A stretch of DNA of 64,000 nucleotides from Tepidiformaceae bacterium (GTDB lineage Bacteria > Chloroflexota > Dehalococcoidia > Tepidiformales > Tepidiformaceae): assembly GCA_041488155.1 (NCBI GenBank), contig JBGPOS010000007.1, positions 11,107 to 75,106 of the forward strand. The letters run 5' to 3'. Within the stretch, counting starts at the first letter, position 1. The number at the start of each line of letters is the position of its first letter. The notes beneath the pieces are model-generated. The model did not search any database. It saw only the letters and a list, made by a program, of their open reading frames with translations, and was not told the origin of the DNA. Made by a program: the position numbers and the translations under genes. This document shows, one piece after another, positions 1 to 64,000 of this stretch.

Positions 1-657
1 AAGCGGGTCCGCATCGGGAACACCTTTATCCGAATCTTCGAGGGTGAAGCCCGCAAGATCGGCGATGCCAATTTCCTCTGCCAGGGCACGCTCTACCCGG
101 ACGTCATCGAGAGCGCCTCGCACGGCTCCGGGGCGGCGAAGATCAAGACTCACCACAACGTGGGCGGCCTTCCGGCCGACATGAAGCTCGGACTCGTGGA
201 GCCCCTCCGGTATCTCTTCAAGGACGAAGTCCGGCGGATCGGCGAGGCGCTGGGCCTACCGGAAGAGATGGTCTGGCGCCACCCGTTCCCAGGCCCGGGA
301 CTGGCCATCCGCGTCATGGGCGAGGTCACGAAAGAGAAGCTCAACATCCTGCGGCTTGCGGACCGGATTGTGATGGATGAGGTGCGCCGGGCCGGGCTCT
401 ATCGCGAGCTGTGGCAGAGCTTTGCAGTCCTGACCGACACCAAGACAGTCGGCGTGATGGGCGACTTCCGCACCTACGGCTACGCAGTCGCGATCCGGGC
501 CGTGGTTGCGGACGATGCCATGACCGCGGACTGGGCGCGACTGCCCCACAGCCTGCTCGCAACGATTTCCAACCGCATTGTGAACGAAGTGCACGGCATC
601 AACCGGGTCGTGTACGACATCACGAGCAAGCCGCCCGGGACCATCGAGTGGGAGTAA
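1..657 (+). CDS. guaA: GMP synthase (glutamine-hydrolysing), C-terminal part; the 5' end lies upstream of the window
   Basis: Frame 1 is open from base 1. The translated tail ([18 protein letters not shown]...[17 protein letters not shown]) is the conserved GMP synthase C-terminal dimerisation domain. Confidence 0.9.
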
Positions 658-685
658 CACTCCGCCCTCGCGCCGGACGGCGCTG

Positions 686-1957
686 ATGGGCGCCAGGGTC
701 CTGCTCGTCGGCGCGGGGGCGCGCGAGCATGCCGTGGCCTGGAAGTTGCGACAGAGCGCGAAGGTGGACGACATCTTCATCGCGCCGGGTAACGCGGGCA
801 CCGCGCAGGTGGGACGTAACCTGCCTGTCCAACCCAAGGACATCGAAGGCCTCGTGGCCGCGGCGAAGGCGAACGGCATCGACTTCTACCTGTCGACGAT
901 GGACGACCCCCAACCTCTAGGACTGGTGGATCGGCTGACGGCCGAGGGGATCCTCTGTTACGGCCCGACTCAGGCAGCCGCGAGGATCGAGTCGAGCAAG
1001 GCTTGGTCGAAGGAATTCATGCTGCGCAACGGGATCCGGACTGCCGCCGCCCACACCTTCGATGACTACCGAAAGGCCTGCGCGTACCTGGAGTCGCAGC
1101 CCGACGGACCGATGGTGGTGAAGGCCACGGGACTGACGGGCGGCAAAGGGGCGATCGTGTGCAACGACCGCCACGATGCCATGGAGGCGCTGGACATCGC
1201 CATGGTGCGGCGGGACTTCGGCGGGGCTGGTGACACAGTGCTCATCGAAGAGCGGCTCTATGGGTGGGAGGCGAGCGCGCAGGCGTTCTGCGATGGCTCG
1301 CGAGCGGTATTGATGCCTTTCGCGACCGACTACAAGCGCGCGCAGGACGGCGACGTTGGTCTCAACACCGGCGGCATGGGCGCGTACAGCCCAAGCGTCC
1401 AGGTGGATGAGGCCATGACGAAGCAGATCGAGCGGGAAGTCGTCGAGCCGGTCATGCGGGGCATGGCCGCGCTCGGTGCACCTTACAACGGCACGCTCTA
1501 TCCAGGGCTGATGGTCACCGAGCGGGGAATCTACGTGCTCGAGTTCAACGCCCGGTTCGGCGATCCCGAGACACAGGTCCTGATGCCTCGCCTCGAGAGC
1601 GACCTGTACGAAGTCTGCCTGGCGGCAGCGGAGGGCCGACTCAACACGATCGACGTGCGCTGGTCGCGCCGGGCCGCAGTTGGCGTGGTCATGGCGAGCG
1701 GCGGCTACCCGGCCACCTACAAGCTGGGGCACATCATCGAGGGGATTGAAGCAATCGATGCGGACGTGCTTGTCTTCCACGCCGGAACCAGGATCGACTC
1801 CCGCGGGCTGGTGACGAACGGCGGCCGCGTGCTCACGGTCGTGGCGATGGGCGATACGATTGCCCAGGCCCGGGCGAAGGCGTACGACAACGTCCGACGC
1901 ATCCGCTTTAGCGACGCACAGTACCGCAACGACATCGCGCTGAAGGTCGCAGGATGA
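686..1957 (+). CDS. purD: Phosphoribosylamine--glycine ligase
   Basis: 423 aa. N-terminus VLLVGAGAREHAVAWKL, an ATP-grasp core and ...GGRVLTVVAMG are typical PurD. Sits in purine gene context. Confidence 0.95.
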   Translation: MGARVLLVGAGAREHAVAWKLRQSAKVDDIFIAPGNAGTAQVGRNLPVQPKDIEGLVAAAKANGIDFYLSTMDDPQPLGLVDRLTAEGILCYGPTQAAARIESSKAWSKEFMLRNGIRTAAAHTFDDYRKACAYLESQPDGPMVVKATGLTGGKGAIVCNDRHDAMEALDIAMVRRDFGGAGDTVLIEERLYGWEASAQAFCDGSRAVLMPFATDYKRAQDGDVGLNTGGMGAYSPSVQVDEAMTKQIEREVVEPVMRGMAALGAPYNGTLYPGLMVTERGIYVLEFNARFGDPETQVLMPRLESDLYEVCLAAAEGRLNTIDVRWSRRAAVGVVMASGGYPATYKLGHIIEGIEAIDADVLVFHAGTRIDSRGLVTNGGRVLTVVAMGDTIAQARAKAYDNVRRIRFSDAQYRNDIALKVAG

Positions 1958-2421
1958 GCGCCCCGCTGGTCGCTATCCTCATGGGGTCGCAGAGCGACGA
2001 ACAGCTGCTGGCGCCAACGACGAAGGTGCTGGAGGAGCTGGGCATCCCTTTCGTCGTGCGGGCGATGTCGGCGCACCGCACACCCGACAAGGTGCGGGAG
2101 TTCGCCAAGCGAGCAGAGAGCGACGGCTTCGAGGTCCTCATCTGCGCCGCCGGTGGCGCCGCGCACCTCCCGGGGGCGGTGGCGGCCCACACCACTTTGC
2201 CGGTCATTGGGATCCCCCTGGCGACGAGCGAGGTGGCCGGAGGGCTGGACGCCGTGTTCGGGGTGCTCCAGATGCCACCGGGCGTCCCGGTAGCGGCGGT
2301 GGCGGTCGGGGCATGGGGCGCACGGAACGCAGCCTACCTGGCGGCTGCGATCCTCTCGCTCAAACATCCCGAGATCCGCGAGGCGTATCGGGAGTTCAGA
2401 GACAGGCAGTCACGGGGGTAG
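1954..2421 (+). CDS. purE: N5-carboxyaminoimidazole ribonucleotide mutase
   Basis: 155 aa. VAILMGSQSD...AAGGAAHLPG...PVIGIP motifs. ATGA start/stop overlap with purD. Confidence 0.93.
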   Translation: MSAPLVAILMGSQSDEQLLAPTTKVLEELGIPFVVRAMSAHRTPDKVREFAKRAESDGFEVLICAAGGAAHLPGAVAAHTTLPVIGIPLATSEVAGGLDAVFGVLQMPPGVPVAAVAVGAWGARNAAYLAAAILSLKHPEIREAYREFRDRQSRG

Positions 2422-2423
2422 CG

Positions 2424-2771
2424 ATGGCGACTGGATTGACAAAGAACGCTGAGGCCACGCCGGTCGAGATGTTGCCGGGCGTTGTGCGGCGGACTCTGAG
2501 CGAGGGCGCCCACACGATGCTCTGCGAGCTTCGCATGACCGCGGGGAGCGTCATCCCTCCTCACACCCATCCCCATGAGCAAACCGGGTACCTGGCGAGC
2601 GGCCGCTTTCGCTTCAGACTGGGGGACAACTGGCGGGAGCTCGGACCGGGCGACAGCTGGTCGGTGCCGGGAGGGGTTGAGCACGAGGTGCAGGTGATCG
2701 AGGACACGATCGCGATCGACGTCTTCAGCCCGCCTCGCGATGAATATCGGGACCCGAAGCTCGTCCGCTGA
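2424..2771 (+). CDS. Cupin domain protein
   Basis: An internal ATG at 2424 (MATGLTKN...) lies just after the purE stop. PPHTHPHEQTGYLASG...VPGGVEHEV matches the two cupin motifs. The upstream part of the 2313 ORF overlaps purE and is discounted. Confidence 0.7.
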   Translation: MATGLTKNAEATPVEMLPGVVRRTLSEGAHTMLCELRMTAGSVIPPHTHPHEQTGYLASGRFRFRLGDNWRELGPGDSWSVPGGVEHEVQVIEDTIAIDVFSPPRDEYRDPKLVR

Positions 2772-2869
2772 ACGGCCGTCAGCCTGCCCTTCGCAGGAGT
2801 GTCCGGTATGATTGAGACTTCCCGCGCGAAGGCTGCCCGGGCAGCAGCGGCTCGAGGAGAAGGCAGGCG

Positions 2870-4162
2870 ATGATCCCGCGCTATTCACGCCCCGAGATGG
2901 CCGCCCTCTGGAGCGACCAGGCAAAGTTCCAGCGCTGGCTCGATGTCGAAGTCGCGGCTTGCGACGCCTGGGCAGAGCTGGGCCAGATCCCGGAAGAGGC
3001 GGCGCGCAAGATCCGGCGGGACGCAACGTTCGACCTCGACAAGATCAACGAGTACATCGCGATCACGCACCACGACGTGACGGCTTTCCTCCGGTCGGTG
3101 GCCGAGTCGCTGGGGGAAGAAGGACGTTATGTCCACCTGGGCCTCACGAGTTCAGACGTCTGGGATACTGCGACCGGCCTCCAGCTGCGCGACGCCTGCA
3201 ACCTGCTTTTGAAAGACGTCGACCGGCTTTCGGCGGTGCTGGAGCGGCAGGCGGCGGCTCATCGGGACACCCTCTGCACCGGCCGGACGCACGGCGTCCA
3301 CGCGGAGCCGACGACGTTCGGGTTGAAGCTCGCGGTCTGGGTAGATGAGATGCGACGGAACCGGGTGCGGTTGGAAAGCGCCCGAACGGCCGTCGCGGTG
3401 GGGGCGATCAGCGGCACGGTCGGGACGCACTCGTCCGTGCCGCCAGCGGTCGAAGAGATCGTCTGCAAGAAGCTCGGACTTGGCGTCGAAGCAGCGTCGA
3501 CCCAGATCATCCAGCGCGACCGTCACGCGCAATTCGTCACGACGCTGGCATTGATCGGCGGATCGCTGGAAAAGTTCGCGACCGAGATCCGCGCGCTGCA
3601 GAAGACCGAGGTACGTGAAGTCGAAGAGCCGTTCGACGAAGGCCAGACAGGGTCGAGCGCGATGCCGCACAAGCGCAACCCGGAGCTGTGCGAGCGGATC
3701 AGCGGCCTCGCGCGCATTTTGCGCGGCTACGCGCTCACTTCGATGGAAAACATCGCCCTCTGGCACGAACGTGACATCAGCCACTCTTCGACCGAACGCA
3801 TCATCTTTCCTGACGCCTGCCTGGTCCTCGATTACACACTCAATCTCTTCACCGGGGTCATGGACCGCCTGATGGTCTATCCCCAGCACATGCGAGAAAA
3901 CCTCGACAAGTCGTTTGGGCTCGTGTTCTCCCATCGGGTGCTGCTGGCGCTGATCGAGACAGGGCTCAGCCGGCAGGCGGCCTACGAAATTGTCCAGCGC
4001 CACGCGATGCGCTCATGGGAGGAGCGGACGTCGTTCCTGGACATCCTGCTGGCCGACGCCGACGTGGTGAGCCGGCTGCCCGAGGGCGAGCTGCGTGCGC
4101 TATTCGACTACTCCTACTACCTCCAAAACGTGGGCGCGACTTTCGAGCGCCTCGGCCTGTGA
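2870..4162 (+). CDS. purB: Adenylosuccinate lyase
   Basis: 430 aa. MIPRYSRPEM..., HLGLTSSDV and SSAMPHKRNP are the fumarate-lyase/PurB signature. Confidence 0.95.
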   Translation: MIPRYSRPEMAALWSDQAKFQRWLDVEVAACDAWAELGQIPEEAARKIRRDATFDLDKINEYIAITHHDVTAFLRSVAESLGEEGRYVHLGLTSSDVWDTATGLQLRDACNLLLKDVDRLSAVLERQAAAHRDTLCTGRTHGVHAEPTTFGLKLAVWVDEMRRNRVRLESARTAVAVGAISGTVGTHSSVPPAVEEIVCKKLGLGVEAASTQIIQRDRHAQFVTTLALIGGSLEKFATEIRALQKTEVREVEEPFDEGQTGSSAMPHKRNPELCERISGLARILRGYALTSMENIALWHERDISHSSTERIIFPDACLVLDYTLNLFTGVMDRLMVYPQHMRENLDKSFGLVFSHRVLLALIETGLSRQAAYEIVQRHAMRSWEERTSFLDILLADADVVSRLPEGELRALFDYSYYLQNVGATFERLGL

Positions 4163-4977
4163 CCGAGGCCGGCGAATCGTTCGTCCTGCCTGCGACGGAA
4201 CCGTTGTCGGTCCGTGGAATCGTGGGCTCGGCGTTTCGGCTCGTATCGCGGAACCGGCGCGAGGCGATGCTGCCGCTGGCCGCCGTCCAGGTGCCGGTTT
4301 CCATTGCGACCGCCGTCGCGACGGCTGTGCTCTACCTCACGGTGTTCCGGGACGACCCCGTGCAAGCGACGGACAAGCTCATCGAGGACGGCGGAGGGCC
4401 GCTGCTGGCGTTCATCATCCTGACAGCGATCGAGGGCCTGTTCGCGCAGGTGGCTCGCGCGGCCACCGTGGTCTCGATAGCCGGGGTGGCCCTGGCGAAA
4501 CCGAAGTCGTTGTCAGCTGCGCTGGACCCTGCCTTCACCCGGATGGGAGGGTTGCTGGTGCTGGTCGCCGTGGTCGCCGCTGGAGCAGGGCTCGCGCTGA
4601 TCTCCGTCGTGGGGCTCATCTTCCTGCCGTACATCGCTCTCCGGCTTGCCCTCTCCGTTGAGACGTACATGCTCGAGGGCCTGGGACCGACGGCTGCCCT
4701 TCGCCGCAGTTGGGAGCTCATGCGCGGCAATGTTCTTCGGTTCCTGGGGGTGATCCTCCTGGCGTTTCTCGTCCTCCTCGGGCCGCTCGCCAGCCTCTCG
4801 ATCCTGGGTGCGTTCGTGGGCGGGGGACGAACGGCGCGCGTCATCGAAATAGCCTTCCTGACCGTCGCCCAGGGCATCCTCGTCATCCCCCTCATCGCCT
4901 TCCTGACCGCGACAACGACGCTCTACTACCTCACAATCAAGGCGAGGCGCGATGCACAAGCTTCTCCTCGAATCTGA
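4159..4977 (+). CDS. Integral membrane protein of unknown function
   Basis: A GTG at 4159 overlaps the purB stop (GTGA). Several long hydrophobic segments (LLAFIILTAIEGLF, LLVLVAVVAAGAGLALISVVGLIFL, VILLAFLVLLGPL). The start is inferred and no family was recognised. Confidence 0.55.
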   Translation: MTEAGESFVLPATEPLSVRGIVGSAFRLVSRNRREAMLPLAAVQVPVSIATAVATAVLYLTVFRDDPVQATDKLIEDGGGPLLAFIILTAIEGLFAQVARAATVVSIAGVALAKPKSLSAALDPAFTRMGGLLVLVAVVAAGAGLALISVVGLIFLPYIALRLALSVETYMLEGLGPTAALRRSWELMRGNVLRFLGVILLAFLVLLGPLASLSILGAFVGGGRTARVIEIAFLTVAQGILVIPLIAFLTATTTLYYLTIKARRDAQASPRI

Positions 4978-5842
4978 CCTGCCAAACCGGTTCGCCAGGG
5001 GCAAGGTGAGGGACACGTACGACCTCGGGGACAGGCTGCTCATCGTCGCCACCGACCGCATCTCCTCGTTCGACATCATCTTGCCCACTGGCATTCCCCG
5101 AAAGGGCGAGGTGTTGACCCGGCTCTCGGCCTGGTGGTTCGACCGGATCAAGGAAGTTGTGCCGAACCATTACATCGCCTTGATAACGGCGGCGAACGAG
5201 TCACTCATCCCGTTCGCCCTCGGCCCTGAGTACTACGGGCGCACGATGCTCGTGCGCAAAGCGAAGCGGCTCGACGCGGAGTGCATCGCACGTGGCTACC
5301 TTTCAGGATCGGGCTGGAAAGATTACCAGCGGACTGGAGCCGTATGCGGGCTCCCCTTGCCAGCGGGTCTCAGGGAGTCGGAGCGGCTGCCCGAACCGAT
5401 CTTCACACCCTCGACCAAAGCGGACATCGGCCACGACGAGAACATCTCGTACGAACAGCTCGTGGCTTTCACGGGGGAAGAGGCGGCGAACGCGATGAAG
5501 TTGCGCACGCTGGCTGTCTACAACTACGCCCACACTGTCGCCCTGGAGCGCGGCATCATCATCGCCGACACCAAGTTCGAATTCGGGCTCCTCAACGAGG
5601 AAGTGATCCTGATCGACGAGGTGCTGACGCCAGACAGCAGCCGCTTCTGGCCTGTCGACGGCTACCGTCCGGGCGGCCCGCAGTCGAGCCTCGACAAACA
5701 GCCCGTGCGCGACTGGATGGCGAAGAGCGGCTGGAAAGACGGCGACCCGCCGCCCGAGATCCCGGCCGACATTGTGGCGGCCACCACCGAGCGGTACCTC
5801 GCCGTCTATCGAATGCTGACCGGGGAGGCGCTTCCCGCATGA
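4952..5842 (+). CDS. purC: Phosphoribosylaminoimidazole-succinocarboxamide synthase
   Basis: 296 aa. GKVRDTYDLGDRLLIVATDRISSFD... and the LIDEVLTPDSSRFW motifs are typical long-form PurC. Confidence 0.95.
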   Translation: MHKLLLESDLPNRFARGKVRDTYDLGDRLLIVATDRISSFDIILPTGIPRKGEVLTRLSAWWFDRIKEVVPNHYIALITAANESLIPFALGPEYYGRTMLVRKAKRLDAECIARGYLSGSGWKDYQRTGAVCGLPLPAGLRESERLPEPIFTPSTKADIGHDENISYEQLVAFTGEEAANAMKLRTLAVYNYAHTVALERGIIIADTKFEFGLLNEEVILIDEVLTPDSSRFWPVDGYRPGGPQSSLDKQPVRDWMAKSGWKDGDPPPEIPADIVAATTERYLAVYRMLTGEALPA

Positions 5843-6102
5843 GCAAAGGCAAGACGTACCTCGCGAAGGTCTTCATTTCGCTGAAACCGACGGTGAACGA
5901 CCCGGAGGGGATCACGATCGGCGGCGCGCTGGCTTCGTTGGGCTTCGGCGAGGTCAGCGGGGTCCGTTCCGGCCGATACTTCCAGGTGACGCTCGCTGCC
6001 CCGACCCAGGGGAAGGCCGAGAAGCTCGTCGACCAGATGTGCTCGAGGCTGCTGGCAAACCCCGTGATCGAAACGTACTCGTTCGAAGTCAACGAGGCCT
6101 GA
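5839..6102 (+). CDS. purS: Phosphoribosylformylglycinamidine synthase subunit PurS
   Basis: An ATG at 5839 overlaps the purC stop (ATGA). The 87-aa product (...VFISLKPTVNDPEGITIGGALASLGF...NPVIETYSFEV) is PurS-like. Only the tail of the 5281 ORF is real. Confidence 0.9.
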   Translation: MSKGKTYLAKVFISLKPTVNDPEGITIGGALASLGFGEVSGVRSGRYFQVTLAAPTQGKAEKLVDQMCSRLLANPVIETYSFEVNEA

Positions 6103-6890
6103 TGCCGGAGCGAGACAGGCGACCGGCGCGTGTAGTCTGCCTGACCGCGGAAACCACCGAGATCGCCTTCGCTCTCGGCTGCGGCGACCGGATCGTTGGG
6201 GTTTCCGGGTACGCCGTGCGTCCACCCGAGGCGCGCAGGAAGCCGAAGGTGGCCGCGTTCCAGACCGCGCACGTCGAGCGGATCCTGGCGCTACGTCCGG
6301 ACCTCGTCCTCGGCTTCTCGGACCTCCAGGCGGCGATCGTGAGCGACCTTGTTCGCCGCGGCGCCCAGGTGTTGGTCACGAACCAGCGCACGATCGAGGA
6401 GACGTACCTGGCCATCAGCTTGATTGCGGGCGTCCTCGGAGAGCCGGAGGCGGGCCAGCGGCTGATTGAGGAGATGCGAAGTGAACTCGCTGCGATCGGG
6501 GAGCGTGCTGCTGCGGGCTGGGGCCGGCCTCGCGTCTACTTCGAGGAGTGGGACGCGCCGCTCATCAGCGGGATCGCATGGGTCTCGGAGCTGATCGAGC
6601 TTGGCGGCGGGACCGACGTGTTTTCCGACAGGCGCGCGGGTGCGGCCGCCGACCGCACGGTGCAGCCCGAAGAGGTCATCGAGCGGGACCCTGAACTGAT
6701 CGTCGCGAGCTGGTGTGGCAAGAAGGCGCGGCTCGAACGAATCGCCGGACGTCCCGGCTGGGACAAGATCAGCGCCGTACGAATGGCGCGTCTGCATGAA
6801 ATCAAAGCGCCCGACATCCTTCAACCGGGACCATCGCTCGTGCGAGGCGCGGCCCAGCTCGCTCAGCTCATCGCGGAGGCTCGACGTTGA
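6102..6890 (+). CDS. TroA/BtuF-like periplasmic-binding-fold protein with no evident signal peptide
   Basis: An ATG at 6102 overlaps the purS stop (TGATG). VVCLTAETTEIAFALGCGDRIVGVS...RPDLVLGF...PELIVASWCG are hallmarks of class III (cobalamin/siderophore type) binding proteins. The N-terminus is charged, not hydrophobic. Confidence 0.7.
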   Translation: MPERDRRPARVVCLTAETTEIAFALGCGDRIVGVSGYAVRPPEARRKPKVAAFQTAHVERILALRPDLVLGFSDLQAAIVSDLVRRGAQVLVTNQRTIEETYLAISLIAGVLGEPEAGQRLIEEMRSELAAIGERAAAGWGRPRVYFEEWDAPLISGIAWVSELIELGGGTDVFSDRRAGAAADRTVQPEEVIERDPELIVASWCGKKARLERIAGRPGWDKISAVRMARLHEIKAPDILQPGPSLVRGAAQLAQLIAEARR

Positions 6891-7389
6891 CAGGACCAGG
6901 GCGGCCTGCCACCCGCCGCAGGTTATCGACGAGCATGCCCACTTGCGATTCGCTCAGGTGGTCGTCGAGCAAGCCAACATAGGCGTCGTCCTCCGATTCG
7001 AGGTGGACGCGAATTGCGGCATAGAGCCCATGCAGGAGAGGCAAGAGGTAGCGGGCATACGCGGCGGTGTCGCCGTCCTGCCGGGAGGCCTCGACGACAC
7101 TCTCGAGGTCCATAGCCATCGCCGCAAGGCTCCGATGCTGGGCGGCCATCACCGCCGTCACCCCGACCTGACCCACGACCCCGTCCACCGTGGGAAAGAA
7201 GATGAACTCTTCGGCGGAGCTGGCGGGGACGAACACGTCCCGCAGGAACTCCACAGCGGCGTCGAGGGCAGCTAGCGCGACCTTCGTTTCTGCGGGGCCC
7301 ACCGCCGCGGCGGCAACCTGCAACGTCGTCAGCCCGTCGTGGAGGGGCTGACGGAAGTCACGAAGGGGGGCGACGACCCTGTCGGTCAT
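6868..7389 (-). CDS. Hemerythrin (HHE cation-binding) domain protein
   Basis: 173 aa with AEEFIFFP, QHRSL and RVHLESEDD motifs resembling hemerythrin-like four-helix bundles. Confidence 0.6.
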   Translation of the reverse strand: MTDRVVAPLRDFRQPLHDGLTTLQVAAAAVGPAETKVALAALDAAVEFLRDVFVPASSAEEFIFFPTVDGVVGQVGVTAVMAAQHRSLAAMAMDLESVVEASRQDGDTAAYARYLLPLLHGLYAAIRVHLESEDDAYVGLLDDHLSESQVGMLVDNLRRVAGRPGPVNVEPPR

Positions 7390-7424
7390 CGACAGAGGGT
7401 ACCGTGAGCCAGGCCGCGGGTCAC

Positions 7425-8534
7425 TCAGGGTTGCGAAGGGTTGAGTTGAATCTCCTCGTAGTAGCGCTGGTCGCCCAGCGACTCGACGGCCGTCCAGAAC
7501 TCCGGGCCGCCGGCCTTCGACGGATCCTCGAGGGCCCAGGACTGGCGTCTATAGGACCAGCTCTCGGGGCGCAGGCGCTTTGCTTCCGCGAAGTGGACCT
7601 GGGCGTCGCCCGGGTGGCCCTGCTCGGAGAGATACTCGCCGAGGCGGAAGTGAGCGGCCGCAAGCGCCTGTTCGTCCGTATAGGGCTGGAGCCGCCGGAG
7701 GACCTCTTCTTCGGGAAGGGCGAACGGTGACTGATCGCCGCGTTCGGCCCAGTCGCGCAGAGCGTCGAGATAGCGCCGCCGCGTCTCTCGGAGATCCGCC
7801 AGCGCCTCGGGGGGCATGGCGAACGTGGTGCGATCCATCTGGCGGAAACCGTCGGTGGTGCCCGCGGGTTCGGGCGGCCGGACGATCCGTCCCTCCTCGT
7901 TGATCCAGACGGCGATCGGCACGTTGACCATGTTGTAGAGCTCGGCGACCACGTGGCGCCGGTCGATCAGGCAGGGGTAGGTTGGGTTCGCCCTCTGGAT
8001 CCACTGGCCGGCGGCTTCGGCGCCGCCGCTGTCGAAGGCAACGGCGATGACGACGAAGCCCTTCGGTGCCAGCTCAGTGTAGAGCGCCTGCCACACGGGC
8101 AGGTCCATGCGGCACCCTCACCACGAGGCCCAGGAAACGAGGAACACTTTCTCCCCAAGGTGGTCGTGGAGGGAATGATCGCGACCGTCGAGGTCGGGCA
8201 ACGTGAAGTCAGGAGCCTGCAGAGAACGAAGGGCGCCGGCTCGCGAGCCGCCCGTTTCGCCAAGCGCCCAGGCGTGATGCCCGGAGTCGTGGAGCAGCGG
8301 CTGGCCCAGGTGCCTGGCAAGAGCGGCGATGTTGAACGCCTGGTCGCGAGCGAACTCCTCTGTGCGGGACGGCGGGATGGGCACACAGGCCTCGCCGCGG
8401 CAGGCGCCTTCTGGCTTCAACGACCAACCGGTCGCGCCTTCGAGGTCGCGGAGCGGGATCCAGAGGGACTCGCCCTCCGCAGTGGCAGTGGCCACCGTCG
8501 TGACCCGGTCGTCCATCAAGAGGGTTTCTGACAT
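7425..8534 (-). CDS. Thioredoxin-fold (ResA/TlpA-like) protein with an in-frame UGA at the redox motif; candidate selenoprotein, alternatively a nonsense-split gene
   Basis: ORFs 8118..8579 and 7425..8108 share one frame and are separated only by TGA (8118-8120) GGG TGC CGC. The joined reading is ...EKVFLVSWASW-U-GCRMDLPVWQALYTELAPKGFVVIAVAFD. The probable start ATG at 8534 is preceded by GGGGAGGA. Confidence 0.6.
8065..8117 (-). promoter_or_regulatory. SECIS-like stem-loop immediately 3' of the in-frame UGA
   Basis: mRNA reads UGA-G-GGUGCC-GCAUGGA-CCUGCC-CGUGU-GGCAGG-...-GGCACC. There is a perfect 6-bp apical stem (8087-8103), a 5-nt loop containing G, and an outer 6-bp helix (8111-8116 with 8065-8070). 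Confidence 0.45.
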
Positions 8535-9010
8535 GCGTCCTCCCCGGAGCACGATAGGCTGCCGGTGCCGCCCGGGCAAACGGACGGGGGGCGGACCGGA
8601 TCAACCTGCAGAGATGCTGTGCGCAACGCTCGGCGAACAGGGCTGACTTGGGTAGCCGGCGGGCGAGCGGATCTCTCACCGACTAGGGGATTACCCTTAG
8701 AAGGAACGCCGGAGCGCAGGCAGTTCGCTCACGCCAGAGGCTGTAGGGGGAACGAGCGGCGCGCACGAGATGCCTCGCCGCCCGGATGTATAACACGATT
8801 CCAACACTGATTCGTGGCCAAGTAAGGGATAACATCTATATACTTGCCGAACACTCGATGTCCACTTAAGGCCGGACAAAGGGGTCAAACGGTGACAGAC
8901 AGGGAAACGGCTCGAACCGCCACATCGAGGCCGGCCCGGTTCGCCGAACGCACAAAGCGGCGCACGCCCCGGACCACCATCGTGAGCGCAAAAGCCGAAG
9001 AGAGGTGCGT

Positions 9011-9664
9011 ATGGAAGGGCAGAGCGAGTGGTCTCCGACGCCTGAACGCGAATCAGCTGTCCACGAGGCGGTACGGCTCACACGGGCGGACGACCCCGCA
9101 GCGAAGTCCCGAGAGCAGATCGACGGCGAGCTTCGACGCTTGCTGCAATGGGCCGACGGACGTCCGTTGACGGAGCGAGCGTACCTTCGCGCGCGGGAGA
9201 TCATCCAGGAGGCCTATGAGACCTCCACCGAGCTCCAGCTCTCAGCCCTGGCCCGCATCCGCGACCAGGAAGCCCAGATCGAACGCCGGGCAAACGAGCT
9301 CCTCAGCAACGCGCGCAGGGAGTCGGAGAAACTCGCTTCGCAATCCGGGATGGAGGGCCAGCTCGCTCTACAGCGGGCTCAACGCTATTCGGACGAGCTG
9401 GTGACTGGCGCCAAGGCAGAGGCCGATCGAATCCTGGCCGACGTAAAACAGCAGTCGGAACAGATCCTCGAAGAGGCGCGGCGGCAGGCGGCCGAAGTCT
9501 ACGAAGCCGCGGCCAAGTCCCTTGCTTCGGCGAAGGACCAGCAGGCGGAGATGCGGCGAGTAGAAGCCGAATTCGACGCCATCGCGGCTGAGCTGCTCCG
9601 AAAACTCGGGCTGCCCGGTGAATCGGGCGGGGGCTCGTGGCGGAAGATCCGCAAGCACAAGTAA
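9011..9664 (+). CDS. Coiled-coil protein of unknown function
   Basis: ATG at 9011, 5 nt after AGAGG (an alternative GTG lies at 9005). The sequence is rich in E/R/A/Q heptad-like stretches (ADRILADVKQQSEQILEEARRQAAEVYEAAAK). No catalytic motif is present. Confidence 0.5.
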   Translation: MEGQSEWSPTPERESAVHEAVRLTRADDPAAKSREQIDGELRRLLQWADGRPLTERAYLRAREIIQEAYETSTELQLSALARIRDQEAQIERRANELLSNARRESEKLASQSGMEGQLALQRAQRYSDELVTGAKAEADRILADVKQQSEQILEEARRQAAEVYEAAAKSLASAKDQQAEMRRVEAEFDAIAAELLRKLGLPGESGGGSWRKIRKHK

Positions 9665-9760
9665 TCGCACACCTCAAGGGGCGAACATGATATCGGCAGA
9701 GTTCCTCACGATTGGTCCCGGGGGGCTCCCGTTCAACGGGCGGAGTGAGCATGGTGTTCG

Positions 9761-10843
9761 GTGGCTACGTGCTGCTGCTCGCGGGCTGTCTCGCGTTTGG
9801 CGCGGGCCTGGCGATCTGGCGAAAGCTTGGGCGTGGTTAGCCTTCAACCGGCGCTGCTGACAGCCATCTCGTTGTACATCGTTTCTTCGGTGTACGTGCT
9901 GTGGATGGCGGCCCTGACAGCGAAGCCTCCGAAGAGCGAGGAGCGACAAGGCAGGCTCTTCTTCGTGCTGGTCGTGCCGGCGCTCAACGAAGAGTTGGTC
10001 ATCGCCAACACCGTCCGCCATCTACTTTCGCTGGCCGGAGAGAACTACCTGGTCATGGTCATCGACGATGGGTCGGATGACGCCACAGCAGCGGCCGTGA
10101 GGGCCTTCAAGGGCCCGAAGGTGAGGCTGGTGACTCGCAGGCCGCCCTTTGCCCGGCTGGGCAAGGGGGCGGCGCTCAACTACGCCTACGAAGCGATCGT
10201 AACTTCCGAGCTCCCCGAGATGTACGGGGAAGACAACATCGTCATGGCCGTGATGGACGCCGACGGGCAGGTAGAGCCGGACCTGCTCCAGCGAATCGCG
10301 GCCTACTTCGGCGCGTCGCAGACCGCCGCCGTACAGACCGCGGTGCGCATGCTCAACGCGAAGGAGAACCTCATAACGCGCTGGCAGCAGTACGAGTTCG
10401 TGACGTTCAACTGGATCTTTTCGCGGGCCCGTGAATCGATTGGCAGCGGCAGCCTCGGAGGCAACGGCCAGTTCGTCCGGCTGTCGGCGCCGACATCGCT
10501 GGGCGGGCAACCCTGGACGGACTGCCTCACAGAGGACCTCGACCTGGGCCTGCGGCTGATGCTCAAAGGCTGGCCGAACCACTACGCACACGAAGCGAAG
10601 GTTTACCAGCAGGCCGTGAGCTCGCTCCGACCGTTGGTGCGGCAGCGCTCACGTTGGTTCCAGGGGCACCTTTCGTGCTGGCGCCACGTGCCCGCGATTC
10701 TCGTCCACGACATGCCGGCCTTTCGCAAGGCCGACGTGCTGAACTACCTCCTCGCCGCCGCGCTTGTGCTTCCTCTCGGCCTGGTTTCGCTGGCTGGCAT
10801 CCTGGTGATGGTGGCCTCGGCAACGCTTTCGTTCGCGCCCTGA
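9761..10843 (+). CDS. Family 2 glycosyltransferase (IcaA/PgaC-like processive type), N-terminal and catalytic part, ending at an in-frame TGA
   Basis: VLVVPALNEE, VIDDGSDD, DADG and QRSRWFQGH (QxxRW) motifs with flanking TM helices. The start is uncertain (GTG 9761 or GTG 9833). Confidence 0.75.
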   Translation: MATCCCSRAVSRLARAWRSGESLGVVSLQPALLTAISLYIVSSVYVLWMAALTAKPPKSEERQGRLFFVLVVPALNEELVIANTVRHLLSLAGENYLVMVIDDGSDDATAAAVRAFKGPKVRLVTRRPPFARLGKGAALNYAYEAIVTSELPEMYGEDNIVMAVMDADGQVEPDLLQRIAAYFGASQTAAVQTAVRMLNAKENLITRWQQYEFVTFNWIFSRARESIGSGSLGGNGQFVRLSAPTSLGGQPWTDCLTEDLDLGLRLMLKGWPNHYAHEAKVYQQAVSSLRPLVRQRSRWFQGHLSCWRHVPAILVHDMPAFRKADVLNYLLAAALVLPLGLVSLAGILVMVASATLSFAP

Positions 10844-10891
10844 TCCTTCCTGACACTTCCAGACACGCCGTCCGCGTGGATCGAGTGGTAC

Positions 10892-11455
10892 GTGCTTGGA
10901 CTCGGAGGGGCGCCGATCTTCGCCTACGCCCTCTGGCGCGAAGGCGAGCATTCTCGCCTCGGTGCGCTGGCCTGGGCGCACGTCTTCCTGTTTGGAAGCT
11001 ACATCTGGCTGGTGTCGGCGATCGTCGCCTTCCGGCGGATGCTCCAGAAGAAAGCCGGCTGGGTGAAGACCTCCCGGACTCCGATGGTGGCCGTGGGCGC
11101 CGATGCCGAGAGTTCCGGGGAAGACGTGGGGCGGATGCGCTACCTCGCCAACGAACGAGGCGTGACCTGGCGAGGAGATTCGCCAGAACTCCTCCCGCTT
11201 CGCCCTCAGAACTTCTTGCCGCGTTTTTCGGAGGACCGAGCCGACGGTCGCCCAGTGTACGGGACTTCTGCAGGACCGCCGGGTGGTGTCAGCGACTGCG
11301 TGACCCTCGCCAGGGGTGAGGCTCACCTTCGGCGTTTGGCACAGATACTCGAACTCGCGGGGGTCGGACCGGCCGAGGGCCGCGCCGCAATTCGGACCCG
11401 CGCCACAACGGAGATTGACCTTATCGCGACGCCCACCGCCGTCCGCCTCCACTAA
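10892..11455 (+). pseudogene. C-terminal membrane segment of the same GT2, in frame with 9761..10843 beyond the TGA at 10841-10843; the distal part of the ORF is unsupported
   Basis: Same reading frame as the GT2. APIFAYALW...FLFGSYIWLVSAIVAFRRMLQKKAGWVKTSRT is the usual GT2 C-terminal TM pair plus the W-x-K-T-x-R tail. Nothing is recognisable after about 11085. Confidence 0.45.
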
Positions 11456-11522
11456 ACCGACACCATCGCAAGCGTTTTCGAACTTGCTGAGAGGGAGTCT
11501 CTGTGCCCGAACGTACCGCCGA

Positions 11523-11795
11523 CCGCCGGCTCTCGGCAGACCGGTGCTCGTCCTGCGGGACGAAACGGAACGTCCGGAAGGGGTCGAGGCTGGCGCGGCG
11601 CTGCTGGTGGGCCCGCATCGTGGCGCGATCGTCGAAGCAGCCTCGCGCCTTCTTAGCGATCCGGTCGCGTACGGTCAGATGGCGAAGTGCCGTTCACTCT
11701 ACGGGGACGGACAGACGGGGAAGCGCATTGTGGACATCCTCCTGGGCAGTGGGGCATGCAGCCCGAAGGCGGCCCAGGCCGTGGCCGTCTCGTAG
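11523..11795 (+). pseudogene. wecB: Remnant of UDP-N-acetylglucosamine 2-epimerase (C-terminal ~90 aa only)
   Basis: PALGRPVLVLRDETERPEGVEAGAALLVG...YGDGQTGKRIVDIL matches the WecB/MnaA C-terminus. There is no matching N-terminal two thirds in any frame upstream. Confidence 0.6.
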
Positions 11796-11867
11796 CAAGA
11801 GCGATTCCAGGGCTCAAGTCGTTCATGGCTCCATGCGCCGGCAGGATGCTGTCTTCAGCGGGCTACA

Positions 11868-12881
11868 ATGGAACTGCACGTGTTTCTCATCGCCGACGGT
11901 AACAACCTCGCCTGGGCGGGCTTTCACGCCCTGCGCAAACCGATGGGCGCCGAGACGCCGGGCCAGAAGATTCGGGCGACGCTGCTCGGCCTGACGCAGA
12001 GCGTGATCGGACTCGTGGTGCGGGCCGGGGAACCTCCGTCGGATGGGCCAGCGGGGACCCGCCCGCTGTGGGCGCGATCGGTGACGCGTATGGCGATCGC
12101 CTTCGACGAGGGCCGGCCTTTGCGCCGAAGGACGATCTTCCCGGGCTACCAACTGGGTCGCGAAAGCAACCCTTCGTTCGCCGAGAACGAGGCCTTCGTG
12201 CTCGAAGGGATCAGACAGTTCATCGAAGCGGCGGCCTGCCTGCCGATGGAGATCCTCCGGGGGGTGAACACCGAGGCCGACGACCTGGTGGCGGCGCTCG
12301 TGACGCAGTCGGATGCACCCGCGGTCCGCATCGCATCGACGGATCGCGACTTCCTCCAGCTCGTGGACGAGCGGGTGTCGGTGTATTCGCCGGTGAAGCG
12401 AATCGTGATCGACCCCTCCAACTTTACTGCGGCGACGGCCCCGACTGACTCGGATGGCCGGGCCGTCGCTTTTCCTCGCGAACGCTACCTCGACTACCGG
12501 GTGGCCAGCGGCGATCCCAGCGACGACCTCACGGGCATCCCCGGGGTGGGAGCCATCACCGCCGCGCGGCTCCTGGCGGCGGCGCCGCTCGACGCATACC
12601 TGGACAAGCCGAGGCTGGCCGTCGCCACGCTCGACCGGCGGAACGCGAAGCTCGAGACGGCTCTAGCTTCGGGAGCTGCCCGTGAGGTGGTTGACCGAAA
12701 CCGCCGGTTAATGGACCTCCGCCTCGGGGCCCAGAGCTTCCCCCGGTTGGGGGAGCTCAGGCGCTTCGGCGAGTGGAACGAAACAGGGTTCCGGGGCTGG
12801 CTCGCCGAGCAGCGGGTCGCGGGGATCGAAGTAGAGTCGGCCTGCGCCGCCCTCGGAGCCCTCGCGAAGGGGGTTAGCTGA
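11868..12881 (+). CDS. 5'-3' exonuclease (FEN/PIN-like, stand-alone Pol I N-terminal domain type)
   Basis: LIADGNNLAWAGFHAL, GVNTEADDLVAALV, STDRDFLQLV and GDPSDDLTGIPGVGAITAARLL (H3TH) motifs. Confidence 0.8.
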   Translation: MELHVFLIADGNNLAWAGFHALRKPMGAETPGQKIRATLLGLTQSVIGLVVRAGEPPSDGPAGTRPLWARSVTRMAIAFDEGRPLRRRTIFPGYQLGRESNPSFAENEAFVLEGIRQFIEAAACLPMEILRGVNTEADDLVAALVTQSDAPAVRIASTDRDFLQLVDERVSVYSPVKRIVIDPSNFTAATAPTDSDGRAVAFPRERYLDYRVASGDPSDDLTGIPGVGAITAARLLAAAPLDAYLDKPRLAVATLDRRNAKLETALASGAAREVVDRNRRLMDLRLGAQSFPRLGELRRFGEWNETGFRGWLAEQRVAGIEVESACAALGALAKGVS

Positions 12882-12922
12882 GCGTTCGTCGTGACCTGCG
12901 GCAGTTGTAGACTGTTCGAGCG

Positions 12923-12999
12923 GGGCGATTAGCTCAGTTGGTTAGAGCACTTCGCTTACACCGAAGGGGTCGGGGGTTCGAGCCCCTCATCGCCCACCA
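12923..12999 (+). tRNA. tRNA-Val (anticodon UAC), CCA encoded
   Basis: Hand-folded cloverleaf. Acceptor GGGCGAT/ATCGCCC, D arm GCTC..GAGC, anticodon arm CTTCG-CTTACAC-CGAAG, T arm with TTCGAGC loop, discriminator A then CCA. Confidence 0.92.
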
Positions 13000-13240
13000 C
13001 TCCCCGAACTGCCTCCGTACACTTCCTCCCACCCAAGAGGCACTCTCCGAGTGGCGTTCGACTGAGCGGGCCGGCGCAGTGTCTGCTTGGTGACAACTCG
13101 GGTTACGGAACCCCGCGCGAACCGCGCCTCGCGACCGCCTGCCGATTCTTCATCTGCGGGGATCGCAGGCAGGCTCGTCGTATCGAGCGCTGCCGGCGGC
13201 GCGGAAATCGGCCCTCCCCGCTTGCTGGGAGGCGCTTCGC

Positions 13241-13984
13241 ATGGGAATGGTCGCGACGGATGGACTGCCGCCACTGGTCGGCCTTCGCGTGCTCATCATT
13301 GCCCATGGGCTGGAGCTGCCCTACGACCGCGCACGCAGGCTCGACGCCTTTGGCTACCGTATGAGCGGCTGTGGCGACCCGCGGCGGGCGGTCGAGGCCA
13401 TACGCGAACACTCCCCCGGGGCGATCGTCGTCGATCTCGGGCGAAGCGCTGACTCACCGGGCGAGATCGTCTCCAATATCCGCAAAGTGAGCGAGGCGCC
13501 GGTGCTTGTGGTGGGTTCGACCGGCACCTATTCCGAGATGCTGCGCTGTCTCGAATCGGGCGCCGACGACTACTGCCGCCCCGGCTGCCAGACGGACGAA
13601 ATAGACATTCGACTTCGCGCGCTCTTTCGCCGCATCGGGTCGACTCCACGAGTTACCGACTCCCTGGGAGACGTGCTGCGCGTGGGCGAAATCGAAGTCG
13701 ACGTGCCGGGCAAGACGGTAAGAAAGCGTGGCGAGGTGGTCTCGCTTTCGCCGATCGAGTTCAGGCTGCTGGTAACGCTCGCCGAGCACCGCGGGCAGGT
13801 GATCCCTTCGAAGGCACTCATTTCGCGAGTGTGGGGCGCGCAGTGCGCCGGCGAGTCCCACTACCTGCGTCTCTACGTCCGCTACCTGCGGCAGAAGCTC
13901 GAGGACGACCCGAGCCAGCCGCGCTACATCGTCAACCGCTGGGGCGCCGGTTATTCACTCGAGGAGCCCCTCCACGCGGCCTGA
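13241..13984 (+). CDS. OmpR/KdpE-like response regulator with a degenerate receiver domain
   Basis: The winged-helix C-terminus (LSPIEFRLLVTLAEHRGQVIPSKALISRVWG...HYLRLYVRYLRQKLEDDP...RWGAGYSL) resembles KdpE. The receiver keeps VVDLG, but the acidic pair is AH and the conserved K is R. Confidence 0.85.
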   Translation: MGMVATDGLPPLVGLRVLIIAHGLELPYDRARRLDAFGYRMSGCGDPRRAVEAIREHSPGAIVVDLGRSADSPGEIVSNIRKVSEAPVLVVGSTGTYSEMLRCLESGADDYCRPGCQTDEIDIRLRALFRRIGSTPRVTDSLGDVLRVGEIEVDVPGKTVRKRGEVVSLSPIEFRLLVTLAEHRGQVIPSKALISRVWGAQCAGESHYLRLYVRYLRQKLEDDPSQPRYIVNRWGAGYSLEEPLHAA

Positions 13985-14048
13985 CCTTCGGTAGACGGCG
14001 GTGCCGTTCGCGGCTCATGATCGTTGACCCTCAGAAGCAGGAGCCAAC

Positions 14049-14573
14049 GTGACGCCCCACGAGATCCTTCGAACGAGCCTCAAGTCGATGCACAGCCTGC
14101 TCGACGACGCCGTCAACGGGATGACGGCCGCGCAATTCAACTTCCGTCCGAGCGAGGGCGGCGTGAGCGCCTTCTTCAGCCTCTGGCACTACGTCCGGAC
14201 GGAGGACAACATCGTCAATTTCGTGACGCAGCGGAAGCCCACGGTCTGGCTCGAGGGCGGGTACGACACGCGCTTTGGGCTGCCCCGGACGAACCAGGGC
14301 ACCGGCATGACGACCGAGGAAGCCAACGCTGTCCGAATCTCAGACGTGCCGGGCTGGCAGCAGTACCAGGCCCAAGTCTGGGTCGCGACTGACGCTTACC
14401 TCGCCGGCATGTCGCCCGAGGAGTTCGAGGAACGCAAGGTGACGATCAAGCCGCTCGGCGAAATGTCGCTCTGGAACGGTCTGTACGGCGTTTGTCTGAG
14501 CCACGGCTACCGCCACGTCGGCGAAATCGAATACGTGCGCGGCGTGCAGGGCCTCGGGGGGCTGACGATCTAA
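14049..14573 (+). CDS. DinB-family (DinB_2) protein
   Basis: 174 aa four-helix-bundle-type sequence with the H...H...H pattern (SLWHYVRTED...SHGYRHVGEIEY) typical of the DinB/YfiT superfamily. Confidence 0.7.
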   Translation: MTPHEILRTSLKSMHSLLDDAVNGMTAAQFNFRPSEGGVSAFFSLWHYVRTEDNIVNFVTQRKPTVWLEGGYDTRFGLPRTNQGTGMTTEEANAVRISDVPGWQQYQAQVWVATDAYLAGMSPEEFEERKVTIKPLGEMSLWNGLYGVCLSHGYRHVGEIEYVRGVQGLGGLTI

Positions 14574-15337
14574 CGCGCCATGCGGACGTAGCGAAAGACC
14601 TCCCGGAAGCCCATACGCTGGTAGACCGGCTCGCCCATTCGGGATGCTTCCAGGCAGGCGGCCGTTGCCCCGAGTTCGACCCCGGCGGAGATCGCGGCGG
14701 TCGTCATCGCCGTTCCGAGGCCGCGCCGCCTTGCCGACGGAGCGACGTAGACGTTGGTCACCCCCACCATCTCGGCGCTCACGACAGCCATCGATCGAGC
14801 CACGGGCGCATCGTCGACCAGGCCCACGAACAGGCGTATCCCCGGGGTTGATAGCACCGCGGCGGCGAGCGCCTCGTCTGCCGCGCGGTGGGCTGCATGG
14901 CGGGCGGGTTCCTCCGCTTCCACGGAAGCATAGGCCGAGACGCCGGCGCTGTCGGTCACGGTCTGGACCTCGAGTCCTGGCCCTCGCCCGCAGTCCAGCG
15001 GAAGCGGGGAGAGCAGCATGGCCGGCTGGCTCCGAAGCTCGCGATAGCCGCGCTCGCGGGCGGCGGCGAGCAGCGCGTCGTCGTCGGGGTCGCGCAGTGA
15101 GAGGACGAACGGCGCTCCTCGGCGGTCGAACCAGGCCTCAGCAGCGGCAAGAGCGGTCGCCGGGCGGCGAACTGGCGCTAACCTCAGCGCCAGGTTGAAC
15201 TCCTGCGTTCCGACTCCACTGTCGTAGAGCAGCCAGGGCCCGGCGCGCTCGACGCAGCTTTCGGATAGAGCATCCGCCACGGTCTGCAGCGCGTGGATGG
15301 TGTTGAGGTGCATCGCCCGCTTGAGGCCGCGGTCCAT
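14570..15337 (-). CDS. GNAT family N-acetyltransferase (two-lobed, ~255 aa)
   Basis: C-terminal VYVAPSARRRGLGTAMT...EPVYQRMGFREV is the acetyl-CoA binding motif A/B. Start ATG at 15337 (alternative 15313). The longer 454-aa ORF runs antisense to the next gene. Confidence 0.75.
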   Translation of the reverse strand: MDRGLKRAMHLNTIHALQTVADALSESCVERAGPWLLYDSGVGTQEFNLALRLAPVRRPATALAAAEAWFDRRGAPFVLSLRDPDDDALLAAARERGYRELRSQPAMLLSPLPLDCGRGPGLEVQTVTDSAGVSAYASVEAEEPARHAAHRAADEALAAAVLSTPGIRLFVGLVDDAPVARSMAVVSAEMVGVTNVYVAPSARRRGLGTAMTTAAISAGVELGATAACLEASRMGEPVYQRMGFREVFRYVRMAR

Positions 15338-15427
15338 CGCTCCATCGTAGCCCTCGGGCCGCGCGGGCAGGACACTGCGGCGGGGAAGCCCTACGCTACC
15401 TTGCCAACGCCATCGTGGAGTGCGCCC

Positions 15428-15874
<447 letters not shown>

Positions 15875-15945
15875 CGGCTGCCCGGCAAGGCAATCCGCGA
15901 GCTCGAAGCGGGCGTATTGCGTTTTGAACCCCACTGGAGACTGCC

Positions 15946-16908
15946 ATGAACGCCCACCAGAGCTACCTGATCGAAGAATTCGCCGAGGATTACCAGGCTC
16001 ATCGGCTGTCCCGGCGCGACCTGCTGCGCCGGACGCTCATCATCACCGGCAGTATCCCCGCGACGGCGTCAGTCCTCCTGGCGCTGGGGTGTGGAGGAGA
16101 CGACGACAAGGGCTCTGCGACGGCCGTATCGCCAACGAAGCGAGCCGCGGCGGATGCCTCGGCCGCAGCCACGGCGACCTCGGCGCCTTCGCAGACGGCG
16201 GTGGCAGCCACGGCGGGGGTCGACGCGAAGGAAGTCCGGTTCAAAGGGCCCGCGAGCGACATCATCGCCTACCAGGCGCTGCCATCGAAACCCGGCGCGA
16301 AGTTCGCGGCCGTGGTCGTCGTGCACGAAAATCGCGGTCTCAACGATCACATTCGTGACATCGCCCGGCGCTACGCAAAGGAAGGATTCGCCGCTCTCGC
16401 GGTCGATCTCCTGTCGCGAAGCGGGGGCACGAAGAGCGACGACAATGAGAACAGCGGCCTGCTCGGCCGGGCGAACCCCGACGATCTCGTGGCCGACCTC
16501 GTCGCAGCGGTGAACTACCTCAAGGCGCAGGCGTTCGTGGTGCCGGGCAGCCTGGGGGTGACCGGCTTTTGCTTCGGAGGCGGCTATACCTTCGAACTCG
16601 CGATCGCGAGTCCCGACATCAAGGCGGCGGTGCCGTATTACGGCACGGTCCGAAAGCTGGACGACCTCGCGAAGACGAAGGCGGCGATCCTCGCAATCTA
16701 CGGCGGCGACGACACACGGGTGACAGCATCGAGTGAGCCCGTCCGCCAGAAGCTGGCGGAGTCGGGGAAGACGGTCCAGGTCAAGGTCTATGCCGGGGCG
16801 AACCACGCGTTCTTCAACGACACCGGCCCGCGCTACAACGAGGCGGCGGCCAAGGACGCCTGGCAGATCACGCTCGACTGGTTCAGAAGGTACCTCCCCA
16901 CGGCCTGA
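15946..16908 (+). CDS. Dienelactone hydrolase family protein, probable Tat-exported lipoprotein
   Basis: SRRDLLRRTL twin-arginine motif followed by LALGCGG (lipobox-like). VVHENRGLNDHIRDIARRYA and GVTGFCFGG are dienelactone hydrolase (DLH) motifs. Confidence 0.85.
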   Translation: MNAHQSYLIEEFAEDYQAHRLSRRDLLRRTLIITGSIPATASVLLALGCGGDDDKGSATAVSPTKRAAADASAAATATSAPSQTAVAATAGVDAKEVRFKGPASDIIAYQALPSKPGAKFAAVVVVHENRGLNDHIRDIARRYAKEGFAALAVDLLSRSGGTKSDDNENSGLLGRANPDDLVADLVAAVNYLKAQAFVVPGSLGVTGFCFGGGYTFELAIASPDIKAAVPYYGTVRKLDDLAKTKAAILAIYGGDDTRVTASSEPVRQKLAESGKTVQVKVYAGANHAFFNDTGPRYNEAAAKDAWQITLDWFRRYLPTA

Positions 16909-16920
16909 AGCCCGCCGGCC

Positions 16921-17091
16921 TCAGTCGAGATAGAGGCGGAACCCGACCGACGACGGGGCGAACCCGAAATCAGCGTAGAAGCGGTGAGCCTCGACGCGCT
17001 GGGTCGCGCTCTGGAGCTGGACCAGGGCGAGGAGCCGATCCAGGTCCCGCGCAGTGGCAGGACGGACGATCGCCGAGTTCGGAAAAGCCAC
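16921..17091 (-). pseudogene. Mini-ORF (56 aa) that looks like a GNAT acetyltransferase with its middle deleted
   Basis: A GNAT N-terminal style segment (IVRPATARDLDRLLAL) is fused directly to a GNAT C-terminal style segment (VEAHRFYADFGFAPSSVGFRLYLD). The acetyl-CoA motif is absent. Confidence 0.45.
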
Positions 17092-17096
17092 GACGC

Positions 17097-18359
17097 TCAG
17101 GCGGCGGCGCCGGCTGCTTCGACGGCCTTCCGCGCAGCCTCGGCTAGGCCGACGGCCCGGATGACTGGTACGCCGGACTCGGCGATGAGCTTCTCGCCCT
17201 CGGCAAGGTTGGTGCCGACGAGGCGCACCACGACAGGCACAGTGATCTTCATCTGCCGGTGAGCCTCGATGACGCCCTGGGCGATGATGTCGACCCGGGC
17301 CATGCCGCCGAAGATGTTGACGAGGATGGCCTTGACGGATGGGTCTTCGAGGATGACTTTGAGCGCGCTCACCACCCGTTGGGGGTCGTTGACGGTGCCG
17401 ATGTCGAGGAAATTCGCGGGTTCGCCGCCCGCCAGTTTGATCGTGTCCATCGTCGCCATCGCGAGGCCTGCCCCGTTGACCACGCAGCCGATGTTGCCTT
17501 CGAGCTTGATGAAGTTCGAGACGCCGAGCTCCTGCGCGAGCACCTCGAGGGGATCCTCTTCATCTTTGTCGCGCAGCGCCTCCAGGTCCTTGTGGCGGAA
17601 GAGCGCGTTGTCATCGATGGTGCACTTGGCATCGAGGGCGAGGACCCGGCCGTCGCCAGTGACTACGAGGGGGTTGACTTCGACCAGGCTGGCGTCGCTT
17701 GCGACGGCGGCCTTGTAGAGGCCTTCCGCGAGTTTGGCGAACTGGTCGGCCTGGTCGCCCTTGAAACCGAGCCGGGCGGCGAGCGTGCGGCCGACGTACG
17801 GTTCGAAACCTGCCATAGGGTTTACCGGCACGCGCGCGATGGCCCCGGGATTGCTGTGGGCAACGACTTCAATCTCCTGGCCGCCTTCGGTCGACGCCAT
17901 GATCAGGGGGCAGCCCTGGGCGCCATCGATGATGATGGCGAGGTAGTACTCCTTCGCGACCGCCGACTGCTCCTCTACGAGGACGTGCTTGACGAGCTTG
18001 CCTTCGGGCCCGGTCTGCACGGAGACCAGGTGCTTCCCCAGGATGTTTGCAGCTTCGCGCTCCGCCTCTTCCGGGTTGGAGGCGAGCCTGACGCCGCCCA
18101 CCCTTTCGCCGCGCACCTGCCCGGAGAAGCCGGAGGGATCGGCGGTCAGCCGTTGGTACATCGCGGCCGTTTCGGACTGGCCGACCAGGCGGCCCTTACC
18201 CCGCGCACCGGCGTGGATCTGCGCCTTGACGACGACCGGCCCGCCGAGCTGGGTTGCCACCGCTCGCGCTTCGGCTGGCGTAGAGGCGACCCGCCCCTTC
18301 GGCACGGCGACGCCATAGCGGGCGAACAGCTCTTTCGCCTGGTATTCGTGGATCTTCAA
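17097..18359 (-). CDS. sucC: Succinate--CoA ligase (ADP-forming) beta subunit
   Basis: TTG start at 18359 gives (M)KIHEYQAKELFARYGV..., the canonical SucC N-terminus, with GGAG 9 nt upstream. ATP-grasp and CoA-ligase domains are present throughout. Confidence 0.92.
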   Translation of the reverse strand: MKIHEYQAKELFARYGVAVPKGRVASTPAEARAVATQLGGPVVVKAQIHAGARGKGRLVGQSETAAMYQRLTADPSGFSGQVRGERVGGVRLASNPEEAEREAANILGKHLVSVQTGPEGKLVKHVLVEEQSAVAKEYYLAIIIDGAQGCPLIMASTEGGQEIEVVAHSNPGAIARVPVNPMAGFEPYVGRTLAARLGFKGDQADQFAKLAEGLYKAAVASDASLVEVNPLVVTGDGRVLALDAKCTIDDNALFRHKDLEALRDKDEEDPLEVLAQELGVSNFIKLEGNIGCVVNGAGLAMATMDTIKLAGGEPANFLDIGTVNDPQRVVSALKVILEDPSVKAILVNIFGGMARVDIIAQGVIEAHRQMKITVPVVVRLVGTNLAEGEKLIAESGVPVIRAVGLAEAARKAVEAAGAAA

Positions 18360-18442
18360 GTCACTGCTCCGGGGAGGGGTTGCAGCGGTGAGCCTACAGC
18401 CCCCAGGAGGTAGCCGGTAGAGCGACGGGATGTTGAGCAGGG

Positions 18443-18528
18443 TGGCGGAGAGGGAGGGATTCGAACCCCCGGAGCTTTCGCTCACACGTTTTCAGGACGC
18501 GCGCCTTAAGCCACTCGGCCACCTCTCC
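18443..18528 (-). tRNA. tRNA-Ser (class II, long variable arm; anticodon read as UGA), CCA encoded
   Basis: Acceptor GGAGAGG/CCTCTCC, discriminator G, variable arm GAGC-GAAA-GCTC, T loop TTCGAAT. The anticodon arm CGCGT-CCTGAAA-ACGTG places UGA at 34-36 but C at position 33. Confidence 0.8.
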
Positions 18529-18575
18529 ACGATCCATTCTACGGGCGTCCGCACCAGGTGCCCCGGTTAGCACTC

Positions 18576-18605
18576 TTGACACCTGAGTGCCAGTGTTCGG
18601 AAGAT
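18576..18605 (+). promoter_or_regulatory. Possible sigma-70-type promoter for the zinc-ribbon gene
   Basis: TTGACA (18576-18581), an 18-nt spacer, then GAAGAT (18600-18605), about 40 nt upstream of ATG 18646. The -10 element is weak. Confidence 0.3.
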
Positions 18606-18645
18606 GAATAGAACCGCACCTCCTGACGGTCGCCCGAGGATCCTG

Positions 18646-18942
18646 ATGCCGACTTACGAATACCACTGCTCGAAGTGCAAGACCAGGTACGAGCTGCGAG
18701 AGGGCTTCGAGGCCGCGACTTTGCACCCCTGCCAGCAGTGCCGGAAAGGGACGGCGAAGCGGGTCCTCCACGCACCGCGAGTTGTCTTCAAGGGCAGCGG
18801 CTTCTACGCCACCGATAACCGCAGCAAGAGCACGCCGGTGAGCGACTCGAAGGACGGTGTGGAGAAGAGCGAGCCAGCCGAGAAGCCGGCCGAAGTGAAG
18901 CCAGCCGCCACTCCCAGCACAGAGTCGGCAGCCGCCTCCTAA
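18646..18942 (+). CDS. FmdB-family zinc-ribbon protein
   Basis: MPTYEYHCSKCKTRYEL...HPCQQC is the CxxC-x-CxxC FmdB signature. A low-complexity C-terminal tail follows. Confidence 0.8.
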   Translation: MPTYEYHCSKCKTRYELREGFEAATLHPCQQCRKGTAKRVLHAPRVVFKGSGFYATDNRSKSTPVSDSKDGVEKSEPAEKPAEVKPAATPSTESAAAS

Positions 18943-19018
18943 ACCCGAAGCGTTAAGAAGTTAGCACCGGCCAAGAAATACCACCCGCCTGCCCTCCGCC
19001 GTCGTTAGACTGCGGGAC

Positions 19019-20323
19019 GTGGTTCAAGTGGCCGCCGTGCACCGAGTCGACCGAGGCCGGGGTGCGACGCGCCAACGGATAATCGGCGTGGCCCGAGAGA
19101 TGTTTTCACGCGCGGGATACGAGGGCACCACGATGCGGGCGATCGCGGGGGCCTGCGGACTGACGGACCCGGCTATCTACTACCACTTCGCGTCGAAGCG
19201 CGAGCTCCAGTCGGCACTGCTCGTCGAGCCGGAGTATGCCCACCTCGCTCGCCCGCCTGCCGCCGGAGGGTCGCAGGTACGCGAGGCGGTAGAGACGCTG
19301 CTTTCGATGTTCGACCAGTGGAACGAGCAGTCCCAACTGATGTGCATGGCCTTCGTGGAGTGCCTCGAAGGGGACCCGCAGGCCATCTCGTTCAGCCTCC
19401 AGGCGATGCAGACGTACGAGGCGACCATCGCCCAGGTGCTGGCGCCTGTCTGCGGTTCAGAGACGCGGGAAGCCGTCGACGCCATCAGCCGGGTGTTGGC
19501 GGGCGTGCTGGTGGACGCGGCGCTGCGCTACGGGTCAGGCCTGACGGAACGCCTCGAGACGACGCAGGCGCGCTCACGGCGCCGCAACTTCATCGCGCTT
19601 GCGTTGTGGAAGGCCAGCGGGGGAGCAGCGCTCGCGGCCTGCGAGGTCGATCCCTGCGCACACGAACGGCCCGAAAGGCCGGCGTCGCTGCTGGCCCAGC
19701 GCTTTGGGGCGACGGGGCGGCCACGAGCGACCGACTCCACGTGGGCGCGGATCCTCGATGCAGCAATCGAGCTTTTCGGCCGGCAGGGGTTCGAAGGAAC
19801 GACTGTGCGCGAGATCGCAGCGAAATGCCGGATCAGCGACGCCGCGGTCTACCATCACTTCGGTTCGAAGCGGGATCTCCTCCATGCGGCGTGGGAATGG
19901 CCGCGTTCGTGGACCGAAGAGGCAACCCTGCCTCCCGAGGGCATCTCGGACGCTACCCTCGAGGCCCTCGTCGACCTGGTTGCGCTGGGGAGTGCCAGGG
20001 ACGACGCATTTATCCGGCTGCTGTTCCGGCACGCCTTTTCCGGCGACCCTGCTGCACGGGACTCCCGAAACCAGACGGGCGTTCTCTGGATGCGCTTCCT
20101 CGCACATCAGTTCGAACGGAACGTCGAGCCGGCAGTCGCGAACATGTTCGCGGACGCCATAATGATGGTCGGGCTGGGCGAACAGTTTCACAACCGGATC
20201 GAGCACGGGAACGCCTTTCCGGCGTACGTGCTCAGCCCGGAGGCCCGGGCGAGGATGCTCAGGCTCGTCCGGGCTGTCGCGCCTTACCACCTGTTCGTGA
20301 AGGACATTGTTTGCGAGCGGTGA
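19019..20323 (+). CDS. TetR-family regulator with two complete TetR modules fused in one chain
   Basis: Two HTH signatures: RIIGVAREMFSRAGYEGTTMRAIAGACGLTDPAIYYHFASKRELQ (N-terminal) and RILDAAIELFGRQGFEGTTVREIAAKCRISDAAVYHHFGSKRDLL (about residue 240). Each is followed by ~150 aa. Confidence 0.8.
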   Translation: MVQVAAVHRVDRGRGATRQRIIGVAREMFSRAGYEGTTMRAIAGACGLTDPAIYYHFASKRELQSALLVEPEYAHLARPPAAGGSQVREAVETLLSMFDQWNEQSQLMCMAFVECLEGDPQAISFSLQAMQTYEATIAQVLAPVCGSETREAVDAISRVLAGVLVDAALRYGSGLTERLETTQARSRRRNFIALALWKASGGAALAACEVDPCAHERPERPASLLAQRFGATGRPRATDSTWARILDAAIELFGRQGFEGTTVREIAAKCRISDAAVYHHFGSKRDLLHAAWEWPRSWTEEATLPPEGISDATLEALVDLVALGSARDDAFIRLLFRHAFSGDPAARDSRNQTGVLWMRFLAHQFERNVEPAVANMFADAIMMVGLGEQFHNRIEHGNAFPAYVLSPEARARMLRLVRAVAPYHLFVKDIVCER

Positions 20324-20775
20324 TTCAGCGTGTGTCCCGGGCGCGGTGCATGGTGGGGGGAGCGGAGGTTTCCCGGATCGGGCCGGGGTTTCTTGTCCTG
20401 GTGGGGGTAGGTAGCGGCGACACCAGGGCAGTTGCCGAACGACTCGCCGCGAAAGTCGCCGCCCTGCGCCTGTTCGAAGATGCGGGCGGGCGAATGAACC
20501 TCGGGCTTCGGGACGTTGCCGGCGCCGTGCTGTGCGTGAGCCAGTTCACCCTTTACGGCGATTTGCGACGCGGCCGCAGGCCCTCGTTTGAGGCAGCCGC
20601 GCCGGCGGACATCGCGCTCCCGATCTACGAAGCGTTCTGCGAGGCGATCGAGCGCGAAGGCGTTCCATGCGCCCGCGGAGCCTTCGGCGAGCACATGGAA
20701 ATCGACCTGGTGAACGACGGGCCAGTTACTCTTCTTATCGATTCCCAGGACCTGGACCGGCCGCGCCGCCCTTGA
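20320..20775 (+). CDS. dtd: D-aminoacyl-tRNA deacylase
   Basis: A GTG at 20320 overlaps the TetR stop (GTGA). (M)IQRVSRA...GFLVLVGV...SQFTLYGD...RPSF...NDGPVT are Dtd motifs. Confidence 0.9.
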   Translation: MIQRVSRARCMVGGAEVSRIGPGFLVLVGVGSGDTRAVAERLAAKVAALRLFEDAGGRMNLGLRDVAGAVLCVSQFTLYGDLRRGRRPSFEAAAPADIALPIYEAFCEAIEREGVPCARGAFGEHMEIDLVNDGPVTLLIDSQDLDRPRRP

Positions 20776-20832
20776 CCGGAAGCTCGCTCCAACGGCAACG
20801 TGCCATCGACACCAGGCCATGGGACGCACCAG

Positions 20833-22530
20833 ATGCGGATGAGTCGACTGCTTCTCAAGACCCTGCGCGAGCCGCCCGCCGAGGCTGAGCTCGCGAGCCA
20901 CCAGCTGATGCTGCGGGCGGGCCTGATCGCACCCCTGGCTGCGGGACTCTACAGCTTTTCGCCAGTAGGCTGGCGGGCAATCCGGCGGATCGAGGCCATC
21001 ATCCGCGAAGAGATGGACCGCAGCGGCGCCCAGGAGGTCCACCTCCCGGCGCTCCAACCCATCGAGATTTGGGAACAGACCGGGCGCGACCAATCCATGG
21101 GCGCGACGATGTTCCGTCTCGCCGACCGCAAGGAGCGGGGATTCGTCCTTGGGCCAACGCACGAGGAGGTCATGAGCCTCCTGGCTTCGCGCAGCATCCA
21201 GAGCTATCGCGACCTGCCGGTGACGCTCTACCAGATCCAGACGAAGTTTCGCGACGAACCGAGGCCCCGGGGCGGGCTCGTGCGGCTGCGGGAATTCACC
21301 ATGAAGGACGCCTACAGCTTCGACGCAGGCTGGGAGGCGCTCGATGTCTCGTACCAGCTGGCGTTCGATGCCTACGAACGCATATTCCGACGTGTGGGCT
21401 TGCCGGTGCACGCGGTTGCGGCGGACTCCGGGGCCATCGGCGGCAAAGAGAGCCAGGAGTTCGTCTACCTGACGGACGACGGCGAGGATGACATCTTCTT
21501 CTGTCCGGGTTGCGGCTACGCGGCGAACGCCGAGAAGGCGGAGTTTCGGCCCACGCCCGCGATTCCGGGCGAACACCGGCCCATGGAGAAGGTTTCCACG
21601 CCGGGGCGAAGGACGATCGCCGACCTCGTGCAGTTCCTGGGAATCGAACCCCGCGAAACCTGCAAGGCGGTCTTCTACCGCGTCGATGGCAAGCCGGTGT
21701 TTGTGGCCATCCGCGGGGACCTCGACGTCAACGAGATAAAACTCAAGAACGCACTGAAGGCCCACGACGTCGTCCCGATGGACGAGGCTATGGTGCGGTC
21801 GGCGGGGCTGGTGGCGGGTTCTGCTTCGCCCGTAGGCCTGGCCGGCATCCCGATCGTGGCCGACCGCAGCGCCGTCGAGGCCACCAACCTTGTGGCGGGG
21901 GCGAACGAGCCGGACTTCCACTACCGCAACGTCAACCACGGGCGAGATTGGACGGCCAGTCTCGTGGCTGAGATCGCCCTGGCTCGCGCGGGCGACGCCT
22001 GCATCGTCTGTGGCACACCGCTCGAAACGCGGCGCGGCATCGAAATGGGCCACGTCTTCAAACTCGGGACGATGTACTCCGAGGCGCTGGGCGTGCACTA
22101 CCTCGACGACGCCGGAGAACGCCACCACGCGGTCATGGGCTGCTACGGAATTGGCGTCGAGCGCATGCTCGCAGCGGTCATCGAAGAGAACCACGACGCC
22201 AACGGCATCATCTGGCCAGCCGAGGTCGCACCCTACGACGTGCACATCGTCGCGCTTAACGAAGAGCAGGAGGCGGTCAAGGGAGCGCTCATCTCGCTTG
22301 AGGAGGCGCTCCAGGGCGCCGGCCTGGCCGTCCTTGTTGACGACCGGCCGGATTCAGCCGGAATCAAGTTCAAGGACGCCGACCTGCTGGGCATGCCGTT
22401 GCGGATCACCGTCAGCCCCCGGTCGCTGGAACGGGGCGGAGTCGAGTTCCGCGCCCGCCGGTCCGGGGAGACCGAAATCGTGCCCCTGAGCGGGGCGCTG
22501 ACCAGGACCCAGGAACTGCTCGGACGGTAG
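20833..22530 (+). CDS. proS: Proline--tRNA ligase
   Basis: MRMSRLLLKTLREPPAEAELASHQLMLRAGLI matches the bacterial ProRS N-terminus. Class II motifs and an editing-domain insertion are present. ATG 20833 is preferred over GTG 20800. Confidence 0.95.
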   Translation: MRMSRLLLKTLREPPAEAELASHQLMLRAGLIAPLAAGLYSFSPVGWRAIRRIEAIIREEMDRSGAQEVHLPALQPIEIWEQTGRDQSMGATMFRLADRKERGFVLGPTHEEVMSLLASRSIQSYRDLPVTLYQIQTKFRDEPRPRGGLVRLREFTMKDAYSFDAGWEALDVSYQLAFDAYERIFRRVGLPVHAVAADSGAIGGKESQEFVYLTDDGEDDIFFCPGCGYAANAEKAEFRPTPAIPGEHRPMEKVSTPGRRTIADLVQFLGIEPRETCKAVFYRVDGKPVFVAIRGDLDVNEIKLKNALKAHDVVPMDEAMVRSAGLVAGSASPVGLAGIPIVADRSAVEATNLVAGANEPDFHYRNVNHGRDWTASLVAEIALARAGDACIVCGTPLETRRGIEMGHVFKLGTMYSEALGVHYLDDAGERHHAVMGCYGIGVERMLAAVIEENHDANGIIWPAEVAPYDVHIVALNEEQEAVKGALISLEEALQGAGLAVLVDDRPDSAGIKFKDADLLGMPLRITVSPRSLERGGVEFRARRSGETEIVPLSGALTRTQELLGR

Positions 22531-22583
22531 CGACCCCAGGGTCTCTGGGAGCCAGTGCAGCCGATGGCTGGATTGCACCCGCG

Positions 22584-22592
22584 TGCTATACT
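22584..22592 (+). promoter_or_regulatory. Possible extended -10 promoter (TGcTATACT) of the nusA leader
   Basis: TGC-TATACT at 22584-22592. No good -35 element is present. It lies about 55 nt upstream of the nusA ATG. Confidence 0.3.
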
Positions 22593-22616
22593 CTCGGGCA
22601 GGCATTCCTCGCAGGA

Positions 22617-22639
22617 GTGGGCTTGGAGCCCACTTTTTT
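22617..22639 (+). terminator. Intrinsic-terminator-like hairpin plus T6 tract, 9 nt upstream of the nusA start codon
   Basis: GTGGGCT-TGG-AGCCCAC (7 perfect bp) followed by TTTTTT. Sits 87 nt after the proS stop. Confidence 0.6.
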
Positions 22640-22648
22640 GTTGGCACT

Positions 22649-24190
22649 ATGAAGAAGGAATTCGTACTCGCGATTGGCCAGCTGGCGGCCGAGAAGAACC
22701 TCCCGAAGGAGGTTGTTCTCGAGGCCGTTGAGGCTGCGCTTGCCTCGGCGTTCCGGCGCGAGGGCGAGAACGCCCCCAACATCTACGTCAAGATCGACCC
22801 GGAGACCGGGGACATCCATACCTACGAGCAGCGCGCCGTCGTCGACGAGGTCGAGGAGCCGAATCTCGAGATCTCGGTGAAGGAAGCGCAGCGGTACAAG
22901 CGCGACGCTCAGCCCGGCGATGTGCTGGACTTCGAGAAGAAGACTCCAGACAACGCCGGCCGCATCGCGGCGCAGACCGCGAAGCAGGTGGTGTTGCAGC
23001 GGCTGCGAGAAGCGGAGCGCGACGCAGTCTTCGAGGAATACGCGGGCAAGGAAGGCGAGATCGTCGTTGGGACCGTCCAGCGGGTCGAGGCGCGGCAGTC
23101 CGTGATCGAACTGGGCAAAGGTACGGAGGCCGTGTTGCCGTTCAGCGAGCAGGTGCGCAACGAACACCTGCGTTCGGGGCAGCGCGTCAAGGTGATCATC
23201 CTCGAGGTCCAGAAGGCAGCCAAGGGCCCGCAGGTGATCGTCAGCCGGAGCCACCGCAGCCTGCTCCGCCGCCTGTTCGAAATGGAAGTCCCTGAGGTTG
23301 TGAGCGGGGCTGTGGAGATCAAGTCGATCGCTCGCGAGGGCGGCCATCGAAGCAAAGTCGCGGTGTACGCGCGCCTGGCGAGCATCGACCCAATCGGCGC
23401 CTGCGTGGGCATTCGCGGGTCGCGCATCCAGAACATCGTGAACGAGCTCGGCGGCGAACGGATCGACGTGATCAAGTGGGACCCCGACCCGGTGAACTTC
23501 GTTTCGAACGCGCTGAGCCCGGCCCAGGTGATAGAAACCACGGTCGACGTCGACGAGCGACGCGCGACGGTCGTTGTCCCTGATCGGATGCTGTCGCTGG
23601 CGATTGGCAAGGAAGGCCAAAACGCTAGACTCGCGGCAAAGCTGACCGGCTGGCGGATCGACATCCACAGCCAATCAGCGGCCGAGCGGGTCGAGGGCGG
23701 CGCCGACGAGGCCCCATCGAGCTTCGAGCCGTTCGCTCCGGGCGAGACGCCTGACATCGACATCATCGAAGAGGCCGAAGAGGTCGCGGCCGCCGCGGAA
23801 CTGCAGGCGCTGCCCGTGGGCGCGCAAGCGGCAGCGGTGGCGCGCGTTGACGAGGTAGTGGCCCCGACGGACGAAGAGGACATCCTCTTCCCGGCGGCGC
23901 TTGCCCAGATGGAGGTCCCGGACCGCGAGACGCGCGAATCGGAGGACTACGGCGAAGAGGAGATCGAGGAGGAGGGCGAGGAGTACGAAGTCCCGACCAT
24001 GGTAGTGCCCGAGTCCCGGCCGACCGCCATTCGCTTCGCCGAAGACGTGTTGCCCAAACGCCCGGATGAAGTCGAGGACACGACCAAGAAGGCCGGTGCG
24101 AAGAAGGCGAAGCGAGCGACACGGCTCGCCGAAGCCGAAGCCGAAGAGGACATGGAAGAAGAGATCGACTATTCGGGCCGGATCCACTAA
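22649..24190 (+). CDS. nusA: Transcription termination/antitermination factor NusA with a long acidic C-terminal tail
   Basis: MKKEFVLAIGQLAAEKNLPKEVVLEAVEAAL is the NusA N-terminus. S1 and two KH domains follow (...LAIGKEGQNARLAAKLTGWRIDI). The last ~170 aa are E/D/A-rich. Confidence 0.95.
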   Translation: MKKEFVLAIGQLAAEKNLPKEVVLEAVEAALASAFRREGENAPNIYVKIDPETGDIHTYEQRAVVDEVEEPNLEISVKEAQRYKRDAQPGDVLDFEKKTPDNAGRIAAQTAKQVVLQRLREAERDAVFEEYAGKEGEIVVGTVQRVEARQSVIELGKGTEAVLPFSEQVRNEHLRSGQRVKVIILEVQKAAKGPQVIVSRSHRSLLRRLFEMEVPEVVSGAVEIKSIAREGGHRSKVAVYARLASIDPIGACVGIRGSRIQNIVNELGGERIDVIKWDPDPVNFVSNALSPAQVIETTVDVDERRATVVVPDRMLSLAIGKEGQNARLAAKLTGWRIDIHSQSAAERVEGGADEAPSSFEPFAPGETPDIDIIEEAEEVAAAAELQALPVGAQAAAVARVDEVVAPTDEEDILFPAALAQMEVPDRETRESEDYGEEEIEEEGEEYEVPTMVVPESRPTAIRFAEDVLPKRPDEVEDTTKKAGAKKAKRATRLAEAEAEEDMEEEIDYSGRIH

Positions 24191-24203
24191 CGAGGACCCT
24201 CTG

Positions 24204-24512
24204 ATGAACGCGGCCAGGGGACGCCGTCCGCGTCATGTGCCTGAGCGGACGTGCATCGGTTGCCGCGAGGAGCAGGGCAAGCGCGACCTCGTGCGGATCA
24301 TCCGCACGACTGACAAACGGGTGGCAATCGACGCCACCGGCAAGGCCAACGGACGAGGCGCCTACCTCCATCCACTGCAAGCCTGTTGGGAGAAAGCGCT
24401 CAAAGGCGGTAGCATTAGCTACGCACTGAAGATCACCCCGGCCCCGGAAGATGTCGAGGCGCTGCGCGCCTACGCCATGGCGTTGCCGGTAGAAGAAAGC
24501 GAAAGTTTATGA
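24204..24512 (+). CDS. ylxR: YlxR/RnpM family (DUF448) RNA-binding protein
   Basis: PERTCIGCREEQGKRDLVRI...GRGAYLH motif. Classical position between nusA and infB. Confidence 0.85.
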   Translation: MNAARGRRPRHVPERTCIGCREEQGKRDLVRIIRTTDKRVAIDATGKANGRGAYLHPLQACWEKALKGGSISYALKITPAPEDVEALRAYAMALPVEESESL

Positions 24513-26293
24513 CGGCCCAGCCCTCCACCACCACGCCTCGACCTGTCAACATCCCGGCCGCCCTCACGGTCAAAGAGCTGGGCGACCTCCTCGAGGTCAC
24601 GCCGGTCGAAGTCATCAAGCGCCTCATGACCAACGGCGTCATGGCAGCGATAAACCAGACGATCGACTACGAGACGGCCGCCATCGTGGCGGTCGACCTC
24701 GGGTTCGATCCCGATGAGGAGGCGGCCCAGCCCTCAGCCGCGCCTGTAGCTGAAGTCGAAGAGGAAGAGTCTCCCGACGACCCGGCCTCGTTGCAGCCCA
24801 GGCCGCCGGTCGTAACGATTCTGGGCCACGTCGACCACGGGAAGACCAGCCTGCTCGACACGATCCGCAAAACCAAGGTCGCGGCGGGCGAAGCCGGAGG
24901 CATTACTCAGCACATCGGGGCCTACCAGGTCGAGCGGGAGGGCCGGCTGATCACGTTCATCGACACGCCCGGCCACGCGGCGTTCACGGCGATGCGAGCG
25001 CGCGGCGCGCAGGTCACTGACATCGCCGTGCTGGTCGTCGCGGCCGACGACGGGGTCATGCCCCAGACGATCGAGGCCATCAACCACGCCCTGGCTGCAG
25101 GCGTGCCGATCATCGTAGCCATCAACAAGATCGACCTCCCCGGCGCCAACCCCGATCGCGTCAAGCAGCAACTGACCGAACACAACATCGTGGTTGAAGA
25201 CTTCGGAGGGGACGTCGTCGCGGTGCCAGTGTCGGCTACGAAGGGCACCGGAATCGACGACCTGCTCGAAGCCATCAACCTCGTGGCCGAGATCTCCGAG
25301 CTAAAGGCGAACCCGGAGCGGCCGGCGTCCGCGGTCGTGATCGAAGCAGAGCTCGAATCCGGGCGCGGGCCCATTGCGACGGTGCTGGTCCAGCGCGGCA
25401 CCCTTCGCCAGGGCGACGCGGTAGTTGCGGGCGAAATCAGCGGCAAGGTCAAGGCGATGTTTGACTACCGCGGTCAGCGGCTCAGCGAAGCCGGTCCGGC
25501 GACGCCTGCCGTCATCATGGGCCTCGCGGAGGTCCCGGAGGCCGGCGAACGGTTGCGCGTGGTCGCTGATGAGCGGATCGCCCGCGTCATCGTCGATGAG
25601 CGGAAACGCGCTCGCGAAGCGGCCGAACAAACGGACCATGCCCATGTCAACCTGGACACCCTGTTCAACGAGATCAGCGCCGGAAAGCTCAAAGAGCTGA
25701 TTATCATCCTCAAGGCCGACGTCCGTGGGAGCGCGGAGGCTGTCAAGGGGGCGCTTGAACGGCTGAGCACCAGCGAAGTCAAGATAAAGATCATCCACGC
25801 GGCGACCGGGCCAGTGAGCGACTCAGACGTCATGCTGGCCGAAGCTTCGAACGGGATCGTGCTTGCCTTCAACGCCAAGACCGACCCTTCGGCCCGGAAG
25901 CGGGCCGACGCGACAGGCGTCGACATTCGGACGTACGCGATCATCTACCAGTTGCTGGAGGACATCGAAAAGGCTCTCGCCGGGATGTACGAGCCGGTCT
26001 TCAACACGGTCATCGATGGCCACGCCGAAGTGCGGCAACTCTTCAAGTCGAGCAAGCTTGGCCAGATAGCCGGGAGCTTCGTGGTAGACGGGACGCTCCG
26101 CCGAGGGTTGATGGTGCGGGTGCTGCGCAAGGGCCAGGAGGTCGTGAAGACCCGCTGCGAAGGTCTGAAGCGCTTCCAGGACGACGTTAGAGAAGTGCAG
26201 ACAGGGTACGAGTGCGGGATCGTTCTCTCCGGCTTCGACAAGTTCAACGAGGGCGACGTCCTCGAATTCGTCCACGAAGAGCGCGCGAACTGA
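24509..26293 (+). CDS. infB: Translation initiation factor IF-2 (short N-terminal region)
   Basis: ATGA overlap with ylxR. G-domain [17 protein letters not shown] and NKID motifs. C-terminal domains end in ...GDVLEF. Confidence 0.95.
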
Positions 26294-26318
26294 AGCCACG
26301 CCCGTTCGGGAAATAGCC

Positions 26319-26681
26319 ATGAGCCGGCGAACCAGTCGAGTCAACGAACTACTACGGGCTGAGTTGAGCGAACTGCTGCAGCGCGAAGTGAAGGATCCTG
26401 GCGTCAGCCGGGGCATCCTCTCCATCACGGAGGTCCAGGTTTCGCCAGACCTGCGACACGCGACCGTGTACGTGTCACACCTGGGCGAAGAAGCGGATCG
26501 GGAAGCGGCCCTACGAGGCCTTGCCCGCGCCGCGCGCTTCCTCCACGGCGAATTGATGCACCGCCTGAAGATGCGTCAGGTGCCAGACCTGGTGTTCCGG
26601 TTCGATCCTTCCATCGAACGGGGAGCCCGGCTTGCTTCGCTCATCCACGATGTGAGCGCCGACAGCGTTCCCCGGGCCTGA
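26319..26681 (+). CDS. rbfA: Ribosome-binding factor A
   Basis: RVNELLRAELSELLQREVKDP...ITEVQVSPDLRHATVY is the RbfA signature. Confidence 0.92.
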   Translation: MSRRTSRVNELLRAELSELLQREVKDPGVSRGILSITEVQVSPDLRHATVYVSHLGEEADREAALRGLARAARFLHGELMHRLKMRQVPDLVFRFDPSIERGARLASLIHDVSADSVPRA

Positions 26682-26689
26682 GGGCCGCG

Positions 26690-27598
26690 ATGGCACCGCC
26701 CGCGAACGGTCTCCACGGGATCATCCTTGTCGACAAGCCCGCCGGCTGGACGAGTCACGATGTCGTCGCCAAAGCACGGGGTCTGACCGGCCAACGCAAG
26801 ATCGGGCACACGGGTACGCTCGACCCGATGGCCACGGGGCTGCTCGTCCTGTGCCTCGGGAAGGCCACGCGGCTGGCGGAATACATGACGGCCCACGACA
26901 AGCGGTACGAGGGCGAGATAACCCTCGGGGTCACAACCGACAGCGACGACGCGGCAGGAGTCCCGATCGGGGGAGCTGAGGTTCCTGACTTCGATGACGC
27001 TACTCTTCGGGCGGTTGCAGCGACGTTCACGGGACAGCTACTGCAGCGGCCGCCTGCCTACAGCGCAGTGAAGGTCGGTGGGCGGCGAGCGTACGTGGTG
27101 GCCCGGCAGGGAGGCCGGATCGACCTGGCGCCGCGGCCGGTCCGAGTCTATTCCCTCGACCTTCGCCGGCGCGGTGGCGAGCGCCTCGGCATAGCAGTCG
27201 ACTGCGGGCCCGGGACGTACGTGCGGAGTCTCGCTCGCGACATAGGCGAAGTGCTGGGTTGTGGGGGCCACCTCTCGGCGCTGCGTCGGACCAGGAGCGG
27301 CAGCTTCGGCCTCGCAGAAGCGATTAGGCTCGAAGTCCTGGAGGATCTGTCGAGAGCGCAGCGCATCGAGGAGGTGCTCCTGGAACCCGACGAAGGTGTC
27401 TCGAACCTCGCTGCTGGCATCGTGAGCGACGACCATGCTCGGATGTTCGCCCAGGGGCAGCCGTTCCTGCCCGCCGGCCACACTGACGTTGCTGACAGCG
27501 CTCGAATCTACTCGGCCGGGGGTCGATTCATGGGGGTAGCGAGCGTCGAGGCGGGGGGACTGGTGAGGGCGTCGAAGGTGTTAGATTCGCCGGATTAA
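26690..27598 (+). CDS. truB: tRNA pseudouridine(55) synthase
   Basis: GIILVDKPAGWTSHDVV...GHTGTLDPMATGLL, including the catalytic Asp motif. Confidence 0.93.
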   Translation: MAPPANGLHGIILVDKPAGWTSHDVVAKARGLTGQRKIGHTGTLDPMATGLLVLCLGKATRLAEYMTAHDKRYEGEITLGVTTDSDDAAGVPIGGAEVPDFDDATLRAVAATFTGQLLQRPPAYSAVKVGGRRAYVVARQGGRIDLAPRPVRVYSLDLRRRGGERLGIAVDCGPGTYVRSLARDIGEVLGCGGHLSALRRTRSGSFGLAEAIRLEVLEDLSRAQRIEEVLLEPDEGVSNLAAGIVSDDHARMFAQGQPFLPAGHTDVADSARIYSAGGRFMGVASVEAGGLVRASKVLDSPD

Positions 27599-27631
27599 GA
27601 CTTTATGTCGTCTACAGATACGAATGCAGTA

Positions 27632-27659
27632 TTGACAGAGCGAAGTCCAGCGGTATTAT
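27632..27659 (+). promoter_or_regulatory. Near-consensus sigma-70 promoter
   Basis: TTGACA (27632-27637), a 16-nt spacer, then TATTAT (27654-27659). Located in an AT-enriched gap about 100 nt upstream of ATG 27758. Confidence 0.55.
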
Positions 27660-27757
27660 GCCTGTGGAGCCGGGTTGGTTGCGCAACGGCATACGCGCTA
27701 GATCAATTTTCGCCTGGCTCTTGCTCCGCCCGCGGGGCTTGAAGGAGGACCCACACG

Positions 27758-27901
27758 ATGGAAGCCTATTGCCTGAAGTGTCGAACACGCCGGGAAATGA
27801 AGAACGCCAAGGCGATCACCATGAAGAACGGCAAGCCAGCCACCGAAGGGGTCTGCCCCGTCTGCGGCACCAAGATGTTCAAGATCGGGAAGGCGGCGTA
27901 G
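27758..27901 (+). CDS. 47-aa zinc-ribbon protein (I recall this as DUF5679-like)
   Basis: GAAGGAGGA lies 7 nt upstream of the ATG. MEAYCLKCRTRREMKNAKAITMKNGKPATEGVCPVCGTKMFKIGKAA has CxxC...CxxC. It is too short for the supplied ORF track in this frame. Confidence 0.7.
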   Translation: MEAYCLKCRTRREMKNAKAITMKNGKPATEGVCPVCGTKMFKIGKAA

Positions 27902-27927
27902 TCCGCACTCCGATTTTCAGGCGATCA

Positions 27928-27954
27928 GAGGGCCGTGGCGAAAGCCAGGCCCTC
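27928..27954. terminator. Hairpin between convergent genes (possible bidirectional terminator)
   Basis: GAGGGCC(G)TGGC-GAAA-GCCAGGCCCTC: 11 bp with one bulge and a GAAA tetraloop. Only a weak T-run follows. Confidence 0.4.
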
Positions 27955-27967
27955 GTTGCCTTTCCGG

Positions 27968-28738
27968 TCACCCGCCGGAGCTGAGGGCAGCCAGAACTGC
28001 TTCGTGCAGGAGACCGTTTGAGGCGACGGCGCTCGCCCCGAGGTCACTCTCGCCTTCCCAGGTTGTCAGCTTGCCCCCAGCCTCGGTGATCACAGGCTGG
28101 AGCGCCGCGACATCCCAGATGTTCATCTCGGGATCCAGCATCACGTCCGCCCGGCCGGTCGCGACCATGAGATACCCGTAGCAGTCACCCCACGCGCGGA
28201 CCAGGCCAGCGCCATGTACAAGCGCTGCGTAACCCTTCGGATGCATGGTCTCGGCGCGGCGAAAGCTCGTCATGCTGAGCGTAGCTTCTGCGAGGGACGC
28301 GATGTTCGAGACTCGCGCGGGCCGGTCGTTCAGCCAGGCGCCGAGACCGAGCGCGCCTGAGGCCGTCTCTCCGACGGCGTGGCAGGCGATGACGCCGACC
28401 ACGGGCTGACCGTGGTGTTCGAGCGCCACTAGCGTCCCGAAGAGCGGGACGTGGTGGATGAACGACTTGGTGCCGTCGATGGGGTCGAGGACCCAGCGAT
28501 ACTCGCCTGCGCCGGGGGTCTCTCCGAATTCTTCGCCGAGGATGCCGTGGCCGGGGCATTCTCGCTGCAGGAACGCGCGCATCGCCTCTTCGGCGTCCCG
28601 GTCGGCCTTTGTTACGGGAGTGCGGTCGGCCTTCAACTCGACCGAAAACGCCGATTCGTAGAGAGGCATGATGACGTCGCCGGCGAGCGCTGCGGCCCGC
28701 CGGGCGATTCCCAGCAGCTCCTCCAGCTCGCGCACCAT
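27968..28738 (-). CDS. Inositol monophosphatase family protein (IMPase / HisN-like histidinol-phosphatase)
   Basis: EEFG, WVLDPIDGTKSF and WDVAA motifs of the FIG/IMPase superfamily. Confidence 0.85.
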   Translation of the reverse strand: MVRELEELLGIARRAAALAGDVIMPLYESAFSVELKADRTPVTKADRDAEEAMRAFLQRECPGHGILGEEFGETPGAGEYRWVLDPIDGTKSFIHHVPLFGTLVALEHHGQPVVGVIACHAVGETASGALGLGAWLNDRPARVSNIASLAEATLSMTSFRRAETMHPKGYAALVHGAGLVRAWGDCYGYLMVATGRADVMLDPEMNIWDVAALQPVITEAGGKLTTWEGESDLGASAVASNGLLHEAVLAALSSGG

Positions 28739-28750
28739 CGCCGGCCGCAG

Positions 28751-29743
28751 CTACCGTGCGGAGTCGCCGCGCCTGTAGACGGCGGTGAGGTCATCGAGGC
28801 GGGCCTTGAGGTCGGGCGAGAGTGGACTCGCGGCGGCAGCGAGGGTGGCGTCGAGCTGGTCCGGCCTGCTGGCGCCGATTATGGGCGCCGTAATCACCGG
28901 GTTCGCGAGCACCCAGGCGATCGCGAGTTGGGCCATGGACATCCCGGCTTCAGCCGCGATGGGCCGGATAGCTTCGACGGTTTCGAACATGCCTTCGTGC
29001 CAGTAGCGGTCCTGGTAGCGTTGGGCGGCGGTGCCAAGGGTGAAGCGCGAACCCTCTTCGGGTCCGGCATCGGGATTGTGCTTCCCGCTGAGGAAGCCCC
29101 CGGCGAGGGGGTTGTATGGAATGACGCCGATGCCCTCCTCGGCGCAGAGTGGAAGCAGCTCACGTTCGATCTCGCGAAAAAGGAGGTTGTAACGAGGCTG
29201 CACCGAGTCGAAGCTGGCGATGCCAAGCACATCGCTTCGGCCGATTGCACGGGCTACCTGGTAGGCGAGGAAGTTCGAACAGCCCACGTAACGCACTTTG
29301 CCGGCGCGGACAACGTCTTCAAGGGCACGCAAGGTCTCGTCGATGGGGGTCTCCGCGTCGGGCCCGTGGAGCTGGTAGAGGTCGATGTAGTCGGTCTGGA
29401 GCCTGCGCAGAGAGGCGTCGACGGCATCGAGGATGTGCTTGCGGGAGTTTCCCTGCTCCCAGCGGGCGGGCCCAACCCGGCCGAAGCACTTCGTAGCGAG
29501 GATGAAGCGATCGCGCCTTCCAGAGAGCCACCGGCCAACGATCTCCTCGGTGCGGCCCACAGTGTCACCGGTCCCGCCCAGGGGATAAACGTCCGCCGTG
29601 TCGATGAACGTGATGCCTCCCTCGGCGGCGCGGTCGAGGATTTGGACGGAGGTCGGCTCGTCGCATTGCAACCCAAAGGTCATGGTGCCGAGACAGATGC
29701 GGGAGACCTGGAGGCCGGTGCGGCCCAGGCGAGTGTGCTTCAA
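28751..29743 (-). CDS. Aldo/keto reductase
   Basis: MKHTRLGRTGLQVSRICLGTMTFG...FIDTADVY...LQTDYIDLYQLH are classic AKR motifs. Confidence 0.9.
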   Translation of the reverse strand: MKHTRLGRTGLQVSRICLGTMTFGLQCDEPTSVQILDRAAEGGITFIDTADVYPLGGTGDTVGRTEEIVGRWLSGRRDRFILATKCFGRVGPARWEQGNSRKHILDAVDASLRRLQTDYIDLYQLHGPDAETPIDETLRALEDVVRAGKVRYVGCSNFLAYQVARAIGRSDVLGIASFDSVQPRYNLLFREIERELLPLCAEEGIGVIPYNPLAGGFLSGKHNPDAGPEEGSRFTLGTAAQRYQDRYWHEGMFETVEAIRPIAAEAGMSMAQLAIAWVLANPVITAPIIGASRPDQLDATLAAAASPLSPDLKARLDDLTAVYRRGDSAR

Positions 29744-29812
29744 GGCAGGCTCCGGGAAAGATGTCCGCTGATTCTAAGGCCGATGGCAGGTAACCGCTCG
29801 GCGATGACGGTC

Positions 29813-30898
29813 TCAAGGCTCCCCAAGCCGCGGCCGGTCCTCGTTTTCGTCGAGCACGACCGGGATCGCCTCCACCGAAGTCACACCCACGCCAGGTGTC
29901 AGGGTTATCCGCAGGATGACAGAGAAGCGGGGCGCGGAGAGGTTGGCGAGATCGACCGGATCGAGATCGAACACAAAGTTGCCCAGGCTCCAAGCGATGA
30001 GCTGATGACCGCGCAGCTCGATCGGCTGCAGCACGTGGGGGTGGGCGCCGATGTAGGCATCCGCGCCGGCGGCAAGCGCTGCGTCTGCGAGGGCGACCTG
30101 GGTGGCGTCGGGGAATGCGCTGTACTCCGTGCCGGCGTGGACCGCAACGATGACAAAATCCGCGACCTGGCGAGCCGCGACGACGTCGGCGGCGATGCCT
30201 TCTGGAGTCCCGATCGAGAGTCCGGCCAGGCCGAGGCCAGCAGCCCAATCGTAAATAGAAAAGCCGTTGGACTCGTCTGGGGTCGCGACGTAGCCGAGGA
30301 AGGCGACCCTGACGCCGCCGACGTCGATGATGGCCGCGGCATGCGCCGACGCGAAGTCCACCCCGGCGCCGACGTGCTTGATACCCAGTTCGTCGAGCGT
30401 CTGGAGCGTGTCGACAAGACCGTCTGCTCCGTAGTCGAGGCTGTGGTTGTTGGCGAGGGTGAGCACGTTGAACCCGGCCCAGTTGAGGCCGTTGGCGAGC
30501 CGCGGTGGCGTGCGAAAGTTATATGCCTTGGGCCAGGGAGTGCCGCGGTCGCTGAGGGCGCCTTCGAGGTTAGCGAAGGTTATGTCGGCTTCGAGCGTGC
30601 CCCGGACGAGCACAAACGGGTAGGCGGCGCCCTCGGCTTCCATTCGGTCGACCACCTCGCGAGCGAGGCTGACATCCCCGACCGCTACAAGAGTGACGCT
30701 TCGAGGCGGGAAGCCATCGCGAGCGGTCAGCGGCAAATAGAGCCGCAGGGGGACCGGTGGCGCAGCCGCGCCCGCGACGTAGGCGTCCGAGGCATCGATC
30801 GGGACGCCGTTCCCGGCAGCGAGGAGGGGTAGCAACCCGAGCGCAGCAAGCAGCAGACCCGCAGTCAACCGCGTGGACGTAGAAGTTGGCGTCGGCAC
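29813..30898 (-). CDS. CapA-family (PGA_cap) metallophosphatase-like protein with N-terminal signal/anchor
   Basis: Hydrophobic N-terminus (LLLAALGLLPLLAA). VAVGDVSLAR, FANLEGAL, NNHSLDYG and VAVHAGTEY motifs. Confidence 0.8.
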   Translation of the reverse strand: MPTPTSTSTRLTAGLLLAALGLLPLLAAGNGVPIDASDAYVAGAAAPPVPLRLYLPLTARDGFPPRSVTLVAVGDVSLAREVVDRMEAEGAAYPFVLVRGTLEADITFANLEGALSDRGTPWPKAYNFRTPPRLANGLNWAGFNVLTLANNHSLDYGADGLVDTLQTLDELGIKHVGAGVDFASAHAAAIIDVGGVRVAFLGYVATPDESNGFSIYDWAAGLGLAGLSIGTPEGIAADVVAARQVADFVIVAVHAGTEYSAFPDATQVALADAALAAGADAYIGAHPHVLQPIELRGHQLIAWSLGNFVFDLDPVDLANLSAPRFSVILRITLTPGVGVTSVEAIPVVLDENEDRPRLGEP

Positions 30899-30921
30899 GG
30901 CGCCGCGGGGCCGGATCGCGT

Positions 30922-31836
30922 CTACCGCTCGTCGATGAGCGGCTGGAGTCGCTCGCGGCGTTTGACCGACGTCGCCATGTGGAGCATGCGTTCGGCCTCA
31001 GCCGCCGGTTCCGGTCCGGCACCACCGCGCGAATCCCTGAGGCCGCCGTCCATGAGCAGATACGACCCGGTCATGAAGGCCCCGTCCGGGCCGGCGAGAA
31101 AGGCGATGAGCCCGGCGATGTCGGAAGGTTGACCAGAGCGCCCGACAGGGGTGCGACGTTCGAGGGCCGCGCGGATGGCGCCTCCTTCGTCGCCGGCAAG
31201 ACCGTGGGCAAGGGGCGTGTCGATAACGCCGGGGCCGATCGCGTTGACCGTTATCCCGTGGGGCCCGAGTTCCTGGGCCCAGCCGCGAACCATCATGCGG
31301 ACGCCTGCCTTGGTCGCAGAGTACGACCAGGTGTTGGCGCCGGTGTTCTCGGCGGCGAGGGACGACATGCAGATGATCCTGCCGCCGTTGCCGAGCCGGA
31401 CCATCTGGCGGGCTGAAGCCTGGACGGTCAGGAAGACGCCGGTAAGGTTGACGTCGACCTGATCCTGCCAGTCCTTGAGGGTCATCTCAAGGACGCTGCC
31501 GCCTCGCGCGATGCCGGCGTTGGCAACCGAGACATCGAGGCGGCCGAGCCGTTCGACGCAACGCCCGGCGGCGTCTTCGACCTGCGGTTGGGAAGCGACG
31601 TTCACCTTCACGACGAGGGCCTCGCGCCCGAATTCCCGGATCATGGAGGCGGTCTCTTCTGCGCCGGCCGTGTCGATATCGGCGACGCAAACGTTCAAGC
31701 CTTCGCGCGCCAGCCGGACCGAGGTGCCGCGTCCGATGCCCGAGCCCCCACCGGTCACGAACGCAACTTTGCCATCCAGCGATGCCACAGAGACCTCCTT
31801 CAGCGTCTGGAACTGCCGCCCTCCGGCCGCTGCCAT
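30922..31836 (-). CDS. SDR-family oxidoreductase with a ~50-aa C-terminal extension
   Basis: KVAFVTGGGSGIGR, NAGI and YSATKAG motifs of classical SDRs. Confidence 0.88.
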   Translation of the reverse strand: MAAAGGRQFQTLKEVSVASLDGKVAFVTGGGSGIGRGTSVRLAREGLNVCVADIDTAGAEETASMIREFGREALVVKVNVASQPQVEDAAGRCVERLGRLDVSVANAGIARGGSVLEMTLKDWQDQVDVNLTGVFLTVQASARQMVRLGNGGRIICMSSLAAENTGANTWSYSATKAGVRMMVRGWAQELGPHGITVNAIGPGVIDTPLAHGLAGDEGGAIRAALERRTPVGRSGQPSDIAGLIAFLAGPDGAFMTGSYLLMDGGLRDSRGGAGPEPAAEAERMLHMATSVKRRERLQPLIDER

Positions 31837-31865
31837 CCTACACGCTCGCCCCGTTTGGAGAGGGG

Positions 31866-33203
31866 TCAGACAGCTCCCTGCGCGCGAAGGGCGTCCAGGG
31901 CGCCGGACCAGCCGTCGAGGGTGAGCGCCACATCGGCCTCGGAATGGACGCTGCTCACCAGCCCGCCGGTCCCGAAGAAGTAGACGCCCCGATTGAGCAA
32001 CGCGAGGTTCAACAAGCGCTCGCGCTCGTGGGGCATGCCAGCGGCGAGAAGGTCGAAGGGCAGGTCGTGCGGGTCATAGTCGCACGCTTCGGGCACGCTC
32101 GTGCCAGCGAGGACGATGCGGAAGTCGCTCGATTGGCCATAGACGAAGCCGGGGATCCCGAGGCGGCAGAGCTCACCGTTCATGCCAGCTCGCAGCTTCG
32201 CGGCCGTAATCCGCGCAGCCGCCTGATGGCTACCGTCGGCGATCGTGCGCAGACAGGCCACACCTGCCGCCGCGGAGAGTGGGTTCGCGTTGAAGGTACC
32301 GGGGTGGCCGACTTTCACGGCCTTCTCACCGGGTGGAGGAAAAGCCAGCCGGTCGAGGATGTCCCGCCGGCCGGCGACGGCGCCGCCGGGGAGTCCGCCA
32401 GCGAGAATCTTGGCGAGGGTCGTGATGTCCGGGCGGACGCCTTCTATCTCCTGGACACCTCCGGTCGCCCAGCGGAATCCGGTCACGACTTCATCCATGA
32501 TGAAGACGATGCCCTGGTCACGACAGAAACCTTCGAGGCTGGCAAGGAGGCCTCTGGCGATCGGCAGCGTGCCGCTCGAAGCGCCGGCGGCCTCGACGAT
32601 GATCGCCCCAACGTCTCCGCGCCGCTCAACTGTCGCCTCAACCGACTCCATGTCCGGCGAAATGACGGCGACGCTCTCCATCGTAGATGGGGGCACCCCG
32701 GCAGGCACCGCTCCGGCGTACTTCGAGCTGGCGGCTACGTAGTCGTGCCAGCCGTGGAAGTGGCGCTCGAACTTGATGATGCCCGGGCGGCCGGTGGACG
32801 CTCTCGCGAGGCGCAGGGCCATGAGCGTGGCCTCGGTGCCGGAGCTGGTGAAGCGCACGGCCTCGGCCGATGGCACCATGCGGACCACTTCCTCGGCCCA
32901 CTCGACTTCCAGCTCGTGACTGGCCCCGTAGTGTGTGCCGAGCGCAAGTTGAGCAGCCACCGCTTCTGCGACCGCGGGGTAGTTGTGGCCGAGGAGAAGG
33001 GCGCCGTGGCCCATGACGTAATCCACGTACTCGTGGCCATCTACGTCCCACTTGCGGGAGCCCGCGGCACGGCTGGCGTAGACCGGGAACGGGCGCTGAA
33101 AGCGGCTGTCGTGGGTGACACCACTGGGCAATACCGAAGAGGCGCGTTCGTACAGGCGGGTTGAGGCCGAATGAGACTCCACGAATTCCTGTTCGATGTC
33201 CAC
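31866..33203 (-). CDS. Class III aminotransferase (glutamate-1-semialdehyde 2,1-aminomutase-like)
   Basis: GTG start at 33203, 5 nt after GGAGGA. DVDGHEYVDYVMGHGALLLGH...FTSSGTEATLMALRLAR...IMDEVVTGFR...LAKILAGG. The longer track ORF is an antisense extension. Confidence 0.88.
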   Translation of the reverse strand: MDIEQEFVESHSASTRLYERASSVLPSGVTHDSRFQRPFPVYASRAAGSRKWDVDGHEYVDYVMGHGALLLGHNYPAVAEAVAAQLALGTHYGASHELEVEWAEEVVRMVPSAEAVRFTSSGTEATLMALRLARASTGRPGIIKFERHFHGWHDYVAASSKYAGAVPAGVPPSTMESVAVISPDMESVEATVERRGDVGAIIVEAAGASSGTLPIARGLLASLEGFCRDQGIVFIMDEVVTGFRWATGGVQEIEGVRPDITTLAKILAGGLPGGAVAGRRDILDRLAFPPPGEKAVKVGHPGTFNANPLSAAAGVACLRTIADGSHQAAARITAAKLRAGMNGELCRLGIPGFVYGQSSDFRIVLAGTSVPEACDYDPHDLPFDLLAAGMPHERERLLNLALLNRGVYFFGTGGLVSSVHSEADVALTLDGWSGALDALRAQGAV

Positions 33204-33335
33204 GACGGTCCTCCCCGGGCGATCATACCCCGCGAGCGGCGGGCGGCGCTTTCGCGCAATCCACCCGGTCGATACAGTGGCGAGACCGGTGGGCCTCGGA
33301 GACCGTGCTTCGTGTCGCGACACTCGATCCTGGAG

Positions 33336-33968
33336 ATGGGCAACCTCCTCATGCTGCAGGAGCGTGAGCGCTTCCTCGTGCAACTGTTTCGGAAGCAGGA
33401 GATCCACACGCTCGAAGGCCTCCATGTCTTCGAGGCTGGATGCGGCGGTGGGTACAACCTCCGGCAGATGGTCCAGTGGGGGGCCCGCCCCGAGAACCTT
33501 GCCGGGATCGATGTCGACCCCGCGGCGGCTGACTACTCCAGGTCGCATTCGCCCGAGATCCGGGTGCATTGCGGGAGCGCAGCGCACATCCCGGAAGCGG
33601 ATGAGTCCTTCGACCTCTGCATGGCGTTTACTCTCTTTAGCAGCGTGCCGGATGAGGACGTCGCGCACGGGATCGGCCGGGAGATGTTTCGAATCACCAG
33701 GCCGGGCGGTCTCATAGTGGTGTACGACATGCGCCGCCGGAATCCGGCCAACCGCCGTGTGCATCCAATCGGTCCCGACGACCTTCGCCGCTGGTTCCCG
33801 AAGTGCCCGTTGCGCGTGAGGTCGATCACGCTCGCCCCGCCCATCGCGCGACCAGCGGGCCGCTACGCACCGTGGCTCTATGGGCCCCTGAGCTTCATCC
33901 CGCTGTTGCGTACGCACGCGATGTACGTCCTGAGGCGGCCTGCAACGGCAGTGGTGGGGAGCCTGTGA
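33336..33968 (+). CDS. Class I SAM-dependent methyltransferase
   Basis: VFEAGCGGGYN (motif I) and ITRPGGLIVVYD (motif post-II). The start is uncertain (ATG 33336 or GTG 33312). Confidence 0.7.
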   Translation: MGNLLMLQERERFLVQLFRKQEIHTLEGLHVFEAGCGGGYNLRQMVQWGARPENLAGIDVDPAAADYSRSHSPEIRVHCGSAAHIPEADESFDLCMAFTLFSSVPDEDVAHGIGREMFRITRPGGLIVVYDMRRRNPANRRVHPIGPDDLRRWFPKCPLRVRSITLAPPIARPAGRYAPWLYGPLSFIPLLRTHAMYVLRRPATAVVGSL

Positions 33969-34027
33969 GCAACCGTCGGGGCTCGGACGTGACCCCAGCC
34001 GAACCTATGGTAGTCTAGGAACAGGCT

Positions 34028-35458
34028 ATGGCGAACTACGACGTCGCGATCATCGGTGGGGGTCCGGGCGGTTACGTCGCAGCCATCCGGGCCGCGCAAC
34101 TGGGCCTGCGAGTAGGGCTGTTCGAAAAGGACAGGGTGGGCGGGCTCTGCCTCAACTGGGGTTGTATCCCGAGCAAGGCCCTCCTCCGCAACGCCGACGT
34201 CGTCAACCTCGTGAGACGGGCCGACGCGTGGGGCATCGGCGGCGTCAAGTCCGCCACCTTTGACCTTGGCAAGGCGGTCGACCGCAGCCGCGAGGTGGTC
34301 GACCGAATCGTTGGGGGAGTAGAGGGGCTTCTGAAGGACAACGGCGTCACCGTAATCCGGGGCGAAGCCTCGCTGGCGGATGCAACGCACGTCGTTTGCG
34401 GCGGCGAGACCTCGACGGCGACCCACATCATCATCGCCACGGGAGCGTCGACGCGGCTCCTTCCCGGTGTTCCCGTCGACGGGAAGGTCGTGATCACGAG
34501 CCGGGAAGGGCTCGAACTGCGGCGGCCAGCGCGGCGGGTTGTGGTCATCGGCGCCGGCCCGGTTGGCGTCGAATTCGCTCACCTGTGGGCCAGCTACGGT
34601 TCCGCGGTCACAGTGGTGGAGTTGCTCGAAACGCTCGTCCCGCTCGAAGACCCTGATGCCGGCCGGGCGCTCAAACGGTCGTTCGAGGGTCGCGGCATCA
34701 CATGCCTGGTGAAGACACGGGTGGATTCGGTCGAGCGCAAGGGCAAGGTCGCCTCTCTGACGCTGTCGAACGAGTCAGGGACCGAGAAGATCGAGGCTGA
34801 CCTCGTCCTCATGGCGGTGGGTTTCGTCCCGCACACCGCGGGGCTGAACCTCGAGGTCGCCGGGGTGGCGACCCAGCGCGGGTTCATCACCATCGACGAT
34901 TCGATGCAAACGAACGTGCCGAACATCTACGCCGTCGGGGACGTAACCGGCAAACTCATGCTTGCGCACGTGGCTTCGCACCAGGGGACGCTCGCCGCCG
35001 AGCACATCGCCGGCCGGCCAATCCCGCTAGTCGACTACGTGCAGATGCCGAGGGCGACCTTCTGTCAGCCCCAGGTCGGCTCGATCGGCTACACGGAGCA
35101 ACAGGCAAAGGACGCGGGCTACGCAGTCAAGACGGGACGCTTCCCGCTGACGGCGCTCGGCAAGGCGATCGCGATGGGCGAGACCGAAGGCTTCGTCAAG
35201 GTCGTAGCCGACGAACCCACGGGGCAGGTAGTGGGCATCCACATGGTCGGACACGACATCAACGACCTGCTGGGCGAGGCGACCATGGTGGCGCTACTGG
35301 AGGCCACGACTATCGAGCTCGGCTTCGCCGTCCACGCCCACCCCACACTCGCGGAAGCCGTGAAGGAGGCCGCATTGGCGGTGAGCGGGGAGGCGATCCA
35401 CATCGCCCACCGTAAGGCAGCGGCGGTCGCCCGCGCTCCGGGAGCGGCTGCCGAATGA
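34028..35458 (+). CDS. lpdA: Dihydrolipoyl dehydrogenase (E3)
   Basis: YDVAIIGGGPGGYVAA, GGLCLNWGCIPSK (redox disulfide) and HAHPTLAE at the C-terminus. Confidence 0.93.
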   Translation: MANYDVAIIGGGPGGYVAAIRAAQLGLRVGLFEKDRVGGLCLNWGCIPSKALLRNADVVNLVRRADAWGIGGVKSATFDLGKAVDRSREVVDRIVGGVEGLLKDNGVTVIRGEASLADATHVVCGGETSTATHIIIATGASTRLLPGVPVDGKVVITSREGLELRRPARRVVVIGAGPVGVEFAHLWASYGSAVTVVELLETLVPLEDPDAGRALKRSFEGRGITCLVKTRVDSVERKGKVASLTLSNESGTEKIEADLVLMAVGFVPHTAGLNLEVAGVATQRGFITIDDSMQTNVPNIYAVGDVTGKLMLAHVASHQGTLAAEHIAGRPIPLVDYVQMPRATFCQPQVGSIGYTEQQAKDAGYAVKTGRFPLTALGKAIAMGETEGFVKVVADEPTGQVVGIHMVGHDINDLLGEATMVALLEATTIELGFAVHAHPTLAEAVKEAALAVSGEAIHIAHRKAAAVARAPGAAAE

Positions 35459-36462
35459 AGCCGAAAACGTCCGCGAGCGCCTCAGGGCCGGCCGAGCCCG
35501 GGCAGGAACAGCTCGGGCTCTTCCTCTACCAGATGATGCTGATCCGGCGCTTCGAAGAGCGCACGGGCCAGCTCTACACCCAGGGCAAGGTCCGGGGCTT
35601 CCTTCACCTTTACACCGGCCAGGAAGCCTGCGCGGTGGGGGCGATCAACACGCTCGGGGAGCAGGACAAGGTCATCACCCACTACCGCGACCACGGCCAC
35701 GCGCTGGCCCGCGGGGTCGACCCTGGCCGGATCATGGCCGAACTCTTCGGAAGGGTCGATGGCGTGAGCGGCGGACGAGGCGGCTCGATGCACCTCTTCG
35801 ACGTGTCCAGAGGGTTCCTCGGGGGCTACGCAATCGTAGCAGCTCACTTGCCGCTCGCGGTGGGCCTCGGCCTGGCCGCGAAGATGAAGGGCGAGAATAT
35901 CGTCATCATGTGCATCTTTGGCGACGGGAGCGTCGGTGAAGGCGAGTTCCACGAGGCCTTAAACCTGGCCACACTCTGGGCCGTCCCGGTCGTCTTCTTC
36001 TGCGAGAACAACCTCTACGGGATGGGCGTCCCGTTCAAGCAATCGCTCTCGACCGACATCGCGAGGCTGGCCGAGGCGTACGGCATGCCCGCTGTAACAA
36101 TCGACGGCATGGACGTCGTCGAGGTATACGGCGAGACCACGAAGGCCGTCGATCATTGCCGGGGCGGCCAGGGCCCCTTCTTTGTGGAAGCAATGACCTA
36201 TCGCTACCGCGGCCATTCGATGGCCGACCCGGAACTGTACCGGCTCAAGGCCGAAGTTGAGCAGTACCGCAAGCGCGATGCCATCGAGGCGTTGAAACAC
36301 CGGATGACGGAACGAGGCGTACTCGACGAAGCGGGAATCAAGGAACTCTCAGAGCGCGTCGAGCGGACCGTTGAGGAGGCTGTGGCCTTCGCTGAGGCAA
36401 GCCCCCAACCCGCGATCGAAACGCTCTTCGACAACGTCACGAAGGAGCCAGCCAGTGGTTGA
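35455..36462 (+). CDS. pdhA: 2-oxoacid (pyruvate/branched-chain) dehydrogenase E1 component alpha subunit
   Basis: ATGA overlap with lpdA. FLHLYTGQEA, YRDHGHAL, GDGSVGEGEFHE (TPP motif) and YRYRGHSMADP. Confidence 0.88.
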   Translation: MKPKTSASASGPAEPGQEQLGLFLYQMMLIRRFEERTGQLYTQGKVRGFLHLYTGQEACAVGAINTLGEQDKVITHYRDHGHALARGVDPGRIMAELFGRVDGVSGGRGGSMHLFDVSRGFLGGYAIVAAHLPLAVGLGLAAKMKGENIVIMCIFGDGSVGEGEFHEALNLATLWAVPVVFFCENNLYGMGVPFKQSLSTDIARLAEAYGMPAVTIDGMDVVEVYGETTKAVDHCRGGQGPFFVEAMTYRYRGHSMADPELYRLKAEVEQYRKRDAIEALKHRMTERGVLDEAGIKELSERVERTVEEAVAFAEASPQPAIETLFDNVTKEPASG

Positions 36463-37438
36463 ACTCCGTCTGCGCGATGCCCTCCGAGAAGCGCTGCGTG
36501 AGGAAATGCTCCGGGACGACCGCGTTTTCCTGATGGGCGAGGACATCGGCCTTTACGGTGGCTCGTACGCGGTAACCAAAGGGCTGCTCGACGAGTTCGG
36601 CGAGGAGCGAGTGCGGGACACGCCAATCGCCGAATCGGGGATCGTCGGCGCCGGGATCGGCGCAGCCATGGGCGGCCTCCGGCCTATGGTCGAACTGATG
36701 ACCATCAATTTCAGCTTCCTCGCGCTCGACCAGATCGTGAACGAGGCGGCGAAGCTGTTCTACATGTCGAACGGGCAAATCAACGTACCGATCGTCATCC
36801 GCATGGCGAGCGGAGGCGGGAGCCAGCTGGGCGCGACGCACAGCCACAGCCTCGAGGGCCTCTACGCCCACTTCCCGGGGTTGAAAGTGGTCTGCCCCTC
36901 TAACCCGGCCGACGCCAAGGGCCTGCTCAAGCGGGCCTTCCGCGATGACAATCCGGTCATTTTCATCGAGCACACTGCGATTTACGGGATCCGCGGCGAA
37001 GTGCCCGACGACCCCGACTTCATCATTGAGTTCGGGCAGGCGAACGTCGTCCGCGAAGGGGAGGATGTGACGATCGTCGGGTATTCGGGTAGCGTCCACC
37101 AGGCGCTGCGGGCGGCCGACATGCTCATGCAGCAAGAAGAGATCAGTGCAGAGGTGATCGACCTCCGGACGCTGCGGCCTCTCGACATTGACTGCGTTGT
37201 GAAGTCGGTGAAGAAAACCAACCGCGCGGTCATCGTCGAGGACGACTGGAGATTCGGGGGCTTCGCCGGCGAGCTGAGCGCCCAGATCATGGAACGAGCC
37301 TTCGACTGGCTCGACGCGCCGGTGGCAAGGGTCTGCGGCAAGGACGTGCCCATGCCCTACAATCGCAACCTCGAATTCGCCGCACTGCCATCGGAAGAGG
37401 ACGTGGTCGACGCCGTCCTAGCGATGATGCGGGAGTAG
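36455..37438 (+). CDS. pdhB: 2-oxoacid dehydrogenase E1 component beta subunit
   Basis: A GTG at 36455 overlaps the E1 alpha stop. LRDALREALREEM...VFLMGEDIG.YGG...DTPIAESG are typical. Confidence 0.88.
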   Translation: MVELRLRDALREALREEMLRDDRVFLMGEDIGLYGGSYAVTKGLLDEFGEERVRDTPIAESGIVGAGIGAAMGGLRPMVELMTINFSFLALDQIVNEAAKLFYMSNGQINVPIVIRMASGGGSQLGATHSHSLEGLYAHFPGLKVVCPSNPADAKGLLKRAFRDDNPVIFIEHTAIYGIRGEVPDDPDFIIEFGQANVVREGEDVTIVGYSGSVHQALRAADMLMQQEEISAEVIDLRTLRPLDIDCVVKSVKKTNRAVIVEDDWRFGGFAGELSAQIMERAFDWLDAPVARVCGKDVPMPYNRNLEFAALPSEEDVVDAVLAMMRE

Positions 37439-37441
37439 GCC

Positions 37442-38725
37442 GTGGCCATCGAAGTGACGATGCCGCAGATGGGCGCGGACATGACGGAGGGGACGCTGGT
37501 CCGCTGGTTGAAGCAAGTCGGCGACCAGGTCCAGCGGGGCGACATTATCGCGGAAATCGAGACCGACAAGGCGACGGTCGAGCTGGAGGCCTTCGACTCC
37601 GGGACGCTGAACAAGCTCGTGGTTGCTGAGGGCGAAACGGTCCCGGTCGGCGAGGTGATCGCGCTCCTGGGAGAGCCCGGCGAGATCGTGGAGAGCGACG
37701 TCGCCCGCAAGCCGGCCGCAGAGACACCGGCTCGCCGAACGGTAGACAAGGCGGCTGCCACGGTTGTGGTCTCCGCGAGCGATGGGCGAGTCGAGGCGAC
37801 GCCAGCGGTGGCCGTCGGAGGGCGGCTGCGGGTGTCGCCCGTCGCGCGCCGGATTGCGCACGAGGCCGGCGTCGACATAGCCACGCTCCGCGGTAGCGGA
37901 CCCGACGGCCGCATCCTGCGTCGCGACGTAGAGGCGGCGATGCGTGCCACGGTCGCCTCGGTTCCGGCGCCGGCCACCCGCGTCGCGCCGGTCGGGCCCG
38001 CGCCGGCGCCCGTTCGAGCCCCGGTGTCCGCGGTCACCGCCCCTGCAGCCGAAGAGCCTTTCAGCCGCATGCGGCAGGCGATCGCCCGGCGAATGACACT
38101 GTCAAAGCAGACTCAGCCCCACTACTACCTGACGGTCGACGTCGACATGACAGCCGCCATGGTCTTTCGCGAGCAGCTCAATGCGGCGGCGACCGAGCAG
38201 GAGCATGTAAGCGTCAACGACCTTGTCGTGAAGGCCTGCGCCCTCAGCCTGCAGCGGCACCCAAGGTTCAACTCGGAGTTCAGCGACAACGGCCTGAAGC
38301 GCCACGAGCAGATAAACATCGACATCGGCGTCGCGATGGACGACGGCCTCATCGCGCCTGCGCTCATCGATTGTGGTAGCAAGACGCTGGGGCACATCGC
38401 GATCGAATCGAAAGACTTGATCAACCGGGCGAAGTCAGGACGCCTCCGCGCCGATGAATACAGCGCCGGCACGTTCACCATCACGAACCTGGGGGCCTAC
38501 GGCGTCGAGACGCTGATCGGCATCATCAACCCGCCCCAGGCGGCGATCCTGGGGGTCGGAAGCGTGATGCCGAAGCCCGTGGTGGTCGACAACCAGGTGG
38601 TTATCCGGCAGGTGATGAAGGTGGCCCTCAGCGCCGACCATCGCGTGACCGATGGAGCGGAGGGCGCTCGCTTCATCAAAGAGATCCAGGGCCTGCTCGA
38701 GAATCCAGCAAGCCTGGCACTGTAG
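37442..38725 (+). CDS. Dihydrolipoamide acyltransferase (E2)
   Basis: Lipoyl domain (IAEIETDKATVELEA), E3-binding domain (SPVARRIAHEAGVDIATLRGSGPDGRI) and catalytic DHRVTDGA motif. Confidence 0.9.
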   Translation: MAIEVTMPQMGADMTEGTLVRWLKQVGDQVQRGDIIAEIETDKATVELEAFDSGTLNKLVVAEGETVPVGEVIALLGEPGEIVESDVARKPAAETPARRTVDKAAATVVVSASDGRVEATPAVAVGGRLRVSPVARRIAHEAGVDIATLRGSGPDGRILRRDVEAAMRATVASVPAPATRVAPVGPAPAPVRAPVSAVTAPAAEEPFSRMRQAIARRMTLSKQTQPHYYLTVDVDMTAAMVFREQLNAAATEQEHVSVNDLVVKACALSLQRHPRFNSEFSDNGLKRHEQINIDIGVAMDDGLIAPALIDCGSKTLGHIAIESKDLINRAKSGRLRADEYSAGTFTITNLGAYGVETLIGIINPPQAAILGVGSVMPKPVVVDNQVVIRQVMKVALSADHRVTDGAEGARFIKEIQGLLENPASLAL

Positions 38726-38734
38726 CCGGGAGGT

Positions 38735-39289
38735 TCAACTCCGGGCGGGAGTATGTCGACGTTCGGTTTCGAGTTCCGCGATGGCGGCTCGAACGTCTTC
38801 ATCTTCGATGAACGAGGCGCCGCGGCGTTCGCGGATTCGTTGCGCGCGGGAGATGATGGCGGCCTGGGAAAGATGGGGCGGGGGAGGCGTAATCCAGGCA
38901 AGCAGCTCGATCGTCACGCCGTTTGGGTCCTTGAAGTAAATCGATCGCTCGTAGCCGCGGTCGATCGGCCCTTCGACCTCCACGCCCGCTGTCTTGAGCC
39001 GCTGGTGGAACGTGGGCAGGTCGGCCGCGGCGATGTCTATCGCGAGATGGTCCATCCAGCCCGAGCCGGACCGGGCCGGTTCGTGCGAAGCGTTGGCTTC
39101 GTCTTTGGGGACGAAGTAGGCGATGAAATTATCGTTGCCTACGTGGAAGAAGAGGTGCTCTTCGGACGGATAGTCGAGGTTGTCCTGGCGGAGGACGAGT
39201 TCCAGGCCCAGCGTCTCGGAGTAGAAGCGGATGGTTTCGGCGCTCTTCGCGCCGGAGAAGGCTGGATGGGAGATGCGGATGGTCGACAA
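38735..39289 (-). CDS. VOC (glyoxalase/bleomycin-resistance/dioxygenase) family protein
   Basis: Inferred TTG start at 39289. ISHPAFSGAKSAETIRFYSETLGLELV...HLAIDI...SIYFKDPNGVTIEL. The upstream part of the 280-aa ORF has no coding character. Confidence 0.7.
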   Translation of the reverse strand: MSTIRISHPAFSGAKSAETIRFYSETLGLELVLRQDNLDYPSEEHLFFHVGNDNFIAYFVPKDEANASHEPARSGSGWMDHLAIDIAAADLPTFHQRLKTAGVEVEGPIDRGYERSIYFKDPNGVTIELLAWITPPPPHLSQAAIISRAQRIRERRGASFIEDEDVRAAIAELETERRHTPARS

Positions 39290-39326
39290 CCTTGGGGACC
39301 CCGTTCTTTCGCAGATGGGAGATTCG

Positions 39327-39881
39327 TCAGCCGGCCGGCAAGTCGTTACAGGGCAGGGGACGGCCCATAACGTAGAACGGCGCGCCGTTGGATGCGAACT
39401 GCATTTCGATGATGGTAGCGAAGCCGAGGCGGCTGTAGAGGTGGTGCGCGCGGCTGTCGGTGCGGGTGCTGAGGACGCAGGTCGCTTCGGCCCGGCCGTT
39501 GAGAAGCTCGGTGATGAGAGCTCGCCCGATCCCGGCCCCCTGGCAGCCGGGCCTGACCGCCACTTCGACGAGCTCATAGGAATCCACGAGCCACTCCCTG
39601 GCGACCTCAGCAGGGAGGGCTCGCACGACGGTGTCGTGCCACCATTGGCCCGCAGTGCCGTGGTAGCCGTAGATCATGCCGGCGACGCTGCCGCCAGGGA
39701 GGGTGGCGACGAAGGCGCGGTACCCCTGGCGGGCGCTGTGCACGTCGCGAATCCGGGAGCGCACGTCGCTGCCGCGGTCCGGGTCGCTGTACGGGGGCTG
39801 GGCGAAGGCCTCGCCATACACGGCAATGGCCCCCTCGAACAGGGGGCCATACGCCGGCAGCGGCTGGATGCTGAAGGTCAT
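39327..39881 (-). CDS. GNAT family N-acetyltransferase
   Basis: VEVAVRPGCQGAGIGRALITELL...AHHLYSRLGF (motifs A/B). The start ATG overlaps the stop of the upstream ATPase gene (ATGA). Confidence 0.75.
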   Translation of the reverse strand: MTFSIQPLPAYGPLFEGAIAVYGEAFAQPPYSDPDRGSDVRSRIRDVHSARQGYRAFVATLPGGSVAGMIYGYHGTAGQWWHDTVVRALPAEVAREWLVDSYELVEVAVRPGCQGAGIGRALITELLNGRAEATCVLSTRTDSRAHHLYSRLGFATIIEMQFASNGAPFYVMGRPLPCNDLPAG

Positions 39882-41368
39882 CCGCGATACTGGATCTTTC
39901 CGCCGATCTTGTCCTTGTTGAGTCTCTTGTTCAGGTGCAGGCCTTCAAGGAGGAACTCTACGGCAGCGGCAGTTTCGGCCGGAGATTTGGCCCCAACCTT
40001 GTCGACGGCCGCTTGCAACCCTTCTATCTGCTGGGACAGTTTGACGTACTGTGCGCTCGGCACCATGTCGCCCACTTCGGCGGCGACGCCGGCCTTGAAG
40101 CGATTTATCACCGCTTCCAACTCACCGAGGTTGTAACGCCGGTTGAACACGGCCACGACGGCGCCCTGGATGAGCTTGTCGATGATCTGTTCTTCCCGGC
40201 CCTCTTCGACGGTCTCGAACTCCACCTTGCCGCTCAGGGTGGGGACGACGTAGGGGAGGTCGCTCACCCGCGGGACGACGATGTCTTCGCTGGTAATGAT
40301 GGAGCGCCTTAGGGCGTTCGCGAGCATGCTTTCGTAGTTCGCGATGCTCGCCCGCACGCTCACACCGGAGCGCTGGTTGACATCGGGACTGCGCCGGGCG
40401 AGGCGGCTGATCTCCGCGATGACCTCGGTCATGTAGTCGGGCACGGTCACCTTGAAATCGGCGGGCATCGGGTGATACTCGGCGTGCATGATGTCGATTT
40501 CGTGCTCGAGCTTGACCGGGTAGTGCGTACGGATCTGGGCGCCGTAGCGGTCTTTCAGAGGCGTGATGATGCGCCCGCGGTTCGTGTAGTCCTCCGGGTT
40601 GGCGCTGGCAACGACAACGACATCGAGCGGGAGGCGGATGCGGTAGCCGCGGATCTGGACGTCGCGCTCTTCCATGATGTTGAGCAGGCCGACCTGGATC
40701 CGTTCGGCCAGGTCCGGGAGCTCGTTGATGCAAAAGATGCCCCGGTTGGTGCGGGGGATGAGGCCGTAGTGGATCGTGAGCTCGTCGGAGAGGTACTTCC
40801 CTTCGGCGACTTTGATCGGGTCGACCTCGCCAATGAGGTCGGCGATGGTGATATCGGGAGTGGCCAGCTTTTCACCGTAGCGCTGGTCGCGGTCGAGCCA
40901 ATCGAGCTCGGCGGAGTCGCCTTTTTCTTCGATTATGTCGCGCCCGGCTCGCGTGATCGGGGCGTAGGGGTTTTCGGGGATTTCGCAACCGGCGAGCACC
41001 GGCGTGGCATCGTCGAGCAGCGAGACGAGCGAGCGGATGATGCGCGACTTCGCCTGGCCGCGCTCTCCGAGGAAGATGATGTCCTGGCCGGCGAGGATGG
41101 CGTTGACGATGTGCGGGATGACCGTCTCTTCGTAGCCGAAGACGCCGGGGAAGAGCTCGGCGCCCTTGCGGATCTTCTCGATGAGGTTGTTCCGCAGCTC
41201 TTCGCGGACGGGAAGCACTTTGTAACCGGATGCCCTGAGCTCCCCAAGCGTCCGCGGTCGTTCGAGAGTTGCCACGCGTTGCCACTCCTCCTCCCGCAGC
41301 CCAGTCGCGAAGGACGGCGGGTCTAACGCCGAAGGAGAGGGCAGCCGTCGCTTGTTGACGCCCACCAC
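39878..41368 (-). CDS. AAA+ ATPase of the Mg-chelatase ChlI / MoxR-like type (~496 aa)
   Basis: Walker A GERGQAKS, Walker B FCINELPD, then LLNIMEERDVQIRGYRIRLPLDVVVVASANPEDY, typical of ChlI-like ATPases. Confidence 0.8.
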   Translation of the reverse strand: MVGVNKRRLPSPSALDPPSFATGLREEEWQRVATLERPRTLGELRASGYKVLPVREELRNNLIEKIRKGAELFPGVFGYEETVIPHIVNAILAGQDIIFLGERGQAKSRIIRSLVSLLDDATPVLAGCEIPENPYAPITRAGRDIIEEKGDSAELDWLDRDQRYGEKLATPDITIADLIGEVDPIKVAEGKYLSDELTIHYGLIPRTNRGIFCINELPDLAERIQVGLLNIMEERDVQIRGYRIRLPLDVVVVASANPEDYTNRGRIITPLKDRYGAQIRTHYPVKLEHEIDIMHAEYHPMPADFKVTVPDYMTEVIAEISRLARRSPDVNQRSGVSVRASIANYESMLANALRRSIITSEDIVVPRVSDLPYVVPTLSGKVEFETVEEGREEQIIDKLIQGAVVAVFNRRYNLGELEAVINRFKAGVAAEVGDMVPSAQYVKLSQQIEGLQAAVDKVGAKSPAETAAAVEFLLEGLHLNKRLNKDKIGGKIQYRG

Positions 41369-41504
41369 CGACCCCGGCCGTCGCGCGAGGCGACGAGTGT
41401 GGCCCTGGTGCAGAGATTCCGGGGCCTCACAGCTTCGATCATAGGGAGGAAGGTACCCCTGTCAACCGAAGCCGGGGCGCGTGGCGGATGGCGGCCTCGC
41501 AGCG

Positions 41505-42119
41505 TCAGGGAATCGCGTCCCGCAACAGCGCCTCGATCCCGGCGGCGACCTCGGGCCGGTTGGCGTTGCGAAAGCTGCGCAGATCGGGGTCCATGGCGCG
41601 CAGTTCGGGCTCGCGGACGATGCGGACCCGGAGCGAGGCGAACGCAGCGGTGATCTTGAGGACGTCGCGTTCCACAGATTCGCGGAACACCGGCAGGCAG
41701 GTCTCAGCCCGGTAGACGGCGGAGAGGGGCTGGGGGAACCCGCCGGCGTGTGGGCAGACGATGTCGTAGCCCTCGGCGAGCGAAGCGATGTGCACCACGA
41801 GCTCGGGCCGAAGGAGGGGGGCGTCGCAGGAAGTTGCGAAGCAAAGGCCATCGCCCACGGTGCCCAAGCCTGCGACGAGGCCCGCGAGGGGCCCTTTACC
41901 TTCGTACAGATCCTCTACGGACTCGATCGGGATGGCGCAGTCGATGTGCGGGAGCACCTGCCCTGCGGCCCGCACAACCACGATCGACAGGCAGACGCCT
42001 TCAAGCCGGGACACGACCCACTGGAGCATCGGCTTCCCCGCAAGGACCGCGGACGCCTTGTCCTCGCCAAAGCGAGTGCTCTTCCCGCCGGCGAGGATCA
42101 GTCCGGCCAGGGGCGTCAT
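41505..42119 (-). CDS. mobA: Molybdenum cofactor guanylyltransferase (MobA-like NTP transferase)
   Basis: LAGLILAGGKSTRFGEDKA...GPLAGL...CDAPLL are MobA motifs. Confidence 0.82.
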   Translation of the reverse strand: MTPLAGLILAGGKSTRFGEDKASAVLAGKPMLQWVVSRLEGVCLSIVVVRAAGQVLPHIDCAIPIESVEDLYEGKGPLAGLVAGLGTVGDGLCFATSCDAPLLRPELVVHIASLAEGYDIVCPHAGGFPQPLSAVYRAETCLPVFRESVERDVLKITAAFASLRVRIVREPELRAMDPDLRSFRNANRPEVAAGIEALLRDAIP

Positions 42120-42161
42120 CGTGTTCTCCTCCCCGTCCTAGCCCGGCGGCTCAAGCTTAGA

Positions 42162-42923
42162 ATGACGGCCGTGGACCTCTACGAAGCTTTCGGGCTCTCC
42201 CCTGGTGCGATCGTGGCGGCGGTCGGCGGCGGAGGCAAGACCAGCCTCGTGTTCGGCCTGGCGGAGGACGCTGCCAGCCGGGGGATGTCGGCCATTGTTA
42301 CGTCCACAACGAGGTTTACCAGACCGCCGCACGGCAGCATGCCGCCGGTCGTCACCACGGACGATGGGAGTGCGGTGCGAGCCGCGCGCGAAGCGCTCAA
42401 GACAGAGTCTGTGTTCGTGCTTTGCGCCGGGATGGGAAGCCGTGGGAGATTCCTGGGATTGCAGCCGGAGACGATCGGAGCGCTCGCGCAGGTCGGCGCC
42501 GGTGTGATCGCTGTCGAAGCCGACGGCTCGGCGCATCGGCCCTTCAAGGCGCCGGCGGATCACGAACCGGCGGTGCCAGCGGTCGCCACAGACGTGGTCC
42601 TTTGCGTCGGACTCGAAGTGCTCGGCAAGCCGCTCGACGACAGGTATGTGCATCGGCCTGAACTCGTGGCGAGGCTCGCACGGGCCACCGCCGGGACGCC
42701 GGTCACTGCCGACATGATCATCAGTGTCCTCCTGGACGAGGCCGGCGGCCGGAAGAACGTCCCGCCGGGCGCAAGGCTGCACGCATTGCTCAACGCACCA
42801 CCGACCGACGAGCACGTGAAGCTCGGCACGTACATCGCCCAGCGCGTGGTGTTTGGGGGCTACTGCCGCGCGGTGATAGCGACCGCCCATCGACGGGGCG
42901 ACGTCGTCGCGGTCGTGCAATAG
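42162..42923 (+). CDS. yqeC: YqeC-family protein (putative selenium-dependent molybdenum hydroxylase accessory protein)
   Basis: ATG at 42162. IVAAVGGGGKTSLVFGLAEDA...IVTSTTRF...VEADGSAHRPFKAPADHEPAVP follows the YqeC pattern as I remember it. The upstream part of the 480-aa ORF is antisense to mobA. Confidence 0.78.
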   Translation: MTAVDLYEAFGLSPGAIVAAVGGGGKTSLVFGLAEDAASRGMSAIVTSTTRFTRPPHGSMPPVVTTDDGSAVRAAREALKTESVFVLCAGMGSRGRFLGLQPETIGALAQVGAGVIAVEADGSAHRPFKAPADHEPAVPAVATDVVLCVGLEVLGKPLDDRYVHRPELVARLARATAGTPVTADMIISVLLDEAGGRKNVPPGARLHALLNAPPTDEHVKLGTYIAQRVVFGGYCRAVIATAHRRGDVVAVVQ

Positions 42924-42943
42924 GAGGCGGCTTCACGCTTCGG

Positions 42944-43510
42944 TTAGCCATTCGAACCCGAGAACTCGTGTTCGAGGATGCTGAACAGGTCCGAGTCGCG
43001 CCATCCGTCGCGGATGAGCATGACCGCGCGCATCCTGCCTTCGTACGTCATGCCGGCCTTACGCAGGACCTTCGCTGACGCAACGTTTCTTGGGTCGCAG
43101 GTCGCGAAAATGCGATGAAGGCCCAGTTCCCCGAACCCGTAGGCAACGAGAAGATTCGCAGCTTCTGTCGCCAGTCCCTGGCCCCAGTAGTCGGGGTGGA
43201 GCACGTAAGCGATCTCTGCGGCGCGCTGGTCACGATTGCGGACGTTGATCTCTGCCGTCCCGAAGAAGGACCCGCTGCCGACTCCTGTCACAGCCAGGGC
43301 GAATCGTGCGCGGGGCTCGACCCTTGCGGAGGCCATGATCTCCGCCACGAACGAGCGGGAGTCGGCAGGGGTGTTTGGACCCCACGGTTGATAGCGAAAG
43401 ACGTCTGGGAGCGTGGCGTAGCGGTGCACCGCCTCCCAATCGTCCGGAACGAATTCGCGCAGGGTCAGGCGTTCACTCCGGAGCGTCAGCGGCCAGCTCG
43501 CCTTCGCCAA
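42944..43510 (-). CDS. GNAT N-acetyltransferase, RimJ/RimL-like
   Basis: LRSERLTLREFVPDDWEAVHRYA...YWGQGLATEAA...GLHRIFATCDPRNVASAKVLRKAGM. Confidence 0.85.
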   Translation of the reverse strand: MAKASWPLTLRSERLTLREFVPDDWEAVHRYATLPDVFRYQPWGPNTPADSRSFVAEIMASARVEPRARFALAVTGVGSGSFFGTAEINVRNRDQRAAEIAYVLHPDYWGQGLATEAANLLVAYGFGELGLHRIFATCDPRNVASAKVLRKAGMTYEGRMRAVMLIRDGWRDSDLFSILEHEFSGSNG

Positions 43511-43523
43511 CTCTCCGGCCCTC

Positions 43524-44615
43524 TCAAGCCCCGACCCGCCGTACGCAAGCCTCGACGACGCTGGCGCACTGGATCATTTCGGGGATTACGAGGTATTCGT
43601 CCTTGGTGTGCTGGTTGTACCCGCCCCGGCCGATCACGACGCTGGCGATGCCGTGCCCCCGGAACACATTCCCGTCCGTGCCGCCGCCGACCGGATGAGG
43701 ATCGGGAGTCATCCCCATCCCTTTGAGGACGCTGAAGAGAAGGCTCGCCGCGGGGTCCTCGGGCTCCAGCCGGTAGCCCGGGTAGCCCATGGCAAACCGC
43801 GCGTCGACGCGGGCACCGGGGTGACGACGTTGCACATCGAGGAGATGGTCCTTCGCCCGCGTGACCAGGCCCTCGACCTTTTCGAACTCCATGCTTCGCA
43901 TCTCGCCGTCGATGCGGCAGTAGTCCGGCACGGCGTTCCGCACCAGGCCTCCTTCGATGAGCCCGACGTTGCCCGTCGTCTCGAAGTCGATGCGGCCCTG
44001 GGGCAGGCCGAGTACGGCCTCGGCCGCGATAGTGATTGCCGGGATTCCCTTTTCGGGCTCGACACCGGCGTGGGCCGACTTGCCGTGGACTTCGATGGTG
44101 TAGCCGTAGGAGTAAGGCGAGGCGCCCTGGACGCTCGATGGTGGCCCGCCACTGTCGATGACGATCGCGACTTTCGCCGTAAGCCGGCTGTAGTCCATGT
44201 TCGTCGCCCCGACGAGCCCGATCTCCTCGCCGCGGCTGATGGCGACTTCAATCGGGCGGGTGGCCGCGCCATCTTCGCGGGCGGAGGCGATGACTTCGAG
44301 GATGACTGCGCAGCCGGCCTTGTTGTCGGCTCCGAGAATCGTTGTGCCGTCGCTGCGGATTGTGTCCGGGCCATCGAAGACCGGCCTGATGCCTCGCCCC
44401 GGTTCGACCGTGTCCATGTGGGCAGAGAGCAGGATCGGCTCGCCCTGCCCTCCGAGTCGTCCCAGGACGTTGCCATGCGCGTCCTGGGAGGCCGTCACCG
44501 CGAGGTCACGGAAGCGACGCTCGAGCTCGTCTGCGATCGCTTCTTCGTCGCCGGAAGGGGAGTCGATCGCGACGAGGTCGAGGAAGGTCCGGACCAGGCG
44601 GTCGCGGTCAATCAT
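43524..44615 (-). CDS. M20-family metallopeptidase (peptidase T-like)
   Basis: LVAIDSPSGDEE, SAHMDTV, GADNKAG and EEIGL motifs. Confidence 0.85.
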   Translation of the reverse strand: MIDRDRLVRTFLDLVAIDSPSGDEEAIADELERRFRDLAVTASQDAHGNVLGRLGGQGEPILLSAHMDTVEPGRGIRPVFDGPDTIRSDGTTILGADNKAGCAVILEVIASAREDGAATRPIEVAISRGEEIGLVGATNMDYSRLTAKVAIVIDSGGPPSSVQGASPYSYGYTIEVHGKSAHAGVEPEKGIPAITIAAEAVLGLPQGRIDFETTGNVGLIEGGLVRNAVPDYCRIDGEMRSMEFEKVEGLVTRAKDHLLDVQRRHPGARVDARFAMGYPGYRLEPEDPAASLLFSVLKGMGMTPDPHPVGGGTDGNVFRGHGIASVVIGRGGYNQHTKDEYLVIPEMIQCASVVEACVRRVGA

Positions 44616-44627
44616 GGGGAGCGGCGG

Positions 44628-45713
44628 CTACTTCGCAGCGACCGCAACGTTCGAACCGGTTTCGATGCCGACGCCAGCGAGCAGGGCGTGGATCGCCCGC
44701 GAGTTCCTGACGATGCGTCCGGCCTCGAGCCCAACGGCCTGTTTGCCATCGCACAGCGCCTCCGCGGGGTTCGAATGGATGTCGAATTCGAAGCCATGGG
44801 CTCCGGCCGCGACGAACCCATAGGCCACCCGCTCAACGAGCATGCGGTCGCCAGCGCTGTGGCTCGGGTCGGCGATGAGCGGCAGGTGGGAACGGTGACG
44901 CACAAGCGGGATCATCGCGATGTCGGCGCCAAAACGCGTCTCGCTTTCGAAGCTCTTGATGCCGCGGTAGCAGAGGATGACGTTGCGGTTGCCATGGCCG
45001 ACGGACCGGCCTTCGCGGTCGATGCCCGACATGATGTAGGCGGCCGCGCTGAGCCATTCGTTCATGTCGTTGCCGAAGCCGTGCTTGAGGACGATCGGCA
45101 CGTCGATGCGCGAGAGCTCTTCGAGGAGGGGCGAATACTGGGCGCTCCTCGCCCCGACCTGGATGACATCGACCCCGGCGGCGAGGAAGTCATCCAGATG
45201 CCGGAGGTCGATCAGCTCGCTGACGATCGGGAGGCCCGTCTCCTGCTTCATCGCCCGGGCGATCTCGAGGCCTCGGCTCAACTCGAGGCCTCGATAGTCG
45301 TAAGGGCTCGTCCGCGACTTGTCGACGAAGGCGCGGAGCACATCGACGCCCGCTTCACGAGCCATCCTCGCCGAATCGAGCGCCTGGGTCTCCGATTCGA
45401 TGGCGCAGGGGCCACCGAAGACGGTCATACGAGTGCCGCCGACCCGAACCCCGGCGACGTCGACCACGGTGTCTTCGTGATGGAAGTTGCGACTCGCGTC
45501 TTTGTACTTTTCGGTGATGCGGATCACGCGGTCGACGCCCGGGAGCTCGGAGATCCGGCCCTCATCGACGATCCCGGCGATGCCTTTGACGCCGATGACG
45601 GTGGTCTCGGTGCCGACGATGGTCTCGCAGCGGAGGCCGTAGTCCCTGCGGATGCGGTCGATGACGCGTTCCGTCTGCTCTGGTGTGGCCCCTTCGGCCA
45701 TGTGGATGATCAT
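44628..45713 (-). CDS. 3-deoxy-7-phosphoheptulonate (DAHP) synthase, type I-beta with N-terminal ferredoxin-like regulatory domain
   Basis: GPCAIES, RTSPYDYRGL, IQVGARSAQ and IADPSHSAGDR, with an N-terminal ~70-aa domain as in the Thermotoga-type enzyme. Confidence 0.9.
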   Translation of the reverse strand: MIIHMAEGATPEQTERVIDRIRRDYGLRCETIVGTETTVIGVKGIAGIVDEGRISELPGVDRVIRITEKYKDASRNFHHEDTVVDVAGVRVGGTRMTVFGGPCAIESETQALDSARMAREAGVDVLRAFVDKSRTSPYDYRGLELSRGLEIARAMKQETGLPIVSELIDLRHLDDFLAAGVDVIQVGARSAQYSPLLEELSRIDVPIVLKHGFGNDMNEWLSAAAYIMSGIDREGRSVGHGNRNVILCYRGIKSFESETRFGADIAMIPLVRHRSHLPLIADPSHSAGDRMLVERVAYGFVAAGAHGFEFDIHSNPAEALCDGKQAVGLEAGRIVRNSRAIHALLAGVGIETGSNVAVAAK

Positions 45714-45800
45714 CGGTTTGTGGACTCCGTTATGTTGGGAGCGATTGTCGTACGGGGGAGGGCTATGCGCGAAGCAGGGCCCCTCGCTGCTCGATTCGGC

Positions 45801-46649
45801 CTAGAAGAGGACCGAAGAAAGCCGCCGCTGGTACTCACGGGTCGTGGGCGCGTCCAACCCGAGGATGTCGAAGACGGCCAGCACAGCCTTGCGAGCGGCG
45901 CCATCGGCGAGGGCACGGTCGAGCCTGACGGATTCGATAAGCTCTTCGAGCGCTGCCTCGTAACTTCCGCGGGCGGCAAGCATCACGCCCCAGCGATAGC
46001 GGGCGCGGGCGTCGGCGGGGTGGCTCGCCGCTTCGCCCTCAAGGTCTTCGCCGCTGTGCCGCGCGGCGAATCCTTCGAGGAACAAGCGGTGGCGCAGGAC
46101 CTTCACTCGGCGGTCGGCCGGGGCGCGTTCGAGGAGTTGCTCCGCCTCGTCGCGGTCGCCCCGGTCGAGGAGGATGGTCGCGAGGCCGACGACTGCGTCG
46201 GGGTGGCCGGGCGACGACGCGAGGACGGCGCGGAAACCGCGTTCGGCCGCCGCCGTGTCTCCGGCTTCCGCGAGGTCCCGCGCTTCGCGCGCCGCTCGCT
46301 CCGCGGGCGACGGCACGAGTGCATTGAAGAACGACCGGACCTGCACCTCGGGCAGAGCGCCAGTGAACTCGCGCAGGACCTTGCCATCCTTGAACGCTTT
46401 GACGGCGGGGATTCCCTGGATGCGGTACTGGGTCGCGGTGCGGGGGTTGTCGTCGGTGTTGAGCTTCGCGAGCATCACGTCATCGCCGTGCTCGGCGGCC
46501 ACCTTTTCGATGATCGGCCCAAGCAGCCGGCAGGGTCCGCACCAGGGCGCCCAGAAGTCGACCACGACGACGCGCTGCTTCGAAGCTTCGAGCACTGCGG
46601 AGGCGAAGGTGGCGTCGGTGACATCGAGGATGGCCTGTCCGGCGGGCAT
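45801..46649 (-). CDS. Thioredoxin domain protein with C-terminal TPR-like region (YbbN/CnoX-like)
   Basis: ATG at 46649. VVVDFWAPWCGPCRLLGP...GIPAVKAF, followed by helical repeats. Confidence 0.88.
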   Translation of the reverse strand: MPAGQAILDVTDATFASAVLEASKQRVVVVDFWAPWCGPCRLLGPIIEKVAAEHGDDVMLAKLNTDDNPRTATQYRIQGIPAVKAFKDGKVLREFTGALPEVQVRSFFNALVPSPAERAAREARDLAEAGDTAAAERGFRAVLASSPGHPDAVVGLATILLDRGDRDEAEQLLERAPADRRVKVLRHRLFLEGFAARHSGEDLEGEAASHPADARARYRWGVMLAARGSYEAALEELIESVRLDRALADGAARKAVLAVFDILGLDAPTTREYQRRLSSVLF

Positions 46650-46956
46650 GAGGCGGGCTCCGGGAGGGTGTGTTGTTGTCCGATCGTAGCGAGTGAGGCC
46701 CGGTGGCGGGAAGGGCCGGGCCGACGATCGGGCAAGAGCTGAGACCTGAGCCCCGAGCAAAGCTGCACCGTCCGGCGAGCGATTCTGCGAGGCGTTACCG
46801 CCAGGCCGCGACTCTCGTCCCGAGTGGTTGCGGTCAGAACCAGGCGCGACGCTAACCGGTGCTTGCAGCCGCCCGGCGGCCGTAGAATAGGGGTCTCGGC
46901 GGCGGCACGCGTCTAGCTGCCCCTGTCCCAGGTATCTCACTTCGAGACGGACCACA

Positions 46957-49900
46957 ATGCCGACCCCGCGAATCCAGCGCCAGGTTTCGTCGCTCCTCGA
47001 CCGCGCGGACGCTGCCGTCGCGGCAGGCGATTGGGACAGCGTCCGGGAACTTGCGACGACTGTGCTCCGCCTCGACCCTGGCAACGAAGACGCGACCGCT
47101 TACCTCGAAGCGGTGGCGCGCGACGCGGGGGTGGCCGCGGCTCCGGCCGTTGCCACCCGGCAGGCCGGCGACGAGACGGGCGAGCGGCGGCAGCTCACCG
47201 TTATGTTTTGCGACCTCGTGGACTCGACAGCCATCGCCGAACGGCTCGACCCCGAAGACTACAGGGACGTGCTGCGCGCCTACCAGGACGTCTGCGCCGC
47301 AGAGGTGGAAAAGCTCGACGGACATGTCGCGCGCTATATGGGCGACGGGATGCTCGTCTACTTCGGCTACCCGGAGGCTCACGAGGACGACCCGAGGCGC
47401 GCGATCCGCGCCGGACTCGCGATGGTAGAAAGCGTGCGGGCACTCAACTCGCGCGCCGATGCTGGCGCCGCTCACCTGGCCGCCCGCGTGGGTGTCCACA
47501 CCGGCCTCGTAGTGATCGCCGAGATGGGCAGCGGCGAACGACGCGAGACGGGGGACGTGGTTGGAGAGACACCGAACATCGCCGCACGCCTCCAGGGTCT
47601 CGCAAGGCCGGACATGGTGGTGATCAGCGATGACACCTGCCGCCTGGCGCGCGGGTTCTTCGAGTTTGAGTCCCTGGGGGATCAACAGCTCAAGGGCATC
47701 TCGCGCCCTATACCGGCCTGGGCGGTGCTCGCCGATACCGGGGGCCACGATCGTCTCGAGGTCTCTTCGGGCCAAGTACTTACGCCGCTGGTGGGCCGCG
47801 ACGCGGAACTGGCCGCGCTGGCTGCGGCCTGGGAACGCGCGAAGGGTGGCCAGGGGCAGGTCGTCCTCATCGAGGGGGAGGCCGGTATCGGCAAATCGCG
47901 GCTCGTCCGCACCACGGCAGAACGGTTCGGGACGGTGGGCCGCACGCGGTTGGAGATTCGCTGCTCCCCCTACCACCAGATGAGCGCCTTCTACCCCATC
48001 ATCGAGATGCTGCAGCGAGCCCTGGGCAATGCGCCGGGGGACCCACCGGAAACGCGCCTCCAGAGCCTCGAGGTGGCTGGCGCGCAGGCTGGCCTCAGCG
48101 TCGAGGCGACCAGCCTCGTCGCGTCGCTGCTTTCGCTGCCCGTGCCCCCGGGCGCTGCCCTCCCACCCATGACACCGGCGCAACAGAAACAGCGCACCCT
48201 GCACGCGCTGCAGGATTGGCTCAAAGCGATCGCCCGGACGGACCCCGTCCTTGTCATCGTCGAAGACCTGCACTGGGCGGACCCATCGACGCTTGAGTTC
48301 CTTGACCTTGTCATCGCCAACGGCCTCGGCGCCAACATCCTCGCGGTCCTCACGTTCCGTCCCGAGTTCTCGGCGCCGTGGCCGGCCGAAGACTACGTCT
48401 CGACCATCAAGGTCGCCCGCCTTGGGCACCGGGCTACCGCGGAGATGGTCGCTCGCTTTACCGCGGGAAGGTCGATCCCGCAAGAGGTGCTCGATGAGCT
48501 CATCGACCGCACGGACGGCGTCCCCCTTTTCGTCGAGGAGCTGACGGCTGAGGTGCTCCAGTCGGCCGGGGCCGAAGGGAACGGACATCAGCGACCTTCG
48601 GGCGCGCGCGTGCTCGTGCCAGCCACGCTTCACGACTCCCTGATGGCGCGATTGGACCGCCTGTCGGAGTTCAAGGAGGTCTACCAGGTGGGCGCGGTAC
48701 TGGGCCGGGAGTTCGGGCATAGCCTGATACGGCGAGCCACGGGCATCCCGGAGGTAGCGCTCGGGCAGGGGCTCCGCGCGCTCGTCGATGCGGGGCTACT
48801 CTTCCAACGCGGGGCGCCTCCCGACGCTCGTTACTCCTGGAAGCATGCGCTCCTGCAGGATGCCGCCTACCAGTCGCTGCTCAAGACCCGCCGGGTGCGT
48901 ATCCACGGCGACATCGCGAAGACGTTCGAGGAGCACTTCCCGGAGGTACGCGACACGCAGCCCGAAATCGTCGCCCGCCACTACACCGAGGCGGAGATGG
49001 CGGAGAAGGCCCTCGCTTACTGGGAGCAGGCGGCTGCGCTCGCCGTGCGGCGATCGGCGCACGCCGAGGCCATCACCCACCTCCGGGCCGCCCTCAAGCT
49101 CGTCGAAGACCTGCCGGACGATGAGGCGCGGATGGCCCGCGAGCTCCGGCTCAATCTCGGTCTCGCGCGCTCCATCACGCCGGTCCACGGATTCGTCGCG
49201 GCGGGCCCTGCGTTCAACCGTGCCCTCGAACTCTTCCATCGCCTTCCGGCCGACCCGAGCGGCGCTGCCATCCTCACGGGCGTCGCCTCCTACAACATCG
49301 TCCGCGGCCAACTCGATGCAGCCCTTGAAACCGCCATGGAGTTGGCCGACCTCGGCCGCCGCTTCGAGCGTCCCCCTATCGTCCTCCGCGGGTACAGCGA
49401 CGCGGTCCGCGCCTGCTGGATGCGTGGCGAAGTCGCCCGGGGGTACGAGTACGTCGAACGGTGCCGCGCATTGCTCTGGGCGACGCCCACTCCCGAACGG
49501 ATTCCGCTCACCGCCGCCGACAGCTGGGTCTACCTGGCCTACGCGCCGTTCGTGCTCCAGGCGCACGGCCTTCCCGACCAGGCCACGGCCCTCGCCGCGG
49601 ACAACGACGCGATCCTCCGTGAGAGGGAACCAACCGAAATTGCCAGTGCGCTTGTCTTCATCGCCTGGCTCGAACTCTTCCGCAACGACGACGACGCGAT
49701 GCTGAGGTACGCCGATGAAGCGATCGCCGTCACGGCAAACCTGGGATTCCACTTCTGGGAGGCGCCGCCGCACTGCTTCCGGGGGCTGGCGTTGTTGCGC
49801 CGCGGGGAGCTAGAAGAGGGCTTCCGCGAGTTCAGCTTTGGGTTTGACACCTGGCGCAACATGGGCATCGAAGCAGCCCAGCCGAACTTCTGGACCCTCC

Positions 49901-50289
49901 GCGCCGAGTGCCTCCACGCCATGGGCAACCCCACCGGCGCTCTCGCAGCGCTGGAGGCGGCCCAGCAGGTCATCGCCCAGACCCGCGAGCGCTACTACGA
50001 GCCCGAGGTGCACCGTCTGCGCGGTCAGATCTTGCTCGCATCGGGCGACCCCGCCGCCGCGGAACGCTCCTTCGCGTCGGCGATCTCCCTGGCTCGCGGC
50101 CTCGGCATGAAGTCGTGGGAACTGCGGGGTTCGACCGACCTCGCCGAGCTGTTGCATGGGCGCGGCGATGAAAGCCGTGCCCGTGAAACGCTTTCGCCGA
50201 TCCTTCGCGGCTACACCGAAGGCGCGGGAACCCCCGACATTCGCCGAGCCAACAACCTCCTCGACGCCATTGAGCAGGCAGTCCGCTAG
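46957..50289 (+). CDS. Class III adenylate/guanylate cyclase fused to a STAND-type AAA ATPase and TPR array (1110 aa)
   Basis: RQLTVMFCDLVDSTA...YMGDGMLVYFGYP...VGETPNIAARL (cyclase). LVGRDAELAAL...VVLIEGEAGIGKSRLV (P-loop). Long helical repeat C-terminus. Confidence 0.88.
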   Translation: MPTPRIQRQVSSLLDRADAAVAAGDWDSVRELATTVLRLDPGNEDATAYLEAVARDAGVAAAPAVATRQAGDETGERRQLTVMFCDLVDSTAIAERLDPEDYRDVLRAYQDVCAAEVEKLDGHVARYMGDGMLVYFGYPEAHEDDPRRAIRAGLAMVESVRALNSRADAGAAHLAARVGVHTGLVVIAEMGSGERRETGDVVGETPNIAARLQGLARPDMVVISDDTCRLARGFFEFESLGDQQLKGISRPIPAWAVLADTGGHDRLEVSSGQVLTPLVGRDAELAALAAAWERAKGGQGQVVLIEGEAGIGKSRLVRTTAERFGTVGRTRLEIRCSPYHQMSAFYPIIEMLQRALGNAPGDPPETRLQSLEVAGAQAGLSVEATSLVASLLSLPVPPGAALPPMTPAQQKQRTLHALQDWLKAIARTDPVLVIVEDLHWADPSTLEFLDLVIANGLGANILAVLTFRPEFSAPWPAEDYVSTIKVARLGHRATAEMVARFTAGRSIPQEVLDELIDRTDGVPLFVEELTAEVLQSAGAEGNGHQRPSGARVLVPATLHDSLMARLDRLSEFKEVYQVGAVLGREFGHSLIRRATGIPEVALGQGLRALVDAGLLFQRGAPPDARYSWKHALLQDAAYQSLLKTRRVRIHGDIAKTFEEHFPEVRDTQPEIVARHYTEAEMAEKALAYWEQAAALAVRRSAHAEAITHLRAALKLVEDLPDDEARMARELRLNLGLARSITPVHGFVAAGPAFNRALELFHRLPADPSGAAILTGVASYNIVRGQLDAALETAMELADLGRRFERPPIVLRGYSDAVRACWMRGEVARGYEYVERCRALLWATPTPERIPLTAADSWVYLAYAPFVLQAHGLPDQATALAADNDAILREREPTEIASALVFIAWLELFRNDDDAMLRYADEAIAVTANLGFHFWEAPPHCFRGLALLRRGELEEGFREFSFGFDTWRNMGIEAAQPNFWTLRAECLHAMGNPTGALAALEAAQQVIAQTRERYYEPEVHRLRGQILLASGDPAAAERSFASAISLARGLGMKSWELRGSTDLAELLHGRGDESRARETLSPILRGYTEGAGTPDIRRANNLLDAIEQAVR

Positions 50290-50312
50290 CGGGTGGCCCA
50301 CCCACTACTGCC

Positions 50313-51551
50313 TCAGATCAACGTCCTCTCATCGGGGCGCCCGAAGGTCGCCTGGACGTCCGACATGTAGCCCGTAGCAAAGCCGGCAGACGAGAACGAC
50401 AGGTAGTAGTCCCAGGTGCGTATGAACCTTTCGTCATAGCCCAGTGCGCGGACGGCGGGGAGATTCGCCAGGAAGCGGCTCCGCCAGTGCTGGAGGGTCC
50501 GCACGTAATGCGGACTGATATCGTCCACGTCCCAGAGGGCCAGCCGCGTGGGCGTCAGCGCCCGTTCCAACGCGGCGACTGACGGCAGGGCCCCACCGGG
50601 AAAGATGTGCTTCTGTAGCCAGGCAACCCCCTTGAGGTGCTCTTCCAGGCCGCGCTCCGGGACGCTTATCGTCTGGAGGACAAGCCTGCCACCAAGCCCG
50701 AGGAGCCGGTCGCACGCTTCGAAGAACTGTGACCAGTAGGCCGCGCCAACGTGTTCGAACATGCCGATGCTCACGACTTTGTCGAACTTGCCCCGCACCT
50801 CCCGGTAGTCGCAGAGCTGCAGGCTGACTCTGTCGTCGAGCCCCGCCTCGCTCACCCGCTCCCTGGCAAGGGCGAGTTGCTCCGACGAGAGGGTGACCCC
50901 GGTCACGCGGCATCCGAACGTACTCGCCGCGTAGATGGCGAAGGCCCCCCATCCGCAACCGATGTCGAGGGCGTGGTCCGCGGCGGTGAGCCGCGCCTTC
51001 CTGGCAATGCGCTCGTGCTTGTGCCGCTGCGCTTGCTCGAGCGGCTGGTCTTCCGTCTCGAACACGGCACACGAATAAGTCATCGAGGGGTCGAGGAAGA
51101 GGCGGTACAGGTCGTTGCCCAGGTCGTAGTGCGCCTCGGCGTTCGATTTGCTTACGCCCAGGGCGGGCCGGCGATGCCTGTGGCGGCGTTGGTCGAGAAG
51201 GCGCGCGATCACGCCGGTACCCAGCGCGTTGATGCCGAGGTTGGGGCGCTCGTGCGCTCCGAGCGTCAACAACGCGACGAGGTCGTCCGTCTCCCACAAG
51301 CCGTCGACGTAGGCCTCCCCGAAGCCGGTTTCGCCCTGCAGCAGCAGCCGCGTAAAGAACGACTCGTCGTGGACGCTGAGCGACGCGCTGTGCGCGGCTC
51401 CCGGCGGGCCGAACGTCCTGCTTGAGCCGTCCGGCAGCCGGACTTCGAGCCGATGGTCGCGCAGCCGTTCGGCGCGGCGCAGCACCAGGTTTCGCGCGGC
51501 GAGCGCGGCGCGATGGGCGATTCGGCTGCTGACGGTCGTCGAAAGCGCCAC
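50313..51551 (-). CDS. cfa: Cyclopropane-fatty-acyl-phospholipid synthase family SAM methyltransferase
   Basis: AHYDLGNDLYRLFLDPSMTYSCAVF, ALDIGCGWG and SIGMFEHVG motifs. Confidence 0.9.
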   Translation of the reverse strand: MALSTTVSSRIAHRAALAARNLVLRRAERLRDHRLEVRLPDGSSRTFGPPGAAHSASLSVHDESFFTRLLLQGETGFGEAYVDGLWETDDLVALLTLGAHERPNLGINALGTGVIARLLDQRRHRHRRPALGVSKSNAEAHYDLGNDLYRLFLDPSMTYSCAVFETEDQPLEQAQRHKHERIARKARLTAADHALDIGCGWGAFAIYAASTFGCRVTGVTLSSEQLALARERVSEAGLDDRVSLQLCDYREVRGKFDKVVSIGMFEHVGAAYWSQFFEACDRLLGLGGRLVLQTISVPERGLEEHLKGVAWLQKHIFPGGALPSVAALERALTPTRLALWDVDDISPHYVRTLQHWRSRFLANLPAVRALGYDERFIRTWDYYLSFSSAGFATGYMSDVQATFGRPDERTLI

Positions 51552-51588
51552 GGACCTCGCTTCCCAGGAGAATGAGCCGCCTGTCCCC

Positions 51589-52782
51589 TTAGAGCGGGGC
51601 TCGCTGCACGAGCGTCCTCGCGCCGACGTCGACGTAGATTTTACTCGCCAGCCATGACCGGAACAGCTGCCGGAGGCGGCGCGCGCGTTGCCTATCCTTG
51701 CCTCCAGCTGTGGGGATCTCGACGAGGTAGTCTAGGCCCACGCTTTCGAGCAGCGCTTCGCCCACCAGCCCGTACCCTCTGCCCCCAACCCGGTCGAATG
51801 CCATGCGGATGTGCTTCGCGGACACTGGTCCAAGGGCTTCGCCGCGCTCCGCCGCGATGTGGACCAGCAGCCGCCCCAGCTGACCCACGTCGGCCAGGCA
51901 GCTCTCCACAATCCGCACCAACTCCTTCGTGCTGGCCCTGAAGTCATAGCCCAGCACGGTCATCCAGTGCCCCGCCTGCCCCTGGAGTTCGGGGACCAGC
52001 GACGCGCCGGGCATGCGGAACGTCAGAATGACTTCCGCCAGGTGCGACGCTAGCGCCGGATCCCCCTCGACCTGCAGCGCGGTCATGTCGCGGTACCACA
52101 CGCGGTGGAACGTCTCGCGGCGTTTGATCCGGTTCGCCATGTAGGCCGCGACTGGCGATGTCGCCCTGAGCATCCTTGCGATGGCCCCGTGCCAGTTATC
52201 CGTCGCGAACTCCGAGAGCATCCCGTAGGAGGTGAGATGCATCGGGGTGTCGCCGCTCTTGTGCTCGAGGCATTGATCGCGCGTTGCCCGAATGTCTCTG
52301 TCGAGTTGGGCCTCTGAGAACCCCAAGTCCCGCAGTATGAGCTTGTAAGGCGCAGCGTGCGTCCGTTCGTCTGGCGCCCACACATCCCGCGTGAAGCAGG
52401 CCAGCCATCCGGCGCCGTAGCGAATCGCTCGCTCCTCGATCGCGGCAGCAAACGTGTCTGTGGCGCACTCGGTCAGCAGCGCAAGACGCAGGATCCCGAC
52501 AACGTCGTCTTCCGAGACGCCCGCCGGCCTAGCTGAGAGGATGGAGCGGACATGGAGTTGCGGCCGAAGCGACTCGAACTCGCCCACTTCGATCATGCGC
52601 CCGGGGTTGCGCCGGATGGCCTGCACCAGCGACTCAAGCCGCCCCGCCGTCTCAGGGGGGATCGCGTACTCGGTCGATAGCTGCACTTTGGGAGTTTGAG
52701 GCACTCCGGAAGTTTGGGGGGACAACCCGGCAACCGGCAAGTTCACCTGTGCACCGAGCAGTGGGCCGGCGGTTTGGTACAA
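51589..52782 (-). CDS. Ferritin-like diiron protein related to acyl-ACP desaturases, with C-terminal extension
   Basis: Putative diiron ligand pattern: LLTECATDTF, DERTH (ExxH), SEFATDNWH and RRETFH (ExxH). The start is uncertain (TTG 52782 or ATG 52596). 37 nt upstream of cfa on the same strand. Confidence 0.6.
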   Translation of the reverse strand: MYQTAGPLLGAQVNLPVAGLSPQTSGVPQTPKVQLSTEYAIPPETAGRLESLVQAIRRNPGRMIEVGEFESLRPQLHVRSILSARPAGVSEDDVVGILRLALLTECATDTFAAAIEERAIRYGAGWLACFTRDVWAPDERTHAAPYKLILRDLGFSEAQLDRDIRATRDQCLEHKSGDTPMHLTSYGMLSEFATDNWHGAIARMLRATSPVAAYMANRIKRRETFHRVWYRDMTALQVEGDPALASHLAEVILTFRMPGASLVPELQGQAGHWMTVLGYDFRASTKELVRIVESCLADVGQLGRLLVHIAAERGEALGPVSAKHIRMAFDRVGGRGYGLVGEALLESVGLDYLVEIPTAGGKDRQRARRLRQLFRSWLASKIYVDVGARTLVQRAPL

Positions 52783-52801
52783 TCCTCAGTCAGACCCGCG
52801 A

Positions 52802-52876
52802 GCGGGAGTAGCTCAGCGGTAGAGCGCCTGCCTTCCAAGCAGGATGTCGCGAGTTCGAACCTCGTCTCCCGCTCCA
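52802..52876 (+). tRNA. tRNA-Gly (anticodon UCC), CCA encoded
   Basis: Acceptor GCGGGAG/CTCCCGC, D arm GCTC-AGCGGTA-GAGC, anticodon arm CCTGC-CTTCCAA-GCAGG, T arm GCGAG-TTCGAAC-CTCGT. Confidence 0.95.
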
Positions 52877-52958
52877 TTTCCACCCGCGGCGCCGAGGCTG
52901 GTTGGTGGGCCTGACGCATGCGGGACGGCGCTCTCGTCAGTGTTCGGCTTCTAAGTCA

Positions 52959-53273
52959 TCACGGCTCCGCCGGTGCGTCACCGCCCGCGTGCCCCAGCGT
53001 TTCAATTTCAGCCTTCCGTTGACCGACTTCGCCGAGGAGTTCGCCGATAGTCTTCATGCGGTCGTGAACCTCCGGCAGGTCAACCTGCAGCGTCCCGGCT
53101 TCAAGCAAGGGAAACAAGGCTTGCCCGATCGCGTCCTTCTCGGAGTTGACCTTCGACTCCAGCCGGCGTACCTCGAGTTCGAGTTTGCCGCGCTGTGCCT
53201 GGCGCTTACTGGCCGCTGCGACGTCCCCAGTTACTTCCCTCGCCTTTCTGAAGAATGACATCCCGATCACCAT
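52959..53273 (-). CDS. Small coiled-coil protein of unknown function (104 aa, or 100 aa from the internal ATG)
   Basis: (MVIG)MSFFRKAREVTGDV...KLELEVRRLESKVNSEKDAIG...KAEIETLG has a clean heptad character and a Shine-Dalgarno-like (SD-like) AAGGA upstream. It is the only convincing ORF inside the tRNA-Gly islet. Confidence 0.5.
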   Translation of the reverse strand: MVIGMSFFRKAREVTGDVAAASKRQAQRGKLELEVRRLESKVNSEKDAIGQALFPLLEAGTLQVDLPEVHDRMKTIGELLGEVGQRKAEIETLGHAGGDAPAEP

Positions 53274-53616
53274 CCTTACTCGCCTCGGAAGACGCTCTCG
53301 TCGCGACTTCCTGGAATGATATCGGGTTTAGATGGCCCTTGGGAGAGCCGTGGATGCGACTCCCCTCCTGCATGATGCCGGTGAAGATGCCGCCAGTCTT
53401 CAGGCCACAGGCCCGAGTGCTCCAGGAACCAGGCCGACGCCGAGCTTCGCCCAACGGTCGACCGGGTCGAGTGTTTCGTTGCTGGATGCTGCGACCCCAT
53501 TCCCTTCTCCCCTCTGGAGAAGGCATCCGAGCTACGCGGTCAGTGGTTCGACGAAATTGCCGGATGCCGCGAAGCTCGACCCGGTCAGGAGTGCAGAGGG
53601 GTGATATTGCGTGGGA

Positions 53617-53636
53617 GAACCTCGTCTCCCGCTCCA
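53617..53636 (+). repeat. Direct repeat of the last 20 nt of tRNA-Gly (att-like site)
   Basis: GAACCTCGTCTCCCGCTCCA at 53617-53636 is identical to 52857-52876 (the tRNA-Gly 3' end including CCA). Confidence 0.7.
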
Positions 53637-53668
53637 ATCCACGCCTCCGATTCGGCCGAGCTGGCCCG

Positions 53669-53953
53669 TCAGCAGGCGCCGCGTTCGACCACCGTTTCGC
53701 AAAGCGAGGCGGGGCGCACGGAGACGCTCCCCATCTGGGCGAACGGGCCCATGAAGCGCTCGACCGCGGCCGCCTCGGGGGCATTGACGATGAGGTCGAG
53801 TTCGTGTGCGCCGTCGACGACGGCTTCAGCGAGGATCGTGATGCCGGCCTGGGGTGCACTCGCCAGTAGCTTCAGGAGTTGCGGCGCCACCTCGGCGTTG
53901 CCCGCCGGGCAGACGGCAGCTTCGTGCCTGTGCTGGACTACGAACAACGCCAT
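53669..53953 (-). CDS. Small hypothetical protein (94 aa)
   Basis: MALFVVQHRHEAAVCPAGN...LIVNAPEAAAVERFMGPFAQMGSVSVRP has good coding character. I remember similar small proteins but cannot name the family with confidence. Confidence 0.5.
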   Translation of the reverse strand: MALFVVQHRHEAAVCPAGNAEVAPQLLKLLASAPQAGITILAEAVVDGAHELDLIVNAPEAAAVERFMGPFAQMGSVSVRPASLCETVVERGAC

Positions 53954-54019
53954 GGCGCACCTCGAGAGGATGGTTCAGCAATTATAGGGCTCCGTTCCCT
54001 AGGGCTCCGTCCGCAGCGG

Positions 54020-54586
54020 CTATGGGTCGCGTTTGAATGGAGCCGCGATGCCAGGGGCGACCGCGACTTCGAAGGCATTGAGGGTCATCGAAACCAGCGT
54101 GTAGTAGCCGATGATAGCCATGATCTCGACGAGGCCACGCTCGCCGAAGGCGTCGACCGCCCGGCGGTACAGTGGGAGGGCGAGCTTGCGGTCGTTGTGC
54201 ATCGCTATGCAGACGTCGTAGAGCAGCTCCTGGTGCGGAGTACCCTGCGGCCGCCGGCCGGCCAGGACGTCGTCCAGCACGGACTGCGGGATACCGTATT
54301 CGACGGCGCGGGGCGCGTGAGCAGTCCATTCGACGTTCGCCTCCCAAACGCGCCCGGTGATCGAGATGGCCAGTTCGACCATCCCCCGGTCGAGGGAGGT
54401 GCGCTCCCAGAGGAAGCCGCCCAGCCCTCGCAGCCTGTGCGACAGCTCTGCGTTGAGCAGCCAGGGGTCGAAAGGCCCGCCGAGGGAGCCGTCGGGCCGG
54501 GGCTTGCGGGTGCGAGTGAAGCTTTCGTACTCCTCTCGTTGCTCGGGGTTGAACGTGTTCGGGTCAACCAGCGTTTGCCGGGTCAT
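54020..54586 (-). CDS. Carboxymuconolactone decarboxylase (AhpD-like) family protein
   Basis: ...VELAISITGRVWEANVEWTAHAP...LVEIMAIIGYYTLVSMTLNAFEV is typical of CMD-family paralogs. Confidence 0.82.
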   Translation of the reverse strand: MTRQTLVDPNTFNPEQREEYESFTRTRKPRPDGSLGGPFDPWLLNAELSHRLRGLGGFLWERTSLDRGMVELAISITGRVWEANVEWTAHAPRAVEYGIPQSVLDDVLAGRRPQGTPHQELLYDVCIAMHNDRKLALPLYRRAVDAFGERGLVEIMAIIGYYTLVSMTLNAFEVAVAPGIAAPFKRDP

Positions 54587-54717
54587 CAGTCCTCCATCTC
54601 GGGCGACGGCCGCTGTCCAGCGGGACGGCGGAGCCGGCTGATTCTAGCGCACCTCTCGGCTGCGCTCGCGCGCTGACCGGCGGGACCGAAGGAGGAAGTG
54701 CTATCCTTCCCCGGCTC

Positions 54718-55686
54718 ATGCACATCCTGATCATGCCGGGGCTGACGATGCCGGCGGTCGATGCGGCGCTTGTCGAACGCGTCCGATCCGCAGCCGGGCC
54801 GGGCACGGAAGTCACGGTCGCGGACTCGCCCGGCGAGGCCCTCGAAGCGGTCTCGGACGTTGACGTGATCCTCGGTGTGATAACACCGGCGCTCTTCGAG
54901 CGAGCGCGCCGGCTGCGGTGGGTGCACGCAACCTCCGCAGGCGCGGACCACTATCTCTTCGACGCGATGCGCCAGAGTGACGTGGCCCTTTCGGGCGACA
55001 AGGGGCTGGTTGGGAGCCACCTGGCCGAGACCGCCTTCGCGCTGCTCCTCGCCATCACCCGCAGGCTTGCGCTCGCCGTCAGGGACGGCCCGCGTTCGTG
55101 GGAGCGTCGGGTCGAGTACCGGCGGGAGGAGTTCGAGCTCGAAGGCCTGACGATGGGGATCCTCGGGTTCGGAGGCACCGGGAAGGCGATCGCCCGCCGC
55201 GCCACGGCGTTTGGCATGCGCTGCATCGCCGTGGACAGCGAACCGGTCCAGCCCACTGCCGAAGTGGCCGAGGTTTGGGGGCTTGACGGATGGGACGAAC
55301 TGCTGCGCACCTCCGACGTGGTGGCGTCGGGCCTGCCGCTGACGCGCGACACGCGGGCCATCTTCGGGGACCGCGCATTCGACCTGATGAAGCCGACCGC
55401 GATCCTGATCAACGTCACCAGGGGCGAGTTGGTGGACGGCGACGCCCTGGTTCGGGCGATGCGTTCGGGTGCGATCGCGGGGGCCGGGCTCGACGTGGCG
55501 CCGCAGGAGCCGTTGCCGCCGGATCATCCGCTGTGGACGATCCCTAATGTCGTGATGACGCCGCACACGGCGGGCGCCAGCCAGCTTCGCGTGGGCCGGA
55601 ACGTGGATCGTTTCTGCCGGAACCTCGGCCACTACCGCGCCGGCGAACCGCTGGAAGGCGCCATCGACAAGCAGAAGGGCTACTAG
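54718..55686 (+). CDS. D-isomer-specific 2-hydroxyacid dehydrogenase family protein
   Basis: GILGFGGTGKAIARRA (NAD fold), LINVTRGELVD and MTPHTAG motifs. Confidence 0.9.
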   Translation: MHILIMPGLTMPAVDAALVERVRSAAGPGTEVTVADSPGEALEAVSDVDVILGVITPALFERARRLRWVHATSAGADHYLFDAMRQSDVALSGDKGLVGSHLAETAFALLLAITRRLALAVRDGPRSWERRVEYRREEFELEGLTMGILGFGGTGKAIARRATAFGMRCIAVDSEPVQPTAEVAEVWGLDGWDELLRTSDVVASGLPLTRDTRAIFGDRAFDLMKPTAILINVTRGELVDGDALVRAMRSGAIAGAGLDVAPQEPLPPDHPLWTIPNVVMTPHTAGASQLRVGRNVDRFCRNLGHYRAGEPLEGAIDKQKGY

Positions 55687-55711
55687 CCCGGAAGGAGCAA
55701 GGCACCAGCGC

Positions 55712-56269
55712 ATGGCGAGACTACCGAACATCACCGACCGCACGCAGCTTCCGGAGCCGTTGCGCGCCGCCTACGACCAGGTAGCGGAACAGCGGCAGGG
55801 GACAGTGTCTGGGCCCTACGGGGTGCTCCTTCATAGCCCCGAACTTGCGATCCGCGGCGCCGCGCTGAGTAACTACTTGCGCTGGAATTCGGACCTGACA
55901 CCGGCGCAGCGCGAGATCGCGATCCTGGCGGTCGCGCGCCACTTTGACGCGGCGGTCATGTGGGCCGGGCACGTACGACTCGGACGCGACGCCGGAGTGC
56001 GCGATGAGGTGGTCGACGTGGTCGCGCACCGGCGAGACGCGGGTGCACTCACGGACGAAGAGGCGGACATCGTCCGCTACGTGCGGGAGCTCCTCGGCGC
56101 GAACCGGGTGAGCACGGGCACGTTCGCCGCGCTCCATCGCCGGCTGGGCGACCGGGGGATCGTCGACCTCACCGGTCTCGTTGGGTACTACGCATTCGTG
56201 GGGGTCACCCTGAACGCCTTCGAGATCGAGCCGCCGGAGGGGGCCGCGCGCCTGCCGGGGGCTACATGA
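55712..56269 (+). CDS. Carboxymuconolactone decarboxylase (AhpD-like) family protein
   Basis: REIAILAVARHFDAAVMWAGH...IVDLTGLVGYYAFVGVTLNAFEI. Paralogous to 54020..54586. Confidence 0.82.
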   Translation: MARLPNITDRTQLPEPLRAAYDQVAEQRQGTVSGPYGVLLHSPELAIRGAALSNYLRWNSDLTPAQREIAILAVARHFDAAVMWAGHVRLGRDAGVRDEVVDVVAHRRDAGALTDEEADIVRYVRELLGANRVSTGTFAALHRRLGDRGIVDLTGLVGYYAFVGVTLNAFEIEPPEGAARLPGAT

Positions 56270-57105
56270 TCGTCGACACGCACGTCCACGTGGTCGCCGC
56301 GGACACGCACCGTTACCCGCTTAGCCCGGCTGCCGGATTCCGGTCTACCGGCCTTCGCCCGTGGCAACTGGAGACTCCGGTCACGACCGAAGAGCTGCTC
56401 GCCACGACTGAGGCTGCGGGCGTGAACCGCGCGATCGTCGTGCAGCCGTTCTCCGCCTACGGCTACGACAACGCCTACCACGCGGACAGCGCCGCGCGTT
56501 TTCCCGAACGGCTCGCAGGGGTCTGCGCGGTCGACCCGCTGGCGAAGGACGCCGCGGACACCCTCGGCTACTGGGTCGAGAACCGCGGGATTGCCGGCTT
56601 GCGCTTCACCACCCACACGGCAGGCAGCCGATTCGATGACCCGCGGGCCAACCCGCTCTGGGACCGCGTGACCGCCCTTGGGATCCCGGTCTGCGTGCTG
56701 ACGACGCCATCGCATTTCGAGGAGGTACGTGCGATGGCGATGCGTTTTCCGGCGGCGCCGATCGCCCTCGACCACGCAGGCGGCATCGGCGCCGGGGAAT
56801 CGGAGGCAGCAGTCGAGGCGCTGGCGAACCTGGCCGAACTGCCCAACCTCTATCTGAAGGTTTCGACGGTCAACTTTGCGCCGCTGAGCGCATTGGGCGA
56901 GCCGGGGCTCGATGGGTGGCGTCGAATCGTTGCCCGGTTCGGGCCCGAACGCCTGATGTGGGGCTCTAACTACCCGGTTTCGCAGGAAGGCAGCTACGCG
57001 GACATGGTTGACCTCGGCCGCCAGTCGCTACCATTTCTGTCCGAGGGCGACCGGCAGTGGTTGCTTGCAGGCACCGCGCAGAGCCTCTGGCCTCAGCTGC
57101 GGTGA
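56266..57105 (+). CDS. Amidohydrolase-2 family metal-dependent hydrolase
   Basis: ATGA overlap with the previous gene. MIVDTHVHVV...LDHAGG...WGSNYP motifs. Confidence 0.85.
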   Translation: MIVDTHVHVVAADTHRYPLSPAAGFRSTGLRPWQLETPVTTEELLATTEAAGVNRAIVVQPFSAYGYDNAYHADSAARFPERLAGVCAVDPLAKDAADTLGYWVENRGIAGLRFTTHTAGSRFDDPRANPLWDRVTALGIPVCVLTTPSHFEEVRAMAMRFPAAPIALDHAGGIGAGESEAAVEALANLAELPNLYLKVSTVNFAPLSALGEPGLDGWRRIVARFGPERLMWGSNYPVSQEGSYADMVDLGRQSLPFLSEGDRQWLLAGTAQSLWPQLR

Positions 57106-57272
57106 CGACGCGAGCGGCGGCGACGAGGCGACCAAGGATAGATGCGACCGACGAAACGCGCTCTTAACGCTGAAGCAAAGTGGCGGAAACGGCGCGTCGA
57201 TAGGCTCGCAATCAACCACCGTCGTTCTGAATTAGCTGAGTCTGCCAGGGTCAGGCGGAGGTGACGAACCGT

Positions 57273-57770
57273 ATGGCGACGATTGTGAGAGCCGCGACGC
57301 AGGCCGACGTGCGGCGTCTCAACGAAATCTACAACCACTACATCGTGCATACGCCGATCACGTTCGACATCGAGCCGTTCTCGCTGGATCAGCGGTTGGA
57401 TTGGTTTTCGCACTACCAGGAGACGGGACCCCATCGTGTGCTCGTGGCGGAGGCCGACGGCCAGGTGCTCGGCTCGGCCTGGAGCAGCCAGTTTCGGACG
57501 AAGCGGGCGTACGAGACCACCGTGGAAACGAGTGTCTATTGTGCGCCGGAGGCGACAGGCCGTGGCCTGGGCAAGCTGCTCTACACTGCTCTGTTCGACG
57601 CACTCGGGCGGGAGGGGCTCCACCGCGCGGTCGCTGGCGTCACTCTCCCGAACGAGGCTTCTGTGCGGCTCCACCTGGGGTTCGGGTTCAGCCAGATCGG
57701 GCTCTTTTCGCAGGTGGGCCGCAAGTTCGGGAAGTTCTGGGACGTAGCCTGGTTCGAGAAGCCGCTCTGA
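57273..57770 (+). CDS. GNAT acetyltransferase, phosphinothricin-acetyltransferase-like
   Basis: IVRAATQADVRRLNEIYNHYIVHTPITFD...TSVYCAPEATGRGLGKLLY...GRKFGKFWDVAWFEKPL. ATG 57273 lies 12 nt after GGAGG. Confidence 0.85.
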   Translation: MATIVRAATQADVRRLNEIYNHYIVHTPITFDIEPFSLDQRLDWFSHYQETGPHRVLVAEADGQVLGSAWSSQFRTKRAYETTVETSVYCAPEATGRGLGKLLYTALFDALGREGLHRAVAGVTLPNEASVRLHLGFGFSQIGLFSQVGRKFGKFWDVAWFEKPL

Positions 57771-57824
57771 GCGGAAGTCGCTTTATCTGTGGCGCGCCTG
57801 CTTGACCGGCCGAAGAGGGGCGTC

Positions 57825-57892
57825 GTAGCCTCGAGCCAACCTCGTCGCGATAGACAGCGGTGGCTTTGGTCACCGCCGATGTCCGGCGAGGC
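57825..57892 (+). repeat. Structured repeat copy A (68 nt)
   Basis: Imperfect direct repeat of 57966-58033. Folds as outer helix CCUCGUCG/CGGCGAGG and inner hairpin GCGGUGGC-UUUG-GUCACCGC. Confidence 0.7.
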
Positions 57893-57965
57893 CCCTGAAT
57901 AGTTCGAGTCGGCCGAGCCGGGGAAGCCCGGCACTCCGCACCTTGACGGGCGGCTTGCGAGGGAC

Positions 57966-58033
57966 GTAGCCTGCGGGCAACCTCGTCGCGATAGACCCCG
58001 GTGGCTTCGGTCGCCGCCGATGTCCGGCGAGGC
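57966..58033 (+). repeat. Structured repeat copy B (68 nt)
   Basis: Same architecture as copy A, 141 nt downstream. Inner hairpin CGGUGGC-UUCG-GUCGCCG. A stem-position difference relative to A (A to G) keeps the pair (U-A becomes U-G). Confidence 0.7.
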
Positions 58034-58060
58034 TGTTCCAGGGCTCGAATGGATGCCGGG

Positions 58061-58116
58061 ACGCCCGGTGTCGGTCTTGTTGCTCCTCCGCGAGCAAAGA
58101 GACGGACACCGGGCGT
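58061..58116 (+). terminator. Long hairpin followed by a U-rich tract, directly upstream of the HEAT-gene RBS (terminator or attenuator-like)
   Basis: ACGCCCGGTGTC (58061-58072) pairs perfectly with GACACCGGGCGT (58105-58116). An inner helix TTGCTC/GAGCAA is present. TTTCAAGTTTCAGGAGG and ATG 58139 follow. Confidence 0.5.
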
Positions 58117-58138
58117 TTCAAGTTTCAGGAGGTTTAGG

Positions 58139-58693
58139 ATGCCCGCACCCACTCCGTACACCGAACTGGTCGAACGGCTAGGCCACGCCGACAAGGACGA
58201 GCGCTGGAAGGCGGTCGCTGACCTGCGGGCCCTCGGCGACGACGCAGTGCCCGCAGTCATGGAAGGTCTTTCGCATCCCGACTGGCGCGTGCGGCGAGGG
58301 TGCGCCATCTTCGCCGACCACCATCCCGATCCGGCCTTGCTCCAACGCCTCAAGCTGACGTTGCACGATCCGAAGGCGAAGGTGCGAATGTGGGCAGTCC
58401 ACTCTCTCTCGTGCGAACCATGTAAGCCCGGCGGGAACCCTGTCGACCCCGTCCCGGCGGTGATCAAGACGCTCCTTGAAGACAAGTCTCCTCGCGTGCG
58501 CCGGACAGCGGCCAGCATGCTCGCCTTCCAGCCAGCCGAACTGCGAGTGACGCGCGCCCTCCGCCGGGCGCTTCAGTCCGAGACCGACGAGCGGGTACGG
58601 GGCTTCATCCGTTGGGGAATCGGAAGGGCCACCGAGGCAGCGACGCATTCGCCGTCTTCTATCCGGGACCAGACGCAGCCCAGAGAAGGCTAG
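58139..58693 (+). CDS. HEAT-repeat (PBS-lyase-like) protein
   Basis: AGGAGG lies 7 nt upstream of the ATG. Repeated ...D.RWKAVADLRALGDDAVPAV...HPDWRVRRGCA...DPKAKVRMWAVHSL...DKSPRVRRTAASML units. Confidence 0.75.
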   Translation: MPAPTPYTELVERLGHADKDERWKAVADLRALGDDAVPAVMEGLSHPDWRVRRGCAIFADHHPDPALLQRLKLTLHDPKAKVRMWAVHSLSCEPCKPGGNPVDPVPAVIKTLLEDKSPRVRRTAASMLAFQPAELRVTRALRRALQSETDERVRGFIRWGIGRATEAATHSPSSIRDQTQPREG

Positions 58694-61152
58694 GTCAGGA
58701 CACCGGCCGCAGCGTATTCGGAGATCTCTTCATCGGCGAGGCCGAGCAGATCGTGCAGCACCTCGTGCGTGTGCTCTCCAAGGCAGGGCCCAGCCGTGAG
58801 CTTCGCGGGAGTGTCCGAGAAGAGGGTCACAGGGCCATCGTAGGGCGTCAGTCCCATGACCCCGTGCTGGCACGGCACGAAGAATCCGCGGTGCGCGAGC
58901 TGGGGATCGCGGTGGAGGTCCGAGGGCCGCTGGACCACCGCTGCGGGGACGCTGGCCGCTGCCAAGCGCTCGACGAGTTCAAAGGCGCCCTGGTCACGGC
59001 ACCAATCGGCGAGCGCGGTGTCTATCTCCGCGTCGTGTAACAGGCGTTCGGCAAGATTGGCGCGCTCCCAACCTTTGAACCGCACGCCTGGCGCCTCCGC
59101 GCAGAGGGCACGCCACTGTTCCAAGGATTCGGCGGCGATAGCGACGTATCGCTCCTTGCCTTCGGCTCCGTAGACGCCGTGGGGGCAGGCACGGTCGGAG
59201 GAGTGGCCGGCGGCCTCGTGCGTCCGGCCGTTCACGGTGTAATCGAGGACCAGCGGCTCGGCGAAATGAATGGCCGCTTCCACCTGGCCGAGATCGATGT
59301 GTTGACCCAGCCCGGTGCGGCTCCTTTCGAACAGGGCAGCGGTCAGCGCGGCCACTCCGTAGCGCGGGGCGATGAAGTCGGTGTAAGCGCCCCATGTGCC
59401 CCTGGACGGACGGTCCGGCCAGCCCGTGAGACCGTGGAGGCCCGACAGGGCGGCGCCCTGCGTCCCGAATCCGCGGTAGGTTGCGTACGGGCCGGTCTGG
59501 CCGCAGATGCAGGTGCTAAGCATCACGAGGTCGGGCCGATCGCGCGCGATCTCCTCGTAGCCAAAGCCGAACTGAGCGAGGACCCCGGGGGTGAAGCTCT
59601 CGAGGACGACGTCTGACCAGGCGATGAGCCTGCGGGCCAACTGCTGGCCCCCCGGCAGCGCCAGGTTGAGCGCCAGGCCGAGCTTCGAGCTATTGAAGTT
59701 CGCCTGGAATTGGGAACGATCGATCCCGGGCTCGCCGTCCTTGAAGGGCGGGCCGAGCCGCAGGACATCCGGACGGGTAGCGCTTTCGACGTGGACCACG
59801 GTGGCGCCGTGGTCCGCGAGGGCCTTCGAAATCAAGGGGCCCACGCCTACCCAGGCGAAGTCCGCGACCTTGAGTCCGTCGAAGGCGCGGGACCCCGGCT
59901 TGCGGCGGCGACTCGATCGGAGAGGCGAAAGTCGAACGGCCGTCAGCAAGTCCTGATCCGCGCCGAGTGCTGGGGCAGGGGCGCGCAGCTTCATTGGAGT
60001 TCGACTCAAGCGCGCGGCCACTCCCGGGTGGCAACGACCGCCGACGCTCTCCCAGTACTGTCTCGCCTGTAGTTGGGGGTCGCGGAGAAGCTCGTCGATG
60101 GATCGGATCGGCGCTATGAGGAGCTTGTGCTCGACGGCCCGGCGCATGATCTGTTCCTTGGTCAGGCTGAGGAAGTAGCGCGCAATTTCGTCACGGGCAG
60201 TGATGAGGAGTTCGGGGGCAACCTGGCCGGGGGTCATTGTCTCCACCCAACTGGCCCAGCCTGACTCCGCAAGCTCCGGCGCCAACCTCCCCTCCGCCTC
60301 TATCAGGTGCACGAGGTTGGCGAGCGTCCGGCCGCCGAGGCCAGCGATCGTGACCGACATCTGGACGTAACCGTCGGAGCAGGGCCAGAGGTTCGGGAGG
60401 GCCACGCCGGGGACGAGCTCGGTCGGAGGTTCGGCCCGGGCCTCGCCGGTCTTCGGCGGATCGCCCCCGGTGTTCGGGGGATAGCCGGTGGCGTTCATGA
60501 GCGTCCAGACCATCGCGGCCTGCATCGAGACGTCGAGATGTTGCCCCCGGCCGGAACGCTGGCGTTCGTTGAGCGCGATGATCGTGTCGGCGGCTGCCTG
60601 GATGCCAGCGTGAAACGCCGCCTGCGGGTGGCCCACCGGCACAGGCGGCCGGTCGGAGTCGCCCTGGAGGCCGAGCAAGCCGCCAGCCGCTTCGATCGTG
60701 AGATCGGTGGCCGGGCGAAGAGCGTGCGGGCCGTCCTGCCCGTAGGGAGTCACCGATACGTAGATCAGGCGGGGGTTCAGCTTCTTCAGTGCCGGAAAGC
60801 CGAGCTTCATGTTCCCCATCGTGCCGGGGTCGAATGACTCGATGAGCACGTCCGCCGAAACGGCAAGGCGACGCAATTCGGCGTGGCCGGCCTCGGTCTG
60901 CAGATCGACGACGACGCTTCTCTTGCCGAGGGCCACGGCCGCCCAATAGAGCGAGCCGTTGGGGTCGCCTTCGCGCCCTTTGGTGAACGGAGGGAGGAAG
61001 CGAGCCGCGGCGCCAGCGGTTGGCTCGACTTTGACTACATCTGCGCCAAGATCCGCGAGGAGACGGCCTGCAAGTTCCGCTCGCTCCGTTGCCAGGTCCA
61101 GAACACGGACTCCCGCCAGCGGACCCTCGCTTTCGCCGGGCAGGTCGGTCAT
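58690..61152 (-). CDS. Fusion of two family III (CaiB/BaiF) CoA-transferase modules (820 aa)
   Basis: LAGVRVLDLATERAELAGRLLADLGADVVKVEP near the N-terminus and LKVADFAWVGVGPLISKALADHGATVVHVES near residue 410. Each is followed by a full-length module. Confidence 0.88.
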   Translation of the reverse strand: MTDLPGESEGPLAGVRVLDLATERAELAGRLLADLGADVVKVEPTAGAAARFLPPFTKGREGDPNGSLYWAAVALGKRSVVVDLQTEAGHAELRRLAVSADVLIESFDPGTMGNMKLGFPALKKLNPRLIYVSVTPYGQDGPHALRPATDLTIEAAGGLLGLQGDSDRPPVPVGHPQAAFHAGIQAAADTIIALNERQRSGRGQHLDVSMQAAMVWTLMNATGYPPNTGGDPPKTGEARAEPPTELVPGVALPNLWPCSDGYVQMSVTIAGLGGRTLANLVHLIEAEGRLAPELAESGWASWVETMTPGQVAPELLITARDEIARYFLSLTKEQIMRRAVEHKLLIAPIRSIDELLRDPQLQARQYWESVGGRCHPGVAARLSRTPMKLRAPAPALGADQDLLTAVRLSPLRSSRRRKPGSRAFDGLKVADFAWVGVGPLISKALADHGATVVHVESATRPDVLRLGPPFKDGEPGIDRSQFQANFNSSKLGLALNLALPGGQQLARRLIAWSDVVLESFTPGVLAQFGFGYEEIARDRPDLVMLSTCICGQTGPYATYRGFGTQGAALSGLHGLTGWPDRPSRGTWGAYTDFIAPRYGVAALTAALFERSRTGLGQHIDLGQVEAAIHFAEPLVLDYTVNGRTHEAAGHSSDRACPHGVYGAEGKERYVAIAAESLEQWRALCAEAPGVRFKGWERANLAERLLHDAEIDTALADWCRDQGAFELVERLAAASVPAAVVQRPSDLHRDPQLAHRGFFVPCQHGVMGLTPYDGPVTLFSDTPAKLTAGPCLGEHTHEVLHDLLGLADEEISEYAAAGVLT

Positions 61153-61201
61153 TGCTGGCGCACTCTACCGGATCGGGGGCCTGCGCCGCATGGGGCCGGA
61201 C

Positions 61202-62407
61202 TCAGCCCCTCGGCAGCCCGAGGCCACGCGTGGCGATCACGTTGCGTTGCACCTCGGAGGTGCCTCCGCGAATCGTCGCGGGGACCATGCCGATGTACTG
61301 CCGTGCAAACGACGACTCGTCACTCCCGCGCATGATGTTGCCCTTGAGCCCAACCGCCTGCATGGCAGTTTGGGCGAGGCGCTGCGACAGTTCCGAGTTG
61401 TAAAGCTTCGACATCGAGGCTTCGTCGTTGGGGAGCTGACCGCGGTCCTGCATCGAAATGATGCGAAGCGAGAACTGATACATCACCTCAGTCTCAATGA
61501 ATCGTTGGGCGATCTCGTGGCGGACGGGCGAGGCGTTGACGCGCCCGCGCAGATCGGGGTCATCGCGTATGACGGTCAGGAGCCGATGGAGGCTGCGTCG
61601 GGCGCCGACCGCTCCTCCGATGTTTGAGCGCTCGAAATCGAGCAGCGTCATGCCGACGTACCAGCCCCTGTTCAGTTCACCCACCAGGTTGCTCGCCGGG
61701 ACACGGACGTCTTCGAAGAACACCTCGTTGAAGTAGTGCCGTCCGCCCATGTCGACGAGAGGGCGGACGGTGATCCCCGGGGTCTTGATGTCCTCTATCA
61801 GGAGAAAGGAGATACCGCGATGCTTCGGCGCCTCAGGGTCGGTCCGGACGAGCGCGAAGATCGAGTCGGCCGTGTGGGCTCCAGAGGTCCAGATCTTCTG
61901 GCCGTTGAGGATGAAGTCGTCCCCGTCGCGCACCGCCCGGGTCTGGAGAGAGGCGAGGTCTGAACCGGCGCCGGGTTCGGAGTAGCCCTGCGCCCAGGTG
62001 ACTTCGCCAGCCAGGATGGGCGGAAGGTACCTGGCGCGCTGCTCGCCGGTCCCGTGGAGGATGAGGGTTGGCCCGAGCAGGGAGACCCCGGACCCTCCGA
62101 CGTGCGGAGCGCCTGCACGTGCGAGCTCCTGGTTGAGGATGAACTGCTCCATCGGTGTGAGGCCGGCGCCGCCGTACTCTCTTGGCCAGTGGGGAGCCAC
62201 CCAGCCGCGGTCGTTAAGAGCCCGGTGCCAGTCGGCGGCAGCGGTGCGCGCGCTGGCGTCCGGGGACTTCCGGTCGAACTCCCAGATGCGTTCGCCGGGA
62301 CCACCATGCGCGGCCATCTCCTGGTAGCGCGTGGGCAGACGAGTCAGGATCAGCTCCTGAACTTCGTGCCGGAAGGCGGCCTGCGCGGGGGTGTCTGCCC
62401 AGTCCAT
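61202..62407 (-). CDS. Acyl-CoA dehydrogenase
   Basis: Three-domain ACAD layout. YSEPGAGSDL, GQKIWTSGA and the C-terminal GGTSEVQRNVIA motifs. Confidence 0.92.
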   Translation of the reverse strand: MDWADTPAQAAFRHEVQELILTRLPTRYQEMAAHGGPGERIWEFDRKSPDASARTAAADWHRALNDRGWVAPHWPREYGGAGLTPMEQFILNQELARAGAPHVGGSGVSLLGPTLILHGTGEQRARYLPPILAGEVTWAQGYSEPGAGSDLASLQTRAVRDGDDFILNGQKIWTSGAHTADSIFALVRTDPEAPKHRGISFLLIEDIKTPGITVRPLVDMGGRHYFNEVFFEDVRVPASNLVGELNRGWYVGMTLLDFERSNIGGAVGARRSLHRLLTVIRDDPDLRGRVNASPVRHEIAQRFIETEVMYQFSLRIISMQDRGQLPNDEASMSKLYNSELSQRLAQTAMQAVGLKGNIMRGSDESSFARQYIGMVPATIRGGTSEVQRNVIATRGLGLPRG

Positions 62408-62513
62408 AGGGCCTCCGTCGTCGTGCTCGGCGGCAGTATCGCACGGCCGCCGTGGCAGAGATTCCAGCGTCGAACTGCGCGGGCGCGGCGCTTCGATCGA
62501 CCGGTTGCCGCGG

Positions 62514-62543
62514 CCTTGTCACGTCGGGGCGCTCGTGACAAGG
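62514..62543. promoter_or_regulatory. Perfect 10-bp inverted repeat (operator-like or 5'-UTR hairpin)
   Basis: CCTTGTCACG-N10-CGTGACAAGG, located 39 nt upstream of the enoyl-CoA hydratase ATG in the divergent ACAD/ECH intergenic region. Confidence 0.45.
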
Positions 62544-62581
62544 TACCGCCATCGCCGCACTGGCGGCGCCGGAGGTGAGCA

Positions 62582-63373
62582 ATGGTCTACGAACAGATCC
62601 TGAGCGAGACGCGCGGACGGGTCGGGATTGTCCGCCTGAACCGGCCGGAAAAGCTAAACGCCTGGACGGGCCAGATGGGTGCCGAGATTCGCGACCAGAT
62701 GGAGCGGTGGAACGCCGATCCCGACATCGGCGCCATCTTGCTGACCGGGGAAGGACGAGCCTTCTGCGCCGGAGCCGACCTCGGCAACTTCGCTACGCGG
62801 GTCCGGGCGAATTCGGATGGCACAGGTGAACCTCTACGCCGTGGCGGGGCGGAGTTCACTCACTTCATTCGCAACTCGAAGCCGACGATCGCTGCGATCA
62901 ACGGGTACGCGGTGGGGATAGGGCTGACGATGGCCCTCCCCTGTGACGTCCGCATCGCGTCTGACAACGCTCAGCTCAGCATCCGCTTCATCAAGATGGG
63001 CCTCATCCCAGAGCTCGGGTCGACACGCCTGCTGGCGCAGCTGGTCGGGCTCGGCAACGCCACTGATATGTGCCTGACGGGACGGATGGTGTCCGCCGAG
63101 GAGGCCCTCCGGATGGGGCTGGTGAGCGCTGTGACGACGCGCGACGAGTTGTTCGATACTGCCCTTGCCAAAGCGGACGAGATCGCCACGAACCCCGCCC
63201 AGGCCGTGATGATGATCAAGGAGTTATTGGCGAAGAACCCGCTCGACGGCGACCTCGAAGCGGTGATGGAGCGCGAACTGCTCCGCGATCAAATCGCCCG
63301 CAGGCTCCCGGACCACGCCGAGGCAGTGACGGCCTTCCGCGAGAAGCGGCCACCAATCTTCAATCGGTCCTGA
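62582..63373 (+). CDS. Enoyl-CoA hydratase/isomerase (crotonase) family protein
   Basis: VGIVRLNRPEKLNAW, FCAGADL, PTIAAINGYAVGIGL and ELGSTRLL motifs. Confidence 0.92.
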   Translation: MVYEQILSETRGRVGIVRLNRPEKLNAWTGQMGAEIRDQMERWNADPDIGAILLTGEGRAFCAGADLGNFATRVRANSDGTGEPLRRGGAEFTHFIRNSKPTIAAINGYAVGIGLTMALPCDVRIASDNAQLSIRFIKMGLIPELGSTRLLAQLVGLGNATDMCLTGRMVSAEEALRMGLVSAVTTRDELFDTALAKADEIATNPAQAVMMIKELLAKNPLDGDLEAVMERELLRDQIARRLPDHAEAVTAFREKRPPIFNRS

Positions 63374-63410
63374 TCGACTCCGGCCCTGATCCGGGAGAAC
63401 CGAGGAGCCC

Positions 63411-64000
63411 TTAGACCTCCAGCGCCGCCAGCAGGAACTCCCTGTCGCCGAGAAGCGCCTCGTCGGGGGTGTACATGCGGCCGTAACGTTCGAGGTAGAT
63501 CAGCTGTTTGCCCGCCAGGAACGTCTGGCGCTGCATCTCCTGCTCGAAGTGGCCGGCAGCCATCGCCTTTCGCAGCGCTTTCGCGAGGGTGCGGTTGACC
63601 TGCCACTTTTCGCGAAGGTTGCGTTTCGGCGGCGGCTCGCCGTGGTTTACCGCCCGGGCCTGTTCGGGGCTCATGAAGATCGCCGCCATGCTCACCTCCT
63701 TCAGGGGTTTGGTGAGGACCGGCTCCATGTACATCCGCGTGAGCTCTTTCACTTCGGCGCGCGACGCCCCGAAACCTTCCTGGAGGAAGGCGCCCTGCGA
63801 CTGAATCATGTGATCGGCCACCACATCCCACGCCTCTTCCCGCCCGACACAGGTCTCCACGAGCGCCCGGAACAGGCCCTTCGTAGCCGGATCGAGGCGG
63901 GCGACGATGCCCCAGTCGAGCATCGCGAGCCGCCCATCGGGCATGAGGAACAGGTTCCCGGCATGGATGTCGGCGTGGAAGACACCCGCCCCTAGTGCCG
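63411..64000 (-). CDS. ABC1/UbiB-family atypical kinase, C-terminal part; the 5' end lies beyond the window
   Basis: The frame stays open to base 64000. ...GVFHADIHAGNLFLMPDGRLAMLDWGIVARLD is the UbiB/AarF catalytic loop region. Confidence 0.85.
   Translation of the reverse strand, partial: ALGAGVFHADIHAGNLFLMPDGRLAMLDWGIVARLDPATKGLFRALVETCVGREEAWDVVADHMIQSQGAFLQEGFGASRAEVKELTRMYMEPVLTKPLKEVSMAAIFMSPEQARAVNHGEPPPKRNLREKWQVNRTLAKALRKAMAAGHFEQEMQRQTFLAGKQLIYLERYGRMYTPDEALLGDREFLLAALEV

What the first reader, a model, noticed from the sequence alone, without database searches (positions are those of the whole stretch)
7425..8579. Candidate selenoprotein: in-frame UGA exactly at the redox position of a ResA/TlpA-like thioredoxin fold (W-A-x-x-U-G-C) with a SECIS-like hairpin
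Two adjacent minus-strand ORFs (8118..8579 and 7425..8108) share one frame, separated only by TGA (8118-8120), GGG, TGC and CGC. Read through, the junction is ...DHLGEKVFLVSWASW-U-GCRMDLPVWQALYTELAPKGFVVIAVAFD. TlpA/ResA-type proteins carry the nucleophilic Cys of W-C-x-x-C right after beta-1 (VFLVSW) and before helix alpha-1, and that is where the UGA sits. Neither half alone is a complete thioredoxin fold. On the mRNA, 14 nt after UGA, there is a perfect hairpin CCUGCC-CGUGU-GGCAGG (8087-8103). Its apical loop starts about 20 nt after UGA and contains G, which fits the geometry reported for bacterial SECIS elements. An outer helix GGUGCC/GGCACC (8111-8116 with 8065-8070) encloses it. I recall a curated family label 'ResA-like WAxxUGC motif', which this sequence (WASWUGC) would match letter for letter. 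That recollection needs checking. Caveat: GGUGAGGG upstream of ATG 8108 could act as a Shine-Dalgarno sequence, so a split two-gene or pseudogene state is not excluded.
Basis: partly seen in the sequence, partly recalled or inferred. Interest (0 to 1): 0.8.

Follow-up and report, generated by a model that had tools for sequence, protein, structure and literature searches.

The report
Known UGC-motif selenoprotein gene, mis-annotated
This is one intact gene for a thioredoxin-fold protein whose in-frame UGA very probably encodes selenocysteine; it belongs to an already catalogued selenoprotein family, so it is an annotation fix and not a discovery.

Summary
On the minus strand one frame runs from ATG 8534 to stop 7425. 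It is interrupted only by TGA 8118-8120, giving ...VFLVSWASW-U-GCRMDLPVWQ.... With U read as C, the 369-aa product matches NCBIfam NF041054 'ResA-like WAxxUGC motif-containing protein' end to end (366 bits, cutoff 300). [quoted passage not shown] All 156 relatives recovered with a stop at this codon, from many phyla, have TGA there. True Cys forms (TGC) have W-A-S-W-C-G-C. The 17-nt hairpin (8087-8103) meets every criterion of the bacterial SECIS model. It is conserved, shows compensatory changes, and constrains synonymous sites only in Sec forms. The redox motif is U-x-C, not CxxC. The downstream ATG is not a conserved start, so the two-gene reading fails. No selA/B/C/D lies in the window, but a YqeC selenium-cofactor gene does. 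The protein has no signal peptide. It has a ResA-like core, an N-terminal domain with an invariant C-x4-C pair and no solved structural relative, and a helical C-terminal domain. Function is untested.

The parts
7425..8534 (-). One gene for a 369-residue selenoprotein (ATG 8534-8532 to stop TGA 7427-7425), member of NCBIfam NF041054
   Evidence: Continuous frame. NF041054 at 366 bits against cutoff 300, covering profile positions 8-352 of 354. Frame kept through the TGA in 156 relatives.
8539..8543 (-). GGAGG Shine-Dalgarno-like sequence 4 nt upstream of ATG 8534
   Evidence: Read directly from the sequence. Inferred, not tested.
8118..8120 (-). In-frame TGA = predicted selenocysteine codon (Sec139) in W-A-S-W-U-G-C
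   Evidence: TGA at this codon in 80 of 80 genome loci and 75 metagenome loci. Cys (TGC) in true Cys forms L163-L165 and L148.
8112..8114 (-). TGC = Cys141, the predicted resolving residue of the U-G-C motif
   Evidence: Invariant Cys: TGC 72 and TGT 5 among 77 sequences.
8087..8103 (-). SECIS hairpin: 6-bp stem CCUGCC/GGCAGG with 5-nt loop CGUGU, 14 nt after UGA
   Evidence: MFE -10.6 kcal/mol. 98.3% of cells paired across 77 sequences, and RNAalifold selects it. Compensatory changes and synonymous-site constraint. Meets the bSECIS criteria quoted in PMC13188914.
8220..8534 (-). N-terminal family-specific domain (aa 1-105), beta-rich, with invariant Cys45 (8402-8400) and Cys50 (8387-8385)
   Evidence: AF2 pLDDT 87.4. 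No PDB fold match, best E 0.46. G43, C45 and C50 invariant in 64 sequences. C-x4-C present in 143 Sec-form genes.
7815..8219 (-). ResA/TlpA-like thioredoxin-fold domain (about aa 106-240)
   Evidence: Pfam AhpC-TSA and Redoxin at aa 106-218. Foldseek on the P0002 model: ResA 2f9s/1su9/1st9, E 1.7e-10, rmsd 1.2 A over 114 columns.
7428..7802 (-). C-terminal all-helical, TPR-like domain (about aa 245-369)
   Evidence: Helices at 248-357 in the AF2 model of P0002, pLDDT 95. Weak Pfam TPR_2 hit at aa 292-324, below the gathering score.

Best explanation
Positions 7425-8534 on the minus strand are one gene, not two. When the ribosome reaches UGA 8118-8120, the 17-nt hairpin 14 nt downstream (8103-8087) sits just outside the mRNA channel. 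This hairpin has a loop N-G-[U/G]-N-U. It recruits SelB-GTP-Sec-tRNA(Sec), so selenocysteine is inserted instead of termination. The product is a soluble, probably cytoplasmic, 369-residue protein with three domains. Sec139-Gly-Cys141 lies at the N-terminus of helix alpha-1 of a ResA-like thioredoxin fold. There Sec is the attacking nucleophile and Cys141 resolves it into a selenylsulfide. The protein would therefore act as a thiol/selenol oxidoreductase with a CxC-type centre instead of a CxxC-type one. Shown here: gene continuity, the Sec/Cys pair, family membership, SECIS geometry with conservation and covariation, the fold, and the absence of an export signal. Inferred from established knowledge of bacterial Sec decoding and Trx-fold chemistry: SelB recruitment, actual Se incorporation, the redox mechanism, and any role of the N-domain Cys pair.
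For: NF041054 at 366 bits against cutoff 300, full length. TGA at the same codon in 80 of 80 species genomes from Binatia, Chloroflexota, Methylomirabilota, Burkholderiales, Acidobacteriota, Myxococcota and Vulcanimicrobiota, and in 75 metagenome loci. Cys in 64 full-length homologues, with TGC verified in DNA. Hairpin: 98.3% of cells paired. Column 27/43 switches C-G to U-A through a synonymous GAC>GAT change in 6 of 6 cases, Fisher 1.2e-7. TTG...CAA occurs three times, and CTC...GAG twice, where a Q>E change is compensated by a Leu codon otherwise never used. The stem Leu codon is YTG in 148 of 151 sequences, against 93 of 247 at two other Leu sites (p 1e-39). The loop G is present in 151 of 151 Sec forms but its codon is lost in 16 of 64 Cys forms (p 9e-10). 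Stem-incompatible peptides occur in 13 of 64 Cys forms against 2 of 151 Sec forms (p 3.5e-6). bSECIS criteria met: loop 5 nt, stem 6 bp, G-U in the loop, 20-nt spacing, -10.6 kcal/mol. TGA is also the commonest ordinary stop in the window (29 of 56) and ends this gene. A YqeC selenium-cofactor gene lies in the same window (TIGR03172, 149 bits against 73). ResA superposes at 1.2 A. No TM segment or signal peptide.
Against: No selA, selB, selD or tRNA-Sec in the 64-kb window or in the 1.57 Mb of fetched flanks, so the machinery is unconfirmed for this genome. The peptide L-P-x-W-Q is also conserved in Cys forms, and the four Cys-form DNAs examined can still form the 5-bp core, so part of the hairpin is forced by coding. 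In a 41-nt context the window's RNA prefers a competing fold. No member of the family has been studied experimentally in the literature I could search, so the function is inference only.
Confidence: 0.92

Rival explanations
1. Split gene or pseudogene. A nonsense mutation truncates the protein after Trp138, and a second product may restart at ATG 8108 using GGUGAGGG as a Shine-Dalgarno sequence.
For: Gene callers do split it. P0001 (227 aa, 'hypothetical protein') is the public annotation, and 52 of the 120 best database hits are such C-terminal fragments. An SD-like GGUGAGG lies 6 nt upstream of ATG 8108.
Against: The same TGA with an intact frame on both sides occurs in 156 relatives across phyla, which is incompatible with independent decay. 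The ATG at codon +4 is present in only 20 of 156, and 56 of 156 have no in-frame start within 16 codons. GGUGAGG is fixed by the W-U-G codons. Neither half is a complete Trx fold: the break falls between beta-1 and alpha-1. The fragments start at three different places.
Confidence: 0.03
2. The UGA is read through or reassigned as a standard amino acid (Trp, Cys or Gly), not as selenocysteine.
For: One gene caller translated the homologous TGA as Trp in P0004. Sec machinery was not seen in the window.
Against: TGA is the commonest ordinary stop in the window (29 of 56 ORFs) and terminates this gene. 58 of 145 relatives also end in TGA. The codon aligns with the catalytic Cys of a redox motif and is followed by a SECIS-type hairpin with Sec-form-specific constraint. 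The taxa involved are not known to use code 4 or 25 (established knowledge).
Confidence: 0.03
3. It is a selenoprotein, but the U-G-C centre, with or without the N-domain C-x4-C pair, binds a metal or metalloid (Zn, Cu, Hg, As or Fe) instead of cycling as a selenylsulfide.
For: CxC plus a second Cys pair is a common metal-site pattern, for example the Hsp33 zinc centre (from memory). Four Cys/Sec positions are invariant. Several catalogued bacterial selenoproteins with UxC or UxxU motifs are metal-related (Table 1 of PMC13188914). The local neighbours are a hemerythrin and a BtuF/TroA-like binding protein.
Against: The Trx-fold position of the motif and the ResA-like geometry favour redox chemistry. 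Those neighbours are not conserved across the family. I could not measure the distance between the two Cys pairs because model coordinates are not exposed.
Confidence: 0.15
4. Sequencing or assembly error turned TGC or TGG into TGA.
For: None specific.
Against: The identical fragment is encoded on two independent JGI metagenome contigs (L081, L082) as well as in an NCBI record. TGA is universal in relatives.
Confidence: 0.01

Closest known systems
NCBIfam NF041054 'ResA-like WAxxUGC motif-containing protein' (WAxxUGC_long). [quoted passage not shown] 2026, PMC13188914) and 'Prx-like (UGC-containing)' (Zhang & Gladyshev 2008, PMC2398784).
   Same: Motif W-A-S-W-U-G-C, full-length three-domain architecture, score above the curated cutoff, and one Sec per protein.
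   Different: Nothing of substance. It is 63% identical to the nearest Sec form (L001) and 58% to the nearest Cys form (P0002). I did not prove that the GOS 'Prx-like (UGC)' set and the long-form NCBIfam are the same set; they match only by motif and name.
Bacillus subtilis ResA and Bradyrhizobium TlpA (extracytoplasmic thiol-disulfide oxidoreductases of cytochrome maturation)
   Same: Thioredoxin fold with the ResA-type insert (rmsd 1.2 A over 114 columns, TMt 0.77). Trp precedes the redox centre, which lies at the start of helix alpha-1.
   Different: U-x-C or C-x-C instead of C-x-x-C. No membrane anchor or signal peptide. Extra N- and C-terminal domains. Scores far below the ResA and TlpA cutoffs: 69 against 170, and 39 against 230.
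Escherichia coli fdhF-type bacterial SECIS (consensus bSECIS model)
   Same: A hairpin inside the coding region directly after UGA. Small apical loop with G followed by U or G. The UGA-to-loop distance is within 16-37 nt, and the hairpin is stable.
   Different: Unrelated sequence. A plain 6-bp stem with no bulged U. SelB binding has not been tested. No Rfam model covers it.
Eukaryotic Sep15/SELENOF (Cys-Gly-Sec in a thioredoxin-like fold). This comparison is from memory and was not checked here.
   Same: A one-residue spacer between Cys and Sec in a Trx-like fold.
   Different: The order is reversed (C-G-U against U-G-C). It is an ER-resident eukaryotic protein with its SECIS in the 3' UTR. 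No sequence relationship was shown.
Peroxiredoxins (Pfam AhpC-TSA)
   Same: Pfam AhpC-TSA hit above the gathering score, 62.7 bits. The nucleophile is at the equivalent fold position.
   Different: The PxxxTxxC/U peroxidatic motif is absent: the residues at -3 and -7 from Sec are Ala and Leu. The best structural matches are ResA-type, not Prx.

Membership tests
NCBIfam NF041054 (ResA-like WAxxUGC motif-containing protein, long form) | HMM score at or above the curated equivalog cutoff (300 bits), covering the whole profile | tested here: met
   366.1 bits, E 2e-109, residues 26-362 matched to profile positions 8-352 of 354 (with U entered as C).
NCBIfam NF041054 (ResA-like WAxxUGC motif-containing protein, long form) | W-A-x-x-U-G-C motif with U encoded by in-frame TGA | tested here: met
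   WASW-TGA-GC at 8132-8112.
Bacterial selenoprotein gene | In-frame UGA aligned with a conserved Cys in homologues (Sec/Cys pair) | tested here: met
   64 full-length homologues have Cys. TGC was verified in L163, L164, L165 and L148. 155 relatives have TGA.
Bacterial selenoprotein gene | SECIS hairpin fitting the bSECIS model: loop 3-9 nt, stem 4-16 bp, G in the first two loop positions, 16-37 nt from UGA, MFE <= -7.5 kcal/mol | tested here: met
   Loop 5 nt (CGUGU), stem 6 bp, spacing 20 nt, -10.6 kcal/mol. Criteria taken from PMC13188914.
Bacterial selenoprotein gene | SECIS conserved, with covariation, in orthologues that carry UGA | tested here: met
   98.3% paired. Compensatory U-A and C-G switches. 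Sec-form-specific constraint on synonymous sites and on the peptide.
Bacterial selenoprotein gene | Genome encodes selA, selB, selC (tRNA-Sec) and selD | not testable with these tools
   Only 64 kb of the genome is available and none is present in it. Indirect support: a YqeC selenium-cofactor gene, a SelD-dependent trait, at 41481-42923.
Bacterial selenoprotein gene | Selenium shown in the protein (75Se labelling or mass spectrometry) | not testable with these tools
   Requires an experiment.
ResA/TlpA/CcmG thiol-disulfide oxidoreductases | C-x-x-C active site | tested here: not met
   U-G-C here and C-G-C in Cys forms, with a one-residue spacer.
ResA/TlpA/CcmG thiol-disulfide oxidoreductases | N-terminal membrane anchor or signal peptide (extracytoplasmic location) | tested here: not met
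   Maximum KD(19) is 1.19 overall and 0.42 in the first 40 residues. The N-terminus is a folded beta-rich domain.
ResA/TlpA/CcmG thiol-disulfide oxidoreductases | Family HMM score above the curated cutoff | tested here: not met
   ResA NF002854, 69 bits against 170. TlpA NF047696, 39 against 230. DsbE TIGR00385, 19 against 123.
ResA/TlpA/CcmG thiol-disulfide oxidoreductases | ResA-type thioredoxin fold | tested here: met
   Foldseek top hits are ResA 2f9s, 1su9 and 1st9: E 1.7e-10, rmsd 1.2-1.6 A, TMt 0.77. The model was of homologue P0002.
Peroxiredoxin (AhpC/TSA) | PxxxT/SxxC(U) peroxidatic motif | tested here: not met
   The sequence before Sec is L-V-S-W-A-S-W, with no Pro at -7 and no Thr/Ser at -3.

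The most novel reading that the evidence does not exclude
The family-specific N-terminal domain has no solved structural relative and carries an invariant C-x4-C pair about 94 residues before Sec. It may work with the unusual U-G-C centre as an intramolecular redox relay or as a four-ligand Se/S metal site. That would make this widespread soil and groundwater protein a new type of cytoplasmic selenoenzyme and not a ResA-like disulfide reductase.
Probability: 0.2. Interest if true: 0.5.

Novelty: already known. Interest (0 to 1): 0.22.

Why it matters
The practical value is in annotation. The public record calls the 3' fragment a 'hypothetical protein'. About half of the closest database entries are similarly truncated, and a few carry Trp at the Sec position. 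The family is abundant in uncultured soil and groundwater lineages such as Binatia, Dehalococcoidia and Methylomirabilota, and it has never been characterised biochemically. It offers a natural pair, U-x-C against C-x-C, in a Trx fold for studying one-residue-spacer redox centres. The Sec-form against Cys-form comparison made here is a clean in-silico demonstration that a short SECIS embedded in coding sequence constrains both synonymous sites and amino-acid choice.

Tried and rejected
1. I tried to obtain Cys-form DNA as a control through a metagenome scan with a Cys-form alignment. 75 of the 80 loci turned out to be Sec forms and only one was Cys. I therefore fell back on the peptide-level comparison of 64 Cys-form proteins, plus four verified Cys-form DNAs.
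I modelled homologue P0002 and the window's N-domain instead.
3. Gene-neighbourhood clustering over 80 loci found no partner conserved across phyla, only synteny within clades, and it was noisy because of antisense ORFs in high-GC DNA.
This is uninformative.
5. Rfam scans at the gathering threshold and at a permissive threshold found no SECIS family.
6. A scan for other TGA-interrupted coding frames in the window gave two same-frame gene junctions (10841, 20773) with no redox motif, and I rejected both.
7. A full-text search for 'WAxxUGC' returned no papers. The family appears in the literature under other names.

Full report
OBSERVATION. On the minus strand, the ORFs 8118..8579 and 7425..8108 share one frame. 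Only TGA (8118-8120), GGG, TGC and CGC lie between them. The read-through is ...GEKVFLVSWASW-*-GCRMDLPVWQALY.... The most plausible start is ATG 8534, which has GGAGG 4 nt upstream. This gives a 369-residue product with the stop at position 139.

FAMILY. With U entered as C, the protein hits NCBIfam NF041054.1 'WAxxUGC_long: ResA-like WAxxUGC motif-containing protein' at 366.1 bits. The curated cutoff is 300, and the match covers profile positions 8-352 of 354. ResA, StoA, TlpA and DsbE models score far below their cutoffs. Pfam sees AhpC-TSA and Redoxin at residues 106-218 and a weak TPR hit near 292-324.

The family is also in the literature. [quoted passage not shown] 2016. [quoted passage not shown] A full-text search for 'WAxxUGC' itself finds nothing.

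SEC/CYS PAIR AND CONTINUITY. A protein search gave 1275 hits. The full-length proteins (350-396 aa, 45-58% identity) carry W-A-S-W-C-G-C at this place. 52 of the 120 best hits are fragments of 218-229 aa at 66-71% identity. They begin at three different positions just after the motif, which is the signature of gene callers restarting after a stop.

A scan of one genome per species found at least 565 relatives. All 80 best loci carry TGA at exactly this codon with the frame intact. These loci come from Binataceae, Dehalococcoidia, Anaerolineae, Methylomirabilota/Rokubacteria, Burkholderiales, Acidobacteriota, Myxococcales and Vulcanimicrobiota.

A metagenome scan seeded with the Cys forms unexpectedly also returned 75 TGA forms and one TGC form. 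I therefore checked that the database 'C' is real. P0002, P0006 and P0019 (Myxococcus stipitatus) have TGC. P0004, which shows Trp at this column, has TGA read under another genetic code.

UGA is not reassigned in these organisms. It is the commonest ordinary stop in the window (29 of 56 ORFs) and it ends this very gene. 58 of 145 relatives also end in TGA.

SECIS. The criteria quoted in PMC13188914 are an apical loop of 3-9 nt, a stem of 4-16 bp, a G in the first two loop positions (usually G followed by G or U), 16-37 nt between UGA and the loop, and MFE of -7.5 kcal/mol or lower. The window hairpin has a 5-nt loop C-G-U-G-U, a 6-bp stem, 20-nt spacing and -10.6 kcal/mol.

Across 77 distinct Sec-form sequences, RNAalifold selects this hairpin and 98.3% of cells are paired.

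The stem is encoded by D-L-P-V-W-Q-A, which is also conserved in Cys forms. Conservation alone therefore proves little, so I looked for RNA-level signals:
- The outermost pair switches from C-G to U-A in all six sequences whose downstream codon starts with A. The switch is made by the synonymous change GAC>GAT (Fisher 1.2e-7, six different lineages).
- Leu TTG pairs with Gln CAA in three sequences. In two sequences Gln>Glu (GAG) is accompanied by Leu CTC, a codon otherwise never used here, which restores a C-G pair.
- The stem Leu codon is YTG in 148 of 151 sequences, against 93 of 247 at two nearby Leu sites in the same genes (p 1e-39).
- The only substitution for Pro is Ser TCN, which keeps a G-U pair. 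Cys forms also show Ala, Thr and Val there. Peptides that cannot encode the stem occur in 13 of 64 Cys forms against 2 of 151 Sec forms (p 3.5e-6).
- The loop G is present in 151 of 151 Sec forms, but its codon is lost in 16 of 64 Cys forms (p 9e-10).

There are caveats. These counts are not phylogenetically corrected. The four Cys-form DNAs in hand can still form the 5-bp core. In a 41-nt context the window RNA prefers a competing fold that uses the non-conserved Arg-Met codons. That fold needs nucleotides +6 to +16 after the UGA, which should lie inside the ribosome when UGA is in the A site; this last point is inference. Rfam has no model for the element.

TWO-GENE RIVAL. The ATG four codons after the UGA is present in only 20 of 156 Sec-form genes, and 56 of 156 have no in-frame ATG, GTG or TTG within 16 codons. 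The 'Shine-Dalgarno' GGUGAGG is simply the codons for Trp-Sec-Gly. The break falls between strand beta-1 and helix alpha-1 of the Trx fold, so neither half could fold alone.

SELENIUM MACHINERY. The window holds three tRNAs, none of them tRNA-Sec. The ORFs of suitable size are not SelA, SelB or SelD. Searches of the fetched flanks were negative too. With 64 kb of one genome this test cannot be completed. The window does encode YqeC (41481-42923; TIGR03172, 149 bits against a cutoff of 73). From my own knowledge, YqeC is a marker of the SelD-dependent selenium-cofactor trait. This is indirect evidence that the organism handles selenium.

ARCHITECTURE AND LIKELY MECHANISM. AlphaFold2 on the closest true Cys homologue, P0002, gave pLDDT 95.4 and pTM 0.92. 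The model has a beta-rich N-terminal domain, a Trx fold and a helical C-terminal domain. Foldseek places the Trx domain on B. subtilis ResA at rmsd 1.2 A over 114 columns and TMt 0.77.

The window's own N-domain (residues 1-105) models at pLDDT 87. It has no significant match in the PDB, the best being E 0.46. Gly43, Cys45 and Cys50 are invariant, and the C-x4-C pair is kept in 143 Sec-form genes.

There is no TM segment or signal peptide. Unlike ResA and TlpA, the protein should therefore be cytoplasmic. The Prx motif PxxxTxxC is absent. No neighbour is conserved across phyla. The downstream hemerythrin gene is shared only with two Dehalococcoidia loci.

The most likely mechanism is SelB- and SECIS-dependent insertion of Sec139. 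Sec139 then acts as the nucleophile of a U-x-C selenylsulfide redox centre. A metal-binding role for U-G-C together with C45/C50 cannot be excluded.

VERDICT. The new information here is limited to three things: Sec-form-specific evidence for the SECIS, the description of an uncharacterised N-terminal Cys-pair domain, and the extent of mis-annotation in public data. Interest is low to moderate.

Noticed in passing
window 41481-42923 (+); the domain is at residues 244-455 of the ORF, so the true start is probably near 42210: Gene for the selenium cofactor biosynthesis protein YqeC (TIGR03172, 149 bits against cutoff 73; Pfam PF19842). As I recall, this is a marker of the SelD-dependent labile-selenium cofactor trait. 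It is independent evidence of selenium use in this organism.
   Followed up: partly
window 6868-7389 (-): A hemerythrin-domain gene (PF01814) lies 35 nt downstream of the selenoprotein gene on the same strand, so it may be co-transcribed. The arrangement is shared only with Dehalococcoidia loci L001 and L057 and is not family-wide.
   Followed up: partly
window 8220-8534 (-); Cys45 at 8402-8400, Cys50 at 8387-8385: The N-terminal domain of about 100 residues has an invariant G-x-C-x4-C and no significant structural match in the PDB (best Foldseek E 0.46). Its role is unknown: a redox relay or a metal ligand.
   Followed up: partly
database proteins P0001, P0037-P0120 (fragments) and P0004, P0007: Mis-annotation of this family is widespread. 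52 of the 120 best hits are C-terminal fragments that restart after the UGA. The window's own fragment is called 'hypothetical protein'. P0004 shows Trp at the Sec position because TGA was translated under another genetic code (verified in L166). P0007 has the same WASWWGC and was not checked.
   Followed up: yes
L046:1944-2021 and L104 (Sec-form loci): Two TGA-containing relatives have a disrupted hairpin region: the peptide is VVHGGQ in L046 and DLPVWY in L104. They could be pseudogenes, assembly errors or tolerated variants.
   Followed up: no
window 8080-8120 (-): In a 41-nt context the window RNA prefers a competing hairpin (GCCGCAUGG/CCGUGUGGC, -22 kcal/mol) that overlaps the conserved SECIS. 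It depends on the Arg-Met codons, which are not conserved in relatives.
   Followed up: partly
window 46957-50289 (+): A 1110-residue protein resembles the TOMM-system kinase/cyclase fusion (TIGR03903, 517 bits, below the cutoff of 706). It is probably an adenylate cyclase/ATPase/TPR signalling protein.
   Followed up: no
window 18443-18528 (-) and ORF 17097-18485 (-): The longest ORF for the sucC-like gene overlaps tRNA-Ser(tga), so its real start must be further downstream. This tRNA is a normal tRNA-Ser, not tRNA-Sec.
   Followed up: no

Follow-up and report, generated by a model that had tools for sequence, protein, structure and literature searches.

Two tandem repeats in the 64,000-nt window (the whole stretch of DNA that was analysed, from a bacterium of the Tepidiformaceae, Chloroflexota) are, judged by comparison of related sequences, copies of a previously uncatalogued, conserved folded RNA at the start of the mRNA of a small HEAT-repeat protein. 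This RNA most likely acts as a regulatory sensor. What the compared sequences show directly is how the RNA folds, that it is conserved and on which strand it lies, where it is placed with respect to the gene and to promoter-like sites, that Rfam has no entry for it, and how it was duplicated. What is duplicated in the window appears to be a hairpin together with its predicted promoter, so that the layout differs from that of two aptamers within one ordinary leader. The initial annotation of this region had interpreted it as a tandem leader that is structured, specific to the locus, cis-regulatory and outside the known classes. Our analysis supported this interpretation, with the qualification that each copy is accompanied by a predicted promoter of its own. 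In regard to the three outcomes that it had named as speaking against the proposal, the unit was neither dispersed nor located on the wrong strand, and the leader was conserved among orthologues.

ORF reading of the window showed that the GNAT gene ends at 57770 and the HEAT gene starts at 58139, which leaves a gap as previously claimed, and revealed no credible ORF between the two copies. The direct repeat reported in this gap is real, though its length of 68 nt had to be corrected, since 92 nt (57801-57892 versus 57942-58033, 80% identity) align without gaps and about 135 nt align when gaps are allowed in an alignment of both units. The tandem duplication has a period of 141 bp (141 nt from start to start), and each unit displays, in this order, a promoter-like TTGACN-18 nt-TAGCCT, 8 nt and a 52-nt irregular hairpin. 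The similar sequence noticed ahead of each copy is present and is now read as this promoter-like motif, with which the repeat starts. The tail of each unit holds a homologous small hairpin (57917-57932 and 58055-58069); no U tract follows the one of unit A. The following features, all on the + strand, were assigned:

57802..57831, + strand: predicted promoter A, TTGACC (57802-57807), 18-nt spacer, TAGCCT (57826-57831)
57840..57891, + strand: hairpin copy A, 68.3 bits with covariance model R1 (E 9e-14), fold of -33.3 kcal/mol (z -3.2); P1 57840-47/57884-91, bulged C 57848, P2 57849-52/57880-83, G·A/A·G 57853-54 with 57878-79, P3 57857-64/57869-76, loop UUUG
57917..57932, + strand: small hairpin in the tail of unit A, GCCGGG-GAAG-CCCGGC, from the gapped alignment of the units and a fold of the whole region
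57943..57972, + strand: predicted promoter B, TTGACG (57943-57948), 18-nt spacer, TAGCCT (57967-57972)
57981..58032, + strand: hairpin copy B, 67.7 bits with R1; P1 57981-88/58025-32, bulged C 57989, P2 57990-93/58021-24, P3 57999-58005/58010-16, loop UUCG
58055..58069, + strand: small alternative hairpin, GCCGGG-ACG-CCCGGU, flagged by the terminator scan
58058..58119, + strand: long hairpin, terminator-like or attenuator-like, inverted repeat 58061-58085/58092-58116, -48.1 kcal/mol, z -6.0
58116..58126, + strand: interrupted U-rich tract, UUUCAAGUUUC, read from the sequence
58127..58132, + strand: Shine-Dalgarno sequence AGGAGG, 6 nt ahead of the ATG
58139..58693, + strand: gene for a HEAT-repeat protein of 184 aa, Pfam HEAT_2, E 2e-20

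The outer helix described before, in which CCUCGUCG (57840-57847 and 57981-57988) pairs with CGGCGAGG (57884-57891 and 58025-58032), was recovered in both copies, as were the inner hairpins and the A/G difference at 57872/58013, which faces a U and keeps the pairing. Comparison with orthologues did not favour the short GAC/GUC helix placed between them, but a 4-bp helix GAUA/UGUC adjoining P1 instead. Based on the alignment, the consensus consists of P1 (8-12 bp), an invariant bulged C, the 4-bp P2, two G·A pairs, a small internal loop and P3, which is free in sequence and length and ranges from 5 bp up to an insertion of about 80 nt. P2 was seen as GAUA/UGUC, GACA/UGUC, GGCA/UGCC, GACG/CGUC and GGUG/CGCC, with any base facing an invariant G at its third position, and is followed by tandem G·A pairs of the sheared type (5'-GA/3'-AG). 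The invariant unpaired or non-canonical positions, namely CGCG at the bulge, GA / GA and the G of P2, are as expected of a recognition site. In a kink-turn, one strand carries a bulge of three nucleotides and then tandem sheared G·A pairs, and the other strand has no bulge. Though tandem GA/AG adjoins P2 here, the alignment was read against this motif because of its bulge geometry: the internal loop beyond (2-3 x 1-2) has nucleotides in either strand, and the only bulged nucleotide, a C, is separated from it by P2.

With 14 sequences aligned by plain MAFFT, 92.4% of the cells in paired positions could pair, versus 34-53% when the partners were slid (34-56% overall), changes on both sides were detected in 11 of 17 pairs, and the observed covariation score was reached by none of 500 shuffles; pairing and covariation likewise held on 19 model-aligned sequences. 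The covariation check suggested for the orthologous leaders thus yielded compensatory changes. Folds of the plus strand beat those of shuffled sequences (z -3.2 for copy A and -2.0 for copy B), and the minus strand revealed no clear gain (z -1.5 and -0.9). One position of P1 is U·G in 13 of the 19 sequences and would be C·A on the opposite strand, so that this conserved pair points to the + strand as the functional RNA. Covariance-model matches were located exclusively on the strand of the gene, 15-190 nt ahead of the start codon. Together with a promoter-like site ending 8 nt before P1, this is in line with the plus-strand reading of the initial annotation. As is generally asked of a riboswitch, a covarying structured domain with conserved unpaired nucleotides was found in the sense-strand 5' leader of a gene, as placed by a predicted transcription start.

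In regard to the promoter-like sites, the hexamers of A and B are identical and 9 of 18 spacer positions agree (Fisher p=0.003). At least 8 of 12 promoter positions were matched at the same distance in 14 of 18 homologous leaders, compared to 0.9% of random windows; a stricter promoter scan did not call predicted promoter A. Generally, 8-12 nt separate the end of the -35/-10 motif from the 8-bp core of P1, or 6-9 nt from the complete helix in leaders with an extended P1, and in all leaders the predicted transcription start is a few nucleotides away from the beginning of P1. No further promoter for the HEAT gene was visible in the sequence between the long hairpin and AGGAGG. The two hairpins of the window are identical at 48 of 52 positions, and the four differences comprise two in the junction, one in the loop and the pair-preserving A/G. 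Since the duplication, the sensor hairpins have thus come to differ at 4/52 positions and the promoter hexamers at 0/12, compared to 13/26 for the promoter DNA outside the hexamers (p=5e-5 and 0.003, respectively). We propose that both promoters and both sensor hairpins have been retained by selection.

Each of the 15 distinct orthologous loci whose upstream DNA could be read (the window, L001-L004, L125-L127, L133, L134, L136-L138, L150 and L152) showed the hairpin ahead of the HEAT gene, at a protein identity of 46-67% and with otherwise unrelated neighbouring genes. The expectation that orthologous HEAT genes carry a conserved leader was borne out in each of them, with compensatory changes. 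Carriers belong to at least two phyla and include a Tepidiformaceae (Chloroflexota) and a Candidatus Binataceae metagenome-assembled genome. All instances were sought beside HEAT or PhyH genes, so that the gene association is ascertained rather than unbiased. In the more distant HEAT homologues of at most 42% identity (L139, L142, L144-L148), covariance models detected no element.

Doubled units occur in two lineages besides the window. In L138/L141, two elements lie back-to-back (337-401 and 402-470) behind one promoter, and L136 harbors a degenerate upstream unit followed by a second promoter and element. A U run follows this upstream unit. An additional copy in L004 (R1 34.9 bits) is located ahead of the adjacent gene for a PhyH-family dioxygenase and is followed by the same downstream leader; its P3 is homologous to P3 of the first L138 element (L138a). 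As chance sites chosen by pattern reach 41 bits with R1, matches below about 45 bits (L004:1752, L137 and L136:1655) rest on their context.

Further downstream, the long hairpin of the initial annotation was found at 58058-58119 with about -48 kcal/mol, followed by UUUCAAGUUU, AGGAGG and the ATG at 58139 as described. It comprises about 20-25 nearly perfect pairs, and an equivalent hairpin of other sequence occupies the same place in 12 of the 15 HEAT leaders, the exceptions being L127, L133 and L002. The other leaders are laid out alike, with the hairpin, UUU, 3-4 nt and UUU(U) ahead of GGAGG, and cleaner U tails were seen in orthologues such as L125 (UUUUGGUUUU) and L137 (UUUUUGCUUUUU). The tract of the window is interrupted, and its long hairpin was not called by a terminator scan that asked for a loop of 3-8 nt and for 5 or more T in 8. 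The small hairpin at 58055-58069 is built from the 5' arm of the long one, so that the two are mutually exclusive. In folds of transcripts ending before the 3' arm, the small hairpin formed in the window and in 8 of 9 other leaders, with the exception of L001, where the 5' arm pairs weakly with a segment upstream. Its sequence varies among leaders with covariation (GCGGG/CCCGC, CGCGGAG/CUCCGCG). In the PhyH leaders of L149 and L150 the long-hairpin part is kept and the sensor hairpin is absent, so that the two parts can work apart.

Comparison of the leaders by eye gave no consistent base-pairing link from the sensor hairpin to the small or long hairpin. A three-state model, in which one P1 strand would pair with a segment preceding the long hairpin, was dropped, as the complementarity appeared in single leaders and concerned the 3' strand of P1 in the window but its 5' strand in L003 and L152. 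Attenuation by a leader peptide was also rejected, the short ORFs from the conserved UGGAUGCCG being wholly different in the window and L001.

The earlier statement that the motif belongs to no known riboswitch class agrees with our searches. None of the 4227 models of Rfam 15 matched the region at gathering thresholds, and at E<=10 only miRNA, VA and STnc400 noise appeared on the long hairpin (13-20 bits versus thresholds of 60-100); the leaders of 13 orthologous loci gave nothing at E<=1. Literature searches for a described motif tied to HEAT, PhyH or arnT genes or to Chloroflexi found none, so that there is no match to an RNA family in Rfam 15 or in the literature searched. The dispersal check proposed for the unit, performed with blastn and two covariance models, detected just two copies in 64 kb, the next best match of the window reaching 13 bits versus 68 for the element. 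No copies were found in about 160 kb of related loci except beside HEAT or PhyH genes, and a plasmid search gave no match to the unit. A dispersed intergenic repeat of REP, BIME or MITE type was rejected on the two copies in 64 kb and the lack of a plasmid match. A pattern scan of genome contigs (TCGCGRYAGACN{13,27}YCGATGYCCGG) was likewise set aside: all 119 sites among the matches listed were chance, being mostly inside coding regions and in no case flanked by a P1 helix.

The HEAT protein (pI 9.4) is modelled by AlphaFold as an all-helical solenoid (pLDDT 94) and carries the conserved loops DHHPD and HSLxCEPCKPGGNP; of the 31 orthologues used (P0001-P0031), 25 have a pI of 9-11. Searches of Pfam, NCBIfam, PDB sequences and Foldseek for a specific function gave generic HEAT/alphaRep proteins, MTH187, YibA and CpcE/F only. 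In Binataceae-type loci, the HEAT transcription unit contains or adjoins ArnC-, ArnA- and ArnT-like genes (an Arn-like envelope-glycan cluster). A divergent gene for an HTH protein is also present in these clusters.

Transcription starts, termination, an effector and a coupling of the sensor to the downstream hairpins are what we infer on this basis. The sensor hairpin at the extreme 5' end of the HEAT mRNA would bind an effector (a small molecule or an ion being the likeliest kind), and its occupancy would bias the choice between the small hairpin and the long hairpin with its U-rich tract before the ribosome binding site. In leaders lacking the long hairpin, the sensor may act on translation initiation or mRNA stability. 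An ancestral single unit of promoter, sensor hairpin, linker and small hairpin would have been duplicated in tandem with the 141-bp period, so that the HEAT gene may have two promoters and its mRNAs may carry both sensors or a single one. To this model as a whole, that is a riboswitch-like attenuator with an effector and a duplicated promoter-sensor unit, we would give slightly less than an even chance. The P1 of most riboswitch aptamers is marginal. The hairpin described here is very stable (-33 kcal/mol, P1 of 8-12 G+C-rich pairs) and should fold with or without a ligand, which counts against a riboswitch. The basic HEAT protein suits a protein effector, which counts against a small molecule. 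Further points against the model are the lack of a consistent pairing link from the sensor to the downstream hairpins, the three HEAT leaders that have no long hairpin, the two PhyH leaders that have no sensor, the interrupted U tract with a long hairpin that the terminator scan did not call, and the ascertained gene association.

The most serious rival is autoregulation by this basic protein, which we regard as possible though rather unlikely. Here, the hairpin would be an operator bound by the HEAT protein or another dedicated RNA-binding protein, repressing or activating its own mRNA, and doubling would raise the sensitivity. Even where every neighbour differs, the element stays with this one small protein gene, a strict coupling that in part reflects the way in which the loci were searched for. 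The orthologues are mostly basic (pI 9-11 in 25/31), yet their conserved His/Cys loops suggest a metal or cofactor site and not an RNA surface. In favour of a protein ligand, the RNA forms a stiff rod that is folded in advance, and its bulged C, purine-purine pair and tandem G·A are typical of the architecture that proteins recognise; the extra copy of L004 adjoins a HEAT gene, and a base-pairing link to the expression platform was not found. However, no bacterial protein of HEAT/alphaRep type is known to bind RNA, and structure and sequence searches gave only designed alphaRep proteins, MTH187, YibA and CpcE/F-type lyases. If the HEAT protein were the effector, it would be the first bacterial HEAT/alphaRep-type protein acting as a specific RNA-binding regulator.

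An improbable reading is a 5'-terminal stabiliser or processing element with no dedicated effector, in which the hairpin shields the mRNA from 5'-end-dependent RNases and the long hairpin is an RNase III-type site. It would suit P1 beginning a few nucleotides from the predicted transcription start in all leaders, the high stability of both hairpins, the 20-25 nearly perfect pairs of the long one and the separate occurrence of the two. However, protection needs no invariant loop nucleotides, bulged C or fixed helix lengths, all of which are conserved across two phyla, and the repeated doubling would be left unexplained.

Quite improbable are independent small RNA genes, in which each promoter would give a short RNA, ending at the small hairpin (A) or at the long hairpin and U tract (B), that works in trans or together with the HEAT protein, with HEAT expressed only by read-through. 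Each unit has its promoter-like site, between copy B and the gene there is a strong hairpin whose tail is U-rich, and the upstream unit of L136 is followed by a U run. This reading does not fit L127 and L133, where 15-30 nt without a terminator lie between the hairpin and the start codon, the lack of a visible further HEAT promoter ahead of AGGAGG, or the constant orientation of the element directly upstream of the gene. A DNA-level element, either transcription-factor operators or a dispersed repeat of REP/MITE type, would suit the overlap with the region just 3' of the promoter-like sites and the divergent HTH-protein gene of the Binataceae-type clusters, yet it is very improbable and already contradicted by covariation and copy number, as operators conserve sequence and not pairing, the helices change sequence and keep complementarity with a P3 of 5 bp to an insertion of about 80 nt, the conserved U·G pairs work solely in + strand RNA, and beyond the two copies in 64 kb there are none in about 160 kb of related loci except beside HEAT/PhyH and none in plasmids.

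In its most specific form, the riboswitch-like reading is more tentative. A new riboswitch class would then be at hand, with an aptamer of about 52 nt for an ion or envelope-related metabolite that controls a His/Cys-bearing HEAT protein and, in Binatota-type genomes, an Arn-like operon, spread across Chloroflexota and Binatota and with a sensor repeatedly multiplied, here together with its promoter; the ratio of one-sensor to two-sensor mRNAs would be a further regulatory variable. The hairpin would add a covariation-supported structured RNA family from poorly studied phyla (Chloroflexota/Tepidiformia, Binatota), and its leader offers a handle on an uncharacterised, widespread small HEAT protein that is Arn-linked in some genomes. 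The identity of the effector, be it a small molecule, an ion or the HEAT protein itself, would reveal the signal controlling HEAT function. The duplicated promoter-plus-sensor unit may also serve as a clean natural example of how a tandem regulatory RNA arises and is retained.

Multiplied sensors are a known habit of riboswitches (PMC9481103), among them the two-aptamer glycine riboswitch with one expression platform and "pseudo-cooperative" tandem TPP or c-di-GMP-I riboswitches. The same survey defines tandems as two homologous domains less than 300 nt apart in one 5' UTR without an ORF between them, and takes the lack of a promoter between them as a sign that they share that UTR (PMC9481103). 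L138/L141 correspond to this definition outright. The copies of the window, 141 nt apart with no ORF but a predicted promoter between them, would share a UTR for transcripts from promoter A only. Like tandem riboswitches, the element displays two homologous structured domains ahead of one ORF with no ORF between, followed by a terminator-like hairpin and a ribosome binding site, and its doubling arose more than once in the family (window, L136, L138/L141). Unlike them, it shows no sequence or structure match to those classes and is assigned no ligand here, the window and probably L136 duplicate the promoter too, which would give mRNAs with one or two domains, and copy A of the window lacks a terminator of its own.

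Small hairpin riboswitches with a conserved internal loop include NAD+-I/nadA (with two tandem domains), THF-II/folE, Li+/nhaA-I and xanthine/NMT1. The element resembles them in its rod-like form of about 50-65 nt, in conserved nucleotides gathered in one internal loop and the adjoining bulge, in a variable distal hairpin and in occasional tandems. It differs in that their Rfam models do not match here even at E<=10, in a much longer and more stable P1, and in its association with a HEAT-repeat protein and an Arn-like cluster. Ribosomal-protein leaders (L10, L20, S15) are bound by the protein that they encode. As in these, a stable 5' element lies on the mRNA of a small basic protein and is conserved wherever the gene is; the protein here, however, is a HEAT/alphaRep-type solenoid without known RNA-binding activity, no rRNA or other cellular RNA is known to be mimicked, and the element is doubled in several lineages.

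Operons for arn (L-Ara4N modification of lipid A) are regulated by PmrAB/PhoPQ, and mgtA and the M-box represent Mg2+-sensing leaders. The Binataceae-type unit is reminiscent of the former in containing or adjoining ArnC-, ArnA- and ArnT-like genes, although the RNA hairpin is unrelated to the M-box or the mgtA leader, and the HEAT gene of the window stands alone, with no arn-like genes adjoining it. The Arn-like context of the other loci makes an envelope-stress or metal signal conceivable.

Between the GNAT acetyltransferase gene and the HEAT-repeat gene, the window (66% G+C) harbors two copies, A and B, of a unit composed of a promoter-like site, an irregular hairpin of about 52 nt (the element) and a tail.

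Features of the HEAT gene leader in the window
57770: end of the GNAT acetyltransferase ORF
57801-57892: copy A of the direct repeat
57802-57831: promoter-like site TTGACN-18 nt-TAGCCT at the start of copy A
57942-58033: copy B of the direct repeat
57943-57972: promoter-like site TTGACN-18 nt-TAGCCT at the start of copy B
58058-58119: long hairpin, very strong (-48.1 kcal/mol, z -6.0)
58139-58693, plus strand: HEAT-repeat ORF (184 aa), AGGAGG ahead

The repeat search without gaps gave 92 nt at 80% identity and a period of 141 nt, and a gapped alignment carried the similarity to about 57931/58069. RNA folding of the plus strand revealed -33.3 kcal/mol (z -3.2) for copy A and -34.6 kcal/mol (z -2.0) for copy B, while the reverse strand of both copies folded no better than shuffles. 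The fold proposed in the initial annotation stood in all helices but one, its 'GAC/GUC' helix being replaced by the helix P2 described below, and the similar sequence reported ahead of each copy is present and represents the promoter-like site, which had been missed. Behind the long hairpin follow UUUCAAGUUUC, AGGAGG and the ATG. The duplication took in promoter, element, linker and a small hairpin. Its copies diverged unevenly: the elements differ at 4/52 positions (two in a junction, one in a loop and one A/G exchange with pairing kept) and the promoter hexamers at 0/12, compared to 13/26 in the promoter spacer and the segment from -10 to P1 (Fisher tests, p = 5e-5 and 0.003, respectively). 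Sequence divergence thus speaks for maintenance of the two promoters and the two elements since the duplication; alternatively, gene conversion confined to elements and hexamers may be the source of their low divergence.

The element starts with P1 (8 bp), which reads CCUCnUCG/CGGnGAGG in the group of the window; in a second group, it is lengthened by GCCG-A...CGGC and differs in sequence (CCGCG.../...CGCGG). The consensus continues with a bulged C that is nearly invariant, followed by P2 (4 bp), seen as GAUA/UGUC, GACA/UGUC, GGCA/UGCC, GACG/CGUC and GGUG/CGCC. Since the third position of P2 is U, C, G or A and the opposite G is invariant, there is no Watson-Crick constraint at this site. Directly stacked on P2, a 5'-GA on one strand faces a GA-3' on the other, which we read as putative tandem G·A/A·G pairs. 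Beyond an internal loop of 2-3 x 1-2 nt lies hairpin P3, free in sequence (loops UUCG, GAAA, CUAG and others) and in length. In one locus fetched for comparison (L137:648-768), P3 is enlarged by an insert of about 80 nt with a predicted structure of its own, so that P3 length is evidently unconstrained.

Covariation in orthologous leaders, named in the initial annotation as a check, was present. When 14 sequences were aligned with plain MAFFT, both sides had changed in 11 of 17 pairs, the observed covariation score was reached by 0/500 shuffles, and standard pairs occupied 92.4% of the cells, compared to 34-53% with the 3' partners slid by 1-3 columns; for 19 model-aligned sequences, the values were 91.9% and 34-56%. 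At one position of P1, 13/19 sequences have U·G, a pair that would give a C·A mismatch on the opposite strand, which identifies the gene's strand as the functional one.

The protein collection contained 38 relatives of the HEAT protein besides itself, one of them named as from a Tepidiformaceae MAG (lineage Chloroflexota). Upstream DNA was obtained from relatives with fetchable DNA, by a protein-guided metagenome scan and from HEAT genes in loci fetched via PhyH. The element was located directly upstream of the HEAT gene in 15/15 distinct loci (protein identity 46-67%), so orthologous HEAT genes do have a conserved leader, a point the initial annotation had raised; neighboring genes were wholly different (ribosomal protein L1, MerB, ParE, peptidase S8, PhyH and others). 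Covariance models detected no element at distant HEAT homologues (identity of at most 42%).

A search against Rfam 15 resulted in no match in the repeat region at gathering thresholds, where relaxing to E<=10 added nothing but noise on the long hairpin, and in no match in 13 orthologous loci at E<=1, consistent with the initial view that the motif belongs to no recognized riboswitch class. Rfam matches in the window were three tRNA genes only (12923-12996, 18446-18528 on the minus strand, and 52802-52873). The riboswitch-discovery papers and full-text literature searches consulted here yielded no mention of the motif. Nor is the unit a dispersed repeat within the 64 kb, where blastn found two copies only; covariance models scored these at 68 bits and the next best window match at 13 bits, and plasmid sequences gave no match to the unit. 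Scores of the first covariance model (R1), which is short and G+C-rich, should be trusted above about 45 bits or joined with context, since sites of a 20-nt pattern without P1 in unrelated genomes (L006-L124, e.g., L033:6199-6259) reached up to 41 bits among the matches listed. We class the element as a new family within a well-known type of RNA, the structured 5' leader.

A stricter promoter scan found nothing. Pairs of -35/-10 hexamers with at least 8/12 consensus matches were detected in 14/18 leaders, compared to 0.9% of 59-nt windows drawn at random from these loci. The distance from the end of the best promoter-like site to the 8-bp P1 core is 8-12 nt in 18/18 leaders and, by our reading, 6-9 nt to the full helix in those with an extended P1. 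Based on these predicted sites just before P1, the mRNA would be expected to begin with the hairpin at its very 5' terminus.

Downstream of element and linker, 12/15 HEAT leaders harbored a long, nearly perfect hairpin of varying sequence, followed by UUU(U)-N3-4-UUU(U) and GGAGG. It is missing in L127, L002 and L133, the last with 14 nt from the end of the element to the ATG. In transcripts truncated before the 3' arm, the 5' arm and the segment just upstream formed a small hairpin in 9/10 leaders folded, with the 5' element still folded in 10/10. The small hairpin covaries (GCCGGG/CCCGGU, GCGGG/CCCGC, CGCGGAG/CUCCGCG); the corresponding pairing is weak in L001. In these folding models, the two hairpins look like an antiterminator/terminator pair, and no consistent base-pairing between them and the 5' element was found. 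Leaders of two PhyH orthologues (L149:3800-4000, L150:3830-4000) have no 5' element and retain the remainder of the leader, namely the conserved AAUAUCUGAGCC box, one hairpin that covaries, the small hairpin and the long one, the U-rich tract and GGAGG, so that the downstream module exists independently of the element.

Doubling of the element is recurrent across lineages. In L138:337-470 (identical to L141:1721-1854), two elements (337-401 and 402-470) stand back-to-back upstream of a HEAT orthologue behind a single promoter, TTGACT-N-TAAAAT, a tandem layout resembling the glycine riboswitch and differing from that of the window. A second example of the two-promoter arrangement is L136, where a degenerate unit with weakened P1 (1655-1725) and a U run, GAUUUCUUUUUCC, are followed by another promoter-like site and, behind it, a strong copy (1794-1866). 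L004 harbors a diverged element (1752-1816; 34.9 bits with R1) ahead of a PhyH-family dioxygenase gene (1952-2779), accompanied by a promoter, a long hairpin, a U tract and GGAGG belonging to this copy; the HEAT gene comes directly afterwards, preceded by an element of its own. P3 of the diverged copy, GGCCGUGUAAACGGUC, is nearly identical, and homologous, to that of L138a. An unusual feature in the window is the duplication of promoter and putative sensor as one unit.

We regard it as very probable that the element is a real structured RNA, conserved and tied to one strand, and that it acts on the HEAT gene in cis. Tentatively, it might sense a small molecule or ion like a riboswitch, as its invariant nucleotides are concentrated in loop and bulge, it is spread over two phyla, the domain was multiplied repeatedly and the platform is terminator-like; however, the hairpin is extremely stable and no switching helix is visible. 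Autoregulation by the HEAT protein on its own leader is a serious rival of somewhat lower probability: the element is strictly coupled to one small basic protein (pI mostly 9-11 in the family) and looks like a protein operator, but no RNA-binding regulation is known for this protein type and the coupling partly reflects how the loci were found. A stabilizer or processing signal, a separate sRNA and a DNA-level function share the remaining probability. The model of the HEAT protein is a confident (pLDDT 94), all-helical HEAT/alphaRep-type solenoid, and sequence and fold searches returned generic HEAT relatives only. Two neighboring inter-repeat loops (residues ~58-64 and 88-101; motifs DHHPD and HSLxCEPCKPGGNP) carry His, Asp and Cys residues that are invariant or nearly so, suggesting a possible metal or cofactor site.

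Using PhyH homologues, we also identified a conserved Arn-like cluster in soil metagenome contigs and one Candidatus Binataceae contig, so labeled after the NCBI name of its PhyH protein (MAG).

Arn-like cluster and its members
L152:1361-8816; L150:1606-8831; L149:1958-8852
HEAT and PhyH genes, in variable order
divergent ArnT-like PMT-family transferase, plus TPR and HTH genes
380-409-aa protein like GH50 beta-agarase catalytic domains (E 1e-16 to PDB 4bq4)
family-2 glycosyltransferase (GT2), formyltransferase, NAD-dependent epimerase/dehydratase

The element is found upstream of the cluster HEAT gene as well (56 and 50 bits) and, since this gene is the first in its row in L152, may control the whole cluster there. 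The HEAT gene of the window stands alone. A convergent 820-aa ORF (58690-61152, minus strand), whose stop codon overlaps that of the HEAT ORF by 4 bp (58690-58693) without a terminator-like spacer, revealed two stretches matching CoA-transferase family III.
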